From: Cirrosporium novae-zelandiae
Taxonomy: Eukaryota
Assembly: GCA_026023565.1 (NCBI GenBank)
Contig: JAPETS010000015.1
Location: forward strand, 310,001 to 374,000
Length of the DNA: 64,000 bases
Direction of reading: 5' to 3'
How positions within the stretch are numbered: position 1 is the first letter of the stretch; every line of letters begins with the position of its first letter. Positions 1-64,000 of the stretch are shown in pieces. The notes below the pieces were generated by a model. That model searched no databases, was not told where the DNA came from, and worked only from the letters and a program-made list of their open reading frames with translations. A program made the translations under genes and the position numbers.

Positions 1-38
1 GTTCGTACGTAGTCATGAAGCCCCGTCAGTAAGTAAAA

Positions 39-72
39 GAGAGAGAGAGAGAGAGTGTGTGTGTGTGTGTGT
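39..72. repeat. Compound (GA)n/(GT)n microsatellite
   Basis: gagagagagagagagagtgtgtgtgtgtgtgtgt read directly, downstream of the hydrolase gene. Confidence 0.9.
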
Positions 73-239
73 ATAAAGGGTTTGGAAAAGGAAAAAAAAT
101 TGAAATGGGTTTTCGTATAAGGTAAGAGAGGTGGGAGATAGAGGGTATAGGTGGTAGGTCTAGGTGACACAACACAGCAAAATCGTAGTATGCTGAACTA
201 CTTCTCTCTTCTTTCCTTCTTTTTTTCTTCTTCCTCAAA

Positions 240-3005
240 TTACCTCCCATCACTCCTCTTCTTCGTGACAACCGTAGTCCAATCCTCCCACTCCTTGGCA
301 ATTTCCATCAACACCTCTCCCATGACTTTTGCACTAGCCATCAACCCGTGACCCTCACCCTCTAGGATCCTCACCTCACACCTTCGCATCGTGCTGCCAA
401 GCCATTTTACGTTTTCAGCAGGAACTCTGGTGTCTTTGGACCCGTGGTGGATAACTACGGCACGCGTGATATCTACGTATCGGAATCCGATTGTCTGACG
501 GCGTTCCAGACAGATAATGAGATCGACGGCGGGGTTTGCGTTTGTGGTTGCGAGATCCCAGATTTGATGGGTGAGGGTCATGTCGTAGATTGCTTGGCGT
601 TCGCGGGCTGCGGCATCTGCGGCCGCTTGTGCGGCCATGGCTTCGGTGGTGAAATCTCTGGTGGAAATTCTGTTAGGGGCATGGGTGAGGGGGCTATCTT
701 GATCATCGCGCTGAAGATCGGGATATAGAACGGAATCCCGTACTCCTGTGACGATTGGTGGTTTGGGGGTGGCTTTTCCTGTTGCTAAAGTATCCCAGCG
801 AATATTTGTTGGATTAGCCTCAGGTCCTACGCTCTTTCGTTTTACACGTCGAGGTGACTTGGGGAGGCTGCTTGTAATGCTAGCGCTAGTTGCAGACATA
901 AAGCTAGAGTTTGCCGCTTTAAGGAAGGGTGTAGGAAGTGCTCGAAGTATTCGCTGAGAGTAAGGGAGATTCCCCGCAGGGTGGGAATCCTTCTGAGATC
1001 CAAGAACAGACATTTGAGATGGAGGAATCCAAGGGGCGAGGAGATGAATGCGGCCTCGGATTTGTTGGGGCATCCGAAGCGCTGTTGCCAATGCATATAT
1101 GGCTCCGGCTGAATGGGCAAGTAGAGAAAATTTGCTTATTTTCAAGTATGCGCAGACTGTTGCAACATCGTCTATCAAGAAGTTGTTAGCATTTAGACGA
1201 TGGGTGGCATGGACCAGAACACACTCACCTGGCCAATTCAAAGGGGTCCCTGAACCATCTGCATATGGCTGGCTCTCACCAACCCCTGGTCTGTCCAAAG
1301 TAATTAATCTCAGTTTGAGAGTTGCTGCAAGTTCATCATAAAATGCCATAAGATATCTTGTTAAGCCCATTCCCACACAACAAAAAACCACAAACCCATT
1401 CGGATCCCCGACTTCAGAAAAGGCTATAACTCTACCGGTGTTCGGGTTCCGCACTTTTTGGGATAATCTAGGAGAGCTGAGGTATATATCCACGGCTTCA
1501 TCGATTGAGTCCCCGCTGGACGGTCGTTCTTCAATTGGGGGTGAGAGCGGGTTCGAGTAGCTCCTTCTGTGCCTTCCTGGTAATGGGCTCGGAGTACTTT
1601 TGTTTCGAGAATTTGTTCTCTTCATACCATGCTCACGTGACATAGGTTTAGAAGAGTCCATGGTTCCAGTAGGTGATATCAAAGGGCTTGAAACCGATCT
1701 CGACCATATATCCGGACGGTGTCGTCCCTGAGCAATGGATGGGCTTGGCGCACTCTCGTCAACCCACAAGGATAATCCTTCACGCGACTGCCGACTTTTG
1801 GACCTTCGACCTCGTTTTGACCGGTCAGTTCTATTGTGTGTTCTAGATGATCGTTCTGCCACTAGTTCGGGTGCAAACTCGGGTGGCACCTCATCCCTTC
1901 TTCGCTTTTGTTCCTTTAACTCTCTTATTCTTCGTGCAACACCATCTTCCTCATGAGCAGATTCTTCACGGTCGCTCCTTTCTCTGCTTGCACTCGTCAG
2001 GTCGTGACTGCTATGTCGACGCAACTGCCTTCTCCTCCTTGTACTTGCCGGGCTACCAGAATAACTATGTCGAAGCGAGGATTCCCTTTTTGGCACCATT
2101 TTTGGATTGACGGTGTCTCCTGATGAATCAGAAATCTTTGGGGTTGATGACCCACTGGGACCAGAAGCATAATTGAGATCCAAAGGCTCCCCTTCAAGGA
2201 TTATATCTTCCGCAAAAGAAAGTTTAGGGGACAAACTTTTCACTGGTCCTCCTTGCCTATCTGCGTTGAAACCTGTTGCACTATCCAAAGAAGATTTTGA
2301 AGACTTTCTTGATAATATATGATGACGATCACCCTCCTTGTCATAGAAGCTGTCCCTCAAACTTCTGCGGCTCGTTCGATGTCCCATCTTAGAGCTAGCC
2401 GATGATGCCCGCGGGGTATGTTCCACGCTCACATTCCCAATACTGCGAGAGTCGTCTTGGTCTCTTGCTTCTTCCCTAGCGGCCTCCTTGGCCTTCCAAG
2501 ATAATGAGTTTCGAGAAGGGGACCTCAGCAGTGGGCTCCTTTCTCTGCTTGATGGCGAAGATAACCCAGAAGGCTTTGAAATACGCACAACAGGTGGAAT
2601 CGCTGCATCATCCCATTCACTCAAATAATCATTTGACTGTTTCGTTTTATTCCTATAAGCGCCATGCTCCATGCCTAATTTATCTCTTATTGGGGCCAAA
2701 AGACCTCCTGCTCCAGAGCTAATAGAAGAAAACTCGCTGTGGACTGGACCAGGTGACGAAGGTGTGGATCGACTGCCGGAAATATGTGGAACTTGCTCAA
2801 AATGTTCGTGGAAAGGTGTGGATATAGATGAAAGCGATGATATTAAAGAGGTAATGACTTCAGGGGATGCAGGTTGCACATTTACGTAGTTCGAGGAGGG
2901 TCTTCGGTTAGGAGGAGGCATTGATTGTCGTCGTCGTACTTCTTGAGGGGGTTCCAAGGTTGTCCGGTTCCTATGAATAGATGAAGCCAGCGACGCACGT
3001 TCCAT
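240..3005 (-). CDS. Alpha/beta-hydrolase fold protein with long disordered Ser/Arg-rich N-terminus (one intron, 1172..1228)
   Basis: C-terminal domain has LDRPGVGES, nucleophile elbow AHSAG, HGSKD and GEGHG. A 57-nt in-frame intron GTGAGT...GCTAAC...ATAG joins WP|DD. Confidence 0.85.
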   Translation of the reverse strand: MERASLASSIHRNRTTLEPPQEVRRRQSMPPPNRRPSSNYVNVQPASPEVITSLISSLSSISTPFHEHFEQVPHISGSRSTPSSPGPVHSEFSSISSGAGGLLAPIRDKLGMEHGAYRNKTKQSNDYLSEWDDAAIPPVVRISKPSGLSSPSSRERSPLLRSPSRNSLSWKAKEAAREEARDQDDSRSIGNVSVEHTPRASSASSKMGHRTSRRSLRDSFYDKEGDRHHILSRKSSKSSLDSATGFNADRQGGPVKSLSPKLSFAEDIILEGEPLDLNYASGPSGSSTPKISDSSGDTVNPKMVPKRESSLRHSYSGSPASTRRRRQLRRHSSHDLTSASRERSDREESAHEEDGVARRIRELKEQKRRRDEVPPEFAPELVAERSSRTHNRTDRSKRGRRSKSRQSREGLSLWVDESAPSPSIAQGRHRPDIWSRSVSSPLISPTGTMDSSKPMSREHGMKRTNSRNKSTPSPLPGRHRRSYSNPLSPPIEERPSSGDSIDEAVDIYLSSPRLSQKVRNPNTGRVIAFSEVGDPNGFVVFCCVGMGLTRYLMAFYDELAATLKLRLITLDRPGVGESQPYADGSGTPLNWPGECVLVHATHRLNANNFLIDDVATVCAYLKISKFSLLAHSAGAIYALATALRMPQQIRGRIHLLAPWIPPSQMSVLGSQKDSHPAGNLPYSQRILRALPTPFLKAANSSFMSATSASITSSLPKSPRRVKRKSVGPEANPTNIRWDTLATGKATPKPPIVTGVRDSVLYPDLQRDDQDSPLTHAPNRISTRDFTTEAMAAQAAADAAARERQAIYDMTLTHQIWDLATTNANPAVDLIICLERRQTIGFRYVDITRAVVIHHGSKDTRVPAENVKWLGSTMRRCEVRILEGEGHGLMASAKVMGEVLMEIAKEWEDWTTVVTKKRSDGR

Positions 3006-4351
3006 GATAATAACCTTGCCGTCGATGAAAAGAGGTTGATCGCGACAACGATTATGGTTAAAAGAAAGTAGATTAAGGTGGTTAAGGGTATATAATAATC
3101 ATAAAGGTCGTTAGGAATTCATCAGCGACCTTGGCTAGAGACGTCCGATAGGGCTAAGGTAGATGGATTGAACCAACAAGCCGAAATGAACGGGGGGTGT
3201 CCTAGCAGCAGGGAATTCATCGAAGGTTGAGAATGATGAGAGAATGATCAATGCGCTGATTTGAATGGATAATTAGGATTGAGACAGGATGGAGTTAGAG
3301 GATATTGAATTCTGATTGGCGATGATGGGGATTTTCGCGTATGATTTGAAATTGGAATGGGGAATGGGAATTTAATGAAGGAATAATTATCAGTGAACAA
3401 TGAAGGACGAAGGACAGGACAAGTCGTTTGAATGATAGACAAGTGATGGATGAATGAGCTGAATGAGCAGCTAGTGGCCGTTGAGGGTTTGGGTGGATTA
3501 ATGGATAAGTTATTGAATGTATTTCCCTTTCGACTCAGATTTCCTCTGACCCGTTCAGGGGAAAACGCGCTATCGAGAGTCTTGGGCTGATGGAGATGAA
3601 GCTGCCCCTCTGCCCTAAAAGATTAATGACGCGCCATGACCAAAAATGGGTTGTCTTCCAACCTCATTGGTTGTAGCTGAAATATTTGGATTCTTTGGAT
3701 TCTCTGGATTCTTCCTTCAAATTACTTTGAACAAATTAGCGTCACATGGAATCTTTATTTAAATAAACAATAAATATATATATATTTCAAAAAAATATGT
3801 GGGAATGAAAGAGGGAAGCTTTCTTATTTCAAACCTCCTAGAGTCGCATACAAGTAGGAGAATAGTAATGAGGGGGGCTCTTGAGTTTCAGAAACCCCCT
3901 CCTCTCTCTTACCCCCCTTTGAACGTTCATGGGTTAAGATAATCAATCATACCTTGCTTGCCTTGTTACCTTGGGCTTTTGAGGGACCAACCCACGGATT
4001 CGGTTCCGCGGCATCACATCACATGCAATCATGGTCCCAATCGGTTACTTGCCGTGCCTGTTCATTGAACACCGCCGTCACCCGTAACCCCTGTACTTTC
4101 TGCTACATTCCCTACATTCCCCCACACATGGCTTCACTTTACATATTGTGGCTTCATGGTTCATGAACACCTTAAGCTGATCAGTGATAGCTTTCCAAAC
4201 ATCATTAATCTTATGCCACATATCCTTTGTTAGAGCTGTCAACGCCAAGTCTTATTTCCAACCTCATCATCCTTGCTGGTTGTCGTCAAGCTCAATGCTT
4301 ATATCCTTACACTTTATTTTCAGTGAGACCCAACCAATATTAATAGTCTAT

Positions 4352-6386
4352 TCAAACAGCTTCAAAAAGTGGGTATCCTGCACATCGCATCCTCTCCCCC
4401 ATCATGTCCACCCACAATAACTCTCTTTTACAGTCTCTACCCTCCAATCCCCCTGTATGTTCCCACTCATCATGTAGCTCGTTGAAAGTATCTTTAACAA
4501 TATAAAGAGGCATCAACACCATCAAAGGCCCAATACTTGCTTGCCGACTATCAAAAAACCATTCCATATGTTGGCATGTACGGACAGCAGAACTATATTT
4601 ATCGAACCCACTGAATCTTTCCGGTATACGTGACATGGAAGAGGAGAGTAACAAGATAAGGCGAGTTATATGCGACACCAGTTGGATGGTGATGCCTTCC
4701 CATGTTATAAGGGCATCTGCAATCATCGAGTCGTAAAATTGGAACGTTGTTGGGAAAAGCTTCCCTTTGGTTTTCTCCTCTGGGTCACGGTCTTGATTGG
4801 AGAATGTAGACGGCATAGAAAAATAATATTCCGAACTATCAGAGAGATATCCTTGTCCTGTTATTCTCTCGTCGAGTCCCTTACGCCAATTTTGTATTCG
4901 ACTTTTAATGTCGAGGGTAGATTGAAGTTGTAATAAGAGGTGTGTACGGTTATTAGGCAATGTGTGGTCGAACTCGTAAAGGAGGTTAGGGAGAATAGCG
5001 ATCTCATCAAGAATCCCATAGAGAGGAAGGGACGAGGTGACATTCTCGAGCCAGTTTACTTTGGCTAGATTTGATGAACGCCGACAGCGGAGATGGAATA
5101 TAAACTGTACTCTGGTTAGAGGAACGGGCTGTGGAAATATGAGCAGGAATCAAGCCAATTCAGCCAAAGCCTACACCAGCTTTTGCTTGGTTGAAGCTAT
5201 TCTCGACTTTTTCTTCTGGCTTCATCAAGTTCTAGTTGTTAGGGATATCTGTGTTCGCTTATGACACAAACAGGGACCTTTAGGTAAGGCCCACTGGCTC
5301 AATCTTGGCGTGATTCATGACGGGTAGTGATTGAACATAAAGAAATGAATACAGACCTCTACTAGTCGCAATTCCCAGAGGAGATCTTGCGCGACACTGC
5401 TCCTCTGATATGTGCCCTTGTATGTGACCAGCCGCGTGGCGCCTTTCAAATGGTTGAGAAGATGTACCACATTTCCATTAGTACCATTATACTGTTACAA
5501 GGTCAGTGAATAGAAGAATCATTCATAAAAAAGAAAATCATGAACCTCAAACATCGCACATAGCCCCTGAGCCATTAAGATCTCATTCCTGGTTTCTACT
5601 GACCAGTCATTGTTTGTTTCCAGCCTTTTTCTGAGCATCGTTATGGCCCTGCTATACCTACGCAAACCTCCATACATGATTCGGTCGTCATTTACTTCGC
5701 GTGCACAGATTGAGAGAGACACGGCAAGGAGGATTTCTTCCAAGAGCACAGAACGTTCTCCATTGACTACCTCGGAACTATAAAAGACCGCAGGGCATGG
5801 GGGGCGAAAAAGACTTCGTAGAGTTGTAACACCATTGGCAGAGCCGGTATAGTTATTGCCAATATTTACCAAGGACTTGACGGCTCGATCATCCAAGGAA
5901 TGTTCTCGTAAGGGTGGTATAAACTGGGCTCGAAGTTGATCTAGTATATTTTGTTTGTAGACCCGTCCGTAGTTTGCGTATTGCAGGACGGGTGGCTGAG
6001 AGAAGTCTTTAATTTGTCGGCTTTCCTGCAGCTCGCATATTTCCTGGTCTAATACCTTTTCTCCCTTGTTTTCAGGAGACTGATGGTTAAACATCACCTT
6101 TACTTTTCCAGGTCTGTTTTTCACCACATGTTTTTTCCTTGACAAGGCAACATCATCCTCGACTTTCTTTCTGGTGGAACTTGATGAAAACTGGAAAATC
6201 AAATCCGTGTCATCTCTCTTGCATTCGAAATTTCCTTTGATACACTGAGTGCATGAGGGTTTTTTAGTATCGCACTATTCAACTGGTAAGCAGAACTAAA
6301 AAAAAATAAAAGATTAGGTCAACTCCTGCCTTGATCTTCCGTCGTTTACAAACATAACAACGATTGACAACGGTTTTCCCAAACAT
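4352..6386 (-). CDS. Zn(II)2Cys6 fungal transcription factor (multi-exon)
   Basis: Spliced N-terminus MFGKTVVNRCYVCKRRKIK|CDTKKPSCTQCIKGNFEC has six Cys in zinc-cluster spacing. Exons 6386-6330, 6274-5546, 5491-5357, optional 5231-5175 and 5104-4352 stay in frame. Confidence 0.8.
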
Positions 6387-7196
6387 GATGATTTATAGTA
6401 CGACGCAAAATATAAGACCATTCCAAACTTGAGTATCTCTTAAGAACGCCGGGGAGGAGAATATTTACGTTCTATCAAGAAAAGGGTGTGATGGTAATTT
6501 AGTATGCTATTTCTAACATGTCGACCTATTCAGCGGTCAACACCAAGACGCAAAGTTGATCGGTTCCAGATGCTCAAACGACAGCAATACCACTAGTGAA
6601 GAAGAAGAACTTACTCCTATGATTGCTGTGTTTGGATTGAGATGATGGCTAGGAATATCCATGAGTAAACAAAAAGAGCTGGGAAGAAGGAAATCCAAAA
6701 GTCTCTAAGTTTTAAGACATACTGGAAATTATAACTACTAGCTACCCCACCTACAATTATTGGATTTGGCCTGTGGATTACGTTGGTAGATATGGGAGAA
6801 ATTTATTTATATTGTACTAAGCTATTAGTGCTTGGGCTTATTATCCACATAAGACACCAAGAGGCTGTAGAAAGGAAAATATTTATGTTGAGGGAAACGT
6901 CCAAATGTAATGAACGAGAGACCTGTTATGGCCTAGGATTATACTTAAGTGGCCACGAACATATGCATGATTACCCTTGCATCACATTATCGCACCATCT
7001 TCTTTCCTTGTTTCCAGCTTCCTTTTTGTTAAATACATAATGTGCATCTATAAAAGTAATTATTTTTCATCTTCCAAGTTCCATTCAATATAACTACGAC
7101 CAAGGCCAACCTATTGAATTCTATGACGTATGTTCTATGATTTGGGAAACTATCAACACCAACATTTAAAATACTCTTAAACTACCTCTTTCCACT

Positions 7197-8351
7197 ATGA
7201 ACTGGTTCCAAGGGTCGTCTCTATCTCTTCCTCCTAGGCCACCTCCACCGCTGACGGACCGCATCTATCAATCCGTAGCGTCATTAAATCCCTTCTACTC
7301 GCCACCTCCCACCTTCACCCAACATCTCTACAGCTCTGTAACCTCTTTCTTCTCCCCCGTCCGAACAACAATGGACGCGATTCTCGCTCTGCCAGCACTA
7401 TCATATCTCGTGCTTCCCGCAATGTCCTCCTATAGCACATCCCTTAACCTGCTCTTCTTCTACCTCACCTGGTCCACGCTTCTCCTCTCCAACCCTCCCT
7501 TGAAAGTTGAGATTGTCGGCACCCTCGCCATCCAACTTCTCTTCTACCTTATTCCTTCAACCTTCTTCCTCCTTTTCGACTCGCTGCTCCCCAGTCTTGC
7601 TGTGGGGATGAAAGCGCAGGAATCAAGCGGACTTGCTGCGCGAAAAGGATCAAAAGGTCCCAAGTGGTGGAAAGTTGTGCTGTGGAGCATCTTCAACATT
7701 CTCCTCTCCACGACCTTACAAGCTCTGATCGAACTCCTCTTCACCCATGTGCTCCACATTCGAAGCGCACTGAAAATCACAACCTCACTCCCGATGCCCT
7801 GGGCTATCGTTAAAGATATTTTTAGGGGTTTCCTCTTCCGCGAAATCCTACAATATTGTAGCCATCGCTACCTGCTTCATTCCAAATCTCGTCGGTACAA
7901 CGCGCTCAACAAAGCCCATATGCACTGGTATCATGCGATCGAGGCGCCATATTCTTTCGCGGCCGCGTATGACCACCCCCTCACCTACCTCATCTACCGC
8001 TTTCTCCCGCTCTACATCCCCGCCCTGGTCTTCCGATTTCACCTTCTCACGTACATGCTATTCATGACGCTCGTCTCGCTGGACGACACATTCTCCTTCT
8101 CAGGCTACACCAGCGTACCGTCGAACTTCATACTTGGAGGCATCGCCAGAAGACACGATGCGCATATACTAAGTGGCGGAAAGGGAAATTTCGGAGCTTG
8201 GGGAATCTGCGACTGGGCCTGCGGGACTAGCGTCGGGGGTGACATTGGGGACGATTCAAAAAATGAGGCCGAGAGCAACGGCGTTCAGGGAAAGGTGGAT
8301 GGGGTAATGGATGGACTAAGGAAGAGAGGAAGAACTAAGTCCAAGAAGTGA
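7197..8351 (+). CDS. Fatty acid hydroxylase / sterol desaturase superfamily membrane protein
   Basis: Hydrophobic segments, His boxes HRYLLH, HMHWYH and RHDAH, YDHP motif, GNFG..G.CDW.CGT C-terminal signature and a KSKK C-terminus. Intronless. Confidence 0.8.
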   Translation: MNWFQGSSLSLPPRPPPPLTDRIYQSVASLNPFYSPPPTFTQHLYSSVTSFFSPVRTTMDAILALPALSYLVLPAMSSYSTSLNLLFFYLTWSTLLLSNPPLKVEIVGTLAIQLLFYLIPSTFFLLFDSLLPSLAVGMKAQESSGLAARKGSKGPKWWKVVLWSIFNILLSTTLQALIELLFTHVLHIRSALKITTSLPMPWAIVKDIFRGFLFREILQYCSHRYLLHSKSRRYNALNKAHMHWYHAIEAPYSFAAAYDHPLTYLIYRFLPLYIPALVFRFHLLTYMLFMTLVSLDDTFSFSGYTSVPSNFILGGIARRHDAHILSGGKGNFGAWGICDWACGTSVGGDIGDDSKNEAESNGVQGKVDGVMDGLRKRGRTKSKK

Positions 8352-9088
8352 CTTTGAAGGAAGTAACCTCTATGTTTTACTTATGATATGAATTTCCTTC
8401 GTTGGATGATGATGGTGATAATGATGATGGCGACACGGGGTCATATATTTGGATATTCAGGAATAACAATTTTCATGTGTGTGGGACAGGTGGATTGGTT
8501 TATTATGATGGAAGACCTAAATTTCTGCCTTTTTTTAGGTGTCGAGATACCCCCTTCCCCCCCTTATATATTTCAATGCAAGTAGCAATACTATCTATCC
8601 AAGACATGAAGCAAATATAATCTTTATTAGTTAAGGTGAAATCTAGTCTAGATCCACGTATATCACAATTTTTTTTTTGGAAACTAGAGAAACAATATTT
8701 TTGTTAACTTGTTCATAGTAGCAGCTACATACATATATGTATATCTTACCCACAATTTCTCTGTTATAATACCCCATACCCATAATGAAGAACCACCATC
8801 CATGGATTTAAGCATCTTTACAAAAACCAGTAGACTACCTCTCTACATATCTACCTAGGTATCTATCTAGCACCTAGCATAGGTTTAGTTACCTAGGTAT
8901 TAATTAACAAAGGTGACCAAAAAAAGAAGTAAGTTCCTTGAAGAATCATATTTCGTTATTGTTATTGTTGTTATTGGGGAATCCCCCTTTTTCTTTTGAT
9001 TTCATGCAAAGATTGGAGGAGAAAGCCTTCTATGGTCTATAGTTGAGTTAGATCTAATATTTTTTTTGTGAATGGAAATGTAAATTTG

Positions 9089-9089
9089 T

Positions 9090-9131
<42 letters not shown>
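9089..9131. repeat. (AAGA)n tetranucleotide microsatellite, followed by a (TATG)-like tract at about 9170-9202
   Basis: Direct reading. Confidence 0.9.
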
Positions 9132-9132
<1 letters not shown>

Positions 9133-9577
9133 GGGTGTTATGGGTATTAATTTTTGCTTTTGTGCGCCTGTATGTATGTATATATGTATGTATATATGTA
9201 TGTACACATACATACACTTCTTTTAGTGTTGTGGATAATATAGTATAGATGGATAGATTAGCCCTAAGCCTTCCACCCCCCCTTCAAGCCAGAGCCTTTT
9301 GTTTCTCTCTTTCTCTTCTTACTCTTTTCTTTTCATCCAATATTTACCCCCTTCCCCTCTCTCCCGGTAGAAGAGAAAAATGAATTTACATATACATAAT
9401 ATAAAAAAAACCGTCACTGATGGGCCAGTGTGAAACTCCCGCAATGGATGATGATGATAACGATGATGGTAATAACCCCTTCTTAGCAAAGCCGTAATAC
9501 AGAAAGAAAGAAAGAAAGAAACGAGCATAGGATATGGCTTGGGAAATTTGCATGAATGAACTGATTGGGTCGATGAA

Positions 9578-10607
9578 TCAATCGCTCTCCTCCTCCAAAT
9601 CGTCATCATCATCATCATCATCATTGCGTTTGTTCTCGGGTTCTTCTAACCGATCTTCGTCTTCATCCTCATCTGCGCCGGTTCCGGCTTCGTCGGCTTC
9701 GTCTTCTTCTTCGTCTTCTTGTTCCTCGTCCTCGGCCTCATCTTCTTGTTCCTCGTCTTCTTCTTCGTCTTCTTCATCTGCGGGCTCTGCATCCCGATAC
9801 CCTCTGGGAGACCCATCGAGCTCCATCTCAGCCCCACCCTTCCCACCACCCTTTCCTACATTCTTTTTCGCCTTCGTGCTGCCACCGACACCATTAACGG
9901 CAATCCCACCACCGTTACCACCACTTCTTCTCGCCTTCTTAGCAACTGGCTCCCCATCCTTTTCCATCACTTCATCTTCGTCCTTATCCCCATCCCCCCC
10001 ACTCCTCCTGGCCTCCCTCACCCTCCTCCGATACTCATTCCGCTTCCCACTCTGCACTTCGACATACTTTTCCAATTCCTTCTCTAGCCTAGGCACGAAG
10101 TCCTCGAATTCACATACCTTCAGCGCGCTGATGACATCCTGTGGTTGGATGGTGCTGCGAGTGTGGTGCGAGTTGTGTGGATTGGGGGTCAGGAGCATGG
10201 ATTCATTGGCTGAGGAGGAGAGGTAGGATACGAAGACTGTGGCGGCTTTAGAGAGGGCAAGGAGGGCGTCTTTTTGTACTTGTGTGTTTGGGGGGAGGAC
10301 GCCTTTGGTTAGGCGCTGGACTATTGTTCGTGGGAGAGAGAGGTCCTATTGGGGGAGGGGGCGTGAAGGTTAGCTTTTTGAGGAGGTGTGGGTGGATCGG
10401 TGGAAGAGTCCGCATATATGGTTGAATAGAAAATAGTATAGCTAGAATGTCGCATACCTCAACAGACAATCCGTCTCTCTCGGCCTTTTCCCTTTCTTTC
10501 TCTTCCTTCTTTGAAGCTGCCGTGACATCTTTATCTTTCACTGGTGTAGAGGCTGTAGAATCAGCGGGCTGAGAGACAACTGAGGCGCCACTTTTTCTAG
10601 GCGGCAT
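9578..10607 (-). CDS. DPB4: DNA polymerase epsilon subunit D, NF-YB-type histone fold with acidic tail (intron 10346..10457)
   Basis: Splicing joins the two track ORFs: GLSVE|DLSLPRTIVQRLTKGVLPPNTQVQKDALLALSKAATVFVSYL...TIQPQDVISALKVCEF. GTATGC donor, GCTAAC branch, TAG acceptor. Confidence 0.88.
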
Positions 10608-11022
10608 GGTAGGGGATTTGTGATTATGAAAATTGAATGGGCTATGGGGGGACCCTTCTCAGGTTCTATCTGTGGGGGATGCGCGGGGAGTAGGCTATAA
10701 TATTTTTTCTAGGGGAAGGGTAGGATGGATATATGTTCTGGTCACAGGGTGTTGTCAAGATAATTTTTTTTTGGTGAGATGTATTCGTGGCGGATGTTAA
10801 TTGAGCATGGGGTTACGTTGTATGTGGGAGGGGAAAAAGACAAGAAGTGAATAATAACGCAGATCCTGGACCAGCGCTTTGATCCCGTTTGGAAAATAGG
10901 TAGACTACTCGGTCTTAGCGAATTTTGATTAGGAACAAGTACCAAGATTATCTATAAAGAAGGCCCTTGGGGACGGTGGCTACTCTTTTAGCATATGGAA
11001 ATATAAAACATGTTCGTCATTC

Positions 11023-11071
11023 ACGCGTTTCGCCGCGTTTTGTACTGCACAGTACAAGCGCGTTTTCGCGT
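11023..11071. promoter_or_regulatory. Cluster of MCB-like (xCGCGT) G1/S elements upstream of DPB4
   Basis: ACGCGT, CCGCGT, GCGCGT and TCGCGT within 50 bp in AT-rich DNA, about 420 bp upstream of a replication gene. Confidence 0.55.
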
Positions 11072-11418
11072 CTATTGAAATTTGTTATTATCAGTTATGA
11101 TGGCCGCCACTATTGATAATGCCAATCCCATACATACAGCATATAGTAGTAGACTATTATTTTTTCATTGTATATTCAACTGTTTCATTTAGTGTAAGCG
11201 TATTTTATTGGAGAATTTACTCAAACGTTTAAGAAAAGCATAGAAAAAAAGTCCCGTGTCAAACAAGGAATTGTGAGATTGGTAGTAATTGACATAAATT
11301 TTATTTCATTTTCTATAGCGTAGAGCCATCCGCAGGGACCCTTGAGATTCATTCATAGTTGAAAAGACTCCGTCGCGATGCTATGTAAGAATCCCCCCAG
11401 AAAACATTCATGTTCGTG

Positions 11419-14221
11419 TCATAATAACTCATCCATATCGTCATTCCATCCCAATGCCGCGTATATAGAATCCTCATCCCCATTACTCTTAGAAGAAATA
11501 TTAACCTTCGGATTACTTCCGATGCCAATGCTAGACATTCTCTTCTTCGCTGGTGTGACAGTCACCAAAGTCTCGTCACCGTCTTCGAGGCTTCTTTTCT
11601 TGGTGGGTGTATCATTGATAGAAAATACAGAGGAAAAAGATTTGGTCTTGTTACCGGAACTTCTTTGTAAAGGAAGCTTTGGTTTTTTAAAAGAAGCCCT
11701 CGATGTGTTTATTGATGATGTTAGAGGCAAAGACTTAGAGAATAGATTCTCGCCAAGCTTCTCTATGTCGATGAATTTCGAATGGCATTTTGTTGGGGTA
11801 TCATCGATCGAAGACATGCCTTTCTTCGTCGCTGACTTGCTGATCCAACCCCGCATGCTTTCAAAACTTGATTGTCTGCCACTAAATGCTGGGCGCATAG
11901 AAGATGAAGGCACTTTTATCCCACTTGATGGAATGAGAGGGCTTTCATCAGGGGTTGGTGTCATCTCTCTAACTGCTGAACTCAATACATCGCGCTTTCG
12001 ATTCTGTCCACTTGGAGTAGCCATAACCTCTACACCAAGTCCTAATGGATTCCTAACGGGATTTTTTGATTTCCTTGACGTATGCGAGGGAGCACCGGCT
12101 CTCTTCTCTACCGTGTCGGCGAACTCTTTCGCAACTAGTGCCCTATGAGGCTTTTTCAACGCATTTATAGCATTTTCCAATTCCGTCTTTTGACTCTCGA
12201 CAGCAGCTCGTCGCTTGAGTTTTGCTTCGACGGCTTGCGAGACCGCAGTTAAATCAACTTCGCGGTTATTATGGTGTCGCTTGGCAGCTGTCTGGATTCC
12301 ACCGCGACTGAAACTTGCAACTGAAGAAAGTGGGATTTCACTCGATTCACGTTTCATCAGGGCCGTTACATCTGACGTGGTGCGTGCGAGGGAGGTAGAT
12401 CTTTGTCTCAAAGCATATTTCTCATCTGTAAGAACTCTCTGGAGTGTACGTTTTTGCTGGGCAGCTCTATGATGTCGGGTAACCGGTTCACCCGGGCGTG
12501 CAACGATTCCAGCAGTTGTAGCAGATCTGTGAAGATGGGGCCGTTTTGGTTTTGGCGGAGACTCTGTTGCTGGATGAAGCTTTTGTGAGATTGTTCTGCA
12601 TTGATCTGGAAGACGTGAAGCGTAAAAAGGCACTATCACTTCCATGCAAAAGTCTCGAAGTGCAGTAGAATTTTTTACATCAGACGAATCTTGGGCTTTT
12701 TGTAGAGCTTGGCCTAGAAACTTGGGTGTAGCGCTACCCACGTTATCAATGTCAACTGACTGCCAGATACAGAGCCTATCCACAAGCAGGTCGAGAAGTG
12801 TTTTCAAGTCTTGTGGCTTCTTATTTTTTTTCTTTGTGTTTGATTGGGTCTCTGGTTCTTGATTTTGTTGCTCAGTCCCACCATTCTCATTCTGTGCTTC
12901 TCTATAAGACTGCTCCAGAGCTAGCACTTCAAGGACGAGAATAATCTGTAGTTGTGTCTCACGCTTTCGAAGATCCCCAATAAGGATCTTGACTTCATCC
13001 TCGATAGGTGTAGGTTTTGATATGTCAGGGTCCACCGACTCCCTCCCTTGCCACCACCTCCTGATATAGTCTTCTTCGTCTGGAAACAGTCCGTTTTTGC
13101 CGAGTTTGGCTGCTCTTCTTCTCTTCTTCTTTTTGCTTGGGTGAGACGAATCGTCTTCCAAATTACTATGCATGCAACTATTGCGAATCACTTGCGGTAT
13201 TGCGTCCTTATACTTTGTGTCCATACGATTAAGAGGAATGATTCTATCCCGAAGCACATCGATTAAATTAGTAATAGCATTTGATGAACCTTCCGTGCCA
13301 CCAAGACCAACGCGAGTTCGAGAAAGTGGTCCCTTGACAAAATATGAAAGAGGAGTCTTTGACATATAGAGAGCTTCCATATATTCTTCCGTGGCTGGCC
13401 TTAGGTTCGGGATGCCTTGTAGTTCTTCTTGTGTGTCTTGCAATGTTTTTGGTACGGATTGGATTTGAGCTTCAATTGTAGCGGTTTCAGAAGGACTGGC
13501 ACTTTGAATCGGAGTTGGAGCTGTCTCGGTTTCGGGGGGCTCCATTGATAATGATAAGGGAAAAGATATAGTCTTTGCTTTCTCGCTCCTGAGATTCTGA
13601 AGAACTTCGGGTCCAATAGCTGCACTCGCCCACCATTCCTGACAGCCACCATTGTTAGGAACTGGGGCCCCGAGAATAGCTTCATTCTGTGTAGTACTAG
13701 ATGGTTTGCCAAGCGCTTTTATATCAACCCAGTCCCATAGTTTACATAGAGAGTAAACTCCTTCTTGTACCCATTCAATAGCAAAAGTCGAGGTCTCGGC
13801 TGTATTTCGAGCTATAAAAACAACAGGCCTAGTCCTGCGGCTTTCAATTTCCTCCTCTAAGGGAGGTATGTGTGCACTGAATAGATTGGATGAGAAGGCT
13901 CCAGGAATAGAATTAGTTAAGTCGAGAGAAAATAATGGTAGATCGGATCGAGGAATAAGTAGAATTGGTATCAATGTTAAAGGTTTTTGGTATGGAGACG
14001 AGGGGTACGGCTGTTGTGGGGTGTTAGAACCAAAGTTATAAAATTGAATGGTTCTAGGTCCTTACGCGAATAACCAATGGCTCCTGTAACAACTCCTTAG
14101 GTACATCTGGAACATCTGGTTCTCCCTTATTCAAAAGCAGCCCTATTTTAGAGTACCTGGAGCTCTTTTTGACCTCAGACGGGGCCAAACGCGGCGTGAC
14201 TGAGGTCGTTTGGGAGGGCAT
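11419..14221 (-). CDS. SLD3: DNA replication initiation regulator Sld3 (intron 14011..14065)
   Basis: YMEALYMSKTPLSYFVKGPLSR, RETQLQIILVLE, LLVDRLCIWQ and FCMEVIVPFYASRLP match the Sld3 core. Many C-terminal S/TP sites. An upstream 52-codon exon splices in frame. Confidence 0.85.
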
Positions 14222-14372
14222 TGGTGTTATGAGAATTGAGCATTGAAAGATATCATCTTACAAGGATGTGTGATATGATATACAATTAAGGAAATACGAG
14301 CATCAAAAAATGGGTAGTAAGAATGGTGGGTGGCATTGAATATAGATGAAGAACGCCAACAATCTTTGCGTC

Positions 14373-14378
14373 ACGCGT
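14373..14378. promoter_or_regulatory. MCB element (ACGCGT) upstream of SLD3
   Basis: Exact ACGCGT about 150 bp upstream of the SLD3 ATG. A single hexamer could be chance. Confidence 0.4.
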
Positions 14379-15127
14379 CTTCGTATCACGTCCTTGGATC
14401 TGATGAACATTGGAGACGGGAGTAGGTGAGATGTTTGCAATGTTTGACTTGTTTGGTTGAGGAGGTCCTCGATAATTTCGCTTGAATGGCTTGGCGGTTG
14501 GCGTTTAACTGTCATCGACGTGGCTTTCAACTGTGGATTTCCGGTGGCTTGAGCCGGTGCCATGGAGTTGACTCTTTTAAGGCTAGAGGGTGTTACTGGT
14601 GTCACTGGTGCCAAGGGGAATTGAAGGTCTCCTGTTCTGAGTTGTACAACCTATTTTTAGCTCAGGAACAGCCGTTTATAGCCAAAGAAGTGCGTTCAGA
14701 TGCAAAAGATGGTCGTTGATCATAGAATCTTAGGAACTTTCTAGCAGGGAAAAAGCAAGGGAATAAGCAAATGGGGCTCAATGGGATTAATGGGGCGTCC
14801 AAGGGCCCCTTTTAATTTCATCCAATAACTCCAGGGAAATTCAGGTCATGGCCAATCAATCTATCCCTCCACTTTCAGCCAAGCATTTCCTCCACGTCTT
14901 TTAGGCCTTTAAACCGCTGTTTCTCTACCAACCTTCAATCTCAATCCTTCTTCAAATACTTCAAAAACACACCCTTCCTTCTTTCTATCTTTATTCTTTA
15001 TTCTTTAACGGAATAACTCTTGAGCAACATTTTGCTCGACACTCATTTATTAACGTATATACCTAATTTACTTCATTGTCCAATACGCCATTTACCAATT
15101 AATTCTCGATCCAATCTTCGATCAAAC

Positions 15128-16217
15128 ATGCGTTTTTCAACCGTTGTGCCGCTTGCACTTGCAGCAGCACCAGCTGTGGTGTCTGCTGGAGGCCTTGGGG
15201 GCACTCTTGGATTTGCTCTTGGTGATAAAAAAACCGATGGATCCTGCAAAGCACAATCCGACTATGAAGCCGATCTCGAGGCTATTGGTGACGTGGCTAC
15301 CATGGGTGTCATTCGCACATATGCTGCCCATGAATGTGACCAGGCCAAGCTTTTGATTCCTGCTTGCAAGGCCAAGGGTTTCAAGGTTCTGCTCGGCATG
15401 TGGTAAGTACTATCTTAATACTCTGCTCTATAATAGAGATCAGGAATTAGCAAGGCTAATTCTAGCAGGCCTGACACCGAGGAATCCTTCCAACTAGATT
15501 TCACTGCATTAAAGAACAACGTCCCAGGAAATGAGGACTACGTCTACGGTATCACTGTCGGATCTGAGGCCCTGTACCGTGGAGATTTGACCGGAGAAGA
15601 ACTTCTTACCTACATCAATAAGGTCCAGGCCGAATTCCCGTCTCTTCTGATTGGAACTGCAGACAGCTGGAACAAATATACTGATGGTTCTGCTGATGCT
15701 CTCATTGAGGGTGGCGTCGAGCTTTTGTAAGTTTTCATGTTGTAAATGCTCATGTGATTAATTTCTGATCAATCCCTAGCCTTGCAAACGGTTTCTCATA
15801 TTGGCAAGGACAAGCAATTGACAACGCTACTGCTACGTATTTTGATGATATGATGCAAGCTCTCGGATACATTCAAAACAAAAAGGGTTCCACTAGTGGC
15901 TTTACTTTCATGACCGGAGAAACTGGTTGGCCTACTAGTAAGCATTGATTGCATCTTTATAGTTAGAGTATTACTAACCTCGTTCAGCTGGTGGTACCGA
16001 TTATGGAAGTGCCATTGCAAGCACTGCCAACGCCAAAACCTTTTTCAAGGAAGGTGTCTGCGGAATGTTGGACTGGGGTGTAGATGTCTTCTACTTCGAA
16101 GCTTTCGATGAGCCATGGAAGCCAGCCTCAACCGGTGACAACGGTGAATCTGAAGATGAGACTCACTGGGGTGCCTACACTTCGGCCCGCGTTGCCAAGT
16201 TCGACCTCACTTGCTAG
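15128..16217 (+). CDS. BGL2: Secreted GH17 beta-1,3-glucanase/glucanosyltransferase (Bgl2/Bgt1 type), three introns
   Basis: Signal peptide MRFSTVVPLALAAAPAVVSA, catalytic motifs VGSEALYR and GETGWP, FEAFDEPWK. Introns at about 15403-15468, 15727-15779 and 15938-15987. Confidence 0.88.
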
Positions 16218-16797
16218 AGAAACCAAACCCAAGTTTGATTTGTCGACAGCGCATTTTCTTTCAAAACGCGTCTTCAAGGCGGTGAAAAATTAGCGGTGCA
16301 TTGGGAATTGGACATTAACTACGCCTTGGAAGATTATTGGTTGTAAATTTTTTGGTTTATGGACACAATATCAGCCGAACCAACGTTGAAATAGGCTTGG
16401 TATTAGTAGTTAGGGTAATAGCTCTCGCTCACCAATGTGTTCATTGGATTGTTTATATCACATGGGTGTCTTCTCTACCGGCTATCTTCCTTTTTGCTAT
16501 ACTGTGCCTTTGCTTTTTGGTAGGCCGTTTTTTGTGCTTAAGAACAAACAGAAGAAAATTTTTGTTGATAATCTTTGCGCGTTATTAACTTGACTAGTAA
16601 TATATCTATATCTTAGCGAATGTAGTTATCTCTAAATAGCCCATCTAACCCACCCAACCTACCCACCTAACCTACCCCCAAACAAAAAAAACTTTCTTAC
16701 AATATTATTCGACTATTCGACTATTCGACTAACGTTAACATTAACATTGCCTACGTTTTCATTTTGTTTGCGAAAAGTGAGTTTAAAACGAAGCATG

Positions 16798-16826
16798 AAG
16801 AAGAAGAAGAAGAAGAAGAAGAAGAA
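16798..16826. repeat. (AAG)n trinucleotide microsatellite
   Basis: Direct reading. Confidence 0.9.
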
Positions 16827-17815
16827 ATAGAAAACTATATTCTTTTACGTTTTGTCTGTAACGAATTGATTAGATTGATGAAATATGGGGTTGGATTCGG
16901 TTTAATATCGTATTGGATTGTTATCGTACCCTAGGGAAAAAAAGAAAATGTTACTAGAAAAATAGAGGAAATATACAATATCAATTAGTGCGCTTAATTC
17001 TTTAGACTGGGGGTTTTTTTTCATTTATCAATAGCTCTTCTTAAAAAGGGAGAAATGTGTTGGATGAATGTTCAAACACGACACACACCATAATATAAAA
17101 CCAATACTCTATATTCTTTAAGCATATAGCTTTAAACATCTAAGCTTATACACACTCGTTCATTTGTTTAATATAATATCTACATATGATAACACCTCAG
17201 ACACTTACTACTTTTTTAAAAGCACACCCGAGCGATGGAACAAGGCTTGATAACATTCCATTAGATTAAATTCTAAAAATTCTTCTTCTTCAACTTATCT
17301 GTACCTCTTTCTCAAAACAAAAAGGGGTAAAAAGGGGGTATTCTTTTCAACGAAACAATCGACACAAAACATAGAAACCAATTATCCAACAAGGTAAGTA
17401 ATTCTCCAGAAGGGTAGAAAACAGCGCCGAAAAATATGCAAGACAATCTGATAAGGCGCTTTAGAATTATTTCTAAACAGTAAGACATTATTCTCCCCTT
17501 GCCAATTCAGAAAAGACCGGAAAGGTGGAAATGTAAATGCAAACGTTATCCACTTTGCTCTTCTGGGTCCATTCATATTCAACTTTTTGGGGCCTCATAG
17601 GACGCAAAACCGTATTCAGGGTTGCTCCCCTGCGTCTTCCTTCGTGTATTCACGACATTATCTGTAATGAAACAAAATAAATAAGAGATAGAAAAGTGTT
17701 TCGTATGTCCAAAAAAAACGAGCGTAGAACACATACACGTCCACCGCTTGTACTCATATAAATTGATAATGAAAAAAATCATCGTTGTCCAATCTTATAA
17801 ACACTCCACCACATA

Positions 17816-20800
17816 CTACTCGCTTCCTACCTCAGGCGGCTCCTCCCCTAACTCATCTGCCAGGGAGGGCATAACCTTCCTAGGACTAAAGGGCTCTTCC
17901 TCATCCTCCGTACCTATTTCCTCTTGGGGGCTAACACTGCCCCCGAGTATACTACTCTCATTGTCATCGCTCTCTTCAAACGCGCTAGCATTAAAGTTTG
18001 CAGCTTCTGCATCCTGATCATATGACCCCTTCCTCATTAACGGAGGGGTACTAGGCGGCTCTAGGGAAGATGGAGTATCGTCCTTATTCCCTAGTGGCCG
18101 AAGGGGCCGCATTTGTCCACTATATGACCTCAACGGTCGACTGCTAGTAGGTTGGCGTAGAGTTGGAATATCAACTGCCTTGGGTGTTTGCCTCAGGCTG
18201 GTACTTGGGGGAGTTAATAACCCAGCGAGAAGACCGTGCGAGGAGGAAGGCTTTGAGGGAGTCTGACTTCCGGTAGAAGCGGCATCGGAGCTGTTACTGG
18301 AGTGACGATCTCGGCCCTTTTGCCAGCTCCTCCAGGCAGCGGCAACACCCAGAGGAAGAGCACGTGGAGACGATACGACATTAGAGATATTTGCAAAGGA
18401 AGGGAAGGATTGCGTTCCAGACATAGCCTTTTCCTTTTCTTGTTGTTGCATTTCGAGATTGGCCTTAAGACGAATGGCTGCGTCCTTGGCGGCTTCTCTG
18501 TTGTATGACGGTGAAGAGAGCGTCCTGATGATATCTTGGAGGTCATCAATCCGAACACTAAGGAGCTCACGTAGCCAATTAACTTCGATTTCCTTCTCTT
18601 TCACCTTCCGAGGAGCCTCCTTGTCAACCTGGGAGAGTTCATTTTCGAGCTGCTCGATGCGAGCTTCACGCTCTTGAAGTTGCTCTTGGAGAACTATGAT
18701 AGATTCGCGTAGGGCTTGTGGAGAAATCCTTTCGGGCATATTTGTGAATACACTAGCGGTTGCTGTGGAATCTAGATTGGGGATTGGGGTAATTGTTTTC
18801 CCTGACACGGCTGCTTTAGCGGCAGCATTTGCAGCAGACTTAGCAATCTCGAGTTTCTCTTGCAGATGAACAACCTTATCTTGCATGTGTCTAGTCTTCT
18901 CGTCGGCAAGGTTCAAACGTTCAAGTAAATGAGCTTCGGTTCGCTGCTTATCCTCAGTGACATCCCGTAGTGTTCGAGCATGATGATCTTTCAGTTCCTC
19001 CAAAGTCATTTCATGGAAGCGATAATGCTCTTGCATGGCATTTTCTCTAGCTTCAGCAGCTTCTCGCAAAGCATTCTTCTTTGATTCTAGCGCTTCATCT
19101 AGTATCAAATCATGCCTTACTTTGGCTGCATCGGCATCCATCTTAGCCTTGTCCAATTGTGTTCGTAATAATATTGCTTCACTTTCGAAATGAGATTTGG
19201 ATGTATTAACCGAATGTTTGGCAGCTTCAATGTCAGCTTGCATCAACGCCTTGGTCCGCTGAACTTCCAATTTAGCACCCTCACGAGCAGTTAGGAGATC
19301 TCTTTCCAAGGCCGCAGCATGCTTCTGATGATCCAACGATTCTTGTCGAAGCTGGCTTGCTAATTCTTGAAGCTTAGTATTTTCTTGCTCATAGCGCTCA
19401 TTCGAGAATCGGAGCATTGCAGCCTCTCTAGCTTGGTCCTTCAACCCACGAATCTCAAGTTCTTGTCGCTCTCGTGCTTTGGAATTAGCGTTGGCTTGAG
19501 CTTTTAATAGATCGACCTGGGCTTGATATTCCTGATCTTTTCTCCTCCACTTGGCTTGGTCTTCGGCGATGTTCTGTGCAGCCACAGTCATATCTTCCTG
19601 GAGCTTGTCGAACTTGCTACGCAAGGTTTCCCGAGCCCTGAGACTGTCTTCCATGACATCCTTCATTGAATCTATTGTTCGTTTCAAGCTAGCGTTCTCG
19701 CCCTTAGTTTCCTGAATCTCCCCTTTCCATTCGGTCTTAGAAACTCTATACTCCTCTAGTGTGCCTTCAAGAGCAGAGTTCTTAACCGCCAGTTGCTCAC
19801 CAGCCTCTTTAAGTTGCTCAATTTCTTCTTCAAGGGATTCCGCATGATTCTGAGCGTCAATAAGCGCACGCTGTCGATCGTCATGGAAGTTACGTAAGCT
19901 TCGCTCGCTTTGTTCAGCAGCTTCGCGTTGTTGGGAGGCTTCTTCTTCGGCATTACTTAGACGAGATTTCATCTCCTCAAGCTCCTCTTCGACGGCACGG
20001 CGCTTCCTAGCTTCCTCTTGTGCTCTACTATCTGCAACCTTGAGCATACTTTCCAAGCCAGTGAGCTGCAGTTGCATCTTCTCTTCCACAGCAAGGTCGC
20101 GACTCCTGCTAACCGGATTATCTTTCATCAGGTTTTGGGCAACAATTGCCTCCTCAACAGCAGATTTTATCATCTCAGGATCAACCTTGGGAGTTGCCTC
20201 GACCGCGGAAGGAATCATTGTTTCTTTGAAGGCTACCAACGCTTCAACCATGGACTTAGGTACCATCGATTCTTTGAGAGCCGCGAGAGCTTCCAGGATC
20301 TCGGCAGATTCATTACGGGGTTGCTCCACTTTATTGAATGCAGTAAGATGAGCAGAGAGAGCGTCTAGAACAGCGGTTTTAATCAATTCTGGAGTAGATT
20401 GTTCAGTTTGTACTACGGTATTGTGAGCAGAAAGAGCATCGAGAACGGCTGTCTTGATGGCATCTGTCTTTCTTTGGCTTCGCTGCCAAGGGGATTTGGA
20501 TCGTGGTTGAACATCTACCTCGTCATCATCTTCATCATCAGCATCACTATGTACCACTTCAGCTGACATGCTTCTCCTATCTCGTCGGCTTGTCGAACGA
20601 GACGTAAGCATAACGAGCGACTTCTGCATAGAATCTAGAGCCTGCTCGAGTGGTCCTAATCTATGATCCAGGATGTTCCCAACAATATCATCAACACGAG
20701 TATCGAAGAAAGGTCCGCGCTGCTGGAGCTTGACGTCCTCACTCGGAGAGACAACACTATCCCAGTCGCTGATAGTAACATCTTCCGGATTATTGAGACG

Positions 20801-23800
20801 GTGAACAGGTGATTCGTATCTACGAATAGGAGAATCATCATACAAGAGCTGAGGCATGGTATCATCCTCAGGGCTTTGCTTAGTCTGTTGGTCGATATCG
20901 GTACTATCATGAGGCAGATGTTGATGAGTATCTAGCTTTCTAGGACTTGGGCTGGGTGCGTCGCTTCTCGGGTTGTACCTCTGATTTGGACCAAGGAAAG
21001 TTTCCTGCGTCAAATTACTCTCGTCCTGGCTAATCGGGCTGATCGGCTCCTCGTCATGAAGCTCTTCTGGTTCATCCAAATCCGAGTCTTCATCATTGAG
21101 ATGTTTCATGACAGCATCTATTTCGTCAAAACTTGGCTCAACTAGTGCCTCATATTTAAAGTTTCCACTTGCTGAGAAAGGAGCAGTTTCGTGTCGGTCT
21201 ACAGGCTCATCTAGATGCAAATCTGTTTCAACAGAAGCATCATGTTCTTCAAGTTCCTGCTCATATGCAGGTGGTGGAGAGGCTGCAGGCGAAGACGAGA
21301 ACGCAAACCGTGAGTCTTCTAGACCACCCTTTAGTATGGGCTGAGGAGTACCCTTCCGGGGGGATTTGACAGAAGTCATCTTCGGAGATGGTGAATTAGA
21401 TGCTGCGAAAGTGAAGGTACCGCTAGCGGCAAAAGTTACCGGTGCTGATTGTGACGACGAATTTGATTTCTCTGTATCAGATGCGCTTTCGAAAGTATAA
21501 TTCTTGATATCTTGCTTAGGCGAAATCTTGGCTTTACCCTCATCGGCAGTATTCTTGACCGCATTGTGGCTTAATACATCGTTTAGCATTGGAGGCCTTG
21601 CTGCATTGAAACTTGCGGCATCGTCTGTATGATCAAATTCAAACGGAGACCATTTATCCGGACTAGGTTTGTGATCGTCCTTAGGCTGAGCAGACTCTTT
21701 AGCCAGTGATTTGTGTTCAACTTCTTCGTTAGCGGTGTCGAGAGCAAGAGTAACCTTCCTTTTTTCTTGTCCAGCTGATCTGGGCCTTTGTGATTCTGGA
21801 GATCGTTGAGGTTTCAAGCTTTCTGGAACAGTCGTCGACTCAGCAAATTGTGGTTCCTGATCTTCAGCATCCGGTTCATGCCGAACTCTCTTAGTACGTT
21901 TATCACCCATTGATACTCTACCAGACCCATCTTCTAGATGCCCCTCTGATAATTTCTCTTCATTCTTCTCGGTATCCTCAGGCTTACGAATGGTGATAGC
22001 CTTTGATGCTTTGGGAGGTTTGACATATTGCCCAAAAGTAATATCACCGAACACATTGCTCTTGACGGTCTGTTCAGTTGCAAGATTGGCCTGAAAGTTT
22101 GGTGTATTTGGTGTTCCAGACGCTGGACCCCAATTTAAGCCATTTCCAGCCTGGAAAGCTGGTCCTGTAAAGTTAAAGTCGGATTTTGGCATGAAAGGTG
22201 CAGCGATGGCACTGGGTGTGAAGCTAGGTGCAGCGACATTGAAGCCTTTTGGAATACCAGGAGTCGAGTCCTGCCCTTCAGATTGCTCCTTAGCTTGGCC
22301 TAGAGGATTGTTCTGGGTCTCGGTTACGGGCTGGCTGATATTTGAAGAAGGTGGTTTTGGTTCGAAGTGGAACTCCTTGGCTTCGACATTGAACTTCGAC
22401 AAAGAGGGTTTTGGATGATGGCCAGATATAGTAGAGTTGTGTCTTTCTTTAGGCAAAACTGTACCTTCCCAGGGATTTGGAGCCGCCGCAGATTTAGCAT
22501 GCTCCTTTTGAAATTCGAATGCATCCTTGAATGCAGGCGAGTTAGATACACTGGGATTTGTAACAAGATCAGAAATCTCGCCCTCCTTAAGTTCTTCCTT
22601 TCTGAAAATAGCTTCTTTTCCTATTGGATGGTGTTGAGAAAGGGGATTTAGAGGGTCATGTTGTTTTCCGTTGTGTAGAGGACCTCTTAGATCATATATC
22701 TTCTCATCTTCTTGTAATTTCTCGTCATCCTCATCCATTTGCCGGCGAATCGATTCTTCTAAGTGATATTGAGAATCATCAATTTCTTTTTGCAATGTCT
22801 CACTTGCGCTCATCTGTTGATTCTGTACCGGCTCCTCCATATGATATTGTGCATTATCAACTTCATTTTGGAGATTCTGGCTGAGATTGTGATGATGACC
22901 GCGAGGAACTGGCTGAACTAGCTCTGGGCGATGGAATTCCGCTGGGGAGAAGCTACCTAACACGTCACCCGCACCTGTTTTGGATCGCATACGCTGGGAA
23001 TTCAATTTCAATTGTTGCTGTTGTTGCTGTTGTTGCTGCTGCTGTTGATCCAATATATGAGCCTGTAGCTGTTGCTGTCTCATTCGGGCTAGTAGTTCAT
23101 TTTGTTCGTTGGGCATCCCCGTGATGCCTGGAGAAATGTCGATAGATCCAGAACCCAATGCATGAGCAAGACTTGGATGAGTACCATGGAAAAATGGTGT
23201 GCTGCCTCTTGAACCGTCTTGCGATTCGAAGTATTGTAATGGTGACATTATTCCATTTGCAGGCGAAACGGCTGATGATGGAATTTGGAACGGCGATGGG
23301 AAAGACTTTTGATTCATGCCGAACGACACCGACCCCCTTGGAATATGAAGATTACTTGGGTGTACACCAGCATATTGGGAGGCGGGCGATGCAATTGAAC
23401 CGGTTGGGTTTGTAGAGGCATTGAATTGTGGAGAGAACGGATTTGGTGGACCCATTCCATGTCCACTGGCTCTGGAAGAGGTAGGCGGTGGTGGTGACAT
23501 CGATGGAAGTCCATGATGGTGTGCAAGTATCTGCTGTACACCTGGCAGTGAGGGTGTTGCACTGGCGCTGGCCGAGGGAGGTTCGTCACCAAAACTTACT
23601 CCTAAAGCGCGAAGTTTCTCTTCGTGGAGGAAATTCACGTAGGCGTCCCAGTCTCGTTGATCTGGTACGCTCACTTTATAATTGCCATTCTTCCATTCTC
23701 TTTTCGACTCTTCAGGATCTGGATAGACCAAACGGCTCTGGCCTCCAGCCTCAGCAATATCATTCCTATTTTGAAATTGAAATCCCATGGTATCATAACC

Positions 23801-25210
23801 CTCATCTCGCCATTTCTGTAACCTTGCTTCATTATCGGAAGGCATTAAAAGTTTAGGATGATTGCCTCCTGAACCCCTTTCATCATCAAACGGAAGCGCA
23901 ATTATACAAGCCTTGCCTCTCCATACAACACGTTTTCTAGAGCGTTGAAGTGGGGACGGTGACGATGACGAGACTCTTTGTCTAGCAGCTCCAAGAAGTG
24001 GGGGATGTAGTTCACTTTTTCGAGAGGCTTCCAGCTTGCCCTTCTCCTCGGCAGGAGGAGGTGGAAGTGGTTTATCAAATTCTGGATGATGCTCGTGTGA
24101 TTTCTCAAAATTTGAATTTTGATCCGAATGGTTGGAAGTTATCATGATTGATTTATAATCCTTCGATTCCCCGGATCCTTTCTTTGAGTGCCAAGAGCCC
24201 TCCATATGCATTGGATTTGATGGTGTTTGTTGATGATCCCCTTTCCTCAGCTCGGGGGCTGGTGTGGGATCCGCGTAAATGGAAGCAAACATATTGGGCG
24301 GTGAGCTAGGTGTTTGGTCTAGGTCGCCGGTGAATGTGTCCCAAAAGTCCGCTTGCTTAAGCGTAGCAGTACTGGATTGCTTGGGTTTATGGCGTCGAAT
24401 GCTAGAAGAGGCTTTCTCGTCTTCTGCTCGCTTTGCCTCCTGTCGTTCTAGAAAATTCTTCAAGGTCGGTGTCCTAAGCCCCTCCTCCTGTTGGTGTACT
24501 TTGTCAAGGCCCAGCCAGGGATTATCCTCAAAATCTTCGTGTTTCTCTTCAGTTGACTGCCAATCACTCTCAGCGGAATCGTCGCTCCACCAATTCCCAC
24601 GTTCGGTATGCTGTTGCCCTGAAAGATATTGGCGAATTCGAGCTGTCGTTACTTCACGTGAAGTGAGTCTCTTTTTCGAATCTAATACCGCACCAGCAAG
24701 AGCACGACCAAAGGTCCTTGAAGCGTATGACGAGCCTCCGTCAGTAGTAGATCCAGCCGATCTTACTGTGCCGGTTCTTCTCGAGCCTTTGACACGAAGG
24801 CTATTGTTCCGGCCCGGGGGCGATTCTTCCCCTGACTTGTAAACCGAAACGATTGTCGACGGAGCTCTAGAAGTAGCGCTCGGGAGAGCGTACGGAGATC
24901 CCCAGACGGCAGTATAATAGGCACTACTTGCGTCTGTTGGAGGATGTTCTACCGGAGAACCCGGAGTTTGAGGTCGATCCTCGGCAGGAGGCAATGTCAA
25001 TAGCTGTGGAAGAGCCGGGGAGGGTAATCGGTGGGCTAGATCTGCCGGAGAGGGAGCTGTCCAAAGACTAGCTGATCGCGAATGACTCCCTGTTGCGCAG
25101 GAAGACTTGGGAGAAGAAAGCACAGACACCGAATTTGGGGAAGCTATGAGGGCTGGATCAACAACATGTGTTAGTTGAATAATCGTGTCTAGTTGCAGAT
25201 GGAATGACAT
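17816..25210 (-). CDS. Large protein (up to 2464 aa): disordered N-half with PAM2-like motifs and polyQ, long C-terminal coiled coil, no motor domain (the type often auto-annotated myosin heavy chain-like)
   Basis: Uninterrupted 7.4-kb ORF. Heptad-rich E/K/Q/A region at about aa 1710-2260. Start uncertain (25210 vs 24292). Confidence 0.85.
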   Translation of the reverse strand: MSFHLQLDTIIQLTHVVDPALIASPNSVSVLSSPKSSCATGSHSRSASLWTAPSPADLAHRLPSPALPQLLTLPPAEDRPQTPGSPVEHPPTDASSAYYTAVWGSPYALPSATSRAPSTIVSVYKSGEESPPGRNNSLRVKGSRRTGTVRSAGSTTDGGSSYASRTFGRALAGAVLDSKKRLTSREVTTARIRQYLSGQQHTERGNWWSDDSAESDWQSTEEKHEDFEDNPWLGLDKVHQQEEGLRTPTLKNFLERQEAKRAEDEKASSSIRRHKPKQSSTATLKQADFWDTFTGDLDQTPSSPPNMFASIYADPTPAPELRKGDHQQTPSNPMHMEGSWHSKKGSGESKDYKSIMITSNHSDQNSNFEKSHEHHPEFDKPLPPPPAEEKGKLEASRKSELHPPLLGAARQRVSSSSPSPLQRSRKRVVWRGKACIIALPFDDERGSGGNHPKLLMPSDNEARLQKWRDEGYDTMGFQFQNRNDIAEAGGQSRLVYPDPEESKREWKNGNYKVSVPDQRDWDAYVNFLHEEKLRALGVSFGDEPPSASASATPSLPGVQQILAHHHGLPSMSPPPPTSSRASGHGMGPPNPFSPQFNASTNPTGSIASPASQYAGVHPSNLHIPRGSVSFGMNQKSFPSPFQIPSSAVSPANGIMSPLQYFESQDGSRGSTPFFHGTHPSLAHALGSGSIDISPGITGMPNEQNELLARMRQQQLQAHILDQQQQQQQQQQQQLKLNSQRMRSKTGAGDVLGSFSPAEFHRPELVQPVPRGHHHNLSQNLQNEVDNAQYHMEEPVQNQQMSASETLQKEIDDSQYHLEESIRRQMDEDDEKLQEDEKIYDLRGPLHNGKQHDPLNPLSQHHPIGKEAIFRKEELKEGEISDLVTNPSVSNSPAFKDAFEFQKEHAKSAAAPNPWEGTVLPKERHNSTISGHHPKPSLSKFNVEAKEFHFEPKPPSSNISQPVTETQNNPLGQAKEQSEGQDSTPGIPKGFNVAAPSFTPSAIAAPFMPKSDFNFTGPAFQAGNGLNWGPASGTPNTPNFQANLATEQTVKSNVFGDITFGQYVKPPKASKAITIRKPEDTEKNEEKLSEGHLEDGSGRVSMGDKRTKRVRHEPDAEDQEPQFAESTTVPESLKPQRSPESQRPRSAGQEKRKVTLALDTANEEVEHKSLAKESAQPKDDHKPSPDKWSPFEFDHTDDAASFNAARPPMLNDVLSHNAVKNTADEGKAKISPKQDIKNYTFESASDTEKSNSSSQSAPVTFAASGTFTFAASNSPSPKMTSVKSPRKGTPQPILKGGLEDSRFAFSSSPAASPPPAYEQELEEHDASVETDLHLDEPVDRHETAPFSASGNFKYEALVEPSFDEIDAVMKHLNDEDSDLDEPEELHDEEPISPISQDESNLTQETFLGPNQRYNPRSDAPSPSPRKLDTHQHLPHDSTDIDQQTKQSPEDDTMPQLLYDDSPIRRYESPVHRLNNPEDVTISDWDSVVSPSEDVKLQQRGPFFDTRVDDIVGNILDHRLGPLEQALDSMQKSLVMLTSRSTSRRDRRSMSAEVVHSDADDEDDDEVDVQPRSKSPWQRSQRKTDAIKTAVLDALSAHNTVVQTEQSTPELIKTAVLDALSAHLTAFNKVEQPRNESAEILEALAALKESMVPKSMVEALVAFKETMIPSAVEATPKVDPEMIKSAVEEAIVAQNLMKDNPVSRSRDLAVEEKMQLQLTGLESMLKVADSRAQEEARKRRAVEEELEEMKSRLSNAEEEASQQREAAEQSERSLRNFHDDRQRALIDAQNHAESLEEEIEQLKEAGEQLAVKNSALEGTLEEYRVSKTEWKGEIQETKGENASLKRTIDSMKDVMEDSLRARETLRSKFDKLQEDMTVAAQNIAEDQAKWRRKDQEYQAQVDLLKAQANANSKARERQELEIRGLKDQAREAAMLRFSNERYEQENTKLQELASQLRQESLDHQKHAAALERDLLTAREGAKLEVQRTKALMQADIEAAKHSVNTSKSHFESEAILLRTQLDKAKMDADAAKVRHDLILDEALESKKNALREAAEARENAMQEHYRFHEMTLEELKDHHARTLRDVTEDKQRTEAHLLERLNLADEKTRHMQDKVVHLQEKLEIAKSAANAAAKAAVSGKTITPIPNLDSTATASVFTNMPERISPQALRESIIVLQEQLQEREARIEQLENELSQVDKEAPRKVKEKEIEVNWLRELLSVRIDDLQDIIRTLSSPSYNREAAKDAAIRLKANLEMQQQEKEKAMSGTQSFPSFANISNVVSSPRALPLGVAAAWRSWQKGRDRHSSNSSDAASTGSQTPSKPSSSHGLLAGLLTPPSTSLRQTPKAVDIPTLRQPTSSRPLRSYSGQMRPLRPLGNKDDTPSSLEPPSTPPLMRKGSYDQDAEAANFNASAFEESDDNESSILGGSVSPQEEIGTEDEEEPFSPRKVMPSLADELGEEPPEVGSE

Positions 25211-26475
25211 GGGAAGCTTACAGTCCGTTTCGTCTGATTAAGCAGACGATGAACAATCGTCTGCGACTAGAAGCGCTTGTGATATTTCAGAGATACTTTT
25301 CCATCGGTTAGTTTTCGACCAGTTGGGGATATGATTTGTTGAGGTAGCTGTACATTACAGAGTACTCAAGGAAAATGCCGAAAAGGAGGTTATGTTGGAA
25401 GAGCGTCACACGAGATGAGATGTCGATAATAAAGGCATCTCACAGACTGGACTGTTTTTGATTATAACGAGACCAGAAGGCGATGAGATGGGATGTTCTT
25501 GACGCTCTCTCTCCCTGTCGCGAAACAATACTTTTGAGAGAGGGACGTGTCTCTTGGAGTAAGATTCGAGAAGGGGAGCACTTAGTCTTTAATTGCAGGG
25601 GTTATTATAATACTAGTACATAAATGGATAAATGTGCTCCTTCCCGATACCTAAATTGCCTTGGGGGAAGAGACGAAGAACATCAATTTTTGTTTCTTCA
25701 TTTTTACCCTGTTTGATATCGAACCAAGAATTATAATGATATAGAAATTTATGTTTTTTCTTTTGAATATTGTGTGATATCATTTTTACTTCATCAGGAA
25801 AACAGTGTGATAAAGAAATAATATAATTCCAACCACTAACTTATATAAAGGCCTCTTCCTACCTTCATCCCCTGGTCCTCCTCATCCACTTAAGCATAAA
25901 AAACTAATAGGGAACTTAAGGAATCTATTGGTCAGGCTTGCCCCTTAACCAAAATTTGCTTTTGATAATCTGCCAGCTGGCAAATCGACAACACGTATTT
26001 CCTAGGCATGAGTAATTTCTAAAATTGCAAATATCTTCTTATACGTTGTATAGAAATAATGTAGGTCGCCAACTTACCAAAACCAGTTTCCTGCACTATT
26101 AATTTCATCAACCACCCAACTATTATATGCCGAGCACCTCTATTGAGCACACGCTCCCCAAAGTAGTCTCTGTCTTTTTGAATCTGCTGTTTCCCAAAAT
26201 ATTCTGCTACCAATTCAAGCCATCCGATAATCCATGACATCAGAAGAAAGCCGAAGCAAAGTACTAAAATATGGTTGAATAAAAGTTTATCGGCACGAAG
26301 ACTCAGTCCACCCGTTAAATATTTCCAGACTTAACCTTCAATAATATATGTTCAAACCCTCCATATAAACGTTGCTGCAACCCACCTCTTCCTCCCTCAT
26401 GGCAAATAAGTTGAGGGAAAAAAAACTGTCTGTGAATTTGTCTTCTTAATGGTGGTGATTGCATTCAATTGAACA

Positions 26476-28854
26476 TTGTCCCATCAACTCTTCCCAACCA
26501 CCAACCCAGAGCCATCTAACTACATTTTGTCTTCTAATCCAGTTCAGCCTGGGCCCTATCAGGAATGGTTCTCTTCAATTGGCATATGCCAGCGAGACCA
26601 AGTAGGTTTGAGTCCTATTTCTGTGCTAAGAATTCCAACCAACAAGGTCATACCGGCATTGCGGGAATTCCGAAGGACGCTTGGAAGATGATAAGGACTA
26701 TATCGAAAGATAGTGAGATAGAGATCCGGGTTTCACTTTCGGCACATCGTTACTAAGTCGCATGTTCCAGATCGCATGTTCTAGGAAGGCCTCCGAGTAA
26801 TCCTATCGCCGTTGTCATACCCATCGCATGGCCGATGAGTAGCACAGGTAGTTGAATCCTGCCTGAGATGAACATATCGATGGGTTCCTAGCAGCTCGCC
26901 TTATTGAATGAAGTAGGTAATGCTCGATTCCCTGCAATATCGGTACCACAAAACAAATGCGTTCCTAAACTGTACAAAACCCGATGGAATACTTCGACCT
27001 ATCGCATGACTTTTAGCATTACCGACGAGCTGTTGGTAATAAGATGGATGGCGCAGGAAGGTTATTTTAGGATTCCAGCACTTCCTTCCATCCTCTACCC
27101 AGACATTCGTAGGTGGCTGTTCCATCTCCCGACTTCAGGGTCTCCGTCAACATGTCCTCGGAACATGTTGTGTAACATACAATCCGCCTTAACAAGGAAC
27201 CGTTCTTTTCGTCGAAAACATCAAGTAGAACTATCATTCAAGGCCGCCTACAGAGTTAACTTTAATGCCTTGTGATACATTTGACACAATTTTAGTGTCG
27301 ATGAGGTACCTATTCAGCCCAAGCAACGAACGGGCAGGTTTGATCACCCTAAAATCCCAACACCGCTATATCACAGTGCCCATGCCCTTCGACTTGGCAA
27401 TTCAAGAAGACTGTCTTCAGGAAGATGTATCTTAGCCGATAGCTGCCCTGAGGTGATTTAGGTATCTTCTCAATCTAGAGATTTTCCTTAAACACTTTGG
27501 GCCTTCAACTCGAAGCCAACATCCGAGGTCAGTGTTTTGACAAAAGAACCTGCCGTCAATCGCTTATCCTACGCGGAATTTTCTCCCGTCGATAATACTG
27601 AAATGTTCCAGCCAGCCTTCCCTGAAAAATTCGACCATACCGCTGCAAAGACATCATGTTCTAGCCATTCGATATACCTGGAATGATTTTCGATGTATAC
27701 GACCAGATATGTGCTGCCGATTTAAGGGGAAATGCGGTCAGTGCCTGGTGCCTAGTAAGAGTCGTTCATGTTGGATCCGAAGCTCTCCTGTTTTATGAAA
27801 TCTTCCCCCCTGGTCCTTCGAATCAACGGTAAGAGGCATGTCGGACATGTCTCTGGTCGGGAACGTGGGTCGAATCCTGCAATAACCCCCTGACTCGCGC
27901 AGGAAAGCGGCTGTCGGCGTCAACGGTTAACTTTCTGGTGGGCATTCATCATGGTCGAAATTCGCCACTGAGCACCGCCCCAATGTGGAGATGGATTCGA
28001 CTTGCGCATCAAGTTCCCAGGCAGGCGTAAGCAAGCGTCTTCAAGCAAAGGATGATCTTGGAAAATAGGGGATAGATATGTATGTCATTGAGGTAGAGTC
28101 GACTGATACCGGTTTGTGGCCAGAATTACAAAACCACACTCCTGATACCAGTCGACGCATAATCCAACCCCTTGAACACTCCTCAAGGAGGAAGGAGAAA
28201 ATAGATAGTGGCAAAGAAAACAGATGAAATGGGAAATGTTTCAAGAACTAAACGCGAATTCAGGAGGTCTTCATCCGTATTCTGAGCTTTCATGTGTGTC
28301 CTGGGTCCCAGATAGGAATACTCAATAGCGCTGGAATCCTAGAGCGTAGTACGTTGTGTCATCTTTGCGGTCATCGAATATACACGGGGCGGAGACTAAG
28401 GGTGCCACGGTTGTGTCTTCGTTAGTAACCAATGCAACACTGGAGCAAAGAGCCCAAGTCGGATAATGATGTAGCTATTTAGCCTCAACCTGGAAGTTAT
28501 ACCGTGCTGAGGCTCATGGCACTTCAATACGTCCTCGGACAGACGGGGTATGAGGTGACCATTGAAATGCTGGGGAGCCACCGACCGGGGGGGGGGGGGT
28601 GTGGTTAACCTCCAAAGCAGCGATGGATGCCAAGAGCGTAAGTTTTCCTCTTGTAATGCTTGCAGTATCTTAGGTTAAACGGTCCGACGATATCTGACCG
28701 CAACCGTGGGTCTGATGCGGGTCAATTATTCAATAATGTATCATTGATACCTTCCCCTGGTCGCATCGTTATCGATAGTTGTTTTGACTTGCAGGAAGTA
28801 AAGTGTTCCTGGGCAGTTCCCCTGGTAGGAAGTTTAGAGCGTCAGAAGCGCTAA
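26476..28854. pseudogene. Possible decayed gene or element remnant of unknown family
   Basis: Coding-like complexity and higher GC than the AT-rich flanks, but only short stop-broken ORFs on both strands. No family recognised. Confidence 0.3.
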
Positions 28855-29811
28855 CCCTTTAAATAGTAATCTGACGTCGGTTTTATTGATGGTAGTTTGA
28901 AGTAGAGTTTTTATGACACCTGGGGTTAATTAATGAAGTTTTCAATAGTTCTAGAAAGTTTTATATTGAGTAATCTGTCTACGCGGTCTGTCTCAAACTC
29001 TATACATATATATAATCATGCTTGTATTCTCCTCATTTTTTACCTTTTGGCCCACCGCTCAGGCCGTGGGTTGGTGTTACTAGCTACTGCCTAAGTCCCA
29101 ATATAAGGGAAACACGACAAACTGAACAGACACCAAAAAGCAAAGGTCGCAGAGAGATACACGTTACCGTCAATAAACATGTCGGACAGCCTTCCCTGTA
29201 GCCCATTTTCCATTCCTTCAAAGCAAAATATATTCCCGTAATCCTCAGTTACAGTGCCCGAAACTTAAATTCCAACATCCCGTAGTCATCAACCCCAAAC
29301 AGACAGAGGGAATTCAGCTAAGGAATCAACAGTGCAAGGGAAAAAAAAGACAGAATAAAACAAAATAAAACAGAGAGTGATTGATCCATTTCCCAATAGT
29401 TAATTGCCACCATTATTATTCCTAAGTCGTAGCCTCTTGGTCTCCATCCTCCATACAGAGGGCAAAAATTGTAGTACTAAAACAATGTCAAGAAGACAAT
29501 AACACAAAGAACGCCGTCGCTAGAAAAACATAAGAGAGAGCAGTCGAGTAGTATTACATTAACGGGTATAAGCTATGCAGTGCTTTTCTTTATAACGCAA
29601 TGCTCTAGGGCATCAACAAAATTACCTCGAAGGTGGGAAATGGCATACATTGTGCCAACATAGGATAGATAGAAGCACTTGGTCTGCAAAATTGCAGAAA
29701 TATCCTGCTCATACACTCCTTATATAGTATTCGCTGCCATAGAACCTGATAAACGCAAACATGCGGACATCGAATACATAGTGCTATTAGATCATGTCAG
29801 AGGACAACATC

Positions 29812-32115
29812 TCAAGGCAAACCAAAGTCATCAGCAGTAGAGTTTGAAAAAACAAAGCTCCTCGGCTTTTGCTCTCCAGCTAGCTGCTTTGCCGCAAAAG
29901 CATGGTTTTCTTTTTGATTTGGAAATTCTTGCATTTGGATTTCCATGGGTTTCTGGTTTGGCTCGACAGAAAACTCATGTTGAGTGAAATAAGGATGTGC
30001 AATCGGATATTGTGGATAGTACATGGCGATAGCTTGAGGGTTGTCCGAAGAAAAGTGTGGTGCTTGTTCGTTAGAACGAAGGCCGTATGTTCCATTATCA
30101 TGAAAAACCGTATTCGCGGCTTGATAATTGACAGAGGAAATGTGGCTTGGTTGAGGCATGTTAATCGTGGGAGGTATCGAATGAAATTCAGGCGAGGTTA
30201 GAGGCGCATCTGGCCAGCTACTATCTGTAGGGAGACCAGCGGAATAAGGAGGTGTATAATTTTGGAAATTGGCATATTGCGGCTGTGGTGGAGCCGACAA
30301 TGGAACAAACTGCTGACCATTGAGGCATTGACTCTGACCCTGTAAGAGATTGCCGTGAGGGGTTACCGGGGGTGTTTGAACTCTGGGCATGGATACAGAG
30401 GTTTCAGAAACGGTTCCAGAATATGCATCGAGCATACCCATTTGCGAAGGGTCGAATGGCTGACGTACTCCATATGCGGGAGATGATGCCGGGGCATTGG
30501 ATGATTTGGAAACCGGAATTGTAAATTCGGTGGGTGAACTCGTCGTTGGCGGTGTCAGGAGGTCATCCAAGGCATCCGCTGACTGGAAAGTAGTAGCAAG
30601 TGGAGAGCGTTGTGATGAGCCTGGGTAGCTCTTCTGGACGCGTCCGTTCATGACATTTAGACTGTGGCCTGTGGATTTAATCCTGCGGACCGAGTGCCCT
30701 GGCATAGGATAACCCTTTCCAGTGGGTGACAGAGAATTCGGTCCGAATGATCTACTGCGAAGAGCTGCCGGTCCAAGAGCAGCTGGACGTGGACGTTTTC
30801 TCCTCGCAGCAATGTCCAAATGGCCTTCTGGCCTCTTGAAGACATCGGAGTCGTCAAGTGGCTCAGGAGAATATGCGTTTGGAATCTGAAGATGCGATTG
30901 CAACTGGTGGTTCATTTGCATATCTTGTTCATCCGCGGACGATTGACCATTTGGTTCAACAGAATACTGCTGGATTGGAGTATGCTGCTCAGATGAAATC
31001 TCTGGTTGTTTTGAATCGATTTCAATACCATTAAAGTCAAGGGCCAGTTCCTCCGTGTAAGAGGGATGTCTTTGGAAAGACATTGGAAAAAGGTGATTGT
31101 TTACATCGCTTAAAGATTGAGATGTCATTGGATCCGTAAAGGTAGGCTCGGTATCAGTGAACCGAAAGCCTGAACATTGCAGCCAATCTTGTCCATCAAG
31201 GACCTGATCAAAATCTGGATTTATAGGTGAGGGATTGGAAGGCGAAGCATGCATTGGAAGTGAAAAAACCCTGGACATGCAAAATGGATCGTTCATAGGA
31301 AGAATAGGGGTACAGTTCGCAGAAGACGTAGCACTGCTTCCCCAATCCGAGAAAGTCTTCTCAATTGAACTTTCCGAGACAGATGGAGCCATCATACTTG
31401 TTGCGATGAGAGTATTTTCGCCTGGGGCTGTGGTACTCTCGGTCTGTCCGTCATAGTCTGCATCACACTTACTAGGAGCAGAATCCATTGCGGAAATGGC
31501 ATTCTCAAAGGTGTAGCATGCCTCTCGGGTTTGCTCGCTTTGTTCATTCCGACGAGCGTCACCAGTCGCTAAGTCGAGGGCATCCGATGAGGTGTCCGAT
31601 AATTTTGCTTGGCTTGGTGTTGCTGATGATTCGCTAGCGTGTTGACTGGAATTCGATCTGTAGTTTGCCAACTCAAACTCTTCTCTTTTCTTATCTTGTT
31701 TCGCCTTTGCCCGTCGATTTTGGAACCAATTCTAAAGCATGTTAATTAATCATATCTAGTAGACTCCAAAGATTGCTCTTACATTGACGCGCGGTATTTC
31801 AAGTTCAAGCTCAAATGCGAGCTTCTTTTTGTGAGCGCTATTTGGTTTTGGGTTATCCTGAAACTCCTTTTCTAACCTAGCAGCTTGCTTCTTGTCTAAG
31901 CGCGGCCTTGTCGTAATTTCATATTCCTCCATCTCGTCTGCGATGATTATATCTGGTCGCTCATCATAGCGGCCTGGAATTGGCATACGCCCATCCATAC
32001 CTGGATGAAGTTGCGGAGCAGATAAGGCGAGAGCGTTAGCGTAGAGCGAGGCTTGGTCGGTAGGTCTAGTAGGAATGAGGCCATATGGGGCGCGATGATA
32101 TTGAACGAAAGCCAT
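29812..32115 (-). CDS. hbxA: Homeodomain transcription factor, HbxA/Hbx1/Htf1 type (intron 31732..31782)
   Basis: RPRLDKKQAARLEKEFQDNPKPNSAHKKKLAFELELEIPRVN|NWFQNRRAKAKQ homeodomain, IAARRKRPRPAALG motif and C-terminal FVFSNST. Confidence 0.85.
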
Positions 32116-32968
32116 CTAGAAAATATATGGGATGGCTTCGTTGTTGGGGGGGGAAATTGATTGATTGATTTATTGGGAGGTGTGTCGGTTGAAATTAAAA
32201 TCCGGGGTATATATTACTGCCGGTAGAGATTATCGATGAATCGCGATGCGATGCAGGGAATTGTACTTCGGATAAGGTGATGTTACTGGGTTTTTTGGTG
32301 TTGATTATAGGGCTCAGGAGGATAGGATGCCAATGAGCGACTGGCGAATTAAGACGGGTAGAATTATACGACAACGACGGCGATGGTGAATATAGGATCA
32401 ATTGAAAAACGAGTGACTTGGAGCAGGCAAATAGGGCCTGGAGAGAAAGAAGGCAACAATAGATGGGAGAAAGAATAATGGCGACGAAAGAGCGACTAGG
32501 TAGGCAATGGGAAAGTAAGTAAACGAGAGGAAGAGGAGAGGCTTGAAGTGTGTGAAGTGTGTGAAGAGAAAGCGTGGGCGCGAGGACAGTAGGAAGGGAA
32601 GGAACAAGGGCACCAAAAGGCTAAAGTCTTGTCCTACTAAGTACTGGGCGCTAGGCGTGGGCTGTTGGTTGTGGGTTGTGGCCTAAGCCTTGGCCTTGGA
32701 TTCCGGTGATTCGTGAAAAGATGGGCGGGTTCGGGGCATTTTGAATTTCGGGGAGGGGCGCCATTTTGGGTACAGCACCAACAACTGGTACTTTAGTACG
32801 AAAGGAACTTTTAGGTGCTGACGATTTGCCAGCTGGAGCTCACAGTTGTTAGTTAGAGAGTACTTAGTTAATGGCACAAATAGGATGAATGGTCAGAGTG
32901 TCGACCCTCCCCCCTCCCCCCTCCCAAGAACCCCCTCTCTCTCTTCCTCCATGTCCGTTTGATTTGGC

Positions 32969-32994
32969 CGACCAGACCAGACCAGACCAGACCA
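32969..32994. repeat. (GACCA)n pentanucleotide tandem repeat in the hbxA upstream region
   Basis: gaccagaccagaccagaccagacca read directly. Confidence 0.85.
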
Positions 32995-35900
32995 AGAACG
33001 AAGAAGGGGAAAGCTGAATGATCAATTAGAGAGACTCTCTTTTGACCTCACCTCACATTCAATAACCAGGTACTGTAAAAGCGACACATACGTTGGCGCT
33101 AGAATATCTGTATACAAGGAACACTCGTACAAGGAACACCTGGGAAAAGTCGAGTGACGCAGTCCAGTCAAAACCACTAATAGCTAACAGATGGGGCCGA
33201 TACGCTGTAATGGCAAAAAAAATATGTACTGAGTAAGGTAGGTAGGTAATCATCATATCGTATGCATAGTGTACTCCACAATGGGAACCGAATACTTCAA
33301 TGGTACCCGCCCAAGGGCTTAGTCTGATCAGGATGATGATGTATCATGTGTGTATTTAGGGTATTATTTTTTTTGTATATAGGTATGTTATTTTGTATGG
33401 GAACGGTAACTAAAAAGGGTAACTGACACACTAGGTAGGGTAACAAAGGTACAAAATGTACATGTACAAAAGACCTTTTCCCTGTGTGCCTGTATCGTTT
33501 AATCCTCGTTCCCTGATCCAAGGGACCCTTGATCTTCGGTACTAGTGTTGACAGTACCGTGCAGAAAATAGCAGAAGTAACAGGAGTAACAACAGAAGTA
33601 GCAAAAAGTTGTCGTCAGTCAATCTCCTATCAGTTGAAAGCTGGAGGATAGACAAAGAGACAAAAGACCGGAAAAAAACAAAAACGGGAATCCCCTGCCT
33701 CTGCAGCACCGAAGTTGACCAAGTTGCGCGCCATGTGCACTGCAAGAATAGAAATTGCACTGTTCATTGGGTGGGCTATCCTTGGGAAGAGAGGAGGCTC
33801 CTTGAAAACTTCATTTTGTTATGCCTTAAATTGTGTCTCAGTCAAATTGTTTTCCTGGTGACATGAAAATTATCATCAATGGAATAATTACCATAATTGC
33901 AATGATCATCACCATCATCATCATCATCATCATCGGCATCATCCATTAACTGAGGAAAAGTCAAAAGTTCAGATGGTTTAGATTGGGGGGAGGGGGGTTT
34001 GATGGAGGGGGTGGGCGTGAGTGTAAGCGTGGGTGTGGGTAGTGGTCTAGGTGTGGGGATTCACTTCTTTGGGGGCAATTCAGGCCAAGGATGAGGTTCG
34101 CCCCGAACCGCGATTTGGAAATGGGCAAAGGGAGGGTCTCGAGAAAAAAAAAAAAAAAACAGTCACCCAGTCAAAGCCAGAAAGGGCAGGTACGAAAGTA
34201 AGCATTAGTTAAAGTCAGGCACAAAGAGTACTTACTTTACTATAGTCTTGTGTCCATAGGTACTGACTGTACTGTACATTATGGTAGTAAGGAGTAAGTA
34301 AAGTACAGTACAAAATACATGATACATAATAAGTACATTAATACATAATACCTAATACTTGGGTACCATCACTTAAATAATCTTCTCAATGATAATAGGG
34401 CTTTTCAATGTCCATGGCTTAACGCTGTCTTTTCTTTTTTTATGATTGTTATTATTTTCACGTTTCTCACATTTGTAAATTCTAAATTTCTTCTGCGCAC
34501 AGTCCTACAGTCCCTCCAGCTGCTGCTGGTACCTGCATAGCCGCAAGACAGTCGGGATAATAGAAGACGACTATTGGCTTTCTTACTTCAGATAAGCTAT
34601 GTCACTTTGAACAGTCGAGAGATGGTCACAGGGAACAGGGTGAAAGAACCACTAAAACCAGTGAGACGATTGAGACGATTGAGTGACTTGTGAATTAAAG
34701 TCTCGGACGGCGGAGCGGGGAGATCGTCTTTTGAAGAGTTTGTACGCCATAGAGTTAGGTCGACAGTTGCGGTTTAAACCAATTCAGTGTTAAGTTGCCC
34801 GCGGTCGTCCAAACCAAAAAAAACCCAAACTTAACCCAGCTAAGGCATCATCGGCACCTTGGGAAAAAAACTCTTGAGCAGCCCCCAAAGCCCCAAAAAG
34901 CCTTGATCGTTAACTACCATCTCCAGCTTTCCAGCTTTCCAGCTTCACATCATAATTAACTACATACACTACAGACATACAAGATATCCGTAGAGTTCTA
35001 GCCCCAACCGCCCCCAAGCCACTTTTTTCATCCGTCCCCCCTCCCCCCCCCACCTCCCCCAGTTCCCTCTCTCCACGTCGCCAACTGCCAGCTGCATCGC
35101 TCGCATGTCGCTCGCATATCACATACACCACCAGTAAAAGCCTTGATCATCCACATAAGTACCTTGTACATCCTCCACGATTGAAATCTACGTATCCCTG
35201 CAAGTCAATCTTAGGCCATCTGGCTGCAAATCAGTGCTTGCCCCCGTTGCGCGAGTATTCAAACCACTGGTCAAACAGCTCTGAAAATCTCGTTATTATC
35301 GACAGTTGCAGAAAGACTAAAAACATGATTCACATTCTTTCCGAACGTCTCGTTCTTCCATTCATTGTTCCAGCTTCATGTAACTGCAAGGACTTTGTCC
35401 TTAGACAGCAAGTACAAAGAGATTGTTTCCGATTGCCCCCACTCTTGATCAACAACGGCAATACCACATCTTCATTCACGCCTTACACCTGGTTAAAGGG
35501 ACGGTACACCACCAAGCAATGACTTGTAATTTCGACAACAGCCTCAGGGACTTGAGGAATTCGTCATTCTCCGCCACAACCGCACACATGACCCTCGCAG
35601 TTGCATCACCTGGAAAGGAGGCCCTCGAGCTCTAGAAGAAAAAGTTGTTGCTGTTGGCTGCCGGCATGTTGGTTTCACGGAATGCTGCATTCGAGGTGAT
35701 CCCGAATACGGTCGGCCCGGATAGCTGCATTGTTCTTGACCCAAGCCAAGGTAGGAAAGAAGTGAGGGAGGAGAGCAATAACATTTCAGAGTCAGTGAGC
35801 TCGGATAATGACTGGATCTGGTTGAATCAATCTGCCACCCGTGCCAAAAAAAGATGGACATGGTCAGGGACTCGGATAGGGCAGAAGGAGAGCCACCACA

Positions 35901-38581
35901 AAGCCAAGAGAAGTGTCTCCCATTCCCGTGGGATTGAGGGGAGACTTTTTTATTGCAGCAGCGACCAGTGAGCTGTGTAATCATCTCGCTTACCCCTGGA
36001 TGAATCTCCCGCCTCTGGCGTTCCTTGAGCCCTTGGACACCACTGGATGCTTTTTTGACCTTTCACAGCTAGCAACAATTGGCTGGCGAAACACAAAATC
36101 GAAGTTGATCGCGGCAAGAACCAAAGATCGATGAACGCAAGGCAGATGCCGTCATCATCTTGCGGCTGTGACTACTGTAATTTGAGTCAGGGTGATATTC
36201 CTATGCTTCGGGGATGTTCTACCAAGCGAGCTTTTGTTGAATGCAAGACATGATGATATTAAAAATGATAATAATAGTATTAATTAAGGACTAATTACAA
36301 GCAAGGGGCCCAGGACCTTTTACGAAATCTTTCCAATAGTAGTGCTTTTACCGAAGCATTGCTCACAAAACTACTAATAAGTAGCTACAGTAGGACCGGG
36401 TGGCATATTGATACAGCCGGTCCATAATGGGTTTAGTGATGGAAGATGGAGCGCTGCGTAGAATCGCCGCAGAATAAGAGGGGGGAACTTTGAAAGGACC
36501 CACCAGTTACATAGATAGTGGGCGTGCCGTAATTCTTTTCACCTAAAGAACTTCCAAGTTACATGGATACTTAACTAAAGATGGCAACTCACAGCAGCAA
36601 CGAGAGGGGGAGGGGGGTTCCTTCTTTCTTTTTCACCAGGGTTAATTAACTAACAAATGCTTCGAATCATGAAGGAGTCCAAAGTTGAAGGGTTTCGAGT
36701 GGAAAAGATAGGCTAAATCCACGTGGCTGGAACCCAACAATGGGGTAGCGAACGGCCTTTACGGGTTTTTCGACTTTTTTTGCTCAATCCATCAAATATC
36801 ACTACCTCTCTATACATAATACGATGCTGCTATCATTGATCTAACTAACTTCTCTACTGTCTGTTATATAGACATTTTAGCATCAATTTACTATCCACCA
36901 AAATTGTTCAAGGCTGATATTAATGTCCTTTTTTTTGCTTCCTGGCAAGCCTCGATATGCAGAAAAAAAAACATCATGTAGCTCTGTACCTCTTTGTACA
37001 CGTTCTGAGACCCTGCACAATCACAAATTAGGATTGTAGCATTGTCCAAATTCCGTCAAGTTGTTGTAACCTGTTGAATCCAATGACTAACCAACAAGGT
37101 CATTTTTAACCAAGCCACTGAGGCCAGCCGCTCGGAGTTGTCAGAGGCGCTCCCAAGCCCAGCTGACTGGATTCAAGAAGGCTGACTTCCGTCATTCCGT
37201 GGGAATGGTGGAAATGGTGGAGAAGGGTGGAAATAATTGGCGACGTTGGAGGGGGGAATTTAGATGGAGACTTGTTTGGTAATGGCACTTTTCTTTCCAA
37301 CGTACAAAAAAAGGTGAACAAAGTGTACTTTAGTTGACACTCAAGTAGTACTTTAGATTTCACCCGTCACATGTTTTTTTCATCTTGGCTCCAGTGGCCT
37401 CCAGTGGCCTTCAATGGCCCCCTCTCTTCCGGAGATTCCGGAGTTGCCGAAGCATTTTGTGGAAAAGCCCTAATTTGTTTCTGCATTAATTAATCCCAAC
37501 CCACTAAGCCCTTATCGATCATGCTGCATTTTCTTATCTACTTTATATCCTGTTTTGACCACCACCACTACCACCACCATCCTGTTGGACAGCCTTTGGA
37601 CGCTTTTTTACGCCTTGGCTTGGGAAAATCTTTGTGTCAGATTTCCTGCACTCTCAAACAGGAATTTTTTGTTTACTGTGCCTGTAGTTGTCATTGGTCC
37701 ATATTTCATCACTCACTCGCTAACATTCGCTTCCTGCAGCCCCTCGCCCATAAGATAGTTGATCAGTAATTGCGGAATATTCACCCCTACCTATCAGTGT
37801 TTTTCGTCGGCGTTCAAACTTCTCAGCATCATCAATCACCATCGTATTTCTATTCGGAGTATATGCGGGCTAATTTTTTTCGCCGCATGACAGCCCTGAA
37901 AGTAGTGTAAAAAAATAATCGTCGTTCGTTCTTTTGATTATGGTGGGTTTGGAACTAAAGGCTAGAGGCCCTTCGGGGTTTTGGATATGTCGCTCCAACA
38001 AGTATTTTCTCGAATGATGCGACTGCCGGTTGTTTGGTATACCCGATAGCTCTCAATTTCATTAATCACACGTGAGAAATTCCAACACTATGTTTTGACA
38101 GCCGCCTTTCGAATATTTCTTCTGCATGGAATCCTTTTTTTCGCACCAAGGATCCAAGTATCTATCAACTACAAAGCTTATAATATAATACAAGACCCAT
38201 TATCTGCAACTAGAAATCCCTGGTCTTACTATGCCGAAGAGAAAAGGACGTAGGAACACCCATAGAATCTGACAATTAACCAAAAGCATCTAGAAGGATC
38301 CTAACCTGGGCCCCCGAGTCAGCAAGTCAATAATAAATCAGAAATTAATTACTCATGGTTGCGCTATCCAGTGTTAGTGTTCTGAGACTTGGAACTACTG
38401 GAGTATTCTTGTGCAGATACAAATATTCCGTTTGTTGTATTGCATAAAGTGTATTGCCCTGCATGTCACCTGGTCTGTTTTGTTATCGGTTCCTGATCTA
38501 TATGCTATTTTATCTATGTGAGGGATCTTTCAAAGTTGCGCCTTCGAAACGCAATCCCCTACAAGTAGAGTCCCTGCTTTC

Positions 38582-39446
38582 TTAATTTGGTATCTGTAAG
38601 GCGTCAAGTATCTCAATCTCCACCAACTTTGTATCTTTATCAATGCCTTTGACCTGTATGCTTCTGAGATCACGCACAATCCAGTCTGCGCCAGCTGCAA
38701 TCAACTGATCAATGGGATAGGTTGTATGGACAGCAACGACTTTACATCCGGCCGCCTTTCCTGCCACAACTCCGGGAGGTGCGTCTTCAATAACCAGGAC
38801 CTGTTTGTCCTCACCTTCTAGACCAAGCTTCTTTTGACCAAGAGCATAACATTCGGGATCTGGCTTGCCGTTTTGAACATCTTCTGCAGTCACGAGGGCT
38901 GGAGGTTGTGACAGCTTCATTATTTCAAGCCAACCAGTCACAAGGGGAACAGTCGCTGAGGTGACTATAGTCCAGGGGACATGGAGAGCGCTCAGGTCAT
39001 CAAGAAGCTTGCGAGATCCTGGAAGCTCGACGGCACTCTGACCGTAAAGCTTGGGGATCATGCCTTCAACATGACAGACATCTAAGCAGCTATTAGGCCA
39101 AGCACATGAGAAATAGTAATTGAGATACAGAGCATACACTCCCACGTAGCCTTCTCTGGAACTAGCAATTTCAAAGTGTCTACGCTTCTTCGACCGTGAG
39201 ATGTCTTTAGCACTTCTTCAGGATCAAGACCCAATTCTTCTCCAATCCTAAATTGATATAAAGTTAGTTATCATTATTATAGCGGTGTCTAGGATGGGAG
39301 GAGACCAACCTATGCCAATGCTTAACAATGGCGGCTGTCGAGTCTATAAGAGTCCCATCATTATCAAAGAGAAATCCATGGAATCTGGCAGGCTGCGGTG
39401 GGCTAGTAAAAGAATAAGAACCATCTTCTGGTGGTAGAGATCCCAT
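38582..39446 (-). CDS. GPP1: HAD-family phosphatase, glycerol-1/3-phosphate phosphatase (Gpp/Dog-like), two introns
   Basis: Motif I FDNDGTLIDS, SHGRR, VTSAT, GKPDP and EDAPPG. Introns at about 39248-39308 and 39081-39137. Confidence 0.85.
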
Positions 39447-39853
39447 TTTGTTATTGGACGTATCTATGAGGGGGGGTAGATGAATTGATAGGTACTATGA
39501 AAACCTAGACGGTCGATTAACACGGGTAATTAATGGGAAAAATGCCAAAGGCTATATCGACATTATGCTTTTTCCCAGAAAGATTTTAAATTAGTCTATC
39601 AGTTTTAAAAAAATTCCCATCTATCTAGTAGTACGTAACTTGTTAACTATGGTGAGATGGTGAGATGATAGTCAGACTTGAAGGTGCATTTGCTTATTAA
39701 TTATCTGGGATCACCAAGCTTTCTCACCGCATTGGGACTTTCGAGAAATTTACGAAAATTATCGATAGCTCGAGCTAATTATTATCACATCTATCACCGC
39801 TCTGAAACTGGTCCCAACAAGACAATATTGAGTTAAATTCTTTGTTATTCATC

Positions 39854-41554
39854 ATGGTCAAGGTCGGAAGTCAGTAAAATCATCTGGTACTTTTTTTTTT
39901 TTCAAGAATACTTGAAGCTGAATATTTTATTTTCATAGAACCTAAATCGAAGCGTACGCCTGTGCGATTACGCCATAAAATTGAAAAAGCCAGCGCAGCA
40001 AAGCAACGGAAAGAAAAAAAGCTCGCAAAGAAGGTGGGTACACCATTTCGAATGTCACATTGCTTGGTTATTTTCCAAGTTTGCTGACCAAGCCTGCAGA
40101 ACCCACAATGGAGAACGAAACTCAAGAAAGACCCGGGTATTCCAAATCTGTTCCCTTACAAGGATCGCATTCTGAGAGAGATCGAAGAGAAGAAACAGCT
40201 GAAAGAAGAGGATGCACTTAGGAAGAAAGAAGAGACAAGAGCGAGAAAACAGGGTGCCACAAAGGTAGCCGAAAATGAAGATGAGGTAGATGAGGAGCAG
40301 ATCCCAGATGTCAGCGACGATGGATTTTCAGATGTGGATGATGGGGCTATGGATGTCGAAAACGACGACTCCAATCCAATGGCCGCCCTCCTCGCCTCCG
40401 CTCGCGCCCGAGCTGCCGAGTATGAAGCTAAAGACGTCGACAATGAAGGCAACGAAGAAATGGAAGATGTTGTTACCGAAGTGGCCCTCAAAGCTCCCAC
40501 AGATCCCTCCCTGCGCGCCTACTCCAAGCCCCTCGCACATGTCATCGAAAACTCCACCATACTTCTACACGTTCTCGATGCTCGCGACCCTCAATCGACA
40601 TTCTCAAACACCCTCAACCACACGATCGCGGCCTCTTCCTCCCCCAAGGCCCAGCTCCTTGTCCTCAACAAAGCTGATCTCGTGCCTCCAGAAGTTCTTA
40701 CCCGATGGCTCAAGCACTTCCAGCGCACCCACCCGGTTGTTCCTCTAATTGCGTCCAAACCCTCCCCCGGCGCTAAAACCTTCGCGCATAGAAACCTAAC
40801 CTCAAAATCCACAATAGAAACCCTTTTCAAGGCTCTCAAGTCCTACGCCAGCAACAAGAACCACGTCACTCCTGGCGCCTCCTGTACAGTTGGCGTGGTA
40901 GGGTACCCCAACGTAGGTAAATCCTCTGTCATCAACGCACTGGCTAGCAAGGTCGGCAAAGCCTCCCCGAATGCCCCTGTCTGTCCAATTGGCGCAGAGG
41001 CCGGAATCACGACCGCTGTCCGCGAAATCAAGCTCGACAGCAAACTCAAGATCCTCGATTGTCCTGGAACGGTATTCCCTTCACAAAACACGAATGTCAA
41101 AGTAGACAGAGAAAGGGAATCGGCACGACTCACGTTACTCTCTGCACTTCCCCCTTCAAGCCAGCTATCAAACCCTCAAGCCGCTGTGTCCCTCCTTCTC
41201 TCCCGCCTAGAGTCTTCCACTTCGCCTTCTCGCCTCCAGAACCTCCTCCAACACTACGGAATCCCGGTCATCACACCTTCCGATCCCACATCCGACTTCC
41301 TCGTACAAGTTGCGCGAAAGCGAGGCCGACTGGGGAAAGGAGGGATACCTGACCTCACAGCCGCTGCCGCGGTTGTTGTCGGCGATTGGAGAGATGGGAG
41401 AGTAGAAGGATGGGTGGACCCTCCGGCTCGGATTGAAGAGGCTGAAAAGGTCCAGAAACAGATTGTTGGTGGATGGGCTGCAGAGTTTAAACTTGAGGGG
41501 TTGTGGGGAGATGGGGGGGAAGATGAGCAGGGAGGTGAAGGGATGAAGGAGTGA
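39854..41554 (+). CDS. NUG1: Nuclear circularly permuted GTPase for 60S biogenesis (GNL3/Grn1/Nug1), introns 39870..39938 and 40034..40099
   Basis: N-terminal KSKRTPVRLRHKIEK...KDPGIPNLFPYK. Motif order DARDP, NKAD (G4), GYPNVGKS (G1), DCPG (G3), then RGRLGKGGIPD. Confidence 0.92.
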
Positions 41555-42391
41555 ATGTCAGGATTTGAAAAAGATATGGGGGGTTCATTCTACTGAGAAT
41601 GTCATATCATGATCAAGGCGTTTTTTTCTCTCTTTTAACTAAAATATGGAGTTGGAGGGATATAAGTTTATAAATCCATTGAAAGGGCTAGTTATCTGCT
41701 GTACAGATTCACACGCCTAGGACTTGAACAAAAGAACGGGGGCAAAAAATAACAAGCATTTAGAATACCCATCATGTTGAACCGAGCATCTTCATTTGTA
41801 TTCGTAAGCCTCAGTCTCTTATCTGAAGTGTATGTAGTAGCGTAGCTAGCCCCCATCCACCCCCCAATGCTAAACCTGACGTCCCTTCAATTTCCATTTC
41901 CTACACATTATCCATCCCTCCGAACTTTCATTTTCCATAGTCATTATTTCCTTTTCCAGTGTGCATTTTTTTTTCTTTCTTTGGCTCATATTGTGACTCT
42001 AGTTTTTTTTCGCCAGCAAGTCAAGCCACAACTCACGAATGTCACTCACGCTAAAATGCTGGATTATTGTCCACTAACAAGGAAAAGCTGAAAGAAAAAA
42101 AGAAAAGAAAAAAAACTCCCCAAGTAATGAGAAATGAAGGGCTAAAACAACCAAAGTCAGCATTTAATGTGATGATCCATGAAGGATGAATATGCATGCA
42201 CATGCTCTAGTTTTCAAAGCCCCAGCCGTTCTTCCGCTGTGTTGCTGAAAAAAGGAGTTAACACAAAAAGTGAATGGTAGAAAAGACATGGGCGAAGAAG
42301 CCCGAATCCCGATTCCATATGAAAGAGAGTAAATCAGGTGCCACCATCATATCTCATGTGCGGTAGCGGAACAGTTACTCGCCATCACCTA

Positions 42392-44034
42392 CTACGCGGC
42401 AATAGGAGCGTCAGTCTTCCCTCTGTTGCCACGATATCCACCTCTGCCGCGACCACCACCCCTTCCACGACTACGAAAATCTCCTCTATGCCCACCCCGT
42501 CCTCTTCTATTCTCTGCTTGGAATCCACCAGCGCCACGAGGCTTTCCACGGTGGTGGACTTCGTGAAAGCCATCATTACCATTCACTCCATCTCCGTTCG
42601 TCGTAGCCTCGTGCACCTCCTCGGCCCAGCTCTGAGAAGCACCAGCACCAGAAGAGGCAGCAGGTGTGGCATTCCAGCCATTTTCAGTTTCAGCAGGATC
42701 GCGAGGCACTTCCACATGTTCCCAGGAGCTAGTCATAGCCGCATCAGTAGGAGTTTCAGTTGCGCTCCAAGTCGTTTCTACGGCTTCGTTGCCAGTACCA
42801 GGCGCGACAGTGGATTGTTCAGGTACAGTTGTCGCGGGACTTTCAGTTTGGGGAATGTCAGAGGTATTGTTCATAGAATTATCGGCGGAGCTATTGATTT
42901 CGGTGAGGGTAGCATTTGCAATCGTAGGGTCAGTAATCGCTGCCTCAGGAGCAGATACTGCTGCGGGTATTTCTTCAGCAACACGAACAGGCTCCGTTTC
43001 AGCTTGAGCAACATCCTCAGCCCAGGCTTCCTCTGAAGCGTAGGGAGGCACATACGCGAGAGAAGTTTGTTTGACTTGGGCATCTGGTTGAAGGTCAAAA
43101 ATCAAGCCTTAGGCTAGACAGGTGTCGACTTACAAGTCACTTCAAGGATCTCTTCTGCTTCGGTAGCAGGTACCTTTTCTTCTGCGCCATTAATCACTGC
43201 TTGCATTGCTTCCACAGCGCTAGCATTGCCACCATAGACCAAAAGTAAGGCACCCTCGAATGCCTTGTCCTCTTCAGTAGGAACAGCGCCCTCCTCAGAA
43301 GCAAGTTGATGCCTCCTCGCAGCGGCAGCACGAAGAAACTTGCTTAGTGTCAGAAGGTCATCTTTGAGGATCCTTTCTGCTTCAGTCTTCACTTCTGCAA
43401 GAGTAGCCTCACGGGCTTTCTCAAGCTCAGTCTTGTGTGATACTTCTAAGGCTTCCTTTTGTTCTTTCAATATGTTTTGATAGTCTTGATCGACTTTCTG
43501 GCACTGGGCTAGCTGCTCCTCCAATTGGGTGAGCTGTGCTTGGAGGGCGGGCTTCTTGAGGGCTTGGGTTTTCTGGTCAGTGTTGATTTTGCGCGAGGCA
43601 ACTAGATCGTCAAGCGATTTCCCAGGGTTTTCAGCAATGATGCTGTCAACTTTTTGAGTGGCATTCTAAAATGATATGTATTAGTCCTTCATTCATTCAT
43701 GTTCAGTCCAAAGAAGCCTGAATATGGCCTCAAGAAGCACCTACAAGTTTCTTGTTCACATTACGAATGCCTCTGTCAAATCAGGTTAGTTTTACAAAGA
43801 CGTAGAAGTTGAAGTAAGGGACATAAGATTAAGAGAAGGTACGAACTTGTGAAGCTCTTTAAGGTATGGGTTCTCATAACCATCACTGTGGCCATTTGTC
43901 GCAGCTTCAGCAGCATGATTTGTAGAAGCAATGCTTAATGCCTTTGAAGGAGTAGTCGTAGATTTGGCCTTCTTCTTTTTGGCGCTCTTGGAGTCGGAAC
44001 GTGTGGGTGGGTTGGCAATGGTGGAGGCAGACAT
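42392..44034 (-). CDS. Caprin/YAG7-like coiled-coil protein with C-terminal RGG box (three introns)
   Basis: Spliced ELHK-IRNVNKKL...KINTDQKTQALKKP...LSKFLRAAAARR...FEGALLLVYGG. The C-terminus is RGRGGHRG...RGRGGGRGRGG. Confidence 0.75.
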
Positions 44035-44586
44035 GTTGAGGGCTTGAACAAGTATCGTTTCACAGGCACTTGGTTAACAAAAGGTGTACCAGGAGCTATG
44101 GAGGATAAATTTTGGATGCAAGGAAGGGTGTGGGGTCTAAGAGAATAAAATAAATGGTAAAAAAGTAAGGTTGCGAAGAGTGCAATAGTAGGTTGAAATT
44201 GTGTGGTAACTAACTAGTGTAATGTAGTTGTTTGTGTGGGCGGTTTCTTGTGAGAAGATTAGTTAAATGACGCTGTCCTTAACAATCGGCCAAAACAGTC
44301 TCAGACGTCAGCCCTATGCCCAGGAACCTGATGAACCCAAGGCCTGAGAGCCTGAAAACTTGAGCCATTCCCACAGAGGATAGTGTCTCTTAACTACTGT
44401 CACTTTACAAAAGATCCAACTATCACATCTACCGAATGGCAAGCAAACAACAGAATATCCTTAATATTTGATTTTTATCTCAATTACACCACTGGTTCTG
44501 GGTATCATATCACCCACCAGCCATCTCTAAACAAAACATCTCGAACACCATGAGTTTGAAATGAGACAACATGTATATATCCAACC

Positions 44587-45084
44587 TCATCCCTTAAACT
44601 TTTGTAGGCAATTCTGGCAAACCATTAGCATTTACTTGCTCAAACGAGAGCTTAGATAATCTTAATAGTCTTCGCATACCTCGGTGACCTTTCTCACGCT
44701 CCTGGCAGAAAGTCCTCGTTCTCCGCTAGCCTTGGAACGTATCGCGGCTTCTTTAATTAGACTTGGTGAAGATATCAGCAAATTTGGCAGAGGACATCGA
44801 TAGATCAGATAGGACACGCTAATATTAGATGAAAAGGATACGTACTGTTGGAGGAAGAGCGTATAGTTAAGAAAGATCTGTAACATAGATTTTGTTAGCA
44901 TGCATATTCATATATTTCCAATGTTGTGCTTGAAAGAAGTTCTGCATCCAAGTAGTTCTAAATTGATGACTCGGATGAACAAACATACCAGAATATCAAC
45001 ATTCTTACTGAGGTTTCGTCGAGAGTGCGCCTTAATAATACGCTTGATGGTGGAACGAGGGTATAGTTTTTGGCCTACTGCCAT
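44587..45084 (-). CDS. WIP1: Kinetochore histone-fold protein CENP-W/Wip1, 78 aa, four exons
   Basis: Exons 45084-44989, 44877-44846, 44761-44680 and 44613-44587 give MAVGQKLYPRSTIKRIIKAHSRRNLSKNVDILIFLNYTLFLQHLIKEAAIRSKASGERGLSARSVRKVTENCLQKFKG. All introns are GT-AG with branch sites. Confidence 0.88.
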
Positions 45085-45689
45085 TGTCCTACGTAGAGTA
45101 AAAAGAATTTGGATGGTTGTCTAATGAGACGTAGTGATTTCATACGCTGGCGATGATTAAATAATGAACTAGCAATAACCAAAGGTCACAGTTCTGCTGA
45201 TGTTTAATATAAAGAGCTATCAGCTATCTACCACTTGACCCCTGTAAGCTTACTCCCTACGTCTTTCCAAATTGGGATTAGCACGCCCTAATCATGTTCG
45301 GTCGCTTTTTTTACTTTACTTTCACTCTTCCACATTCTGTATACCTTGCCTAAGTAGATATATAACTGAACTTTGATGCAATGCCAGTTTTTATCTTAGA
45401 GCTTATTTTTCCTGAAAACCAGATACCCTGAAGCTCAATAATTATGCCATCTATTTCAAGAGAACGCAATCCCTATGCACAAGTAAAGAAGTACCACGAA
45501 CTACAGCTTTCAATCTGGAATGAACAATGACTTCATTGGTAACCTTAAAAATGGTTTTGAAACCGATTTCTTTTTCTCGTATGTATCGTCAAATTTTTGT
45601 GCTTTCATGAATATTTTGCGAAGTGCTTTGAAATTTTCATGAGTGAACCCGCTTTTGTTACAATCAACACATATAGTATTGTTTTTTTA

Positions 45690-46700
45690 CGGTGAGGCAA
45701 AGCGTTGACATAGTTCCAGGCGAATACTTCCTGCATTATTAACGCAGTACAAGTTTCTGAATAACTCATTTACGATACTTTTATATCTTCTTAAGCCTCC
45801 CGAAGGGAACGTGGGGCTTTGTTTCATATTCAACGTTTGATAGATATGTCTATGTTGGAACTTGCGCGGCTGGGAATTAAAGAGGGTGAAAGGCAAAACT
45901 AATGAACACATGCTGGCTCTTGAACTATAGTATGATGCATAGGAACACCTGATGAGATAAGTGTGGATTGGGGGAGCTTTTGAGTGCGTTTGTTTAGGCA
46001 CCACCTAGACTTTGAGGTTCCTACTAGAGATGAAATAGGGTGAATTAGCTCAAGGCAAGATAGTTAATAACGGCTAAGAATTTGGCGTTGCGAGTATTAA
46101 ATCATATAAAAGTAGATGATTTCAACAAGTGAGAGTAGTCAAGACCCCTTCCCTCGTACTATTTTTCTGTAGAAGCCAAGCCAATATCGATATACCGTGC
46201 CGATCATTGCAAGGAAAGATAAGGTTACGAAGATGCTGGAAATCAAGCTTCCTTATAGTCAACACCCTGACAAAGAGAACGAATACAGTAAATTTATGAT
46301 AGAGTTCAAGCAACTAGAGGCCTAAAGAATGGCAAAAGTGTAAGCAGTCGTACTTCCCAGTTCCAACCATTCCAACCATATATAACTCACTGAGAATGGT
46401 TATAGGTCATCAAACATATTAGCAACTGTTTGTAAGGAGAACCCAATCCCAAGGCGTAAAGAGGAGGTATGAAGTTGGATTGAGAAACGATTAAAATATT
46501 CTAAGCGTAAACTCTGGTTTAATCACTTAGGAAATAGTGCCTTGCATGGGCACGTGTGAACACAGCTGATCGGCATAAAATGATGTGTTTTCTTCTAGAT
46601 ATGTATCCCGCGAGATCGCTAACCATTGCGTACTTCTTTGCCGATGGTCGATCGCAAGATAATCTGGTCGATAATGCTATCAGTCCCAAAGTGAAATAAA
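45690..46700 (+). pseudogene. Possible decayed intron-containing gene
   Basis: Consensus intron GTAAGC...CACTGAG...TATAG at about 46340-46405, preceded by a roughly 50-codon open stretch (KPSQYRYTVPII...FKQLEA*) that stops just before the donor. Confidence 0.25.
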
Positions 46701-46761
46701 TGACTGTAGAAGTGTTCCCTATGAGGTAATCCTTTCATTTTATTCGCTCTTTCGTTCGAGT

Positions 46762-47904
46762 TTATGCCTGTTGCCGCTTTTCCCTCGTTTTTTCGTCAAA
46801 CTTCTTCTTAATTGCATTGACCTTGCTCACAAATACAGTGTTATTAGATAATGCATAGGCTGCTGCTGCTTGTTGAGCTTCTTGTTTACTCTTCCCACCC
46901 CCATGCCCTAGAAACTCATCCTCGTATCCCCAGCCGTTTAAATATACCCCTTGGAAATATTCAGCTTCTCTCGAATGGGTTGGGATGTCCTTGTAAGTTA
47001 TCCTAACACCCTTGCTAACTAGTAGTCTCTGTAGTGCCTCCTTAGATGATTTGTTCACGTTTCCCTGTGGGTTAACTTCCTCCAATTTCAAAGTAAAGAG
47101 CTTCAGTAGCCATGTCTCTGCAGTGCGAAACCCATTTTCATCATCGTCGAGGATAATTGCAGCGACATACGCCTCCATAATGTCACCCCATACCTTGTTA
47201 TAGGATTTTTTTCCATTGCAATCTAAAATTCCAGGAGGGATAATTGCACGTTTATCAAAACCATACGCAAGAGCCCATTCAGCCAGTGTTTCATTCTTTA
47301 CAAGCATCTCTCGTAATTGAGAAAGTTTTCCCTCGTTTAGGTTAGGATACTTTTCGAAAATAAGCCGACTAGCAATGACTTCAATATAAGCATCTCCTAG
47401 GAATTCAAGACGTTCATATGCTTCAGATACATGTCGATTTGAGTGTAACATGCCCGAATGGGTGAACGAAGCATTAAGGAGCTTGTCGCTAGACACAGGT
47501 GGCAAAAGGGGGAGCTGATGCACATTGGGTATTAAAGGGGTATCCCTTTTGAAAACACTGATATTAGAACGAGGGACGACAGCCTGGGGTGTCATATTGG
47601 GTGGAATGATAGAATTCGGTCCTCGTTTCTCGTTTGTCATTGTTTGAAGCATCTTTTCCACACTTGATATAGTGGTAAGAGTGCTTGCAGCCGTGTTTCG
47701 TAGTAGTGGCTCGATATTGCTTGCTGTGAGGAGCGTCTGGACATTTTGTCTGAGCTGACTTAGCTGGGATGTCAGACTTGAAAAATCATTGTTCACCCCA
47801 ACAGTAGTAGGCTTGCTTTTATTTTGATAAGAAATCTTGGAATGCTTGGAAGACTGAGGGCTATTGGTCATAGCGAGATGGTCAAAAGACCTTTTTGTAC
47901 CCAT
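46762..47904 (-). CDS. RNT1: Ribonuclease III (Rnt1/Pac1 type: single RNase III domain plus dsRBD)
   Basis: Signature ERLEFLGDAY and GDIMEAYVAA. C-terminal G.GKSKQEAQQAAA dsRBD motif. Intronless. Confidence 0.85.
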   Translation of the reverse strand: MGTKRSFDHLAMTNSPQSSKHSKISYQNKSKPTTVGVNNDFSSLTSQLSQLRQNVQTLLTASNIEPLLRNTAASTLTTISSVEKMLQTMTNEKRGPNSIIPPNMTPQAVVPRSNISVFKRDTPLIPNVHQLPLLPPVSSDKLLNASFTHSGMLHSNRHVSEAYERLEFLGDAYIEVIASRLIFEKYPNLNEGKLSQLREMLVKNETLAEWALAYGFDKRAIIPPGILDCNGKKSYNKVWGDIMEAYVAAIILDDDENGFRTAETWLLKLFTLKLEEVNPQGNVNKSSKEALQRLLVSKGVRITYKDIPTHSREAEYFQGVYLNGWGYEDEFLGHGGGKSKQEAQQAAAAYALSNNTVFVSKVNAIKKKFDEKTREKRQQA

Positions 47905-48142
47905 TGCGGATCAATTTCAAGAGTGATGTTAATATTGTGTATCAGAGCTAGCAAGGACCGTATTTAAAGGAATGATGTGGTGGTGTTATTGTTGTGTAAA
48001 GTTGATGTCTGTGTAATTTTTAAGTTATCGATACCCTGTTTTGTCTCGCCGGCGCAAGTAATCTCCTCCGAATCAATCGTTGTCTGCAAATAACCTCTCC
48101 GCTCAGCCCAAAGTAGGCTCAAGTAGTGATTACCTACCGACC

Positions 48143-48655
48143 ATGGCTGTTCCTCGCGCACGAATCCTAGATTTGATGAAGGTACGGCAATTCTCTAGAG
48201 TATTGACTGATCTAATGAAGTTAACCTACTAGATCCAATGTCGCATCTTCAACACAACTTTCAATCCCGAAGGCCTACGACTTGGAAACAAAGTATTACG
48301 GCAACGATTACGCGGACCAGCTTTGGCATCCTACTATCCAAGGCGCACTGTAACTCTGAAAGATCTAAAGAAGGCATTCCCCGACTTTACGGTTTGGGAT
48401 GATGATGAGGAAGACCGATTAGAAAGCATTGCAATGTAAGACTGCATGCGGTTGCTTAGATCAGTTTGGCTAATAATGTTGTCTGTAGCACGAAAATGAG
48501 AGGCAAGGGTCCACCGAAGAAGAAGAGGACTGCTGACGGTAACAATCATCCCTTTCCGTTTAAGGCTGGGCCGATTGCTAATTCCTTTGTCTTTAGAGTC
48601 CAAAAAACTCCAGAAGAAGAAAAAGTCATCCACGCCAAAACCTGTCGTATTCTAA
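48143..48655 (+). CDS. RSM27: Mitochondrial small ribosomal subunit protein mS33 (three introns)
   Basis: Spliced MAVPRARILDLMK|IQCRIFNTTFNPEGLRLGNKVLRQRLRGPALASYYP...EEDRLE...RGKGPPKK. Confidence 0.9.
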
Positions 48656-49218
48656 TTGTACAAGTTCTGGAGCAAATATGTGGATATGTTCCGGTAATTC
48701 ATATATACGGCATAGCGACGTATTCACTCCCATAGACTCGTCAAATACTAGTTGTAACACTATCTGAGAGGAAATGGGTTCTCAATGGAGACAGCTATAT
48801 CATGTTTAGGTTCAGAGAGCAAGGAAGATACTATAACATAATCTACCAGAGATACACACCGAGTACAATCTGACAGCTTTCGGTAGGGTTGAAAGGAAGT
48901 TGGAGTAGACCAACTAGTGCTCCAACTTCATATAGCTCTTATTATGGAGCTACAGTTCTCTGGATTCTAGGTCATTGGTAAATGTCTTACTAGGTAACGA
49001 TGAAGGCCAGCAGTATGTGTACATGGATGGGTCTTTGAAGGCATTTATCCCGTCTGCTTATCAAGCTCATCACTCGCAAGTAAAAGGTTAAAACAACTGA
49101 TGGGTATAATTAAAATATGCATCTTTTTGAATGTTCATAATCTTTTCTATTTTACAAACTACCATCTTATCTAGATTAGATAGGGCTTGCGCTGTCCTTG
49201 GTAAAGACCTCCTTGCCT

Positions 49219-50287
49219 TCACTTTCTCTCTTCCTCCTTCTGGTCCCTTGATCTTTCTCTCGACTTTTCCATCTTTTCCTTTGCTGCCAGCTCCTTCTCC
49301 CTCTTTATAATTTCCCAATACTTCTTGCTCCTCTCAGCATTTTTAAGCCCAAACTGCTCTATCCAGCTAAGTGTGCCCTCATAAGCATGTTGAACTTCCG
49401 TATGCCAGTTCGATTCGCTTGTTTCTTGGTCGATGCTGATCTTGCAGTTTGTCTCTAGCAAAGAATCCCATTGGTTTTCTAAGTTTGCCATGTACATTTT
49501 ATCTTCCAGCCGTTCTTTCTCTTGGAATTTTTTGTGCCTTCGGGTCTGGAGTTGTGATATAACACGTGAAACATACACGGGTTGTGGTTTCGTGGTTCGC
49601 AGGTAGGGGAGTTGGCTTGCTACTGTAAGGACTGGTATTCGGCGACGGCCAGCAATATGCTCGCGGGGACGTGAAAATATCAATGAGGTGTGGGGGGTTG
49701 TAAACTTGATATAAGGTGGTGGCCCATTATTCCTCCATCGAATGCGCTTTCGGGATTTTTCAAGGTCACGAGTAGTGAGGGGTGGTGGAAGTTTGGGGGA
49801 AGTCGGATAGAGGAGAGGGTGGGCGTGGGGAAGCTGTTGAAGCAATTTTTTTATTCTGCTGAGGGAAGAATTGTCCCCTTCAGAGGCCTTTCGAAGGAGG
49901 GCAGCGGCCTGGAAAGATTGAATAAGTACATACTAAAGAAGTATACAAAAACCACTATAACAATAACAATATTCCGTTCAAGGTATTGTACTTGGAAATT
50001 GTAACGCACATCGTAACTAGCCTGAAAGGCTAAGTGAAGTAGGCGGAGACTCGTGACATGACGATTCTCTCGAAATTTATACTGAATAAGTGTACGGAGG
50101 GCCGTTTTCTGGGCTTCTGGCATTGGAATATCTACGCATTGTGAAAGTAGGCGGCGGTACAGTGCACGACCTAATTACAAATGAGTTTATTAGATGGAGG
50201 TAAATGAGATTTTCAGGAGACCAGACAAAATATTATACCTGCAAAGCGATGTACCCCTGATCGCGAAGGTACTAGGTGGTGTTGCAT
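49219..50287 (-). CDS. LYR-motif protein, probably mitochondrial (introns 50171..50238 and 49909..50009)
   Basis: Spliced N-terminus MQHHLVPSRSGVHRFAGRALYRRLLSQC...IQYKFRENR is LYR-like. Downstream GRRRIPVL...PYLRTTKPQP. Confidence 0.75.
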
Positions 50288-50652
50288 CCAATATTATGTA
50301 GTCCAGTTTATGTTTGGGACAGAAGTTCTCAAGGTTTTGGGAGGCAAGAAAAGAAGGACCGAGGGGGGCTTCACCTGGGTCGAAGCTAGAAAAGATAATC
50401 CATCACAACCCTTTCTAATGGCCCTTACAACTATTTATAATCATACAGCCACTTAGTTTTAACTTCCCTTCATTTATATTTCGATAATCAATTCTTTAAT
50501 GGGTATACGAAACTATCTCACAAAATTGTCGGGTGGCCACCTCGGTGATCCATTTTTTCCGTACTTTCGTTCAACATTGAATTTATGTTTCTGTAATTCA
50601 CCTTCTAATATCTTTTAAATGCCCTTTAAGATACATTTCTTTACTTTATCCC

Positions 50653-51845
50653 TCATGGCAGGCTGGAATATGCACTCAATGCCAATTGACCACCAAGATG
50701 AGCATAGAGGACATTCGATCCTGCAGCGATCTCTCCTTTCTTTATCATATCAATCATCCCTGCCAAACTCTTGCCTTCATATACAGGATCTGTAATGAAA
50801 GCTTCTGTTGAAGCCCCAAACTTGATAGCATCGATTGTTGGCTGGTCAGGAACACCATATGCAGGTCCATGGTATCGGTCAATTAGGATAACATCATCTT
50901 CCTTGATATCCTCTTTCCTAAGTCCAATCTTTACTCCTGTGAATCGTGCTATCCGTAATACTTGGTCGAAAGTTTCCTTTACTTTTGCAGATGCGTCAAT
51001 GCCAATGACTTTCCGGGGCTTCGAGCCGTTCTTTTGTGCGAGCTTAAACCCTGCAATCATACCAGCAAAGGTGGAACCCGTCACTGCACAGACAACTACG
51101 GTATTAAAGAATACGCTGAGAGCCTTTTCTTGTTCTTCAACTTCGAAAGCCCAGCGTGCAAATCCCAAACCACCAAATGGATGATCAGAGGCTCCAGCAG
51201 GAATATAGTAAGGCTTCAGGCCTTGCTCTTTAGCTTCCTCCTGAAGACGCTGAAGAGTAGGCTTATGTTGAATTCCAAATGTCGTCTTAGGCTCCATATG
51301 CACATCGGCACCCGTTAACCGAGATATCTGTAGATTGCCTACGGTTTCATAGAGAGGATCGTCCCAGTCAACCCAGTGTTCTTGGACAAGCTTGGCCTAA
51401 TAAATGCAGATTTAGCGTGAGCTTCCTGGGATGAGACCGAAAATCAACTTAGTAAGACGAACAACAGACCTTCATTCCATACTTGGCGGCCACCCCAGCA
51501 ACTTGTCGTGTATGGTTTGACTGGACACCGCCAATGGAGATGAGAGTATCACAGCCCTGGCCTAAGGCGTCGGCCAGGAGATATCTGGATATTTAAATAA
51601 TATATCAGCTGCCAAGAGTGTTTGTGATGTTTCAACTACGACACGGCTACCCACTCTAATTTCCTGACTTTATTCCCACCGAATGCAATACCCGAGTTGC
51701 TGTCTTCACGCTTCGCCCATACGGTGACCTTGTCGCCTAATGCTTTAGACATGCGCGAAAGCTTCTCAATAGGAGAAAACCCATATAGAAGTTTCTCTCG
51801 AGGGATATCAGAGAATGGTAAGGGAAGTTGCAGTTGGGATGCCAT
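50653..51845 (-). CDS. acdS: 1-aminocyclopropane-1-carboxylate (ACC) deaminase, PLP-dependent, two introns
   Basis: [57 protein letters not shown] and [10 protein letters not shown]. The YEGKS Glu and the Leu after HLGG are typical of true ACC deaminases. Confidence 0.93.
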
Positions 51846-52407
51846 GATCGGTGGATTGAAATCTACCAAAATATTATTAGGGAATGACGTGTACTTCTGG
51901 GGGACCAGCATAAACCATTAGGTTTCCTACCGCAGATCTAAAGAAATTTATAGGTTATTAAAACTATTGATAGTATGATTAAAGAATATCAAATACATGA
52001 TGACCTAGTGAAGGCGCCTCAGCATGTATATAGTAAATTATACTTTTGATCCTCCGCCATCGGAGTTAGATACAATTGACCCATAATTTCCAATTCTTGA
52101 ATATAATACTCTATACCAATTGATCTGTAACTGATCTGTGACTGGATAATCTATGGTATTCCTCGCGCCGATGATTTCCTCCGTTAACCCCTCTAGGCCA
52201 AGTCCTTAAGGTCACGTGAGAGTTATCTTTCCATATCTGACAATGTTCACTACCTACCTTAATTAGTGCCCTGGAGCTTGAATAACAGCAGCATTGCAAG
52301 TTGAGCTCTTAACAACGAAGTTATCTAACATTTAACCCTAGCTTAGCGTGGGTCTATGTTGACATAATTGTTTAGTTCCTGTTCATTAAGCACATCTTCC
52401 CACAGCT

Positions 52408-53522
52408 ATGTCATCCCTCTTCTTTTCCACCCCGGTGGACATTGACATCGTCCTTGAGGATGCCGATGAGCGCCAAACCGTCGATATTAAGCTTGAGAAA
52501 AGCCGCAAGGAGAAGGCTCCCTTGTACCTTGACGAAGAATCTATTAAGGGTACGGTAACAATCCGACCTAAAGATGGCAAGCGACTCGAGCATACAGGCA
52601 TCAAGGTCCAGTTTATCGGCACGATTGGTGAGCGCATTCGGCCTACCAGCTGTAGCTGATCTAAGCCCTAACTATGTATACTCTAGAAATGTTCTTTGAC
52701 CGTGGGAACCATTACGAGTTCCTGTCCTTAGGCCAAGAGCTTGCTGCCCCTGGTGACCTTCAGCATCCTCAAACATTCCCTTTCAACTTCAAAAATGTCG
52801 AAAAGCCATACGAATCCTACAACGGCATTAACGTAAAGCTCCGTTACTTTGTCCGCGTGACTGTTTCTCGCCGTATGGCCGATGTAGTCCGCGAAAAAGA
52901 CATCTGGGTGTATACCTACACAAATCCTCCAGAAGAGAACAGAAGCATTAAGATGGATGTTGGTATTGAAGATTGCCTGCATATTGAGTTTGAATACAGC
53001 AAGAGCAAGTATCATTTGAAGGATGTAATTGTGGGAAAGATATATTTCTTGCTGGTGCGACTGAAGATCAAGCATATGGAACTGTCAATTATCAGGAGAG
53101 AAACGACAGGCGTGCCTCCGAATCAATACAACGAAAGTGAAACACTGGTCAGATTTGAGATAATGGATGGATCTCCGTCAAGAGGCGAAACAATACCTAT
53201 CCGTCTTTTCCTTGGTGGCTTCGACTTAACCCCTACCTTCCGTGAAGTTAACAAAAAGTACTCTACCCGCTATTATCTAAGTCTGGTTCTAATCGACGAA
53301 GGTATGATCCCTGTATACGTTCCTCTCTTGATTATCTACACAGTAACGGTACTAACCCTTATTTTTATTTTTCTAGATGCTCGCCGCTACTTTAAACAAT
53401 CAGAAATAACGCTTTTCCGTCAAACTCCCGACCAGATTGCTGCTGCTGCCGCGGCACCTAAACAACAACAGCTAGCAGCAGCGCAACAACCGCCATCAAG
53501 ACAAGTACCTATAGCTGCCTAG
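52408..53522 (+). CDS. VPS26: Retromer subunit Vps26 (introns 52628..52686 and 53302..53376)
   Basis: KRLEHTGIKVQFIG, IKMDVGIEDCLHIEFEYSKSKYHLKD, EIMDG.P.RGETIPIRLFL and RRYFKQSEI. Confidence 0.96.
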
Positions 53523-54178
53523 AAAATAGAACAAGCAAACGAGTGAAAGAATTCACATAACATTGGGCTAAAAGTGCCTAATTAGAGGCTATGTTTTTTT
53601 TGGAATGGAGCTGGTGTGGAAAAATAGCATGAGGATTTCGGTGAAGCAAACATTGTTCGATTAGCGGGCGTTTTATTACAGGCTTCTTCTTGTGTGGTGT
53701 TTAACAAGGAAATCTACGGGTTGCCAATACCTATTCTCTATCGGCATGAGATGTAAGAGGTAAACAGACAGAAACACAAGGCCGCAGGGCTACCAACAGC
53801 AGCAATAATTAACCTTTTTTATTGTAATGTGTGCTCCTTAGGGGACTGCTATTCCAAAAAGCTTAGTCTATACTTGCCGTGTCTCTCACAAGATATCTCT
53901 CTAGTCATTAGCCAAATATGAAATATAGGGACATGGAGATGTTGCTGTATACCAACAGTACCAAGAGTGGTTCAACCAATCTACTTATATATCTCTTGGA
54001 GTTATCCGTTTTGAAGCCTAACCTTAAGCGCTAAATGACAAAATACCCAATAAACTATTTATTTGAACATGCATGACCTGCCAGTTCTTCTTCCAGATAA
54101 AACACCATAACAATCATACATAGTTGTCAAGAGAAACCTTTAACATCAAACCTGAGCGTATATATTAATTTTCCGATT

Positions 54179-57100
54179 TTATTCTACACCAAACTCACCT
54201 CCAACTCCCATCACAACCCTTTCTAGCGCCACCTTTATCTTCTCTTCTTCTTGCTCACATACTGCTAAAGCTTTCACCACTAACGGCCACAACCGAACCA
54301 TATGTCTCTTTCCACTAGTCCTTACACCTTCTACCTCCGGAATTGCTTCTTCCTCGCTTTCCATATTCACTAATTTCTCCAACAGCCAAAGAATTTCTTG
54401 CTTCTGAGACTTTGGACAGGGAAGGAGACCACGGAGAGGTTGATCCGCGATAAACGATTTCAGTGGGAGGGCAGCACGAAGAATCAAAAATGGTGCTGTG
54501 GATTGAGCAAGGATGAGGAGTTGAGTGCGAGAAGGATTTTCAGCAGCTGAAGCGGTGCATAGGGCAAGAAGGGCCTTGAGGAGTGTGTAGGACATTTTTG
54601 TGCGTAGGGTAGGGGTAGGATTGAGTGTTCGACCGCGGCGCATGTTGTAGAGGTCTTTTAGAGGGGCGGAGGGGAGGGGGGGAAGCTCCGATGGATGAGG
54701 GGGGTGGATAAGCGATGCAGTAAATAGCGCCGAGGCGTAATGCCGACGGAGAGGATCAGGGATGAACTGGGAGCCGAGGGAAGGGATAATGATGCTTTGG
54801 AGTTTGGTGAATGCATCAATGTCGAAATCCTCGTCGGACAACTGATCCGAAATTGATATTGGTATGGTAGGATTGGAGGCTATGATCGCGGCAGTTAGGC
54901 GGACTATGCTTTTCCAGAATGCGATGGTTTTATCTTTGGGACGGGGAGAAGTGTTGATATGGGGAACTGCCGCAGACAAAATTTGAAGAGAGGCCGTTGT
55001 AGCCTCACGCCAGGGCGCGCTAGTTTTGGCATTTAATTCCCAGCGATGCTTCTGTTCGATGACATTACCTAGAGCTTGGATGGACACGGTTAGGGCATCG
55101 CCATCGCTGCATTCTAGTTGTGGTATGTGCTGAGAGCACGTGGTGCCTAGGAGAGCAATTGACTTCTTGGAAACAGCTATAAAGGTCGGTTGTTTACTAT
55201 CAAGCTTCCTATTTGCAGCCACAAAAGGGGCATTGACTAAGTCTGCAAGATGAAAAACAATAGCGGCAGGTCCTTCAGATTTGTCTAAGTGCATCAGAGA
55301 AATGCATGAAAAAACCTCTTCCTGGACAGAGGTAAGATAATCAACGTCCGACGAGTAGGGTGGTAAGTCGGCCTCCATGACACATGCTTGAAGATTATCA
55401 AGCATAGAAGAAACTTGATCAGCCGAAAGCTCTTTTCCGATGATGCGGTACAAGGCCTCCATTGTCTGAACAAATGCGACTAAAGCTTTTTGCTGTGTAG
55501 AAGCATCCCCGTCGACTGACATATGTTTTCTTGGTCTGCCGTAGTTCCATACATCCCAAACTTTCATAGTATGTTCGTGAGATAAACTTTTCAGTTCTTC
55601 AATACCCTGGAGAATCTGATAAAGTCCCGAGAACACAGCATGGCCGACTTTTAGAGAGCGCCGCTCAAGAAGCAATCCCAGAATGTTAAGTAAGGATATC
55701 CATGAGTTTGAAAATCCATCGTATGTCGAGATAGGTTGCAAGAAGTTGGCAAAAAGTTTGGAAAGTCCATCAACCATCACTATGGCAGTTTCATTCCAAC
55801 TGTCTGCCTTTGAATTTTCATATTCATTGTCTTGAAATGTCGCAGCAGTCCTTGAATTAAGATCAATCATCTTGAAGAGAAGTAGATCGAGACAGGTATT
55901 CCAAGCTTTAGGCGGTAATTGTTCTCCACAAGCATCGAATATCCGTAACAGGGTCTGAGTAGCCCCATTTCGAATTTCTGCACGGTTATCTCTAGTAACA
56001 ACTACTAACCGTAGAAGCAACAGCAACCATAAGGCAGCATTTGCGACTTCCAGATCTGTATTTGTGGCCAAACTACTAAGGTCAACTTCGGATGATGCCT
56101 CAATTACAGCATCACTTAGGACTGACGCTGCGCAGCGACCCTTTAAAAAATCTGCAACACTCCAGAAGAAGGTAGTTGTTGTAAGGGAGAGGTTAAAGTC
56201 ATCCTTCTGGGATCCAAACTGGAACAACAGTTTTACGACACTCAGAAAACATGGCAATGGAATCGAAGGTAGAAAGTCAGAACATATCAGTTGCAAAGAT
56301 CTGAACGCTGATCGGACAAGTTTTGGTGATCTCGTAACAGTATCTATATCCTGTGTCAATTTTAGATCATTGTTGCTGGCCATGGAGTTAGTCTCATCAT
56401 CCGAGACAAAGACTCTCGATATCAATTCGAAAACAAGCTCCCAACCGGCCACCAACGAGTCACCAGACTGTTCCAGTATAAAGTAAAGCGCTTCTAAAGC
56501 CGCGTCATGCACGTCGTTATCAGCAGATTGCGTTTGAGTCGTTATATCTTGACTGCTAGTATGCAAAGCTCCAACTTCCGATTTTAGAGCAGATAGAGCA
56601 CGCAACTGATTCTCTTTCCGAGATTCAGCTGACATGGACGAGGTGGATTGAATTACTCCAATTGCCATTTTGTTCAGAACAGCACCGCTATGCATTCGCA
56701 GAGCTGAGTTCACTGGTTTCAGAGACGCGAAAGCGACTAATTTTTCAACAAGAATGTCCCAACCACTCTCACTTGGAGACGAGTTCACTAGACGAGTAGC
56801 ATTGACTCTTGCGAGGTTTGAAAGAATATTCAAGGCAAAGGTCCATTCTTGTTCAGCGCCTATAGTTTTTCCAACAGTTATCGAGACACTACGTTTGCTC
56901 TGATGCATTCGAGTCGGTGTCCGAGGTTTTGTCATCGCACCCAAACTGGGAGTCCCAACATTCCTTAAAGGATCCCCGCTCTCCGGCCTAAGGAAGTCAA
57001 ACAAAGCACGCAGAAGACAAACAAGAGACTGGTTTGGATAATCCACCGTACTTTCGACTAGCCTTGATTGTGCGCCTTGAACGGCACCAATTTCTGTATT

Positions 57101-59449
57101 TATAGATACTCGGTTAGAGAGGGCGTCAGAACCACTAACTGGACGACCATCGATAGACACACGGGAACTTCGCAACAATTCCCTTTCAACCGTTGAAATA
57201 ATAATGTCTGAATCCCGTAATGTCTCAAGAATAATGGTCCAGGCCGCCTCACTAAATGTAGGCCCAAGGGCTATCCCAAGATTGAGCAGCGCTCTCAAGC
57301 AAAGGAGATTCCGAGTAGTAAGAGCCGGCCCTTCGGAGCTACCTGGCCTATCACCAAGACTAGAGATTCCAGGAATATCTAGAGTTCCGTTCCCTGAATT
57401 AGTCCTAGCCAAAGACTCATTCCTCTGATGTGGTGAGGGGGTCAGAGAAGCAATAACCGATGATGGATTTGAAGGTAAAGCTGATTTGGAAAGAAGTGTA
57501 AGAAATGCATCCCTTGGAACAGCCAATCTCAAAAGGCCAGCAACATGTGTTAATTTCTGAAATGATCGTACCAGGCTATGAAAATAGTCTGAATCAAGTG
57601 TTGCGTAGAGATATGTGGAACATGCTGCCAGCATAGGAGCCCAGCCCTGTTCTATCAAATCTGCCGTTCTTTGTATGTCTTCAAATTGAGGGTGTGATTC
57701 CAGATTTAAGGGATTGGTAGGCATTCGAGATTGATCCAACCCTCGTTCTTTTGGAGACTCTGAGGTTTCTTGGAAGTCATCTTCACTGCGCGCTGTGGCT
57801 TCCGCTCGATGCCTTCGCTTGCCTCTACCTTCACCCGGAACTGTCAGAGGCAACAAGAATTTTGCGATACCCTCAAAGAGCGAAACGATACAGTTTAGGA
57901 CAAGGCTGTATATGTAAGACGCTGGGAGATTGGATGGTTCGGATTTGTCAAGCTGATCAATACAAGCAACACGAACTGAGCTAAGTTGGCCACTGATACC
58001 AATAGCAACAACGTCGGATATTTCAGTAGGACCACCAATGACCCCAGCGACTCCCGCAGCTTCTAAGATAGCTCGTTCTTCGGAAGCTTCATTGACTACA
58101 GAGCGATCGACGGGCGTAGTAGACTGACGGCCTAATCCAATAATGTTTGGTTTCTCAGAGGCCAATCTCGCGAACATACCAAGTTGGTTCTGGACAACGT
58201 TCTGCCTTTCGTCCTGACTGTCAAAGAGCGCATACATCAGTCGAATTAGTGCAGGTTCTGAATATATGCCTCGGTATACCTCCATACACATGGCACGTTT
58301 CCATGGAGCCGCAGCGTCGACTTCAAGTAAATGCGTAAGCAGACTATGTGCCATTTCACATTCATTTGGAAGTAGCCTTAAATGGCGTCTTAATATTATT
58401 TGGAGTACCCTCATGGAGCGTACCGAGGTAGCAAAACTAGATCGCTCCGATATAATCCTAATCAGAAGAGGAACAAGTCGAAGCTTTAACACGCTTGCTA
58501 GCTCGGTTTTTTCAAAAAACAGCTCTGGGTGATTTGTCAATATACTTTCGACCAGCTCTAGAGAAAACGTTTGGGAAAGCCCCCTCCATTTGAAGAATTG
58601 GGCATTGCTACCCTCTGCCATGAGACAAAGATCACTTAGTATCCTAAAGGCGTTAGACGCAGAAGCATGAACAGATATGGATTCCTCTTCCGTTCCAAGG
58701 GCCAGTTCTGCCACAATTGGATCTTGGGTTGGTTTTCCATTGTCATCTGCTAATTTCTCAAAAACGGCCATGACAAGCTGCTGTAACGTAGCGGCAGCGG
58801 TGCTGCTTACGGCTACTACCTTAGTGCCCTGGAGGGTGGTACATATTTGCAATATCGTACCTAGCAACTGTCCAAGCTCGCCCGAATAATTCTGCAGAAA
58901 AGCCGGCAGTGACTGCAGAACCTTGAGCTGTATCTCTAAGCCTATTCATCTCTTAGCATATTCGCCCCAGCAGCAATGAACCAAAACGGACCCAGAGAAG
59001 TGACCTCCCTCAAAGCCTCTAATACATCTTTTAATCTTTCCTTGGGCAATGCCCTTGCAGTTACCAGTCTATTCAAGCATACCACCCCGCTACCTGCATA
59101 TCGAGCTAAACGGGTCTCACAAGCTAGGAGGAAGGGATTTATGAAGCTTGGTCGCCGAATTAGATCTCTTTCGACGTCAGCTTGTAGGCGGTTTGTTGGG
59201 GCTAGTTATTTCAGAAATGATTATGAGAGAAGACATACCAGCAGCCAGCTGTGTTTCTGAAGTGGACGGTAGGGCTTTGATATCTTGGAGTGACTTCTCA
59301 GCGGCCTAGATGTGTTTTTATTAGTATATATTTCACTAGAAGCATCGATTATAGCAGCTATGATAACATACAGCACGAAGATCCCCATGTTTTCTTCTAG
59401 ACTCTTGAATGAGATTTGATAATTCGGTGGTAAGGACTTGGGCGCTCAT
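54179..59449 (-). CDS. MON2: Endosome/Golgi peripheral protein Mon2 (Sec7-like DCB/HUS/HDS domains), three 5' introns
   Basis: Spliced N-terminus MSAQVLTTELSNLIQESRRKHGDLRA|AAEKSL...PFLLAC...LEIQLKVLQ. Also CIDQLDKSEP, PRDAFLT, LQLICSDFL, D.RAEIRNGA. Confidence 0.92.
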
Positions 59450-59912
59450 CCTAGCAAATAGACTTGAAACATAACTCTTCGTAAGGGAGCGTTAGGGTTT
59501 TCCTCAAAATATTATTCATGAACTATCTCCAAGACTCCATCTAGACTAAACCGCACGGATGGATATTGAGTTAATAATGCAGAAAAATGTAAAAGTGAAT
59601 CGCGATATATTTGTCCCTTGAAAGAGCTTCAAAGGCAGTGGCCTTGGAATAGCTAGGGTACGCGTTAAGGCGACAGGGATCATCTGCACCGGAATGATGT
59701 GCCCTTGTCCCGTGCCCCGACCTTTCTGCCTGAGGCCTAAATTTAGTGGGATGCCCCTTCGAAATACAAACGGCCCTTCTATACAAAAGGCTCAGCCAGC
59801 TCCCATACCACTGATCTTCCTCCATATCAAACTCCACAGTCGTCTACTCTATAACCTAACGATCACACCTGCAGCTGTACCTACAAGTATTTTCTCGAAA
59901 TACATAACGAAG

Positions 59913-60629
59913 ATGGGCGCCAAAGTTCCCCGCAACTTCCGTCTATTGGAGGAGCTAGAGAAGGGTGAAAAGGGCCTTGGTGCTGGTATGACTTTTATAT
60001 CACCATCCTTCTATATATATCAAGCTCATAAACACTGCTTAGAGGCATGCTCCTACGGCCTAGCCGATGGCGATGACCTTCTTATGTCCAACTGGAATGG
60101 AACAATCCTAGGGCCTCCTCACGTGCGTCTCGTCTTCAGTCCCGTTTTCAGTCCCGTTAATGCGTGGGCATGAATCCCAGTACCCGTATAAAAGTAATTT
60201 TGTTGACATCCATTTCTCTATCACTCGCAGTCAGCCCACGAAAATCGGATTTACAGTTTAAATATCCACTGCGGCGATGATTATCCTGATGTACCCCCTA
60301 CAGTGCAATTCGTCTCCAAGATTAACCTTCCGTGTGTAGATCCTCGTTCTGGGAGGGTATGTAGTAACCGGGCCATTCCTTCTCTTTGGCTAGTACGTAC
60401 TAAGGCTCTGGTTTGCGTTTCTGTGGTGGTAGGTCGATCCCCACAAACTTCCTTGCCTGATTCAATGGAGACGTGACTATACTATGGAGACCATTTTGAT
60501 TGAGTTGAGGAGGTATGTATATTGAATGACCCTCTATTGGCGTCTCTCTTTGCTAAGTTATTTACTAGATACATGGCTCTTCCGCAGCACAAAAAACTTT
60601 CTCAGCCACCCGAAGGCTCGACCTTTTAA
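59913..60629 (+). CDS. MMS2: Ubiquitin-conjugating enzyme variant Mms2/Uev1 (four introns)
   Basis: [23 protein letters not shown]...[20 protein letters not shown]...[12 protein letters not shown]. Confidence 0.95.
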
Positions 60630-61562
60630 GCATACGCCGCTACAATTCTAGCTGTAGCATTTCTTGGAGGCTACGCCACCTTGATATAGCACGGACATGA
60701 TTATCAGGGATTTTTTGTTGTTTATAACAGAAATCCCTCAAGCAATGAACAAACGAGGAAATAAATAAAGCAAGCCCCAGAGTTCTTTCAGCTATCTAGC
60801 TCTACCCCATCCAGAATGTTGTATGGCCGTGAAAACCTTTATACATGCATTGCGCTGGCGTTGGAGTCAGTCGGTGAATAGGTTGGCAGAGCAAATGCAA
60901 CGCTGGTATTCATCAAGAGTCTCACTGTGCCAGCGTTATATAGGTCGACGAGATTTCAGGCTACGGTTTTTTAACTAGGTTTACCGTAGAATAAATAAAG
61001 AAATAAGATAAATTCTAGCGAAAGCGTGGCTTCTATTGAAATCTCGCCCTCTACCTGGCGAGAAAATAGGTTCACTCTAATCAAGGTGCCAAGGTTTATA
61101 AACCAGGGTACGAGACGACAAACGTCTTTAGAACTGTATCCATCTATCCCTCTAGCATCTGCAAGTATTTTATACCTAGGTAGTTATTTTTCATGCGTAT
61201 TTATGACAAGATAGTAAGCCAGTCGAATATATTTCTAGGAATTAAAGCAGTAAATATAGATATAAAAACAACATATCAATAAGGCCTTAGAGAAAATTCA
61301 ATAGAAGTCTAATTTCTTAATCAGGCACGTCGGGTCGGAATTTTGACTTAGAAGTCGAGATAGCACTCATGTTTTTTATACGGAACGTGGCTCGGCCCGA
61401 GCCGGTGCAGAATAGGTTATGGTTGTGGGGTACTTGTCGTGAAGCCCAACCACTACGCACATCTTTCAGGTGTTTGAGAGCCACTGAACGCCTTGACGTA
61501 ATCAGAGTCAATTAAATTCAACCTCTTGTGTATATCAAAGTACATTATTTTACCGCACGAGA

Positions 61563-62448
61563 ATGGGGATTGAAGACCAAAAAGAGGAACGGGAAGTTCT
61601 TGATTCCATCTTCCCAGACGAAATTACAGGTACGTGTGGTGCTCATGGTTTATTAGCTATGCGCTGATTGTTTACTTCGCATCAGATATCTCAGACACTT
61701 CCTATCGGATCTCGGTAGGATTGGACGTTGAAACCCATGAAGATGATGACCTAGAATCACGTATGTAAGTCCAGAAATGGTAAAGGAGAGCTTATCGTAA
61801 AACTTCAAGAGCAATTTGAACCCGGTCAAATTATTCAACTCCCATTCCCAACTTGATCTTTTATTTAATTTGCTCTCTTACCAATGCGCAAGCTGATATT
61901 CTGCAGCAACGGTTTTCCTCCAAGTGTCTTATCCCGAAAATTATCCAGATGAAGCTCCTAATCTCGATATATCTACGCCTCCTAATACGTCAAAACATCC
62001 ATTACTTGATATTCAAGAAGATAAAGCAAATCTTCTAGAAATACTACAGGCCGCTGTAGAAGAAAATATGGGAATGGCCATGGTATTCACTCTTGTCAGC
62101 ACATTGAAAGATAGTGCAGAGTTGTTGATATCCGAAAGACAAAAGGCCGCACATGTATTGAAGGAGGCTGAAGCAGCAAAAGCGGAAGAAGAAGAAAACA
62201 AAAAGTTTCATGGCACTGCAATAACGAGACAAACGTTTATGGAGTGGAGAGAAAGATTTAAAAAAGAAATGGAGGAAGCAGAACAGCGTAGGAGAGAAGA
62301 AAAGGAATCGGAGGATAAAAAGAAAAGGGTTACCAAGGAGGAAAAGAGAATGACAGGTAAAGAGCTATGGCTGAGCGGTATCGCAAAGGGAGATGAAGAA
62401 GAAGGGGCCGACGATACATCGCAGGCAATGGAGGCACTCAAGGTTTAA
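61563..62448 (+). CDS. GIR2: RWD-domain protein (Gir2/RWDD1), two introns
   Basis: MGIEDQKEEREVLDSIFPDEI, YPENYPDEAP, ENMGMAMVFTL, KFHGT.IT...F.EW and MTGKELW. Confidence 0.9.
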
Positions 62449-63229
62449 TAAGAGTAATAATGTCTTTCGAAATTAAATGATTATAATTCTTCAAAACTAC
62501 CGCTATTACTATGATATCTACATGTAACATACCCTGTCAATACCACCTGTGATTTTTTCTAACGGCTTCCACGACGTATCTCCATCGACCCCCTACTTTT
62601 GTCGAAAATGATCAGACTCCCTTTTCCCTAATCATGGCTTCTAAAATCCATCTACCTAACAGATATGTTATTAATAGTGAATGATAAATTAGCCTATCAA
62701 CAATAACGGGGCCTTGGGGTCAAAGGCGTGACTTCCTAAGTAACAATCTTAGTGAAGAGCTTACGAAAATACCAGGCTACATGTTGGAGGTGTCATCGAA
62801 AATTTCATAGGGAGTGATAAACAGAACAAGTCCGTTTGTAGTTTGTATCGTCATCAACCATGACCTGGACACACATGCATGACACAGTCTTAGCTTACTT
62901 ACATCTTAGCACTATTTTACTTTCTGAGATATATCCTTGTTTTCAGTTCTCGAATAAACAAACAAAGATTCGTTTACAGTATCATAACAGAGAGAAGGAG
63001 AATCCGTGAAAAGTATATCCTTAAGTAAGTGGAAGTTTGATGAAGGTGAATGAAGAGAGTAAGAATTTGTAATGTTTTAATAGACTATCAAGACAAAATA
63101 CTATAAGATCCAAATTAATTTGGATTTTCAGAATATATTTCGGTACTACAACAGAGCTTATAATTACCATTTTGAGAGGTCGAAATTTGTGGTCGTAATT
63201 CGGTGCTACCTAATTCTCTCCATCCAATC

Positions 63230-63960
63230 GACAACCATTACCTCCAGAGCACCCAAGCAGGGCACTTCGATAATTATTTCGTATGGAGGTACAGTGAAAA
63301 TTTTGCTAGTGCTTTTAGGAGTCTTCCTACAGACGTGGCCCTTGCTGTATCTAACGTCCTCGACAGCCCTTAGTCAGTAGAGCCAGTGAGGTATCACAAA
63401 TCCTTTGTGTCCTCATCAACATCTATATTCTAGCGGTGCGATTCAAAGATATCCGTTGTTGTAATTTCATTATCGACGCAGGCATAGATTATGCAAAAAA
63501 TCGAAATCATACAACCAAGAGGATACCATGCTTGCATTTGTCTTTACGACAAGGTGGCTGCGGGTCCATCAGGGTCTGTTCCTGGGGAACTCCATACGGA
63601 ATATTGGAAGTTGGTGATAATCAAGATACCGTGCCATACATTTATCACTTTGCAGGATGGTGTGAAGGATGGAGAAAAGATGAGTGGAAACATAGTATTC
63701 CAGGGGAAATTCGAGTATGCGATTACCATAATCATGGCTTTAAATCAAGAGCATTGAGCTGAAAACTTAGAGTTCCAAAAATACGGCAAATAAGATAGCG
63801 AGTTCGTGGTATTAGCAAGCAAAGCATGAAGGGATATTTATTTATCAATACCATGCATAGAATTCGTCGAACTGACGAGGGAAACCGACCTAGCTTTTAT
63901 GTTGATCGGATATTACGCCACTAGAGAAATTTATACCTCCTCAACTATAGACAATTTATC
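63230..63960 (+). pseudogene. Possible degenerate coding remnant
   Basis: Overlapping short ORFs in shifting frames and an intron-like segment at about 63391-63433. No recognisable family. Confidence 0.2.
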
Positions 63961-64000
63961 ACCAAGCCTTCTCTGAGAAACGGTAATAAATAACTGGTGA

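What the first reader, a model, noticed from the sequence alone, without database searches (positions are those of the whole stretch)
24290..25221. 872-nt ATG desert inside an open reading frame: candidate switch between long and short isoforms of the 2464-aa protein
Seen: on the coding (-) strand there is no ATG in any of the three frames from 25164 to 24293 (872 nt; roughly a dozen would be expected at random), yet the frame stays open. It encodes motif-like blocks such as SSAYYTAVWGSPY, GNWWSDD and TLKQADFW. The first ATG (25210) has weak context (C at -3). The next in-frame ATG (24292, Met307, MFASIY) has A at -3. Inference: this stretch acts both as coding sequence for a roughly 306-aa N-terminal extension and as a scannable leader for a shorter isoform. 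The choice could be set by leaky scanning, intron retention or non-AUG initiation. AUG-depleted coding leaders have precedent in fungal cpc-1/cpcA, but I know of none described for this family.
Basis: partly seen in the sequence, partly recalled or inferred. Interest (0 to 1): 0.8.

Follow-up and report, generated by a model that had tools for sequence, protein, structure and literature searches.

The report
AUG-free coding leader, two protein forms
The first ~290 codons of a large fungal coiled-coil protein gene are kept free of ATG in all three frames in many fungi, which fits one mRNA giving a long protein from a non-AUG start and a shorter one from the first AUG.

Summary
On the minus strand no ATG lies between 25164 and 24293. 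This is the longest ATG gap on either strand of the window, and shuffles almost never reproduce it.

It is also conserved. In 13 distinct lineages (the window plus 12 metagenome loci), ATG density is 0-0.23 per 100 nt upstream of the Met307-equivalent AUG and 1.4-2.25 downstream, with a sharp step at that AUG.

Out-of-frame ATGs number 12 against 62.8 expected. Asn, Asp, His and Tyr codons (NAY) followed by a G-starting codon end in T in 6/100 cases, against 216/409 otherwise (p=6e-20). The stretch is nonetheless coding: dN/dS is 0.08-0.27.

Most lineages have no in-frame ATG to start this region. Signals of a 5' intron occur in all 13. In the window this predicted intron (25221-25153) contains both ATG 25210 and ATG 25167.

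Two codons before the splice donor, 8/8 lineages carry ACG or GTG with a purine at -3 and G at +4. In the window this is ACG 25228-25226. A covarying hairpin lies 10-13 nt upstream.

Best reading: a non-AUG-initiated extension of about 289 aa, plus leaky scanning to AUG 24292. This is a new member of a known kind. No RNA or protein data were available.

The parts
25287..25304 (-). Possible 5-codon uORF (ATG GAA AAG TAT CTC TGA). It is the last ATG before the desert in the spliced leader. Whether it lies in the transcript is unknown because the TSS is unknown.
   Evidence: sequence and list of upstream ATGs: 25304, 25355, 25438, 25621, 25683. Three other lineages (L004, L006, L009) have a conserved 7-codon uORF just 5' of their hairpin.
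25242..25264 (-). Conserved 8-bp hairpin in the 5' leader (GCAGACGA - TTGTTCA - TCGTCTGC), 13 nt upstream of the candidate ACG start.
   Evidence: fold; 98.4% of cells paired, 5 of 8 pairs with compensatory changes, 0/500 shuffles reach the observed value; the only sense-strand hit of model R1 in the 64-kb window. No Rfam family matches.
25238..25240 (-). In-frame TAA four codons upstream of the ACG. It excludes any in-frame start further upstream in this exon.
25226..25228 (-). Candidate near-cognate start codon ACG (GAA ACG G: G at -3, G at +4), two codons before the splice donor.
   Evidence: ACG or GTG occupies the identical position, with a purine at -3 and G at +4, in 8 of 8 group-A lineages. 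Coordinates verified.
25153..25221 (-). Predicted 69-nt phase-1 intron (GTAAGC ... AACTAACA ... CAG). It contains ATG 25210 (the ORF's 'Met1') and the out-of-frame ATG 25167. Its length is a multiple of 3 and it has no in-frame stop.
   Evidence: An intron with splice and branch signals sits at the homologous place in all 13 lineages. A rule of branch site plus first AG reproduces the chosen 3' site in 10 of 13.
24293..25152 (-). ATG-free coding stretch: the exon-2 part of the N-terminal extension, holding the conserved blocks YYTAxWGSPY, FTxDWIxQYL, ERxNWWSDDS, WLGL, TLKQxDFW.
24290..24292 (-). First AUG of the predicted spliced mRNA after the leader (Met307 of the ORF, residue 290 of the ACG-initiated form). 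A at -3. Proposed start of the 2158-aa short form.
   Evidence: M in 80/113. (purine at -3 in 15/15 distinct sequences). (step in ATG density exactly here)..
17816..24289 (-). Remainder of the CDS common to both forms: conserved KPLPPPP and WRGKACIIALP blocks, long low-complexity middle, C-terminal coiled coil. Normal ATG density.

Best explanation
The gene at 17816-25228 (-) encodes a large Pezizomycotina coiled-coil protein that is probably made in two forms from one mRNA.

Proposed sequence of events:
1. After a conserved leader hairpin, some scanning ribosomes start at a near-cognate ACG (25228-25226; G at -3, G at +4).
2. A 69-nt intron that begins 4 nt after the ACG is spliced out. This removes ATG 25210 and ATG 25167.
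3. Translation from the ACG gives a 2447-aa form carrying a conserved N-terminal extension of about 289 aa.
4. Ribosomes that pass the ACG scan 867 nt that selection keeps free of AUG in every frame.
5. They start at the first AUG (24292; A at -3) and give a 2158-aa form.

Shown by sequence comparison: the desert, selection against ATG at synonymous sites, protein-level constraint on the extension, the lack of an AUG start in most lineages, and conservation of the ACG/GTG position, the intron signals and the hairpin.

Inferred, not shown: that the intron is spliced, that ACG is the codon used, that both proteins exist, and what sets their ratio.
For: 1. The desert is real and non-random in the window.

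2. It is conserved. In 13 distinct lineages, mean ATG per 100 nt is 0-0.23 in all 8 bins upstream of the conserved AUG. It is 1.38-2.25 in all 16 bins downstream.

3. Selection acts on the nucleotides, not only on Met residues.
- Out-of-frame ATGs in the extension total 12 observed against 62.8 expected from synonymous resampling.
- Control windows downstream give 440 against 370.5.
- NAY codons followed by a G-starting codon end in T in 6/100 cases in the extension, against 216/409 before other codons (Fisher 6e-20).
- Downstream the figures are 502/783 against 652/1244. The window alone gives 0/7 against 20/29.

4. The extension is translated sequence.
- It is open in all loci.
- Conserved peptide blocks are present.
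- dN/dS is 0.08-0.27 in 6 pairs, similar to 0.06-0.21 downstream.

5. There is no AUG to start it.
- 9 of 14 distinct sequences with a complete 5' end have no in-frame ATG in the stop-to-stop ORF.
- After the predicted splice, 12 of 13 lineages have none between the nearest upstream in-frame stop and the conserved Met.

6. ACG or GTG with a purine at -3 and G at +4 sits two codons before the donor in 8/8 group-A lineages. In 4 of 5 group-B lineages an ACG with a purine at -3 lies 2-6 codons into exon 2.

7. Contexts differ as the scanning model predicts. The conserved AUG has a purine at -3 in 15/15 sequences (A in 11). The 13 residual upstream ATGs have a pyrimidine at -3 in 11/13. Eleven of the 12 out-of-frame ones end before the AUG, and 10 of the 12 open ORFs of only 5-12 codons.

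8. Met307 is M in 80/113 homologues while neighbouring columns vary.

9. Precedent: Pezizomycotina cpc-1 uses a conserved ACG with A at -3 and G at +4 for an extension of about 180 aa (PMC5487733, passages read). Human non-AUG extensions of 15-300 codons that lack out-of-frame AUGs are read as leaky-scanning isoform pairs (PMC3105428, passages read).
Against: - No transcript, ribosome-profiling or protein evidence exists for this gene. The TSS is unknown.
- The intron is predicted only. L001 and L008 lack a canonical branch site. In L019 the objective rule picks another 3' site. Splice sites were first chosen by eye.
- Five lineages (group B) lack the near-cognate at the exon-1 end, and L019 has no ACG candidate.
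- The -3 base of the candidate codon is G in 7/8 lineages, not the optimal A.
- The desert is not absolute. 8 of 13 lineages keep 1-3 ATGs in it, two of which open ORFs of 35-37 codons. L004 and an Aspergillus-like group have one in-frame Met.
- The window's intron is in frame and holds an in-frame ATG, so a retained-intron, AUG-started form is possible here.
- The hairpin is absent in L008 and L021. Its position upstream of the start is not the arrangement known to boost non-AUG starts.
Confidence: 0.62

Rival explanations
1. The long form starts at AUG 25210 (weak context), because the predicted intron is not real or is retained. Ribosomes leak past it, and past the 7-codon mini-ORF opened by ATG 25167, and reach AUG 24292.
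For: ATG 25210 is in frame, has C at -3, and the 69-nt segment has no stop. Three other lineages (L008, L009, L011) also have an in-frame ATG near the 5' end of the stop-to-stop ORF. ATG 25167 opens only a 7-codon ORF.
Against: 9 of 14 distinct sequences with a complete 5' end have no such ATG, yet they keep the extension under purifying selection. In all four lineages with such an ATG it falls inside the predicted intron. The intron carries GTAAGC, a perfect ACTAAC branch site and CAG. Its position and phase match 7 other lineages. Of 23 ATGs counted in the predicted introns, 4 are in frame and open, no more than chance would give.
Confidence: 0.12
2. The short form comes from a second, internal transcription start inside the extension. 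The ATG-free stretch is then the uAUG-free 5' UTR of that nested transcript rather than a leader scanned from the cap of the long mRNA.
For: uAUG-free 5' UTRs are ordinary. The window's second-longest ATG gap (32739-32115, minus strand) is the stretch just upstream of the start codon of the neighbouring homeobox gene. The conserved AUG in strong context fits this reading equally well.
Against: ATG depletion is uniform over all eight 100-nt bins back to the 5' end of the extension and begins at the splice junction. A nested TSS would need only the part downstream of it to be ATG-free. This rival does not explain why the long form lacks an AUG start or why a near-cognate codon in good context is conserved. 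It is not exclusive of the main explanation.
Confidence: 0.13
3. There is only one protein. The N-terminal 300 aa are a Met-poor disordered region, Met307 is conserved as a residue, and the lack of out-of-frame ATG follows from composition.
For: The region is rich in S, T, A and P. Met is generally rare in such regions (general knowledge).
Against: The synonymous-site test excludes composition. Within the same region, NAT is avoided only when the next codon starts with G: 6/100 against 216/409. Dinucleotide and same-protein resampling controls also reject it. If ribosomes were only elongating here, out-of-frame AUGs would not be selected against.
Confidence: 0.03

Closest known systems
Non-AUG-initiated N-terminal extension of cpc-1 (CPC1/GCN4 homologue) in Neurospora crassa and other Pezizomycotina (Ivanov et al. 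2017, PMC5487733; passages read)
   Same: Same fungal subphylum. A conserved in-frame coding extension lies upstream of the main AUG. A conserved near-cognate ACG with G at +4 and a purine at -3 is present. dN/dS is below 1 in the extension (0.348 there, 0.08-0.27 here). Upstream uORFs are present in some lineages.
   Different: The cpc-1 leader carries two AUG uORFs, one overlapping the extension, and several near-cognates. Its extension is about 180 aa. Here the extension is about 289 aa, the 867 nt are kept free of AUG in all frames, a phase-1 intron follows the start by 4 nt, and a covarying hairpin precedes it. The protein family is unrelated. cpc-1 has toeprinting, reporter and ribosome-profiling support; this gene has none.
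Conserved non-AUG N-terminal extensions of human genes with leaky scanning to the annotated AUG (Ivanov et al. 2011, PMC3105428; passages read)
   Same: The diagnostic signature is the same: protein-level conservation upstream of the first AUG, no in-frame stop, a near-cognate in good context, and no out-of-frame AUG. Those authors read this as two C-terminally coincident isoforms.
   Different: The human extensions are 15-300 codons (median 51-65), so this one is at the upper end. It is fungal. The evidence here includes a direct synonymous codon-choice test across 13 lineages.
Structure-assisted non-AUG initiation (a stable structure about 15 nt downstream of the start; cited in PMC3105428; PMC11165317 seen only in a search listing)
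   Same: A conserved stable hairpin lies close to a near-cognate start.
   Different: Here the hairpin is 10-13 nt upstream of the codon, not downstream. In group-B lineages it tracks the splice donor rather than the ACG. Its role is unexplained.

Membership tests
Non-AUG-initiated N-terminal extension with leaky scanning to a downstream AUG | An in-frame open reading frame upstream of the first AUG, conserved at the protein level | tested here: met
   Open in all 30 loci. Conserved blocks in 113 proteins and in 15 translated loci. dN/dS 0.08-0.27 in 6 pairs.
Non-AUG-initiated N-terminal extension with leaky scanning to a downstream AUG | No in-frame AUG available to start the extension | tested here: met
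   9 of 14 distinct sequences with a complete 5' end have none, regardless of splicing. 12 of 13 lineages have none after the predicted splice, back to the nearest in-frame stop. In the window itself this holds only if the predicted intron is spliced.
Non-AUG-initiated N-terminal extension with leaky scanning to a downstream AUG | A conserved near-cognate codon in a favourable context (purine at -3, G at +4) | tested here: met
   ACG (4 lineages) or GTG (4 lineages) at the same position in 8/8 group-A lineages, all with a purine at -3 and G at +4. Group B: ACG with a purine at -3 in 4/5, and G at +4 in only 2.
Non-AUG-initiated N-terminal extension with leaky scanning to a downstream AUG | No, or only weak and short, out-of-frame AUGs between the two starts | tested here: met
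   12 observed against 62.8 expected. Codon-choice test p=6e-20. Residual ATGs have a pyrimidine at -3 in 11/13 and mostly open ORFs of 5-12 codons.
Non-AUG-initiated N-terminal extension with leaky scanning to a downstream AUG | Initiation at both codons, and both proteins, observed experimentally | not testable with these tools
   No RNA run was listed and no whole genome is held.
GCN4/cpc-1-type reinitiation control by short uORFs | Conserved short AUG uORFs in the leader upstream of the regulated start | tested here: inconclusive
   A 7-codon uORF M[RV]QHSG[QR]* is conserved just 5' of the hairpin in L004, L006 and L009. The window has a 5-codon ORF at 25304-25287. TSSs are unknown and other lineages show no common uORF.
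Myosin class II heavy chain (the name many database homologues carry) | Myosin motor (head) domain | tested here: not met
   Pfam scans of P0001, P0024, P0033 and P0002 find no myosin domain. The name is a coiled-coil misnomer.
Pezizomycotina coiled-coil proteins carrying precomputed PF26916 | Full-length sequence similarity to family members | tested here: met
   112 homologues at E<=1e-3 for residues 1-460, best 7.4e-48; 110 of 112 carry precomputed PF26916. The model itself is not in the local Pfam copy, so the domain match on P0001 was not tested directly.

The most novel reading that the evidence does not exclude
The conserved module is a covarying hairpin, then a near-cognate ACG/GUG 10-13 nt downstream, then a phase-1 intron 4 nt later, then about 870 nt of AUG-free coding leader. 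It may act as a tunable switch rather than a passive leak. In that reading the hairpin, which re-forms behind the scanning complex or binds a factor, together with short uORFs, sets how many ribosomes start at the near-cognate. Start-codon stringency or eIF2 status would then shift the ratio of long to short forms. This would be an upstream-structure mode of near-cognate control not described so far. The extension would rank among the longest conserved non-AUG extensions, and it explains recurrent mis-annotation of the family.
Probability: 0.2. Interest if true: 0.75.

Novelty: new member of a known kind. Interest (0 to 1): 0.6.

Why it matters
It gives a clean, testable case of dual-start translation in filamentous fungi. 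The extension is about 289 aa with no AUG start. Avoidance of AUG is visible directly in synonymous codon choice (6% against 53%) across 13 lineages.

It also explains why gene models of this family disagree:
- Nine of the database models are fused to an upstream GH17 gene.
- About 17 of the models start at the internal Met.
- Others start at intronic ATGs or at GTG/TTG codons read as Met.

The codon-pair test (NAT avoided before G-starting codons) could be used as a general screen for translated, scanned leaders. The upstream hairpin and the start-proximal intron are unexplained conserved elements worth testing.

Tried and rejected
- **Own genome:** not held, so no genome-wide background. The background comes only from the 64-kb window and the downstream CDS.
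- **RNA evidence:** no RNA holder was listed.
- **Earlier notes:** none by place, by sequence or by words.
- **Family identification:** Pfam gave only sub-threshold CITED, PAM2 and GAS hits. ESM Atlas gave no usable hit (after one search was rejected for length).
- **Hairpin searches:** Rfam gave nothing in 24200-25700. CM R1 found only the lineages it was built from, plus L010, a near-duplicate of L011. It did not find the different-sequence hairpins of L004, L006 and L009, nor anything in L008 or L021.
- **Alignment problems:** MAFFT --auto timed out and was rerun in fast mode. The MAFFT alignment A2 of the leader misaligned the Aspergillus-like hairpins and was not used for counts.
- **Literature:** the phrase 'AUG desert' occurs in 0 papers of the library. 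Searches turned up no paper on this protein family. One search was malformed.
- **Rejected: composition or a Met-poor disordered region.** Rejected.
- **Rejected: RIP-like dinucleotide depletion.** The first-order Markov expectation from the region's own dinucleotides is still 7.1 ATG.
- **Rejected: an antisense gene.** The 187-aa plus-strand ORF at 24279-24842 was not pursued, because constraint is on the minus-strand frame.
- **Untested lead:** resemblance to Ustilago Upa2 (PAM2 motifs plus coiled coil) is recalled from memory only. One search was a listing only.
Full report
**1. The observation**

The minus strand carries an uninterrupted 2464-codon ORF (17816..25210). Its ATGs lie at 25210 (frame 0), 25167 (frame +1) and then 24292 (frame 0, Met307). 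So 25164-24293 (872 nt) has no ATG in any frame.

The 875-nt spacing is the longest ATG gap on either strand of the window. The next longest are 624 and 558. After Met307 the CDS has 144 ATG in 6474 nt.

Three controls reject chance:
- Dinucleotide shuffles of the 872 nt give 7.07 +/- 2.15 ATG, with zero at a frequency of 0.0004 over 5000 shuffles.
- Codon shuffles give 8.6 out-of-frame ATG, with 0/5000 at zero.
- Synonymous resampling of the same protein gives 5.9, with 0/5000 at zero.

**2. The protein and its relatives**

Pfam finds no real domain. Residues 1-460 find 112 homologues of 1632-2609 aa. Their names place them in Eurotiomycetes, lichen-forming classes, Dothideomycetes and others. 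The best hit is 37% identical. Many are labelled 'myosin class II heavy chain', but no motor domain is present.

In an alignment of the first 700 residues of all 113 sequences:
- The Met307 column is M in 80, L in 11 and a gap in 11, while flanking columns are variable.
- Conserved blocks lie upstream of it: YYTAxWGSPY, FTxDWIxQYL, ERxNWWSDDS, WLGL, TLKQxDFW.
- Conserved blocks also lie downstream: KPLPPPP and WRGKACIIALP.
- Between query positions 47 and 306, Met makes up 66 of 26,769 residues (0.25%). Downstream it makes up 775 of 44,680 (1.73%).
- 54 of 112 sequences have no Met at all in that stretch.
- Of the 66 Mets, 20 sit in one column (an Aspergillus-like group) and 27 sit within about 25 columns of Met307. 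Most of the other 19 are the predicted start residues of shorter gene models.

**3. Orthologous DNA**

A scan of metagenome contigs used an alignment of the conserved N-terminal blocks (A1). It matched 144 stretches, of which 30 were confirmed as loci.

I then collapsed the loci to distinct lineages.
- Loci with identical cores were merged. Near-identical ones were dropped: L002 and L029 = L001; L005 and L015 = L004; L010, L012 and L013 ~ L011; L016 ~ L014; L018 = L017; L022-L027 and L030 ~ L021.
- L007 and L028 lack the 5' end.
- This leaves 13 lineages: the window plus L001, L003, L004, L006, L008, L009, L011, L014, L017, L019, L020 and L021.
- The closest retained pairs have dS above 1, so their synonymous sites are effectively independent.

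**4. The desert is conserved and selected at the nucleotide level**

Before any splicing model, ATG density is 0-3.2 per kb in the stop-to-stop ORF upstream of the conserved Met. It is 10.8-29.1 per kb downstream, in all 23 rows.

In the spliced models, mean ATG per 100 nt is 0-0.23 in each of the 8 upstream bins. It is 1.38-2.25 in each of the 16 downstream bins, and the step falls exactly at the conserved AUG.

Out-of-frame ATGs total 12 observed against 62.8 expected by synonymous resampling. The same method applied to downstream windows gives 440 against 370.5, so the method is, if anything, conservative.

The cleanest test is internal to the region. Asn, Asp, His and Tyr codons (NAY) end in T in 6 of 100 cases when the next codon starts with G, which would create ATG. 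They end in T in 216 of 409 cases otherwise (Fisher p=6e-20). Downstream the figures are 502/783 and 652/1244. For the window alone they are 0/7 against 20/29. An A-ending-codon-before-TG test was not significant: 5/31 against 494/2023.

**5. The stretch is nevertheless coding**

It is open in every locus and carries the conserved peptide blocks. dN/dS is 0.08-0.27 in six pairs. Where dS could be estimated, the downstream CDS gives 0.06-0.21.

**6. There is usually no AUG to start it**

Among the 14 distinct sequences with a complete 5' end, 9 have no in-frame ATG anywhere in the stop-to-stop ORF upstream of the conserved Met. These are L001, L003, L006, L007, L014, L017, L019, L020 and L021.

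Database gene models reflect this problem. Nine homologues are fused to an upstream GH17 (PF00332) gene. About 17 models of 1880-1975 aa begin roughly 25-45 residues before KPLPPPP, which is at the conserved Met.

**7. A conserved 5' architecture (prediction)**

Printing the 5' regions showed splice signals of a short intron at the 5' end of the ORF in all 13 lineages. Predicted lengths are 50-214 nt. A rule of 'CTRAY/YTRAY branch site, then first AG at least 7 nt downstream' reproduces my 3' site in 10 of 13. L001 and L008 have no canonical branch site, and L019 disagrees.

In the window the intron is 25221-25153 (GTAAGC...AACTAACA...CAG, 69 nt). It contains both ATG 25210 and ATG 25167.

After splicing, 12 of 13 lineages have no in-frame ATG between the nearest upstream in-frame stop and the conserved Met. 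L004 keeps one.

In 8 lineages (group A) exon 1 ends with [ACG or GTG][GAC or GAA][T or G]|GT. ACG occurs in 4 and GTG in 4. The -3 base is a purine in 8/8 (G in 7, A in 1), and +4 is G in 8/8. The splice keeps this codon in frame.

In the window this codon is ACG 25228-25226, and an in-frame TAA lies four codons upstream.

In group B (L011, L014, L017, L019, L020), four lineages have an ACG with a purine at -3 lying 2-6 codons into exon 2. L019 has none.

The window's predicted products are:
- a 2447-aa form from the ACG, in which the first Met is residue 290 and the 867 nt between ACG and AUG hold no ATG;
- a 2158-aa form from AUG 24292.

**8. Contexts fit scanning**

The conserved AUG has a purine at -3 in 15/15 distinct sequences (A in 11, G in 4). 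The 13 residual ATGs in the spliced extensions have C (9), T (2), G (1) and A (1) at -3. One of them, in L004, is in frame. Of the 12 out-of-frame ones, 10 open ORFs of 5-12 codons and two open ORFs of 35-37 codons. Only one overlaps the conserved AUG.

**9. A conserved hairpin**

An 8-11-bp hairpin is predicted in 11 of 13 lineages. It lies 10-13 nt upstream of the near-cognate in group A and 15-23 nt upstream of the donor in group B. It is not predicted in L008 or L021.

On an 8-sequence alignment, 98.4% of cells pair and 5 of 8 pairs show changes on both sides (14 cells). None of 500 shuffles reaches the observed pairing or covariation. Slid controls pair at only 20-42%.

G-U pairs occur on the sense strand, and reverse-strand matches of the model score lower. 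This favours an RNA-level element.

In the window the hairpin is at 25264-25242. The fold gives about -14 to -15.5 kcal/mol with a z-score of -1.9. It is the only sense-strand hit of the model in 64 kb. No Rfam family matches. Its function is unexplained.

**10. Mechanism**

The simplest model that accounts for all of this has two starts. A minority of scanning ribosomes start at the near-cognate ACG/GUG and make the long form. The rest scan an AUG-free coding leader and start at the first AUG. If ribosomes were only elongating through the stretch, out-of-frame AUGs would not be selected against. If the stretch were only a UTR, it would not be under protein-level constraint.

This is the signature used to define non-AUG extensions in human genes (PMC3105428, passages) and described for Pezizomycotina cpc-1 (PMC5487733, passages).

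The rivals are:
- an AUG 25210 start with a retained intron;
- a nested TSS;
- a single protein.

They are weighed in their own sections. Only the single-protein rival is effectively excluded.

**11. What is not shown**

So splicing, the TSS, use of the ACG and the existence of two proteins all remain inferences. The loci are unnamed metagenome contigs, so taxonomic breadth at the DNA level rests on their resemblance to named proteins.

**12. Verdict**

Its central idea is supported by the comparative test it proposed. Its specific start codon is probably wrong. The case is a new, unusually long and well-marked member of the known class of non-AUG-initiated extensions with leaky scanning. It has two additional conserved elements, the upstream hairpin and the start-proximal intron, whose role is open.

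Noticed in passing
L004, L006, L009: about 40-60 nt upstream of the exon-1 end (sequences): A 7-codon uORF encoding M[RV]QHSG[QR]* is conserved in three Aspergillus/Penicillium-like loci and ends just 5' of the hairpin. The window has an unrelated 5-codon ORF (MEKYL*) at 25304-25287. This could make the choice of start depend on reinitiation.
   Followed up: partly
window 32115-32739 (-): The second-longest ATG gap of the window (624 nt) ends at the ATG that opens the first exon of a homeobox gene (31756-32115, continuing at 29812-31731). No long in-frame ORF precedes that ATG, so it looks like an ordinary uAUG-free 5' leader. It is a useful contrast to the coding desert.
   Followed up: partly
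homologues P0011, P0014, P0019, P0027, P0042, P0049, P0054, P0062, P0068; P0116-P0133: Gene models of this family are inconsistent. Nine are fused to an upstream glycoside hydrolase 17 (PF00332) gene, and about 17 start at the conserved internal Met. Several metagenome-derived models begin with 'M' where related loci encode L or V (for example MYYTAAWGSPY against SLYYTAAWGSPY in L003), probably from alternative start codons called by a prokaryotic gene finder.
   Followed up: partly
window about 22400-22370 (-), residues 937-947 of P0001: PAM2-like motifs (FNVEAKEFHFEP, and nearby FNVAAPSFTP) score below the Pfam threshold (PF07145, 13.2 bits against a cut-off of 20). Six homologues carry precomputed PF07145. 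They hint at binding to poly(A)-binding protein. Any likeness to Ustilago Upa2 is recalled only and untested.
   Followed up: no
window 25300-29800, both strands: About 4.5 kb upstream of the gene has no ORF longer than 127 aa on either strand. This is an unusually long gene-poor stretch. The GH17 neighbour seen in several homologues' fused models is not here.
   Followed up: no
window 25229-25241 (-) and L003 exon 1: The spacer between the hairpin and the start codon (TTAATCAGACGAA) repeats the 5' arm motif CAGACGA. In the window the 3' arm could therefore pair alternatively with the spacer. L003 shares AGACGAA but not the complementarity. No conserved alternative fold was established.
   Followed up: no
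window about 23000 (-), residues ~735-746 of P0001: A run of 12 consecutive glutamines lies in the low-complexity middle of the protein.
   Followed up: no

What the first reader, a model, noticed from the sequence alone, without database searches (positions are those of the whole stretch)
25153..25221. The first ATG of the giant ORF sits inside a consensus, in-frame 69-nt intron
Seen on the - strand: GTAAGC donor (25221), ACTAAC branch site and CCAG acceptor (25153). The segment contains both the in-frame ATG (25210) and the only out-of-frame ATG (25167) before Met307. Upstream of the donor the frame is closed by TAA a few codons earlier. Splicing would therefore delete the long-isoform start and leave Met307 as the first AUG downstream of the splice, while retention would give the 2464-aa form. 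Inference: intron retention could act as an isoform switch.
Basis: partly seen in the sequence, partly recalled or inferred. Interest (0 to 1): 0.7.

Follow-up and report, generated by a model that had tools for sequence, protein, structure and literature searches.

The report
Hidden ACG start of fungal PxdA
The gene for PxdA, the fungal protein that lets peroxisomes and mRNAs ride on moving endosomes, very probably starts its long form at a non-AUG codon just before this ordinary intron and a shorter form about 290 codons later, so the ATG inside the intron is most likely not the real start and PxdA likely comes in two lengths.

Summary
The intron (25221-25153) and both ATGs are as described, but a retention switch is unlikely. 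The gene is the PxdA orthologue. In 24 homologous loci an intron sits at the same place and phase; its length is not kept at 3n (8 of 25) and only 7 of 25 hold an in-frame ATG. What is kept: 7 nt before the donor a near-cognate codon in strong context (window ACG 25228; CUG, GUG or ACG in 16 loci; ACG/AUU just after the intron in 9; a poor-context AUG in 18 Pleosporales-like loci); a hairpin 10-15 nt upstream with compensatory changes; an extension under purifying selection (dN/dS 0.02-0.24); near absence of AUGs up to Met307 (window 0 in 864 nt; 18 out-of-frame against 193 expected in 38 loci); and Met307 itself (94 of 95). Best reading: constitutive splicing, weak ACG start for a 2447-aa form, leaky scanning to Met307 for a 2158-aa form. 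No RNA reads were available. The scan noted this layout before in two other fungal genes, not in this one.

The parts
25406..25438 (-). 10-codon uORF (ATG 25438), 210 nt before the ACG; relatives carry a short uORF about 190-235 nt before their weak start
   Evidence: position shared, sequence not; function inferred
25308..25355 (-). 15-codon out-of-frame uORF, not seen at this place in relatives
25287..25304 (-). 5-codon out-of-frame uORF, C at -3
25242..25264 (-). 9-bp hairpin with 5-nt loop ending 13 nt before the ACG; equivalent stem in relatives with compensatory changes
25238..25240 (-). in-frame TAA that closes the reading frame upstream, three codons before the ACG
25222..25228 (-). 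coding part of exon 1: proposed near-cognate start ACG (25228; G at -3, G at +4, A at +5), one more codon and one base
   Evidence: use as a start is inferred
25153..25221 (-). 69-nt phase-1 intron (GTAAGC, ACTAAC at 25175, CCAG), position conserved, length and content not
25208..25210 (-). in-frame ATG inside the intron, poor context (C at -3), not conserved; first ATG of the genomic ORF
25165..25167 (-). out-of-frame ATG inside the intron (7 codons)
24293..25152 (-). AUG-free coding extension (860 nt of exon 2) with conserved motifs YYTAxWGSPY (24919-24890), NWWSDD (about 24595-24578), acidic WLGL and TLxQxDFW
24290..24292 (-). Met307: conserved second start, A at -3
17816..24292 (-). body of PxdA (2158 aa): DUF8275 region near residues 426-545 of the 2464-aa ORF, PAM2-like motifs at 940 and 990, long C-terminal coiled coil
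   Evidence: DUF8275 comes from annotation of homologues, its limits and the coiled coil are inferred

Best explanation
The intron is an ordinary, normally spliced intron. On the spliced pxdA mRNA, scanning ribosomes meet a weak but well-placed near-cognate start, ACG 25228, seven bases before the donor. A fraction initiates there and makes a long PxdA (2447 aa, about 271 kDa) with a 289-residue N-terminal extension. The rest scan on through 864 nt that hold no AUG in any frame and start at the conserved, strong Met307, making a short PxdA (2158 aa, about 240 kDa). The ratio would be set by start-codon stringency, the upstream hairpin and the leader uORFs rather than by splicing. Shown: sequence anatomy, conservation, AUG depletion, purifying selection, covariation, gene identity. 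Inferred: that the ACG is used, that both proteins are made from one mRNA, and any role of the hairpin or uORFs.
For: Of 25 loci with a clear intron, 16 end exon 1 with near-cognate codon + GAN + 1 nt (CUG 8, GUG 4, ACG 4) and 9 have ACG (8) or AUU (1) a few codons into exon 2 in an acaNNNtct context. In 9 representatives of the first group -3 is a purine, +4 is G and +5 is A in 9 of 9. 18 of 18 Pleosporales-like loci use an AUG with U at -3; five further loci show ACG or AUU and four a poor-context AUG. Between the weak start and the second Met, 38 of 43 loci could be scored (5 dropped, contig ended): 18 out-of-frame ATGs against 192.6 expected from codon shuffles, and 3 in-frame; window 0 in 864 nt against 8.2 out-of-frame, or about 19 in all frames by the density after Met307. 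In database proteins Met occurs 21 times in 15,398 extension residues against 171 after it; 94 of 95 proteins with the TLxQxDF anchor have a Met within 35 residues; this Met has a purine at -3 in 36 of 38 loci. dN/dS of the extension 0.02-0.24 in 12 of 12 pairs. Hairpin: 4 of 9 pairs change on both sides, 95.8% of cells paired, 0 of 500 shuffles reach the covariation score (8 sequences); the folding minimum over -250..+300 falls just 5' of the start in 9 representatives. Gene predictors disagree on the start: 91 different first six residues among 107 homologues.
Against: No RNA, ribosome or peptide data. The first group was defined after the pattern was seen, and loci are related, so counts overstate independence; 6 of the 8 hairpin sequences are one clade. 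In 9 of 53 loci the intron could not be resolved and in 19 no strong intron was found. Some lineages keep AUGs in the extension: a 3-5 codon out-of-frame uORF 58-76 nt after the start in 13 Dothideomycete-like loci, several with a purine at -3, and an in-frame Met near residue 140 in several Eurotiales, so these need reinitiation or further leaking. The window has two extra leader ATGs (25355, 25304). In the window a competing fold scores as well as the conserved hairpin (z -1.4). In A. nidulans one band of about 250 kDa was reported, not a doublet (10.1101/034231, passage; blot not seen).
Confidence: 0.75

Rival explanations
1. One reading: regulated intron retention. Retained mRNA starts the long form at ATG 25210; spliced mRNA makes only the Met307 form.
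For: In the window the intron is 3n, open and holds an in-frame ATG. In-frame intronic ATGs occur in 7 of 25 loci against 3.1 expected, with good context in one clade of four. Many annotated Eurotiales proteins start a few residues before the conserved DLD motif, which may be such ATGs.
Against: 18 of 25 loci have no in-frame intronic ATG yet keep the extension under selection; only 5 of 25 stay open when retained; only 2 of 25 have both; control frames give 3 and 4; L043 lacks the intron and keeps hairpin and ACG; ATG 25210 has C at -3.
Confidence: 0.08
2. The long form does start at the near-cognate codon, but the short form comes from a second, downstream transcription start, and the AUG-poor stretch is that transcript's leader; no leaky scanning is needed.
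For: Explains AUG depletion and the conserved Met307 equally; short uORFs inside the extension in some lineages look like leader features.
Against: Depletion begins right at the weak start and covers the whole 640-920 nt in three groups; a deliberately weak first start (non-AUG or U at -3) is what leaky scanning predicts.
Confidence: 0.1
3. An unseen upstream exon supplies an AUG, spliced to a micro-exon before the donor or straight to the 25153 acceptor; the ACG is an ordinary Thr codon.
For: An AG lies 12 nt before the donor in phase 1 in 13 of 16 loci, CAG in the window.
Against: It is GAG or AAG in 10 of those 13, no CTRAY branch site lies 5-35 nt upstream of any candidate in 16 of 16, the G is the -6 position of the initiation context, and the codon swaps among CUG, GUG and ACG (Leu, Val, Thr) while staying one base from AUG. 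It would not explain the AUG depletion.
Confidence: 0.05

Closest known systems
Non-AUG N-terminal extension of cpc-1 in Pezizomycotina (Ivanov et al. 2017, PMC5487733; passages read)
   Same: Conserved near-cognate codons (ACG, AUU, CUG) in good context, an extension under purifying selection, leader uORFs, annotations that do not resolve the start.
   Different: Different gene. Here one dominant start position per lineage, an intron 7 nt after it, an AUG-free stretch of about 860 nt, a covarying hairpin 5' of the codon, and replacement by a poor-context AUG in some lineages. cpc-1 initiation was shown by experiment; this was not.
Dual-start fungal genes, weak AUG or near-cognate codon followed by strong AUG (Wallace et al. 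2020, PMC7049704, passages; Kremp et al. 2020, PMC7214817, abstract)
   Same: Leaky first start, strong second start, and swaps between weak AUG and near-cognate codon between fungi.
   Different: Those extensions are short targeting peptides; this one is about 290 residues, low in complexity, with several short conserved motifs.
PxdA (AN1156; Afu1g11450), endosomal hitchhiking linker (10.1101/034231, PMC8101442, PMC10295486, 10.64898/2026.03.03.708097, 10.64898/2026.04.14.718127; passages)
   Same: Size, long low-complexity N-terminal region, C-terminal coiled coil, PAM2-like motifs, range in Pezizomycotina; peptides read from the published pxdA primers occur in homologues P0072 and P0087.
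   Different: The papers treat one 2236-aa protein (two predicted ORFs are mentioned) and call the N-terminal region uncharacterised; the words isoform and start codon do not occur in the main text of four of them.
Structure-assisted non-AUG initiation, START (PMC11165317; passages)
   Same: A stem-loop near a near-cognate codon; one group of loci (L008, L012, L022, L031, L042, L004) also has a hairpin about 20-55 nt downstream.
   Different: START needs the structure 3' of the codon; the most conserved hairpin here lies 5' of it.
Upa2 of Ustilago maydis (10.1101/455378, 10.1101/467787; passages)
   Same: About 2100 aa, central PAM2 motifs, C-terminal coiled coil, endosomal mRNA transport.
   Different: No sequence link tested or found (one search gave no usable hit); papers report Upa2 absent from ascomycetes and PxdA absent from U. 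maydis.

Membership tests
Conserved non-AUG N-terminal extension with leaky scanning | near-cognate codon in frame, at a conserved place, in strong context | tested here: met
   16 + 9 of 25 intron-bearing loci; -3 purine, +4 G, +5 A in 9 of 9 representatives
Conserved non-AUG N-terminal extension with leaky scanning | extension open and under purifying selection | tested here: met
   dN/dS 0.02-0.24 in 12 of 12 pairs; motifs in 108, 115 and 95 of 120 homologues
Conserved non-AUG N-terminal extension with leaky scanning | AUG depletion in all frames between the two starts | tested here: met
   18 out-of-frame against 192.6 expected in 38 loci; window 0 in 864 nt; exceptions
Conserved non-AUG N-terminal extension with leaky scanning | conserved downstream AUG in strong context | tested here: met
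   94 of 95 proteins; purine at -3 in 36 of 38 loci
Conserved non-AUG N-terminal extension with leaky scanning | initiation at the codon and two proteins from one mRNA | not testable with these tools
   needs ribosome profiling, reporters or N-terminal proteomics
Intron-retention isoform switch | 3n, stop-free intron with an in-frame AUG kept across relatives | tested here: not met
   3n 8 of 25, open 5 of 25, in-frame ATG 7 of 25, both 2 of 25
Intron-retention isoform switch | both spliced and retained mRNA, ratio changing with condition | not testable with these tools
   no reads could be laid on the locus
Spliceosomal (U2) intron | GT donor, CTRAY branch, YAG acceptor, conserved position and phase | tested here: met
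   intron-less relative L043
PxdA | full-length homology to the A. nidulans / A. fumigatus protein | tested here: met
   36% identity over 2072 columns to A. fumigatus P0122; primer-derived peptides LQERVAHL and DGPFGPQI found in homologues P0072 and P0087, with the first aligned in the window at 2109; single match in own genome. The id Afu1g11450 for P0122 was recalled from its neighbour Bgt1, not returned by a tool.
PxdA | conserved R2044 in coiled coil 3 | tested here: inconclusive
   mapping by distance from the C-terminus points to the DAAIRLKANL patch, present in the window, but not to one residue
PxdA | endosome location and need for peroxisome hitchhiking | not testable with these tools
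   cell biology
START (downstream structure) | stable structure about 14-23 nt 3' of the codon | tested here: not met
   no folding minimum downstream in the window's group; minimum is upstream

The most novel reading that the evidence does not exclude
PxdA is made as two regulated proteoforms from one mRNA, and a conserved hairpin lying just 5' of the near-cognate codon, at about the edge of the initiating 40S subunit, actively sets how many ribosomes start there (for example by refolding behind the subunit or binding a factor). The 290-residue extension, with its conserved Trp-containing motifs, would select cargo (mRNP, peroxisome or another organelle), so that start-codon stringency tunes what rides on endosomes.
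Probability: 0.2. Interest if true: 0.82.

Novelty: new member of a known kind. Interest (0 to 1): 0.64.

Why it matters
PxdA is the key linker for organelle and mRNP hitchhiking in filamentous ascomycetes and affects development and secondary metabolism, yet its N-terminal 1400 residues are described as uncharacterised. If this reading holds, database starts for the gene are mostly wrong (intronic ATGs, internal Mets, fusions to the upstream glucanase), residue numbering and N-terminal tagging need care, and there is a conserved long isoform whose extension can be tested by one codon change. It also adds a case in which CUG, GUG, ACG, AUU and a poor-context AUG replace each other at one start across fungal classes, with an RNA hairpin upstream rather than downstream.

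Tried and rejected
RNA runs: none was listed for 23000-26000, so no reads were laid; this is no evidence either way. No related genomes are held. Local Pfam gave only a sub-threshold CITED hit. Rfam: nothing near threshold at 24800-25800. One alignment of all hairpins gave no consensus structure because loop lengths and registers differ; groups were folded apart: 4 of 9, 1 of 17 and 0 of 9 pairs with double changes. Automatic alignment of L033 with L037 did not place the gap cleanly; by direct reading L033 runs from GTG GAA G straight into exon 2. L043 and L033 may be intron-less genes or spliced transcripts. A tree of the loci was not obtained (searches gave no answer), so lineage labels rest on pairwise matches: Pleosporales-like (65-69%), Aureobasidium-like (85%), Venturia-like, Acarospora-like (55%); the group of L012 and that of L053 stay unassigned. 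Upa2 orthology: considered from architecture, not supported (papers). Stwintron: splicing creates no new donor (direct reading). The database name 'myosin class II heavy chain' reflects the coiled coil only. Literature searches that found no report of a non-AUG start or of isoforms for this gene: (listings) and term counts; subscription papers and all supplements, including the PxdA blots, were not seen. The scan's index held no look-alike of this sequence.
Full report
Observation. The window is fungal DNA. On the - strand the 69-nt stretch 25221-25153 has donor GTAAGC, branch ACTAAC (25175) and acceptor CCAG; it holds the in-frame ATG 25210 of a 2464-aa ORF and the out-of-frame ATG 25167; TAA 25240 closes the frame upstream; the next ATG in any frame is Met307 at 24292. 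Such a signal pattern is not rare on its own (5 in the window, 2.29 expected), and no RNA run was listed, so the case had to be made by comparison.

The gene. The first 560 residues find 330 homologues, all named ones from filamentous ascomycetes, carrying DUF8275 (PF26916) and often called 'myosin class II heavy chain'. The A. fumigatus homologue aligns at 36% over 2072 columns. Searching its presumed id (Afu1g11450, recalled) led to PxdA/AN1156 (10.64898/2026.03.03.708097 and PMC6106085, passages). Peptides read from the published A. nidulans pxdA primers (PMC8101442, passage) occur in homologues P0072 and P0087 and align in the window, which confirms the family without relying on the id. 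PxdA tethers peroxisomes, Woronin bodies and SsdA mRNPs to moving early endosomes; its coiled coil is enough for peroxisome transport and its N-terminal region is called uncharacterised (passages). The window protein has PAM2-like motifs at 940 and 990 (motif pattern recalled), after Met307.

The region before Met307 is coding. Motifs YYTAxWGSPY, WWSD and TLxQxDF occur in 108, 115 and 95 of 120 homologues. In 12 of 12 pairs of related loci dN/dS over the extension is 0.02-0.24, like the region after it, while dS is lower in every pair that could be compared. Yet database starts disagree: 91 different first six residues among 107 proteins, some fused to the upstream glucanase.

The intron in relatives. 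A pattern scan gave 93 metagenome loci. Of 53 non-redundant loci with enough upstream DNA (window included), 25 have a strong phase-1 intron at the equivalent place, 19 have no strong candidate and 9 were not resolved. Lengths run from 48 to 214 nt: 8 are 3n, 11 are 3n+1, 6 are 3n+2; retention keeps the frame open in 5; an in-frame ATG reaches the acceptor in 7 (four are one clade, one is part of the donor; 3.1 expected; 3 and 4 in the control frames); both hold in 2. L043 lacks exactly the intron of its relative L042 and keeps the flanking elements. So the intron is real and old, but the features a retention switch needs are not kept.

What is kept. In 16 of the 25 loci exon 1 ends with a near-cognate codon, a GAN codon and one base: CUG in 8 (Venturia-like), GUG in 4, ACG in 4 (the window and three Eurotiales-like loci). 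In 9 representatives -3 is always a purine, +4 G and +5 A. In the other 9 an ACG (8) or AUU (1) lies a few codons into exon 2 in an acaNNNtct context; two of them have an in-frame stop at the donor, so the start cannot be further up. Aureobasidium-like and some other loci show an in-frame ACG or AUU there too. All 18 Pleosporales-like loci instead use an AUG with U at -3, and four unassigned loci a similar weak AUG. From this weak start to a second Met the sequence avoids AUG: in 38 of 43 loci scored, 18 out-of-frame ATGs against 192.6 expected and 3 in frame; the window has none in 864 nt where about 19 are expected from the rest of the gene. The second Met, Met307 in the window, follows the TLxQxDF motif in 94 of 95 proteins and has a purine at -3 in 36 of 38 loci. 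Loci are related, so these totals are not independent trials, but the pattern holds in each group.

RNA elements. A hairpin ends 10-15 nt before the near-cognate codon (window 25264-25242). In an eight-sequence alignment 4 of 9 pairs change on both sides, 95.8% of cells pair, and slid controls give at most 36%; six of the eight are one clade. The other groups have a stem at a similar place with little covariation, and it is weaker in the Pleosporales-like group. In the window a second copy of the 5' arm allows a competing stem of similar energy. A short uORF lies about 190-235 nt before the weak start in most groups, with the same four codons in two groups; the window has a 10-codon uORF at -210 and two more ATGs nearer the start.

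Mechanism. Most likely (0.75): the intron is spliced; a share of ribosomes start at ACG 25228 and make a 2447-aa protein; the rest leak through the AUG-free extension to Met307 and make a 2158-aa protein (sizes). Use of the ACG, leaky scanning and any role of hairpin or uORFs are inferred. Against: no expression data; a conserved 3-5 codon uORF inside the extension in 13 Dothideomycete-like loci and an in-frame Met near residue 140 in several Eurotiales; one band of about 250 kDa reported in A. nidulans (10.1101/034231, passage), although forms 12% apart in a large acidic protein may not have been resolved (inference). Rivals: a second transcription start for the short form (0.10), retention using ATG 25210 (0.08; possible as a minor route in this species), an unseen AUG exon (0.05; no branch site for a micro-exon in 16 of 16 loci).

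Comparison and novelty. It works like the near-cognate extension of cpc-1 (PMC5487733, passages) and the dual-start genes of Wallace et al. (PMC7049704, passages), and meets every sequence test for that class; it fails the test for a conserved retention switch. The hairpin is on the opposite side from START structures (PMC11165317, passages). I found no report of a non-AUG start or of isoforms for PxdA (searches; term counts 68, 69, 71, 73; supplements not seen). The scan's own notes describe the same layout for HEX1 and another fungal gene (unchecked) but hold nothing like this sequence. Verdict: a new member of a known kind, in a well-studied cell-biology gene, with an upstream hairpin as the untested twist; interest 0.64.

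Noticed in passing
window 25358-25297 (-): A possible 62-nt leader intron (GTAATG, ACTAAC at 25312, AAG acceptor) would remove both extra leader ATGs, 25355 and 25304; the acceptor is weak.
   Followed up: no
window 25249-25230 (-): The 3' arm of the conserved hairpin can pair instead with a second copy of CAGACGA at 25236, forming a stem that ends one base before the ACG; two exclusive folds of similar energy.
   Followed up: partly
L012, L022, L030, L031, L049 and L013, L025, L026, L034, L038, L041, L058, L060, L072, L081; 186-235 nt before the weak start: A four-codon uORF (M-S-L-L/F) is shared by two distant groups, often nested in a longer in-frame uORF.
   Followed up: partly
L003, L011, L016, L019, L045, L046, L061, L065, L037, L009, L033, L020, L063; 58-76 nt after the weak start: A 3-5 codon out-of-frame uORF at a fixed place inside the otherwise AUG-poor extension; may control reinitiation at the second Met.
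   Followed up: partly
L025 and L058, about 55 nt before the AUG: These Pleosporales-like loci keep GTG/CTG GAA G followed by a donor-like GTGCGC upstream of the weak AUG, as if the AUG arose at the 3' end of the old intron.
   Followed up: no
window about 24530-24500 (-), residues 226-235 of the ORF: Acidic stretch followed by WLGL, matched in 82 of 120 homologues; resembles an Atg8-interacting motif (recalled); lies only in the long form.
   Followed up: no
window 24292-24260 (-): The short form begins with an M-x-x-S-R/K/I-W/Y/F-A type motif in many relatives, repeated in some.
   Followed up: no
window 32115-29812 (-): Upstream neighbour is a homeobox gene (motif recalled) with a 51-nt intron at 31782-31732; in many database records PxdA is instead fused to an upstream GH17 glucanase.
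   Followed up: no
window 24279-24842 (+): A 187-aa antisense ORF overlaps the extension; no Pfam match.
   Followed up: no
window about 23050-23010 (-), residues 723-733: Eleven-glutamine run in the protein.
   Followed up: no
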